From Candidatus Bathyarchaeum sp. (GTDB lineage Archaea > Thermoproteota > Bathyarchaeia > Bathyarchaeales > Bathyarchaeaceae): 18,282 nucleotides of DNA. Where the stretch lies: the NCBI GenBank assembly GCA_026014495.1, contig JAOZIF010000054.1, positions 1 to 18,282 on the forward strand. The letters are read 5' to 3'. Each line of letters starts with the position of its first letter. Position 1 is the stretch's first letter. The position numbers and the translations under genes are program-made. Of this stretch, positions 1-18,282 are shown in pieces. The notes under the pieces were generated by a model, which worked only from the letters and a program-made list of their open reading frames with translations, ran no database searches and was not told the origin of the DNA.

Positions 1-2
1 AC

Positions 3-587
3 TTGATGAATATTCTCAAAATTGATACTGGAAAAATGAGTTTTCATCTTAGAAATCTAAAGCTCTTTTTAGAGCAAACTCCAACAGGAAAATACAAATT
101 AAATAAATTTGGTCAAAACGCATTGCGGCTAATCAAAGACGTCGAAGCCCTTTCGATAGACGTTGATTTTTTAGAAAACCAAAGTAGCAGCCATGTTGCT
201 AGTTCTTCTAAAAGAGCAATGGCATTCCTTTTTGATATGGGGGTAGCTTTTACAATCACTGTAGCCGCTACATTAATTGCCGAAGTATTTGTTTTGTTTA
301 GTGGACAATTTCTGTTTCACCAAAACATCTTTTTGTTTTTAGGTTTACTCTGGCTGTATTCAACTCTTCTTGAAGGGTTTGCAGGTCAAACTGTAGGAAA
401 ATCTATGTTTTATCTTAAAGTTGTGAGCTTAAGCAGCAAAAAACTAACTTACGATGCCGCAGCTGTAAGAAATTTTGGAAAATGCTTTTTATTGCCTATT
501 GACTTGCTACTTGGTCTTAGATTAGATGATAAAAGATTTATCAAATTCTTCGACAAATATTCTAGAACAACCGTAATATCTATATGA
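3..587 (+). CDS. Winged-HTH (ArsR-like) + RDD-family membrane domain fusion protein, probably 5'-truncated by the window edge
   Basis: N-terminal ILKIDTGKMSFHLRNLK..LEQTPTGKYKL resembles the recognition helix and wing of an archaeal wHTH. The C-terminal part has RDD hallmarks (KRAMAFLFD, GQTVGKSMFYLKVV, AVRNFGK, FFDKYSRTTVI) and hydrophobic helices. The frame is open to the window start, so the true start is likely upstream. Confidence 0.8.
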   Translation: MMNILKIDTGKMSFHLRNLKLFLEQTPTGKYKLNKFGQNALRLIKDVEALSIDVDFLENQSSSHVASSSKRAMAFLFDMGVAFTITVAATLIAEVFVLFSGQFLFHQNIFLFLGLLWLYSTLLEGFAGQTVGKSMFYLKVVSLSSKKLTYDAAAVRNFGKCFLLPIDLLLGLRLDDKRFIKFFDKYSRTTVISI

Positions 588-766
588 TAATTTTTTTTGA
601 TAATTCCATGTTTAATCTAAATTTTGATTGTATTTGATGCAATTTGTACCTGGATTTTTTTTGCAAAGAAGAATTTGCTAAATGCAAAAACCAATTTCTC
701 AAAAACATTAATTTTTGTTCATAGCCTCACAGCCGTTGATTTGCTGCTAGACGAGGCGATCGTGAA

Positions 767-1450
767 TTGAAACTAGAACTCAAAAGACGATTAATAGTAC
801 CCATAAAAAAATGTGTTTCCAAGTTGATGGCTATTCAAAAGATTTTATTGACTATGCTAGCAACGCTTAACCGACCCATGTTATATTTAAAACTAAGACT
901 GTCTGTATTTTTGCAGTATGTGTCTAGGTTCAAAACCAAACTGACAATTTCACTCTCATCTGCTTTACACGCTGTAAGCATGCATGCAACCAAAAAACGA
1001 AAACAAACGATAATAATTTTGTTTTTGTCAACGGTTTCCATTTTAAACGTGTTCTTTCTCACTGCAATTAGTGGACAACTGCTCGTTAAAACCAACATGT
1101 ACAGTTATGGGTCAATTCAAATTCAAACTGCAGGAATTACAGCATACCGAGATTCCAGTTGTAATACCCGTGTTTCTGGAGTTGCATGGGGAACTATTGC
1201 GCCAGGTTCTTTTGAAACTCAAATTGTTTATATAAAAAATGATGGAAGTTCTCCTCTAACATTGTCATTGGATACAACGAATTGGAACCCAACAAATGCT
1301 CCTGGCTATATGGATTTAACTTGGAACTACGATGGGCAAACAATTGATCCAAACGAAGTACTTCCGGTTGCACTTACTTTGTCAGTGGACTCGGGTATTA
1401 GCGGAATAAACAGTTTCAACTTCGAAATTGTGATAAATGGAACTAGCTAA
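767..1450 (+). CDS. Exported or membrane-anchored beta-rich hypothetical protein; start uncertain (TTG 767, or ATG 980 giving 156 aa)
   Basis: Basic stretch KKRKQ followed by hydrophobic TIIILFLSTVSILNVFFLTAI, then a Thr/Ser/Gly-rich beta-sandwich-like domain (VAWGTIAPG, QIVYIKNDG, LTLSV, FNFEIVING). The 767-979 extension has no recognisable features. Confidence 0.7.
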   Translation: MKLELKRRLIVPIKKCVSKLMAIQKILLTMLATLNRPMLYLKLRLSVFLQYVSRFKTKLTISLSSALHAVSMHATKKRKQTIIILFLSTVSILNVFFLTAISGQLLVKTNMYSYGSIQIQTAGITAYRDSSCNTRVSGVAWGTIAPGSFETQIVYIKNDGSSPLTLSLDTTNWNPTNAPGYMDLTWNYDGQTIDPNEVLPVALTLSVDSGISGINSFNFEIVINGTS

Positions 1451-1486
1451 CTCCGCACACCCATGACCCCTATCGTAAAACCATCA

Positions 1487-1508
1487 TTCCCCCTTCTTTA
1501 TTTTTTTT
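1487..1508 (+). terminator. Archaeal-type pyrimidine/oligo-T terminator
   Basis: ttcccccttctttatttttttt about 37 nt after the stop at 1450. A similar tract follows the 11053-13728 gene. Confidence 0.5.
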
Positions 1509-1533
1509 ACAAGTGCATTGTTTTGTTATTCTT

Positions 1534-1552
1534 GAAAAAAAGGGCTTATATT
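1534..1552 (+). promoter_or_regulatory. Putative BRE-TATA promoter of trmO, possibly a leaderless transcript
   Basis: gaaaaaaagggc-TTATATT; the TATA begins 33 nt before ATG 1579. A near-identical motif occurs at 4541-4556. Confidence 0.5.
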
Positions 1553-1578
1553 GTTAGTTTGTTCAGAGTAATATTTAG

Positions 1579-2085
1579 ATGATTCAAACTGAGGACGTGA
1601 TGTATATTTTGTCTTCTTTTAGTAAGGCATGTGTGGAGCCTGTGGGTTTTGTTAAAACAGACGCAGTTGGTACAGAAGTTAGGGACAAAAATGTGGTTTC
1701 GCAGATAGTTTTTCGTGAAGAATTAACCGAGGCTCTTGAAGGTGTTGAAGAGTTTTCGCATCTGTTTGTTTTGTTTTGGTTACATGAAACGTCAGATGAA
1801 AAAAGGCAGACGCTAAAGGTTCGTCCACGGGGAAGACCCGATATGCCACTGCTGGGACTCTTTGCAACCCGAACACCTTATCGCCCAAACCCAATTGGCT
1901 TGACAAGAGTCAAACTCCTAAAAATAGAAGGCAACATACTTACTGTTCAAGGCCTAGACGCCTACGACGGCACACCAATACTGGACGTAAAGCCGTTCGA
2001 CAACTGGGACACAACAGAAGACTTCAAAGTTCCCAAATGGTGGAAACAGCTAGAAAAAGAACGAGCAAACAAAAAAGAAGCGTAG
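1579..2085 (+). CDS. trmO: tRNA (N6-threonylcarbamoyladenosine(37)-N6)-methyltransferase TrmO (TsaA/YaeB family)
   Basis: Family motifs EPVGFV, LEGVEEFSHLFVLFWLH, GLFATRTPYRPNPIGLT and GLDAYDGTPILDVKP. Confidence 0.93.
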   Translation: MIQTEDVMYILSSFSKACVEPVGFVKTDAVGTEVRDKNVVSQIVFREELTEALEGVEEFSHLFVLFWLHETSDEKRQTLKVRPRGRPDMPLLGLFATRTPYRPNPIGLTRVKLLKIEGNILTVQGLDAYDGTPILDVKPFDNWDTTEDFKVPKWWKQLEKERANKKEA

Positions 2086-2094
2086 AAGGCGCTA

Positions 2095-3288
2095 CTATGA
2101 CGCCTTTATTTTTTTGGCAAACTCTTGCCCAAACTCGTAGCACTTCTGCAGTTCAGTTTCGTCTGGAACCCATTTAACAGTCAATGCAGGAGAAACAAGT
2201 TCCATACCCGCACTTTTCAGCGACTTTTCGATAGTAGCTGTTGCTCCTCCTCCCCATCCATACGAGCCAAATGCGGCGGCAAGCTTATTTTTTGGTCTTA
2301 AGCCCTCCATTTCTCGCAGAAACGGAGCAGCACTTGGCAAAACGCCATTATTGATTGTCGAAGACCCAACAAGCAGTCCTTTAGTTTCTAGCAACTCTCC
2401 AATGATGTCACCTTCGTCACTAAACGGAAGTCTGCACAACTTCACCTCGACGCCCTCATTTGCAATGCCTTCAAGCATCGCTTTAGCCATCTTTTCTGTG
2501 CTCTCCCACATTGTATCGTACACAATCATCACTTTCTTGTCTGCTCCACCTTGTGCCCACTTCAGATATGACTTGACAATCTTCATTGGGTCTTTTCGCC
2601 AGATTACGCCATGGCTGGGTGCAATCATGTCTATCTTCAAGCCAAGCTTCTGAACTTCTTCAAGTTTCCTTAATACCACTGAACTGTAAAGCCACAAAAT
2701 GTTCGCATAATACTTTGCTGCTTCCCACATCAGTATGTTCTGGTCAACCTCATCATCAAACCGCTTAGAAGAAGCCAAATGCTGACCAAAGCCGTCGTTA
2801 GACAAAAGCAGAGCATCTTTTTCGATATACGTAAACATCGTGTCAGGCCAATGAAGCATCTGGGCCTCAAGAAAAGTCAAGGTTCTCTTGCCCAAATTCA
2901 GGGTGTCACCAGTTTTTACAGTTTGAAACTTCCAGTTCCCAAAATAGTGTTTTTCTAGTCCTGCTTTACAGTTGGCTGTTCCTACAATAGTTGCGTTGGG
3001 TGCAAGCTTCAGAATTTCTTTAATTGACCCTGAGTGGTCTGACTCAACATGGTTTGCTATGATGTAGTCTATCTTTGATGGGTCAATCACTTCTTTGATT
3101 TTCTGTATCATTTCGTCTGAAAATGAGTGGGCTACCGTGTCAACTAGGGCAACTTTTTTGTCTACAATTAAATATGCATTGTATGTGGTTCCGCGTTGCG
3201 TTGAATATGTGAAGCCATGAAAGTGTCTGATGTTCCAGTCGACTACGCCAACCCAAAAAATGTTTTCTAAAACTTTAACTGGAGGCAT
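2095..3288 (-). CDS. fprA: Class A flavodiiron protein (A-type flavoprotein; O2/NO reductase)
   Basis: Metallo-beta-lactamase diiron ligands (NHVESDHS, LHWPD, SNDGFGQH, PSHG) and a flavodoxin domain (YDTMWESTEKMA, VGSSTINN, AFGSYGWGGGA). SD GGTGAGG at 3294-3300 precedes the ATG. Confidence 0.96.
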   Translation of the reverse strand: MPPVKVLENIFWVGVVDWNIRHFHGFTYSTQRGTTYNAYLIVDKKVALVDTVAHSFSDEMIQKIKEVIDPSKIDYIIANHVESDHSGSIKEILKLAPNATIVGTANCKAGLEKHYFGNWKFQTVKTGDTLNLGKRTLTFLEAQMLHWPDTMFTYIEKDALLLSNDGFGQHLASSKRFDDEVDQNILMWEAAKYYANILWLYSSVVLRKLEEVQKLGLKIDMIAPSHGVIWRKDPMKIVKSYLKWAQGGADKKVMIVYDTMWESTEKMAKAMLEGIANEGVEVKLCRLPFSDEGDIIGELLETKGLLVGSSTINNGVLPSAAPFLREMEGLRPKNKLAAAFGSYGWGGGATATIEKSLKSAGMELVSPALTVKWVPDETELQKCYEFGQEFAKKIKAS

Positions 3289-3338
3289 GTGTTCCTCACC
3301 TACAAACTAGTGGTTCATCTAATCCTATTAACCTTACC

Positions 3339-3361
3339 AAATTCTTACTGCAAAAGAATTT
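3339..3361. promoter_or_regulatory. Perfect 8-7-8 palindrome just upstream of the putative fprA TATA box
   Basis: aaattctt-actgcaa-aagaattt; a minus-strand TATA-like TTAATAGG lies at 3324-3331. Confidence 0.5.
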
Positions 3362-3382
3362 ATGTCAACAAGTTGTAGGCTG

Positions 3383-4468
3383 TCACTTTTTGGTTAGTCT
3401 TTGTTTGTAAAAAACTAGGGCTACAGCAAGCACGCCAGATATTATGAGCATTATTGTCCCTGATGAAAACTCTGGAATAACCCCTCCGCCACTCAGGGGT
3501 ATACACGAAATTACTTCGCCAGTGTCTGCCCATATTGCAAATGCAATTCGGTTAACATTACCGGGGTAAACGTCGTCAAGGTACAATGTGATTTCCCAAC
3601 AAGGGTACAATGTTAACAGTTCTTTGTTTCTTGTTGTTATCAATTCTACATCTCGTGGTTCTTCTATTACCTCAAAATCTGTTACCTCAACAACTTCGTT
3701 GTCTTGGGTAGCATTCCATGAGAAATCATCTAAATACGCAAGTGCAATGTTTATGGCGTCTGCCTCAGGAAACGCTATGTCTGTACTCCCAACAGTGTAT
3801 AAGCGCCAGTTGTCATCAAAGCCACACACAATCCCTTCACGAATCTCAAGGCTCATCCATGGAAACGAGACCCCATCCAAAACATATTCCCAAACAAACA
3901 ATGTATAATCTGTTCTGCAAATTACCTCAAGTTGCACACCACCAGAACTTGTAGTCACATTTTCTGTAACATCAACACTGTCCAGTATACTTCTTGCTGC
4001 CTCAAAGTCTCTTACCCCATCAAAATCTGCATCACCTGAATATGCTTGATATCTTTGCAGAAAGCTCTTAACATTACCAACTAAACTATCTGATTGCATC
4101 TCAGAGTAAACTGGTGAACTAGCAGTTCCCAAAGTGCAATGAGCAAAACTTCCATTTTTGAACCCGAAAGCCGCTTCCAACTCGTTCTCATTTGAAACAA
4201 GAACGTACACAACGTTATCCTGAGCCAAACCATCCAGCTCCTCAGGGTACATGGTGTCATGGATTTGCAGGATAGCTTCATATTGTGACATGTTAAGCAA
4301 AACAACATTCTCCAAAAAAACTAATGCCTTCTCTGGAACAGTTAATTCATTGGAGTATACTGGAATTGTCATGTTGAATATGCTTGCTGTAATCATGAAA
4401 CTGTACAAAAAAATTGTGAATCCCAAATGTTTTAGTGCACAGTTTCTTAGCCGTTTCATGCTTCTCAA
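3383..4468 (-). CDS. Exported acidic hypothetical protein with PEF-CTERM-like C-terminal sorting signal
   Basis: N-terminal hydrophobic segment. PepSY-like pattern (EADAINIALAYL...YPCWEITL...WADTGEVI). C-terminus VIPEF + transmembrane helix + KQRLTKK. Start is TTG 4468 or ATG 4459. Confidence 0.8.
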   Translation of the reverse strand: MRSMKRLRNCALKHLGFTIFLYSFMITASIFNMTIPVYSNELTVPEKALVFLENVVLLNMSQYEAILQIHDTMYPEELDGLAQDNVVYVLVSNENELEAAFGFKNGSFAHCTLGTASSPVYSEMQSDSLVGNVKSFLQRYQAYSGDADFDGVRDFEAARSILDSVDVTENVTTSSGGVQLEVICRTDYTLFVWEYVLDGVSFPWMSLEIREGIVCGFDDNWRLYTVGSTDIAFPEADAINIALAYLDDFSWNATQDNEVVEVTDFEVIEEPRDVELITTRNKELLTLYPCWEITLYLDDVYPGNVNRIAFAIWADTGEVISCIPLSGGGVIPEFSSGTIMLIISGVLAVALVFYKQRLTKK

Positions 4469-4540
4469 CTGATAATTGTGTTTATGTTTCGTATATTTAT
4501 TGCTCTATGTTTTTGTTGCAATAGATTTGGGTATAATTCT

Positions 4541-4579
4541 GAAAAAGGCTTATTATGCAATTTTTTTATCATAAAAAAA
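4541..4579 (+). promoter_or_regulatory. Putative BRE-TATA plus adjacent T7-ATCAT-A7 palindrome upstream of the Ig-repeat/ABC operon
   Basis: gaaaaaggc-TTATTAT at 4541-4556, then tttttttatcataaaaaaa at 4561-4579, which is self-complementary except for the central base. Confidence 0.5.
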
Positions 4580-4621
4580 CTAAAGCACGTTCAAAATGTG
4601 AAACGTATTACTTAATGATGA

Positions 4622-6763
4622 ATGAGGCAATATGAAATGGATACTTTAAAACAATCAGCAAAGAATATTTTGGAAATACAGTCAAAATTTTTTATAATTA
4701 TCATCTTGTGTTCTATATTCCTTACCTCGCTTTTGCCAATGAGTTTGGTATACGGAGCAGACACCTCCTACATTTATGGTTATGTTACTGATGAAGACGG
4801 TGCAGTGCTTAACGGTGTCACTGTACAGTTAATTTCAGGTGGCGCAGTTTTAGACTCTTGCAAAAGCAATTCGAACGGATACTTCTACATGAAAGACGTA
4901 GAATACGTAACCTGCACTATCAAATTTAGCAAATCAGGGTATGCTGAAACCACGGATAGTCTTACAATAAAAGATTCAGACACAAATGTTGGTACCGTTA
5001 CATTGCTTAGAGCCTTACGGCTGTCTACATCAACCTTAGACGTAGTAATCGAACCCGACACTCAAGTTAACATTCCATTCACCGTGCAAAATCTTGGTGA
5101 AGAAACCGAAATTGTTGACCTGACCGCATCTAACCCTAACGAATGGTCTACCCGAATACTAACTGATAATTATGAAGTCACAAAAGTATCCATAGCCTCT
5201 GGACAGAGTCTAACACTTCAACTAGAAGTCAGTGTTCCCGCAACAGCAGTTGAAGAAACACAATACACTGTTTCACTCACAGCAGAAGGAACAACTGAAG
5301 GCACCCTGACTTTCTCAGTGCTAGCACGCACTCCCGCTACATCCACAGATGATTTGAGCTTATCTTCTTCAATCTTTAACACAGTGGCAAATTCAGGCGA
5401 AAAACTGGTATTACCCTTTAGCACAAGCAACACTGGCGACGAAACAGAAGTTGTAGCATTCTCAGTAACCGCTCCTGAAGACTGGACCGTAAAAATCTTG
5501 GATGATAATGGGCGCGAAATCAACTCTGTTACAATGGAATCAGATGCAATTTTGAACTTCAACTTAGAAGTCACAATTCCACTGGATTATACAGGAGACA
5601 CCACTTTAACACTAACTGCTACTGGAACAACAACAGACACACTGGACTTTATGCTAACGGTTGAACCAATGAGTGAACCCATACTATTTTGCCAATTTCC
5701 AGGAAAATGGGCTATACCTGGAGATACCGTTTCATTCCAAACAAAGTTAACCAATCCCTTTGGCGTTGAAATGCGATTTGAAATATCGGTTGCTTCTGTT
5801 CCATCTAACTGGACTGCTTATCTAAAAACTGAAAGCGGCGAATATGTAACAGAAATAATTCTGGACAGCGGAGAATCTGTAAACCTTGTAGTTGAAGTCG
5901 AATCATCCGACTCCTCACTTACAGGCGAAAAATATGACGTAACAATCTTAGCAGAATCTACTGACCAAACTGTAACCGACTCCCTATCATTAGTTGTAGC
6001 ATTAAACGACCCTGATAGTGATGAAGAAATCAAGATCACCGCTAAATTCCGTGATGTAAATGTTGAAGCTGGAGAGACTGTTGAGTACGATATCACAGTG
6101 ACAAACTTGGGTGACACTGACAGGCTGCTTTACCTTTCTATTGATCAACCCGCAGACTGGAAGGCGGTTTTCAAATCAGGAGCTGTAGAGATAACCGCGC
6201 TTGACATAGAAGCTGGAACCAGCGAAACACTCACGGTTGAAGTAACCCCTCCTACAACAGTTAGCCTTGATTCATACGAGATGCCTGTTCAGTTCCTGTC
6301 AGAAAGCGGCACTTTGTTTGGCGAAATAACACTGAAAGCAACTATCGGCGGAGCTTATGACTTAAGCTTAGACTTATCAACACTTCTTACTAGTGCAACT
6401 AGTGGCGGTTCCACTTCATTCACTGCAACTGTCACAAACACAGGCTACTCATACGTTACAGCTGCCAGTCTAGACATTGAAGTTGAAGATGATTGGGATG
6501 TCACAATCAGTCCTGCACAAGTGAGCACACTCAACTCACAAGAATCATACACCTTTGATGTGACCATAGACACTCCAGAAGGAACTGTCTCAGGCGATTA
6601 CATGGTTACTTTGTCGGCTATAAGCGACCAAAGCGAATCTGCTCAAAGCCAAGTCCGAGTTACAGTTACCACTTCAACTGAATGGGGAATCTATGGAATA
6701 GCCGTGGCGGCCATACTGGTTGTCGTGCTTGTGCTAGTTTTCAAGAAATTTAAGAGAAGGTGA
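4622..6763 (+). CDS. COG1470-like cell-surface protein: signal peptide, carboxypeptidase-regulatory-like domain, about five NEW3/Ig-like repeats, C-terminal TM anchor
   Basis: YIYGYVTDEDGAVLNGVTVQL...SNSNGYF...IKFSKSGY (carboxypeptidase-regulatory-like). Five repeated units end in TVQNLG, TSNTG, LTNPFG, VTNLG and VTNTG. C-terminus WGIYGIAVAAILVVVLVLVF-KKFKRR. The true start may be a few codons downstream. Confidence 0.9.
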   Translation: MRQYEMDTLKQSAKNILEIQSKFFIIIILCSIFLTSLLPMSLVYGADTSYIYGYVTDEDGAVLNGVTVQLISGGAVLDSCKSNSNGYFYMKDVEYVTCTIKFSKSGYAETTDSLTIKDSDTNVGTVTLLRALRLSTSTLDVVIEPDTQVNIPFTVQNLGEETEIVDLTASNPNEWSTRILTDNYEVTKVSIASGQSLTLQLEVSVPATAVEETQYTVSLTAEGTTEGTLTFSVLARTPATSTDDLSLSSSIFNTVANSGEKLVLPFSTSNTGDETEVVAFSVTAPEDWTVKILDDNGREINSVTMESDAILNFNLEVTIPLDYTGDTTLTLTATGTTTDTLDFMLTVEPMSEPILFCQFPGKWAIPGDTVSFQTKLTNPFGVEMRFEISVASVPSNWTAYLKTESGEYVTEIILDSGESVNLVVEVESSDSSLTGEKYDVTILAESTDQTVTDSLSLVVALNDPDSDEEIKITAKFRDVNVEAGETVEYDITVTNLGDTDRLLYLSIDQPADWKAVFKSGAVEITALDIEAGTSETLTVEVTPPTTVSLDSYEMPVQFLSESGTLFGEITLKATIGGAYDLSLDLSTLLTSATSGGSTSFTATVTNTGYSYVTAASLDIEVEDDWDVTISPAQVSTLNSQESYTFDVTIDTPEGTVSGDYMVTLSAISDQSESAQSQVRVTVTTSTEWGIYGIAVAAILVVVLVLVFKKFKRR

Positions 6764-6767
6764 AAAA

Positions 6768-7703
6768 ATGTCTAAACCAATTATAGAAACACATCAGTTG
6801 ACAAAACAATATGGCGAGTTTACAGCAGTTAACAACCTAGAACTATCAATTAACGAGGGCGAAATTGTAGGTTTTCTTGGTCCAAACGGGGCTGGAAAAA
6901 CTACAACACTCCTTATGTTGATGGGACTTTCTGTGCCCACTTCAGGCACTGCAACAGTAGGAGGTTACGATGTTGTCGAGGAATCAAAACAAGTAAGACA
7001 GATTGCTGGGATGATGCCCGAAGGCTCTGGATACTACGAAGACCTAACTGCAAGACAAAACCTCCAGTATATTGGGCAATTAAATGACATACCTAAAGAT
7101 GAAGTAGACAACCGTATAGATGAGTTGCTTGAAGCTGTAGACTTAGTCAAGTGGGCAGATACAAAAGTTGAAAAGTTTTCTCGAGGAATGAAGCAACGTT
7201 TAGGTATTTCAGAGGTTCTAATAAAACAACCAAAAATTGCATTTTTTGACGAGCCAACACTCGGATTAGATCCCAAGTCAACAAAAGAACTAAGAGACAT
7301 CCTGCTGAAGTTGAACAAGGAACAAGGTCTAACAATTTTCTTGTCTTCTCATTTGTTGCACGAAGTTCAGCAAACCTGCCAGAGGGTACTTATCATTCGT
7401 AGAGGAAAACTTGTGGCTGCAGACACAATCGCGAACCTGTCTAACAATCTTTTGAGTAAAGATATGTCAAGCATTGAATTTGAGTTGACGGAGATTGACT
7501 CAGATTTGATTCAAAAACTTAATGATGTGAGTGGCGTGAAGTCGGTTGAACAACAAAATCATAAGCTCTTTGTTAATTTGGAAAACGGTAATGTCCGAGA
7601 AGTCTCGGAGACCATCACTAAGCATGGTTCAATCATTTTGTTAATGAAACCAAGGACGTTTAGTTTAGAGGAAATATTTCTTGATTATTATAAGGAGGAT
7701 TAA
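6768..7703 (+). CDS. ABC transporter ATP-binding protein (COG1131 type)
   Basis: Walker A GPNGAGKT, signature FSRGMKQR, Walker B FFDEP, H-loop SSH. SD AGGTGA overlaps the upstream stop; 4-nt gap. Confidence 0.96.
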   Translation: MSKPIIETHQLTKQYGEFTAVNNLELSINEGEIVGFLGPNGAGKTTTLLMLMGLSVPTSGTATVGGYDVVEESKQVRQIAGMMPEGSGYYEDLTARQNLQYIGQLNDIPKDEVDNRIDELLEAVDLVKWADTKVEKFSRGMKQRLGISEVLIKQPKIAFFDEPTLGLDPKSTKELRDILLKLNKEQGLTIFLSSHLLHEVQQTCQRVLIIRRGKLVAADTIANLSNNLLSKDMSSIEFELTEIDSDLIQKLNDVSGVKSVEQQNHKLFVNLENGNVREVSETITKHGSIILLMKPRTFSLEEIFLDYYKED

Positions 7704-7706
7704 AAA

Positions 7707-8732
7707 ATGGCTGGTGTATTGACTATATGTCGTAAAGAACTTTCAGACCATCTTGGAAGTAAACGTTACCTGTTGCTATTTGCTTTGATTGTAGTTCTAT
7801 CTGTTTTATCAGCATACACAGGTTCTGAATACATAAGAGACAACCCAAATTCTAGCTTCACAAGCATATTTTCTGGCTCTATGAACAGCAGTTTTTCTTT
7901 CATCTACTTGATGGTTCTGTTCGGTCCAATTATTGGATTGGCTTTAGGCTTTGATGCAATAAATCGAGAGCGAACCCGAGGCAGTCTATCTGTAATTCTT
8001 TCCCAACCAATATTCAGGGATTCTATTCTTAACGGCAAATTCATCGCAGGCGTAGCCGCTCTTTCATTGTTAGCAGTAAGCACTGTTGGAATAATAACGG
8101 GTATATCAATACCAATGTTAGGCTATGGTCCAGGCGGCGAAGACATCCTAAGGATAGGCTTGTTTACGTTACTCACAATACTTTACCTGTCAATCTGGCT
8201 GGCTGTAGGTCTGCTATTCTCAACAATGACTAAAAGCACAACAACCTCTATACTTATGTCCATCTCCACTTGGTTGTTCTTCTCTATCCTCATCTCAATT
8301 CTAGCAACATTGGTGGCCAATGCAGTTGTGCCCGTCGAAGTTGCTTCAGGATTTCAAATGGTGCAAGGAGGAAATCAAACAATGGGTGACATACGTGACT
8401 TAGAGGACATGGCATCAGCATTCAACAGAACCCAAACATTTCAGCAAACTGAAACAAGCGAATACATGGAATCAATGGAAGAAAACGCTAACCTTGAAGC
8501 AACTATCCAAAAAATCTCGCCCACATATCTATACGAAGAAGCATCTCAGTCCCTGCTTGGAGTAACTGAAGGCGGATTTGGGCAAGGAGGAAACCCATTC
8601 CAAGCTTTAGAGACAACTCAAAGTGTGTCTTCAAGCTGGCCACAGGTAACAGTTTTAGCAGTTGTTCTAATTGCCTGCTTTGCTTCATCATACATGCTGT
8701 TCTTACGCCAAGAAATCAGAGCTGGAGGTTAG
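7707..8732 (+). CDS. ABC-2 type permease (COG1277/NosY-like) with a large extracellular loop
   Basis: ICRKELSDHLGSKR, LALGFDAINRERTRGSLSVILSQPIFRDSILNGKF, about six TM segments. SD GGAGG; 3-nt gap after the ATPase. Confidence 0.92.
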   Translation: MAGVLTICRKELSDHLGSKRYLLLFALIVVLSVLSAYTGSEYIRDNPNSSFTSIFSGSMNSSFSFIYLMVLFGPIIGLALGFDAINRERTRGSLSVILSQPIFRDSILNGKFIAGVAALSLLAVSTVGIITGISIPMLGYGPGGEDILRIGLFTLLTILYLSIWLAVGLLFSTMTKSTTTSILMSISTWLFFSILISILATLVANAVVPVEVASGFQMVQGGNQTMGDIRDLEDMASAFNRTQTFQQTETSEYMESMEENANLEATIQKISPTYLYEEASQSLLGVTEGGFGQGGNPFQALETTQSVSSSWPQVTVLAVVLIACFASSYMLFLRQEIRAGG

Positions 8733-8742
8733 ACTCCTCTAA

Positions 8743-8767
8743 TTAGTTGCTACTGGTATGCAACTAA
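8743..8767. other. 8-9-8 inverted repeat 10 nt after the permease stop (possible 3'-end hairpin)
   Basis: ttagttgc-tactggtat-gcaactaa. Confidence 0.35.
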
Positions 8768-9033
8768 CAAACACAACAATCAATTGAATGTTGATTTCTC
8801 CTTAATCGGGGGGGGATCAGCATTATTTCCTTTTTTCATTTTTTAATTATGCTCTTTTAATTGTTACTTTGGTGATGTTAAATGTTGTATTTGACCAAAA
8901 GATATGGCGACGAAAAAAAACAATGTATTGTCTATGTGCTTTGGTTCTCCTAATCTTTTAACATACAAAAATAAGCATTAACGTGTTTTTCTAGGAAAAT
9001 TTCTTAACCAACATATTTTTTGATATATTACAA

Positions 9034-9130
9034 AAGAATAGGGGTTTGCTGAGGCTCCTGCACGCGCATTAGAGGAGAAAAAAATGAAAAAAACAAAACA
9101 GCTACTACAGCTTTAGTTATTTTTCATTTT
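9034..9130 (+). repeat. ~100-bp dispersed element, copy 1 (inverted relative to copy 2)
   Basis: Hand alignment to the reverse complement of 13808-13906 gives 90 of 100 columns identical (6 substitutions, 4 gap positions). Contains GGGGTTTGCTGAGGC, GAGGAG-A7-TG and a long hairpin at 9081-9130. Confidence 0.9.
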
Positions 9131-9301
9131 CACTTTTTTCACACATTCACACTTTCAGAACAGTATCTGTTTAATGCTTGTTCTTATATTATTGATAAAA
9201 AAAGTGATAACGTGTTGTTTTATCCAGTATTTTTGATGATTGGTTCCAGCAATAACTGATATATTGCTCTGCACCTTTTTGAGTGAACAGGTAGAACCAA
9301 C

Positions 9302-10366
9302 TTGGATTGCGAAATCAAAATCGATGAAATTGACGTGCAGATTTTAAAAACTGTACTAAGCAATCCACGCGTCAGCTTTGCAGAAATCGCGAGACAATGC
9401 AAGATGTCAACCAATGCTATACGTATGAGGTTTAAAAGTTTGGAAGAAGCTGGCGTGATTACTGGTGCAAAATTACATGTAAGTCCCAAAATATTGGGAT
9501 TTGGATGCACTGCATCTTTGAATATCCAAGCACGTGTCAATGATGAGGAAAGTGTTTATGATTATTTGCAGAGCATTCCCAGTGTTTTCTTATGTTTTCA
9601 TTGGTTAAGCAAATGGAACTTTAACTGTGTTGTGGGCTTAAAGGATACTGCTGAACTAGCAGATTTGGTTGAACAAATAAAACGGCATTCAGGCGTTATT
9701 GATGTACAATCCTATATCTGGGTTGAACAAAAAAATGTGGATTTCCCAAAAAACCTCATCATTAAACCAACAGATAAACCGATATGTACAACTGAATTTT
9801 TACAAAACGAAACTAATCAGAAATTTGCATTCATTACTCAACCTGTTGATAACTTAGAATATCTGCATTATCTAAAAGAATCATTTAACATGGACCAAAC
9901 TGATTTGCGAATACTTAGAATCTTATCCGAAAATGCTTCCATTCCTTTCAGGAAAATCGCTAAGCAGCTTGACATTTCAACACAATCTGTAATACGACGA
10001 TACTCTAACTTGAAAAAAAACTTGAAGCTTTTTTCCTCAACGTCATTAAACCTTAAAAAACTAGGGTATGAAAGTATTATTGTTCTGTTCATAACTGCAT
10101 TGCCTCAATTTGAGACATCTCAAGTATTTGATAAACTATCTCAGATTCCGAACGTAATCACATTACACAAATGCTTTGGCTCGATTGATATATTGGCTAT
10201 AGCCCCTTTAACAAACTTTAAGCAACTATTTGATCTGAAACAAAGAGTCGTTAATACACTGGGTGTTAAGTCAATTGAAATATCTATGGGTGAACCGTTT
10301 TCCAGTTGGCCCCTGAACCCATTTGCTTCCCTTTTTGAAAAGCTTTCAAGTGAAGAGAACCAATGA
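9302..10366 (+). CDS. Tandem (double) Lrp/AsnC-family transcriptional regulator: two HTH+RAM units in one polypeptide
   Basis: Unit 1: IDEIDVQILKTV..NPRVSFAEIARQCKMSTNAIRMRFKSLEEAGVI. Unit 2: MDQTDLRILRILSENASIPFRKIAKQLDISTQSVIRRY. Each is followed by a RAM-like domain. The TTG start aligns with the start of the 15837 paralog. Confidence 0.92.
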   Translation: MDCEIKIDEIDVQILKTVLSNPRVSFAEIARQCKMSTNAIRMRFKSLEEAGVITGAKLHVSPKILGFGCTASLNIQARVNDEESVYDYLQSIPSVFLCFHWLSKWNFNCVVGLKDTAELADLVEQIKRHSGVIDVQSYIWVEQKNVDFPKNLIIKPTDKPICTTEFLQNETNQKFAFITQPVDNLEYLHYLKESFNMDQTDLRILRILSENASIPFRKIAKQLDISTQSVIRRYSNLKKNLKLFSSTSLNLKKLGYESIIVLFITALPQFETSQVFDKLSQIPNVITLHKCFGSIDILAIAPLTNFKQLFDLKQRVVNTLGVKSIEISMGEPFSSWPLNPFASLFEKLSSEENQ

Positions 10367-10420
10367 ACGCGAAATGCTTACATACTAACTTTGGTCGCCA
10401 ATTGTGTGATGTTTTACACG

Positions 10421-10594
10421 TTAATGTTGTGCCGTTAGTAAGTCAAGTTGTATACTCATTGGGTTGTGGGTAAGTTTTCGTCCGCAAGAGGGACATCTGC
10501 ATTCGTTTTTTGCTCGAACGTAGTATGGTGAAATGACTTCGCGTCCAGTGAATAGGGTTTTGCCGCATCCGTGGCATGATATTGATACTGCCAT
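10421..10594 (-). CDS. Small zinc-ribbon protein (57 aa; CxxC-x23-CxxC)
   Basis: MAVSISCHGCGKTLF...CRCPSCGRKL. ATG 10594 lies 1 nt after the stop of the upstream small ORF, so it is preferred over the track start at 10612. Confidence 0.75.
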   Translation of the reverse strand: MAVSISCHGCGKTLFTGREVISPYYVRAKNECRCPSCGRKLTHNPMSIQLDLLTAQH

Positions 10595-10595
10595 T

Positions 10596-10721
10596 TTAGG
10601 CAACCAGCACAAAGTTTGTTTCTAGAAGATTCTGGATTTCCTCATATCGTTCCTCTTCTGCGAGGATTTGGATGTAATTTAGTCTTTTTTTTACTTGGTC
10701 TTTGTAGTTTATTGTTTTCAA
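10596..10721 (-). CDS. 41-aa charged helical micro-protein (re-called start within track ORF 10596-10937)
   Basis: TTG at 10721 has a GGAGG SD 7 nt upstream (10729-10733) and a TTATTATA box at 10760-10767. Product MKTINYKDQVKKRLNYIQILAEEERYEEIQNLLETNFVLVA. Its stop abuts the zinc-ribbon ATG. Confidence 0.5.
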   Translation of the reverse strand: MKTINYKDQVKKRLNYIQILAEEERYEEIQNLLETNFVLVA

Positions 10722-10932
10722 TGTTTTTCCTCCTGTTGTTATCGCATCTTGTTGAATTGTATAATAAGGCTGGCGCCTGAACGACTTACAAAAGGGGGGA
10801 GAGAGGAGAGTGAAACTAAAAGAGAGGCTATCTGTAATTGGTGTTTGTTTTACTTTTTGGGGGGCTATCTGTTGCTTTCTTCTCTTTTTTATGTGAACTC
10901 GTGTTATTGGATGACTCCTTACATGTTTTAAC

Positions 10933-10966
10933 ATCATAACCTTATATGAGCATTTTAGGTTATGAT
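10933..10966. promoter_or_regulatory. Perfect 10-14-10 palindrome in the divergent region upstream of propeller gene 1
   Basis: atcataacct-N14-aggttatgat, flanked by ttaa on both sides. A second 6-7-6 palindrome, aatgtt-aaatctg-aacatt, lies at 10994-11012. Confidence 0.55.
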
Positions 10967-11052
10967 TTAATATTTTAAGTTGTTTTTATAGCAAATGTTA
11001 AATCTGAACATTAATCATAACTACTGGTCATTATCATAAAGGAGAAAAAAAG

Positions 11053-13728
11053 TTGAGAACAACCAAAAAATATCAATCAGTAAAACAAAAAACAGTTACA
11101 CTCAGTTTAGTTCTAATGTTAACCCTTTCAGCTATGGTAGTTGCTTTACCACTCATTCATGCGCAGGACGCGGACACATGGGACACCTATGCTTACATAG
11201 TTGTTTCACCAAACCCAACAGGCGTTAATCAAGCTGTCTTCGTAGTCTTTTGGATTGACAAAATTCCAGTATCAGCAGCAGGTGTTGGGGGTGACCGCTG
11301 GACTGATTACCGAATTAAAGTCACCAAGCCAAATGGCGACATTGACAACTTAGGACCATACATCTCTGACCCCACATCATCAGCATACGATATTTACACA
11401 CCTGACCAAATCGGTACATACTCGTTTGAGTTTACCTTCCCTGGACAGGTAGCCTCTTTGTATCACCCAGAAACAGGTATTGCTGGCTCAAACAGCCCAT
11501 ACATCGGTGATACTTTTCTAGGCAGCAGCGCAACAACAACTCTTACGGTAACCGAAGATGTAGTAGAGAAGATTCCGGAATATCCACTTCCAACAGAGTA
11601 CTGGACAAGACCAATAGAAGGACAAAACACAGCATGGGCAAGCATATCATCCAACTGGCTAAATGGAGACCCCGTTAGCACCTACAATTACCAGCCAGAC
11701 GGACTTGCACCTAACACAGCTCACGTAATGTGGACAAAATATCTACAAGACGGAGGAGTTGTTGGAGGCAACACCGCCATCGAGGGTCAAACCTACTACA
11801 TGGGTGACTCGTACGAAATGAGGTTCAATAATCCAATGATTATCCAAGGAAGACTCTACTACGACCTCCCACTGAGTAGCGACAAAAGCGGTGGAGGTTA
11901 CATGTGCGTTGATTTGCTTACTGGCGAAACAATATGGTACAGTGAAGACCTAGCTGTTGCAGATAATGCAGCACCATCATTTGGTCAAATCTTTGACTAC
12001 GAATCGTTCAACCAGCACGGTGCAACCAACGGCTACTTATGGCAAACTGCAGGCAACACTTGGAACGCATATGATGCAGTCACAGGAAAATGGCTATTCA
12101 CTCAAACCGAGGTCCCTTCAGGAACACAAAAATACGGTGACTATGGCGAGATATTGCGTTACGTGTATGACTCGGAAAACAAGTGGCTTGCTTTGTGGAA
12201 CAACACTCAGCACAACGTAGGACTAGAGAGGGCAACCACAGCTGATGGAACCACCGCAAATGACTATCAATGGCGACCTGTTGGAAAAGAGGTCAACATG
12301 AGCACAGCATACACATGGAACGTGACATTACCAAGTTCAATACCTGACGATTCAAGCGTTGTCCATGTTATCCCTGATGACTTAATGCTTTGTAGTACTC
12401 CCACCAATCCGTCAGGCTTTGCTAATTACGGAACATTGGCGCACACCATGTTTGCTATTAGTCTAAATCCTGCAACAAGAGGTGACCTACTATGGACGAA
12501 AACCTTCCCAACTGTAGACGGAGACATAAGCCAATTTACCGGTCCAATTGATGAAGTGAACCGTGTTTTCACAAAACTGAACAAAGAAACTATGCAATGG
12601 TCAGGCTATAGCCTAGACGACGGAAGCTACTTGTGGGGTCCAGTTGGAAATCCAAGAGACTTCCAAGTTTACAGTTCAAGGAGTGGAGGTGCAGGCTCGC
12701 AAGGAACAAGCGCTTATGGCATACTTTATGACGCAGGTTATGGTGGATTAGTCATCGCTTATGACACAGCGAACGGAGATGTTTTGTGGACTTATGGTAA
12801 CGGCGGAGAGGGCAACAGCACTAACAGTGGTCTTGAAACAGCATGGGGTAACTATCCAACTTTCATAGGCTGTATTGCAGACGGAAAAATCTACACTTTC
12901 ACCGCTGAGCACTCTGTTAACATGCCAATCTACAAAGACGCAAGAATACGTTGCATCGACGCTTTCACTGGAGAAGAACTATGGACTTTGATGGGCTTTG
13001 CTACTTCAACAAGTTTCTACAGTAGAATCGGAGCAATTGCAGATGGGTACCTAGCATATCTGAACGCCTATGACGGTCAAGTATACTGCATTGGCAAAGG
13101 ACCAAGCGAAACAACAGTCACAGCTTCACCTGAAATTATCGCATGTGGCACTAGCGTGATGATAAAGGGCTCAGTCATTGATACTGCTTCAGGCACAACA
13201 CAAAATGAGCAAGCTGCACGATTCCCACACGGTGTTCCCGCAGTTGCTGACAGCTGTATGAGCGAGTGGATGGAGTATGTGTACATGCAAAAGCCATTCC
13301 CAGACAACGTCGAAGGTGTTAGAGTAACCTTGACGGCAGTTGACGCAAACGGTAACACACAAAACATTGGCACAGTTACCACTGATGCTTCTGGAATGTT
13401 CAAGAAGATGTGGACTCCAGAGATTGAAGGCGAATACACTGTTATCGCTACCTTTGCAGGAACTGAATCCTATTGGGGTTCATACGCGCAAACAGCGTTC
13501 GGTGTTGATCCTGCCGTTTCTACAGCAGTTCCAATAACTCCAGAAGAACCAGAAACACCTGATACAGAAACTCCCGACACAGAAACACCTGACACTGAGA
13601 CACCAGACACAGAACAGCCAACAGCAGAAACAGCTCTGATTTCCACAGAAGTAGCAATCATTGCTGTTGTTGCAGTAGCTGTTGTCGTAGGTGCAGCAGC
13701 ATTCTGGACACTACGGAAACGAAAATAA
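11053..13728 (+). CDS. Membrane-anchored surface protein with PQQ-like (Trp-docking) beta-propeller, flanking Ig-like domains, Pro/Thr stalk and C-terminal TM
   Basis: Signal peptide ending ..VVALPLIHA. Repeats CVDLLTGETIW, AYDAVTGKW, YSLDDGSYLW, AYDTANGDVLW and CIDAFTGEELW. C-terminal TM + RKRK. SD AAGGAG before the TTG. Confidence 0.92.
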   Translation: MRTTKKYQSVKQKTVTLSLVLMLTLSAMVVALPLIHAQDADTWDTYAYIVVSPNPTGVNQAVFVVFWIDKIPVSAAGVGGDRWTDYRIKVTKPNGDIDNLGPYISDPTSSAYDIYTPDQIGTYSFEFTFPGQVASLYHPETGIAGSNSPYIGDTFLGSSATTTLTVTEDVVEKIPEYPLPTEYWTRPIEGQNTAWASISSNWLNGDPVSTYNYQPDGLAPNTAHVMWTKYLQDGGVVGGNTAIEGQTYYMGDSYEMRFNNPMIIQGRLYYDLPLSSDKSGGGYMCVDLLTGETIWYSEDLAVADNAAPSFGQIFDYESFNQHGATNGYLWQTAGNTWNAYDAVTGKWLFTQTEVPSGTQKYGDYGEILRYVYDSENKWLALWNNTQHNVGLERATTADGTTANDYQWRPVGKEVNMSTAYTWNVTLPSSIPDDSSVVHVIPDDLMLCSTPTNPSGFANYGTLAHTMFAISLNPATRGDLLWTKTFPTVDGDISQFTGPIDEVNRVFTKLNKETMQWSGYSLDDGSYLWGPVGNPRDFQVYSSRSGGAGSQGTSAYGILYDAGYGGLVIAYDTANGDVLWTYGNGGEGNSTNSGLETAWGNYPTFIGCIADGKIYTFTAEHSVNMPIYKDARIRCIDAFTGEELWTLMGFATSTSFYSRIGAIADGYLAYLNAYDGQVYCIGKGPSETTVTASPEIIACGTSVMIKGSVIDTASGTTQNEQAARFPHGVPAVADSCMSEWMEYVYMQKPFPDNVEGVRVTLTAVDANGNTQNIGTVTTDASGMFKKMWTPEIEGEYTVIATFAGTESYWGSYAQTAFGVDPAVSTAVPITPEEPETPDTETPDTETPDTETPDTEQPTAETALISTEVAIIAVVAVAVVVGAAAFWTLRKRK
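13552..13611 (+). repeat. Coding tandem repeat, 4 x 15 bp, encoding (ETPDT)4
   Basis: gaaacacctgataca/gaaactcccgacaca/gaaacacctgacact/gagacaccagacaca; units differ only at synonymous positions. Confidence 0.9.
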
Positions 13729-13735
13729 ACCAAAA

Positions 13736-13757
13736 TTTTCCCTCCCTTCTTTTTTTT
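13736..13757 (+). terminator. Archaeal-type pyrimidine/oligo-T terminator
   Basis: ttttccctcccttctttttttt starting 8 nt after the stop at 13728. Confidence 0.55.
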
Positions 13758-13807
13758 GGGAGTAAAACTTCAATGGAAGAAAAAGGGGCTGAAAAGGCTC
13801 AGGCACA

Positions 13808-13906
13808 AAAATGAAAAATAACAAAAGCTGTAGTAGCTATTTTGTTTTTTTCATTTTTTCTCCTCTTTAATGCACTGTGCATGGGCCTCAGCAAACCCCA
13901 ATTCTT
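13808..13906 (-). repeat. ~100-bp dispersed element, copy 2 (inverted relative to copy 1)
   Basis: Reverse complement matches 9034-9130 at 90 of 100 columns. Hairpin at 13808-13857: aaaatgaaaaa-t-aacaaa-agct-gtagt-agct-at-tttgtt-tttttcatttt. Confidence 0.9.
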
Positions 13907-14104
13907 CTGATTTTTCTGTGAACTAAAAATTGTACTAAAAAAGAGAGAACGTCATGTATATTTTTGAATCAAGTGATTTTCTGGATCAGTACTTGGTTCG
14001 AGACCTAGCTTGTGAAAAACAAAATGAAACCTCGGAACGTTATGTGAAGAGATGTTTCCTAAACTGTGGCGATATACTCGCGTTTAACACTCAGAACAGA
14101 ACTC

Positions 14105-14653
14105 TCATTTTTGTTTAACTTTTTTGTATATCTTGTATCCAATGTAGCCGCCTGCTGCGCTTTCTGCTATTATTACCGGTGATAACAGTATAACTACGTT
14201 AACATACTGTGCCATAGCCTCTGGCGTATAAACAAGAGGTTTGATTAATGTGCCAAAAAATGGAATCATTATCCATAACGCTACAGTAGTTAGTATAGAC
14301 CACAACATCAATTTGTTGTTTTTTTTGAATACAGCATACCCTCTGTTGAACAGTAAATCTCCAAAAAATCCAGCTACTACATGCCCTAGTCTGCTTATTA
14401 TATTAAATGGTGCCCCACCTAAATATGTGGGTGTGATAAGTAAAGCATATAATGTAAATTGAGTGAAAAAACGCCATCTTCTTCCTTCATATAAGAGCGA
14501 TGAAAAACTAGTAATTATCGCTGAAACTATGGTAAATATGTAATTTATTCCAAGTATTCCTGTTATTAGACCTGCAATCTGAACACATGATATTGCCGTA
14601 ATAAACCCTAATACTGCCATATTAACGATTAACATCAGGTCTTTGCTATCCAT
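14105..14653 (-). CDS. Integral membrane protein, probable ECF-transporter S component (MptD/Trep_Strep-like)
   Basis: 182 aa with about six hydrophobic segments. N-terminal MDSKDLMLI and C-terminal GGYIGYKIYKK resemble the termini of MptD-like S components. Recognised by pattern only. Confidence 0.62.
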   Translation of the reverse strand: MDSKDLMLIVNMAVLGFITAISCVQIAGLITGILGINYIFTIVSAIITSFSSLLYEGRRWRFFTQFTLYALLITPTYLGGAPFNIISRLGHVVAGFFGDLLFNRGYAVFKKNNKLMLWSILTTVALWIMIPFFGTLIKPLVYTPEAMAQYVNVVILLSPVIIAESAAGGYIGYKIYKKVKQK

Positions 14654-14807
14654 TAATCATCACAATCATTCAGTCCTGTTTTTCTTTGTAGCCTTCAAAT
14701 GGTTTTGAGATGTTTTCACTCAATTTTTAGTTTCCTTTTTAATTGTTGCAAATATAACACTTTCTTAACCCCCCATTTTGACTGGAAAAAAATTACCTGT
14801 AGTAAAT

Positions 14808-14834
14808 GAATTGGTTAATAATTTAACCCAATTC
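14808..14834. promoter_or_regulatory. Imperfect palindrome between the Lrp pair and the S-component gene
   Basis: gaattgg-ttaa-taat-ttaa-c-ccaattc (11 bp with one bulge). Confidence 0.35.
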
Positions 14835-14867
14835 TGCGAACCGTGAGTAAAAGTGTACAATTTGGGT

Positions 14868-15356
14868 TTAAACAGATTTTTCGGAAGGGTTCTGTTTGTA
14901 TTCGTAGATTTTAAATTTTCTTTGTGACAAAAAATTAGATGTTCCTTTTGTTGAAAAAGAAAGTTCTATCCTTTCTATGTTTGGAAATTTTTTGATTTGA
15001 GACACTTTATCATATAAGTCAGTAAGATCCTTGAATATTAAGATGGCATATCCTTCAAAATCTCCTATTGCACGGGTGGTTATGATTATGTTTTTGGTTT
15101 TTCTTAGATGTACAATTGCTTCATCCAAGCTGCTTCCATGTGAACTTTTCATCAACAGATATGCTATACCTTTATACCCAATTTTTTCAAGATCCAATGA
15201 GATTGAGCACAACTGAATTGTGCCATCATCTTTTAGTTTATTATACCTTTTTATTACTGATTGGGTTGAAATCCCAATTTTTTTGGCAATTTTTGTGAAC
15301 GGTTTTCGGGCATCCTCCATCAGTTCTTTTACTATTTTCCAGTCGGTTCTATCCAT
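14868..15356 (-). CDS. Lrp/AsnC-family transcriptional regulator (homologous to unit 2 of 9302-10366)
   Basis: MDRTDWKIVKELMEDARKPFTKIAKKIGISTQSVIKRYNKLKDDGTI plus a RAM domain (IGDFEGY). Overlaps the upstream Lrp by 8 nt. Confidence 0.92.
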   Translation of the reverse strand: MDRTDWKIVKELMEDARKPFTKIAKKIGISTQSVIKRYNKLKDDGTIQLCSISLDLEKIGYKGIAYLLMKSSHGSSLDEAIVHLRKTKNIIITTRAIGDFEGYAILIFKDLTDLYDKVSQIKKFPNIERIELSFSTKGTSNFLSQRKFKIYEYKQNPSEKSV

Positions 15357-15837
15357 TTTTCGTTGTCTCCGTTGGCTGTATCACGATATTTTCTGGAAAA
15401 AAATCATATTCATCGAGGTTAGCAGTTATTCTAACTTCTTTAACTCCCTTCAGCTTTTTTACTATTGTTCTAATATCATCAATTTTCTCAAAAGTTCTTA
15501 CCCTAGCTGCTATGTGTATGTCATAATTGCCCAGTTGTTGGTTACAATATATGATGTTAGGTAATTTTGTTAGCGCATTGATGATGTTTATTTCTTCAGT
15601 AGGTTCAGCAGTAACATCGATAGAAAGAGAACACCTGTACCCCATGTCTTTTCTGTTTAACCTGATTGTTGCTCCAGTGATGACTCCTGTTCGCTTTAGT
15701 TTGTAGAATCGTTTGGCTATGGCAGGTGTTGAAACTCCACAATCTTTTGCAATAGCTCTAAAATTGGTTCTTGCATCTTTTAGAAGTGCGTTCAGAATTT
15801 TCACGTCAATTTCATCTATTTTAACCTGAGGTGCCAT
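15349..15837 (-). CDS. Lrp/AsnC-family transcriptional regulator (homologous to unit 1 of 9302-10366)
   Basis: KIDEIDVKILNALLKDARTNFRAIAKDCGVSTPAIAKRFYKLKRTGVITG plus a RAM domain (LGNYDI), ending FFPENIVIQPT. Confidence 0.92.
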   Translation of the reverse strand: MAPQVKIDEIDVKILNALLKDARTNFRAIAKDCGVSTPAIAKRFYKLKRTGVITGATIRLNRKDMGYRCSLSIDVTAEPTEEINIINALTKLPNIIYCNQQLGNYDIHIAARVRTFEKIDDIRTIVKKLKGVKEVRITANLDEYDFFPENIVIQPTETTKNG

Positions 15838-15858
15838 GCGCGTTTCCTTTCCAAATAT

Positions 15859-15886
15859 GTAAATTATTTGTCCACAAATAGTTTAC
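15859..15886. promoter_or_regulatory. 28-bp near-perfect palindrome 22-49 nt upstream of the Lrp pair
   Basis: gtaaa-t-tatttgt-cc-acaaata-g-tttac (12 of 13 arm positions pair). A minus-strand cgaaatg-TTTTTAC BRE/TATA-like motif lies at about 15896-15909. Confidence 0.55.
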
Positions 15887-15970
15887 TTGTTCATCGTAAA
15901 AACATTTCGGAATTAAATAAATCTAAATTAGACTTTTGGTTTAATATTTTCTAAAAAATAACTGTTTTAT

Positions 15971-15999
15971 GGAAAAATTTAAATTAACATCTTGTTAAT
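15971..15999 (+). promoter_or_regulatory. Putative BRE-TATA of propeller gene 2 overlapped by a 7-3-7 palindrome
   Basis: ggaaaaa-TTTAAATT followed by attaaca-tct-tgttaat (15983-15999). Confidence 0.45.
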
Positions 16000-16031
16000 A
16001 AACCACTGTTAAAAAATTGGAGAATAAAAAA

Positions 16032-18282
16032 ATGAAAAATTGCGTAAACCACAAAAATCTTTTCACAAAATTTGCTAAAAACAAAATAGTTGCAATTTGC
16101 GTAATACTAATTATCTCTAGTACTGCCTTATTTGTTGCTTTACCTATTGCTAGTGCACATGAACCTGCGTGGGAAGTTCCAACATACGCTTACCTTGCTA
16201 TTTCACCCAACCCTGTAGGCGTGGGACAAAGCGTATATCTTATTTTCTGGCTTCACGGACCTCCACCAACGGCATGGGGTGTTGGTGGTGACAGATGGCG
16301 TGACTTTACAATTACAGTCACCGCTCCTAACGGAGATGTTGAAACACTTGGTCCATTCGATTCTGATGCAACGGGATCTTCATACACTGTATATACACCT
16401 ACTCAAATCGGAGAATACGAGTTTGTATTCAACTATCCTGGACAAGTGCTGTCTTTGTATCACCCAGACAACGGCATTGCTGGTACGACAACACGTAGCT
16501 TACGAGATGGAGTAAGTGGCGACTACATTGGTGATACTTTCCTACCCAGTAGTGCAACAGATTACCTTACTGTTCAGCAAGACCCAATAGAAAAAATCTC
16601 AGACTACCCGCTTCCAACAGAGTACTGGACCCGACCAATAGAAGGACAAAATACGGCATGGGCAAATGTTGCGTCAAACTGGCTGGGTGGGGCTCAATTA
16701 GGTACAGGAATGTATCACTTTTGGCAAAAGGACGGTAGTGCACCTGGCAGTTCTCACATAATGTGGACAATGCCTGTTGAGTTAGGAGGCATTGTTGGAG
16801 GAACGACCGATATTTCTGGTGTAGGCTATTATTCCGGAGGTTCATACGAAGGTAGATTCCAAAATGCAATGATTATTAATGGCATGCTCTATTTCGAGTT
16901 ACCTTTGAATCATGCTGGCAGTGGTGGAGGATATGTCTGTATTGATCTACGCACTGGCGAAGAGATATGGAGTGCAGATGATATTTCTCCCTCAAAGGGG
17001 CAACTGTATGAGTATGAATCAATGAACCAACATGGGGTTGTCGGCGGTACAATTTGGGAAGTATCTGGAAGTACATGGATTGGCTATGACGCGTGGACAG
17101 GTGAATGGGTATACAACTTGACTAATGTTCCTTCAGGTTTTGAAGTTTACACCGATAATGGCGAGATAGTACGTTATGTGCTTGACGCTGAAAACAACTG
17201 GTTGGCCTTGTGGAACAATACTTGTGAACAACAAGGACTGCATGCAGCTACAGGAACTGGCAGTGAGGCATATCAATGGAGACCTATTGGAAAAACTGTT
17301 GACATGAGCAATGCATATTCATGGAACGTGACAATACCTGATTTGCCAGGAACTGCTGATCCAGCAATACTTGACATTATCCCGGGAGATGTTATACTTG
17401 GTACAAGCAGTACGTTTTATCGGTTTTATGGCACTTCTGATCCATATACGATTTGGGCGATAAGCGATAGAGATGATGGTACAAGAGGTCAACTCTTGTG
17501 GATTGAAGATTATTCAGCACCAGCAGACAACATCACACGACTTACTGCAAGAGGAATGTCAATTGATGAAGAGAATCGCGTATTCGTTCTGTATGATGTA
17601 GAAACTATGGCGTGGTCAGGTTACAGTCTCGATGATGGAAGCCAGTTGTGGGATTCAGTTAGTGGAGCTACAGAGGCTTTCTCCTACTATAACACGGGGT
17701 CTGGTCCTGTTCCACTCGCAGTTATGGCTTATGGCAACCTTTACACACAGGGATACGGTGGAGAACTTATTTGCTATTCAATGACAGATGGAACTGTACT
17801 ATGGAAGTATGATAACACTAACAGCGGTATTGAAACAGTCTGGGGCAATTACCCAACTTTCATTGCTGCTGTTGCTGACGGTAAAGTGTACGTTTTCAAT
17901 AATGAGCACTCTCCTAACTACCCGCTTTACAAAAATGAACAGGTACGATGTGTCGATGCTTATACTGGAGATGAACTGTGGACTATGATTGGCTGGGCTG
18001 GCCAAACTGGAGGAGGCGGTGCTTCAACATCTATTCTTGCAGAAGGTTTCCTAGTATACTACAACTATTACGACAACCAAGTATACTGTGTCGGTAAGGG
18101 CTCAAGCCAAACCACGGTTACTGCACCAAATACTGCCGTATCTTTAGGTTCTTCTGTAGTCATTAGCGGCTTTGTAACCGATACATCTGCTGGCACACTG
18201 CAAGATGAGCAGGCTGCACGGTTCCCCAATGGTGTTCCTGCAGTTGCTGATGAATGCATGAGCTCGTGGATGGAGTACGTGT
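16032..18282 (+). CDS. Second PQQ-like beta-propeller surface protein, paralog of 11053-13728; 3'-truncated by the window edge
   Basis: Manual translation from ATG 16032 (GGAG SD upstream) gives 750 codons with no stop, from MKNCVNHKNLF..ALPIASAHEPAWEVPTYAYLAISPNP to GVPAVADECMSSWMEYV, collinear with paralog 1. It is missing from the ORF track because it lacks a stop in the window. Confidence 0.92.
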   Translation, partial: MKNCVNHKNLFTKFAKNKIVAICVILIISSTALFVALPIASAHEPAWEVPTYAYLAISPNPVGVGQSVYLIFWLHGPPPTAWGVGGDRWRDFTITVTAPNGDVETLGPFDSDATGSSYTVYTPTQIGEYEFVFNYPGQVLSLYHPDNGIAGTTTRSLRDGVSGDYIGDTFLPSSATDYLTVQQDPIEKISDYPLPTEYWTRPIEGQNTAWANVASNWLGGAQLGTGMYHFWQKDGSAPGSSHIMWTMPVELGGIVGGTTDISGVGYYSGGSYEGRFQNAMIINGMLYFELPLNHAGSGGGYVCIDLRTGEEIWSADDISPSKGQLYEYESMNQHGVVGGTIWEVSGSTWIGYDAWTGEWVYNLTNVPSGFEVYTDNGEIVRYVLDAENNWLALWNNTCEQQGLHAATGTGSEAYQWRPIGKTVDMSNAYSWNVTIPDLPGTADPAILDIIPGDVILGTSSTFYRFYGTSDPYTIWAISDRDDGTRGQLLWIEDYSAPADNITRLTARGMSIDEENRVFVLYDVETMAWSGYSLDDGSQLWDSVSGATEAFSYYNTGSGPVPLAVMAYGNLYTQGYGGELICYSMTDGTVLWKYDNTNSGIETVWGNYPTFIAAVADGKVYVFNNEHSPNYPLYKNEQVRCVDAYTGDELWTMIGWAGQTGGGGASTSILAEGFLVYYNYYDNQVYCVGKGSSQTTVTAPNTAVSLGSSVVISGFVTDTSAGTLQDEQAARFPNGVPAVADECMSSWMEYV

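Follow-up and report, generated by a model that had tools for sequence, protein, structure and literature searches.

Inverted repeats in a Candidatus Bathyarchaeum contig very probably belong to a structured 3′ trailer family of surface-protein genes

The two inverted repeats in the window, the whole 18,282-nucleotide stretch of Candidatus Bathyarchaeum sp. DNA analysed here, are very probably members of a gene-trailer family and not the boundaries of an inversion. The trailer itself is likely to be a multi-copy, genus-wide, structured non-coding 3′ end of C-terminally anchored surface-protein genes. Its conservation far exceeds that of the approximately 20 paralogous surface-protein genes it follows. 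It occurs across a genus of uncultured sediment archaea, and its base is shaped like a substrate of the tRNA-splicing enzyme. Processing, if it takes place, would make it the first repeated 3′-UTR substrate of the tRNA-splicing endonuclease and would offer a handle on the control of a large surface-receptor family in Bathyarchaeia.

The inverted-repeat pair reported in the preliminary description is real. Positions 9031–9130 (in copy A) match the reverse complement of 13808–13909 (in copy B) with 89.3% identity over 103 columns (BLASTN, E 1e-30), and a repeat search of the window resolves two arms, 9079–9130/13808–13859 (52 nt, 96% complementary) and 9031–9063/13877–13909 (33 nt, 88%). Each copy is individually an imperfect palindrome. 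The surroundings are also as described there: both copies lie in long gaps (8733–9301 for copy A and 13729–14104 for copy B), they enclose a double-Lrp gene, two small minus-strand ORFs and propeller gene 1, and a Pfam scan finds no recombinase or transposase domain in the main ORFs of the 18-kb window. The extents needed correction. Both arms exist, but the right copy is longer than described, extending from the stop codon (13728) to position 13909, and the left copy is by its model score a truncated version. The features are as follows.

9031–9155, minus strand: orphan copy A, truncated (model R1 and alignments)
9131–9301, no strand: 171-nt gap from copy A to the double-Lrp start (gene map and relatives)
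9302–10366, plus strand: double-Lrp/AsnC regulator gene (Pfam PF13404, PF13412 and PF01037, each twice)
10421–10937, minus strand: two small ORFs (gene map)
11053–13728, plus strand: propeller gene 1, 891 aa, PQQ-like beta-propeller (Pfam PF13360)
13729–13909, plus strand: full copy B overall, directly after the propeller gene 1 stop codon (sequence and model R1)
13729–13773, plus strand: first trailer module, oligo-T hairpin (sequence; layout kept in homologues)
13774–13909, plus strand: trailer core of copy B (model R1, fold and covariation)

The double-Lrp gene lies outside the repeat element and is context only.

The host gene of copy B is propeller gene 1, whose product has at its C-terminus an acidic Thr/Pro/Glu stalk, followed by a membrane helix and an RKRK tail. 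An NCBIfam search of this protein for known C-terminal sorting-signal families gave no match. The first trailer module forms a 5-bp hairpin (13742–13746/13758–13762) with an 8-nt oligo-T tract (13750–13757) in its loop. This layout is kept in 21 copies of this genome and after homologous genes across the genus, and the module is a probable primary archaeal termination signal. The core, whose 3′ two-thirds had been described as the right arm, scores 139 bits with model R1 (E 1e-32), and its fold has a z-score of −5.5 relative to shuffled sequence. From the outside inward, an outer helix encloses a bulge-helix-bulge base with an outer part (13785–13787/13896–13898), a central helix of 4 bp (13788–13791/13889–13892), two 3-nt bulges (13792–13794 and 13893–13895) and an inner helix (13795–13800/13883–13888). 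Above the inner helix come a small internal loop, a 4-bp helix (13803–13806/13877–13880) and a long A/U hairpin (13807–13859) with two T6–7 tracts. The C/U-rich stretch 13860–13876 is single-stranded in the predicted fold.

The family has 29–31 copies in the 2.19-Mb genome (BLASTN and model search). It is present in 23 of the 24 genomes of the genus searched, in none of 12 other genera of the same family and in two of three genomes of one other family. The full module of about 190 nt is in gene sense and directly follows the stop codon. In this genome, 20 of the 23 ORFs ending in a membrane helix and a basic RKRK-type tail have the element immediately downstream of their stop codon, and 21–22 of the approximately 30 copies follow such a gene at a fixed distance. 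Most host gene products are beta-propeller proteins of about 850–920 aa, and elsewhere in the genus most homologous genes are followed by the same layout. Three family genes lack the core and have T9–10 tracts instead. Orphan or truncated copies also occur (C45, C141, C123 and window copy A), and several copies lie near contig ends. Rfam 15 gives no match at E ≤ 1 for copy A or copy B, the only match in the window being a chance one elsewhere, and a literature search found no published description of the family.

Mean pairwise DNA identity is 77% in the trailer, compared with 52% in mid-coding sequence and 52% in the DNA beyond it, and the host proteins are old paralogues of 32% identity. Fold z-scores are −4.5 to −5.5. 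In the cross-genome alignment of the basal stem, 13 of 18 pairs have changes on both sides and 93% of cells are paired, values reached by none of 500 shuffles, though this alignment was fitted to the model and thus favours the model's structure. The covariation supports the basal stems of the trailer, and the outer and inner helices flanking the central helix both show compensating changes. Folding of the sense strand is more favourable than that of the antisense strand by 2.7 kcal/mol (37 of 53 copies), while the count of wobble pairs, 24 sense-only and 19 antisense-only cells, does not distinguish the strands. Base-pair covariation, together with the strand-specific polarity of the bulge-helix-bulge motif, points to a role of the trailer at the RNA level. 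In Neisseria, the Sma/Cla repeat is a conserved 3′ block after pilin loci with a DNA-level role in recombination. The trailer is similar in that conserved non-coding sequence directly follows each member of a diversified surface-protein family, but its evidence points to RNA. Inspection spoke against reading the conserved CUGA as a K-turn or C/D box, as neither strand has the tandem G·A arrangement.

Copy A holds at 9031–9130 the left arm first described. Its model R1 score is 71 bits (139 for copy B), with most basal pairs flagged as non-standard. What remains, with 89–93% identity to other copies, is the A/U hairpin, the C/U-rich stretch and the 3′ side of the basal stem; the 5′ strand of that stem is absent, as are the oligo-T hairpin and a host gene. 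Because this 5′ strand is missing, the bulge-helix-bulge base is unable to form. The fold of copy A is no better than that of shuffled sequence (z = −1.6). In relatives G005, G020 and G024, a double-Lrp gene is divergent from a propeller gene of about 840–896 aa, which is followed by the trailer; a whole propeller gene and a divergent promoter region lie between trailer and double-Lrp gene. In the window, copy A is on the strand expected from these relatives and is 171 nt from the double-Lrp start. Most simply, it would be the relic of a deleted propeller gene once divergent from the double-Lrp gene. The earlier proposal of a duplication scar could apply to the left copy only, and even there a deleted divergent propeller gene fits better. 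For 9131–9290, similarity to family promoters and leaders in a three-way alignment does not exceed that of 1437 control upstream regions; since the leaders are near background identity (56%), this homology test has no power. Within the genus, identity to the closest double-Lrp homologues is only 46–47%, and a metagenome scan for strain-level comparison gave no match. A third decayed copy at about 8790–8860, suspected by eye, has no model match there with filters off, and a duplicated promoter upstream of copy A comes down to a 26-nt match of 77% (8968–8993/9197–9222), not significant on its own.

The base of the core has the geometry of a splicing-endonuclease substrate, in which two 3-nt bulges on opposite strands are separated by a 4-bp helix (PMC7714728). 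This 3-4-3 arrangement persists in 34 sequences drawn from many genomes, and one sequence has a change from A-U to G-C at the pair closing the 5′ bulge. The polarity, in which each strand carries its bulge on the 3′ side of its part of the central helix, is that of the host tRNA-Arg(UCU) and tRNA-Leu(CAA) introns and is seen on the gene strand only. The geometry is not perfect in all copies. An alternative register with a fifth pair is equally stable, and among 21 copies of this genome about 9 have an extra A or an A·C mismatch at the first central-helix pair, one of them with a compensating change. The genome encodes two EndA-domain genes and RtcB. Cleavage of the trailer core by the archaeal splicing endonuclease is a tentative but quite possible assignment. 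Under this model, the oligo-T hairpin after the stop codon would end part of the transcripts, and read-through transcripts would bear the core of about 135 nt folded as a rod with the 3-4-3 bulge-helix-bulge at its base. Cleavage would free an RNA of about 100 nt (13794–13894 in copy B), which RtcB could circularise, and the ligated mRNA 3′ end would remain as a short hairpin. Three strong oligo-T tracts precede the basal stem's 3′ half, so many transcripts may end before the motif forms. Because the predicted junction reads can be specified to the nucleotide, the processing prediction is directly testable in existing metatranscriptomes.

Bulge-helix-bulge segments outside tRNA and rRNA include the Crenarchaeota cbf5 pre-mRNA intron and the 5′-UTR intron of Haloferax volcanii HVO_1309 (PMC7714728). 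The trailer resembles them in its 4-bp helix, in its two opposite-strand 3-nt bulges between helices, in its location in mRNA and in the presence of EndA and RtcB in the host. It differs in lying in the 3′ UTR, with about 30 repeats per genome after one gene class, in enclosing a conserved structured RNA of about 100 nt, and in having an imperfect central helix in about half of the local copies; cleavage here is a prediction.

The freed RNA would display the C/U-rich stretch, which is able to pair with ribosome-binding sites. Pairing of this stretch with translation starts is better for family genes than for others (Mann-Whitney p = 0.003), with many unrelated genes equal to them, and the complementarity to ribosome-binding sites is generic. 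A contact between the 5′ and 3′ ends of one mRNA was rejected: own leader and own trailer pair with −18.8 kcal/mol and non-own combinations with −19.9 kcal/mol (permutation p = 0.94). An action of the trailer RNA in trans against ribosome sites is considered unlikely. The broader proposal, in which the trailers constitute a new archaeal RNA class of about 100 nt, possibly circular, cut by the endonuclease from 3′ UTRs and pairing with ribosome-binding sites of exported-protein mRNAs, is similarly doubtful. If true, expression of one surface gene would feed back on the translation of others.

The arrangement of the two copies had been read as an invertible cassette, in which the copies recombine, flip the 4.7-kb segment and alter expression of the double-Lrp and propeller genes. 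The segment is indeed flanked by approximately 100 bp of inverted homology at 89%, and propeller gene 1 would end beside a same-strand trailer copy in either orientation. As in Hin/Gin, fim and Bacteroides invertons, the inverted repeats flank regulator and surface-protein genes. However, the repeat has about 30 copies and is not locus-specific, the strand of the copies follows their host genes, and inverted trailer pairs are found elsewhere too (in G005 at 794281/797253 and 1227711/1228486). The main ORFs of the window contain no invertase or other recombinase (Pfam scan), the arms share no exact run longer than 20 nt and that run is A-rich, and the left copy is truncated and decayed and not a maintained site. 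The flanks are unique, and the assembly has no alternative-junction contig. The promoters, presumed from the gene map to lie in the gap upstream of each gene, would sit inside the segment and flip along with their genes, so promoter-gene links would be unchanged and no promoter would be re-aimed. Inversion is thus extremely unlikely, and this part of the preliminary description has no support. The repeats being one full and one truncated trailer copy, they do not mark a segment built to flip; the inverted arrangement most likely reflects the strands of past and present host genes. The apparent cassette arises incidentally from a gene trailer present in many copies, and annotation of a phase-variation system here is unwarranted. 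The alternative of an undescribed dispersed element is borne out in copy number (29–31 in the genome search) but not in distribution, as the copies are not scattered and take a fixed place after stop codons. A MITE-like non-autonomous element, spread by transposition and happening to prefer sites downstream of genes, would account for a multi-copy imperfect palindrome with inverted ends, for the orphan and truncated copies (C45, C141, C123 and window copy A) and for several copies near contig ends. The trailer shares with REP/BIME elements and MITEs its short, palindromic, intergenic and multi-copy nature. In contrast to them, it is anchored to the stop codons of a single gene class, with a fixed distance and an upstream module in at least 20 copies and across the genus. 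No target-site duplication is found (in 24 copies, the longest word common to both flanks has a mean length of 3.8 nt), no transposase lies beside any copy inspected, and the host genes are old paralogues with 32% protein identity. Base pairs are kept through compensating changes across genomes of the genus, which argues for selection on structure rather than recent spread. Transposition is accordingly improbable as an origin; fixed placement, the lack of target-site duplication and genus-wide structure together favour a functional gene trailer.

The opposite strand could carry a small gene, either a small RNA or a micro-ORF, with its ribosome-binding site and start in the hairpin and its end at T5-CA-T5. 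This strand does have a canonical ribosome-binding site, a correctly spaced ATG, a hairpin and T runs, and the 100 nt conserved in copy A are exactly that unit. Against it, the micro-ORF varies in length, frame and sequence (5 or 10 aa, or no stop for dozens of codons) and its ATG is changed to ACG in two copies, and on these grounds it was rejected. There is no conserved promoter at a fixed distance, and conservation starts about 10 nt before the stem. The antisense strand folds less well and has the wrong bulge-helix-bulge polarity, and the opposite-strand gene is very unlikely overall. A stronger case can be made for a pure terminator or insulator, a reinforced multi-tract stop and mRNA 3′-end stabiliser for highly expressed surface-protein genes, with neither excision nor a trans-acting RNA; we regard it as possible, though not probable. 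The sense strand has three T6–8 tracts, and the three core-less family genes have T9–10 tracts. In Methanococcus, termination efficacy and the strength of aCPSF1 binding both rise with the number of U tracts (PMC8716108), which counts in its favour. As with aCPSF1 U-tract terminators, several oligo-U tracts follow the stop, and partial read-through would yield short and long 3′ ends. Consecutive archaeal terminators reportedly lead to alternative 3′-UTR isoforms, as Dar et al. are said to have found in 2016. However, known U-tract terminators are short and not conserved in sequence, while the trailer is a module of about 190 nt with covarying helices, common to paralogues of 32% identity. Archaeal termination is not known to need a 135-nt structure. 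Within the trailer, the part that is best conserved and covaries is the basal stem, including the two 3-nt bulges, and all T tracts lie upstream of this stem's 3′ strand.

The inverted repeat noted in the preliminary description (9034–9130 and 13808–13906) is present in the window. A repeat search of the window resolves it into two arm pairs, 9079–9130 with 13808–13859 (52 nt, 96% complementary) and 9031–9063 with 13877–13909 (33 nt, 88% complementary), which BLASTN joins as a single alignment over 103 columns (89.3% identity, E 1e-30). The long intergenic gaps reported around the repeats are also found, at 8733–9301 for the left arm (copy A) and 13729–14104 for the right arm (copy B). The gene map and domain assignments agree with the contents described between them, and the scanned ORFs of the window contain no recombinase or transposase domain, as had been stated.

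Repeats of the window and the genes between them
9031–9155, minus strand: copy A
9302–10366: double-Lrp/AsnC gene
10421–10937, minus strand: two small ORFs, one encoding a CxxC zinc-ribbon protein
11053–13728: propeller gene 1, 891 aa, PQQ-like β-propeller
13729–13909, plus strand: copy B

Both arms belong to a repeat family. In the window's own genome (G000; 2.19 Mb in 196 contigs, 41% G+C, 93% complete) about 25 copies are found with the left arm as query. The genome-wide BLASTN count proposed earlier gives 29–31 copies with the full right copy, as does a covariance model of the unit's core (R1). The repeat of about 100 bp is real but only part of the unit, and most copies run 90 nt further. 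When copies are aligned with their flanks, these longer copies are seen to terminate at a stop codon in reverse complement. The unit is thus a trailer of ~190 nt behind a gene. Read in gene sense, it comprises ~10 nt past the stop codon, a 5-bp hairpin with an oligo-T tract of 7–8 as its loop, a ~20-nt spacer and, at the end, a ~135-nt core.

The trailer directly follows the stop codon in 20 of the 23 G000 ORFs with a hydrophobic helix and an RKRK-type tail at the C-terminus, and 21–22 copies stand behind such an anchor-type gene. Three anchor-type genes lack the core and carry plain T9–10 tracts in its place. The products, that of propeller gene 1 included, are mostly 830–920 aa long with an acidic Thr/Pro/Glu stalk ahead of the anchor. 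In G000, most of these genes have an A-rich ribosome-binding region and, ~50–58 nt ahead of the start codon, a TTAAAT-like box that probably serves as TATA box in a common promoter type.

The R1 search finds 1–21 copies per genome in 23 of 24 genomes of the same genus, and copies in two of three genomes from one other family of the order. In 12 further genera of the family, searched with the stricter filters of large searches, R1 has no match. Homologous genes in other genomes are followed by the identical layout at most of the loci retrieved. Tandem arrays of these genes occur in two relatives (G013 contig C11, at 48400, 52413, 55763 and 58663, all plus strand; G003 contig C2), with a same-strand trailer behind each gene and a spacing of 3–4 kb. 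Many G000 copies are close to contig ends, at distances of no more than a few hundred bases (C58, C96, C141, C54, C84, C106, C59 and C100). The trailer and the repeated stalk/anchor coding sequence probably break this assembly, and the gene count of the family is therefore a lower bound. An Rfam 15 search of the window matched no family at copy A or B, and full-text literature searches found no description of the trailer family.

Mean pairwise identity of twelve complete paralogues, by region
First 190 nt after the stop codon (DNA): 77%
Last 150 nt of coding sequence (DNA): 65%
Middle of the gene (DNA): 52%
100 nt upstream of the start (DNA): 56%
150 nt beyond the trailer (DNA): 52%
Proteins: 32%

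The non-coding trailer is conserved far beyond its gene, and is therefore either under selection of its own or homogenised by gene conversion.

The predicted fold of the sense-strand cores is a rod (z-scores −4.5 to −5.5). From the outside inward, the rod consists of an outer helix, three G-C pairs and a 4-bp helix GCUG/CAGC, which is flanked by two 3-nt bulges, mostly AAA, on opposite strands. Inside the bulges follow a 6-bp inner helix, a 2×2 internal loop, a 4-bp helix and a long A/U hairpin. The core also contains a single-stranded C/U-rich stretch of 17–18 nt. In an alignment of 34 cores drawn from many genomes, two-sided changes occur at 13 of the 18 basal pairs, 93% of cells are paired and none of 500 shuffles attains the observed values; this alignment was fitted to the model and is thus biased towards the modelled structure. 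The G000 copies alone give four pairs with changes on both sides. Bulge length is constant at 3 nt over the 34 sequences while the bulge letters vary, and the A-U pair closing the 5′ bulge is replaced by G-C in one sequence. The interior has diverged in the distant members from the other family, yet the 3-4-3 geometry and a C/U-rich stretch persist. In ~9 of 21 aligned G000 copies the first G of the central helix is A, giving an A·C mismatch or an extra A, with a compensating U in one of them. Shifting the register to a 5-bp helix gives a fold of equal stability.

A 4-bp helix between two 3-nt bulges is the bulge-helix-bulge (BHB) motif (PMC7714728), the substrate shape of the archaeal splicing endonuclease, EndA. 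In the G000 pre-tRNA-Arg(UCU) and pre-tRNA-Leu(CAA), each strand reads 5′ to 3′ as helix, central 4 nt, 3-nt bulge and helix. The trailer has this polarity on the gene strand only, and the opposite strand gives the mirror form. Both BHB geometry and polarity are thus confirmed. Wobble leaves the strand undecided (24 cells pair on the sense strand only, 19 on the antisense only). Folding favours the sense strand by 2.7 kcal/mol, in 37 of 53 copies; because the copies are related, the p-value overstates this difference. Aligned copies with flanks show no conserved promoter ahead of the unit on the opposite strand. The fixed position relative to the stop codon, the fold energy and the BHB polarity favour the gene strand. 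G000 encodes RtcB and two separate EndA-domain genes (C115:15549–15806 and C16:40222–40476, in open frames of ~187 and 200 aa). Two separate genes suggest a heteromeric, broad-specificity splicing endonuclease; the heteromeric enzyme of TACK archaea tolerates looser BHB forms (PMC7714728). The nearest literature concerns BHB processing of rRNA, tRNA and two mRNAs (PMC7714728). Three T6–8 tracts lie ahead of the 3′ half of the basal stem. In Methanococcus the median efficacy is ~55% even where a terminator has more than two U tracts (PMC8716108), which makes read-through of the T6–8 tracts plausible.

Copy B is the complete trailer of propeller gene 1 and scores 139 bits with R1; copy A scores 71 bits. 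At 89–93% identity, copy A still has the A/U hairpin, the C/U-rich stretch and the 3′ basal strand; the oligo-T hairpin, the 5′ basal strand and any gene are missing. As the 5′ strand is missing, the basal motif cannot form. A trailer truncated as in copy A stands behind a family gene ending in LLKRK (G000 C44:1125–1244, locus L034); there the 5′ basal strand is gone, and the oligo-T hairpin remains together with the 3′ two-thirds of the core.

In three relatives (G005, G020 and G024) a double-Lrp gene is divergent from a propeller gene of ~840–896 aa, followed by a trailer. The second module of the window is arranged likewise, with propeller gene 2 divergent from an Lrp pair; any trailer of this gene would lie beyond the contig end, which falls within propeller gene 2. 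Copy A is separated from the double-Lrp start by 171 nt, and its strand is the one expected for a missing divergent partner. The simplest account of copy A is a deletion of ~2.7 kb that would have taken out a propeller ORF together with the initial third of the trailer behind it. Comparison of the gap between copy A and the double-Lrp gene with family leaders gives no homology support for the deletion, the leaders being near background identity (56%). The window's double-Lrp gene is co-directional with propeller gene 1, with the two-gene zinc-ribbon unit between them on the other strand, and in several genomes of the genus (loci L079, L080 and L081) a fused double-Lrp regulator is paired divergently with a surface propeller gene. 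Copy A is also flanked by a 26-nt direct repeat (8968–8993 and 9197–9222, 77% identity) that shares a 9-mer with a CGTG core. The second of its two copies precedes the double-Lrp gene; the repeat may be a regulator site or a chance match.

The preliminary description proposed that recombination between the repeats flips the segment. An occasional homologous flip may occur, but an invertible cassette is not borne out. The repeats are not specific to this locus, one arm is a decayed fragment, and the longest identical run between the arms is 20 A-rich bases. The scanned window ORFs include no invertase; the flanks are unique and the other junction is on no contig of the assembly. As the segment itself contains the presumed promoter regions, no promoter would be re-aimed by a flip. 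Inverted trailer pairs are also found elsewhere, because host genes lie on both strands. A metagenome scan for cassette comparison gave no matches, and in the nearest genomes the double-Lrp is only 46–47% identical, too distant for comparing orientation. The other reading offered, a dispersed non-autonomous element, holds for the multiple copies, some of them orphans. A MITE-type mobile element is nevertheless unlikely, as the copies show no target-site duplications, none of those inspected has a neighbouring transposase, their contexts are uniform rather than varied, and their structure is maintained by compensating changes.

The opposite strand of the core resembles a ribosome-binding site, an A-rich spacer, ATG and Lys codons, so that translation starts of this kind are complementary to the sense RNA. 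A micro-ORF on that strand was rejected, as it is not conserved among copies. Among 1489 crudely called genes, a trailer probe pairs with the starts of 16 family genes at a median of about −22 kcal/mol, versus −17.5 kcal/mol for the rest (p = 0.003). Leaders fit their own trailers no better than other trailers (p = 0.94), and many unrelated genes, often with signal-peptide-like starts, pair with the probe equally well or better. The complementarity to ribosome-binding sites is real but generic.
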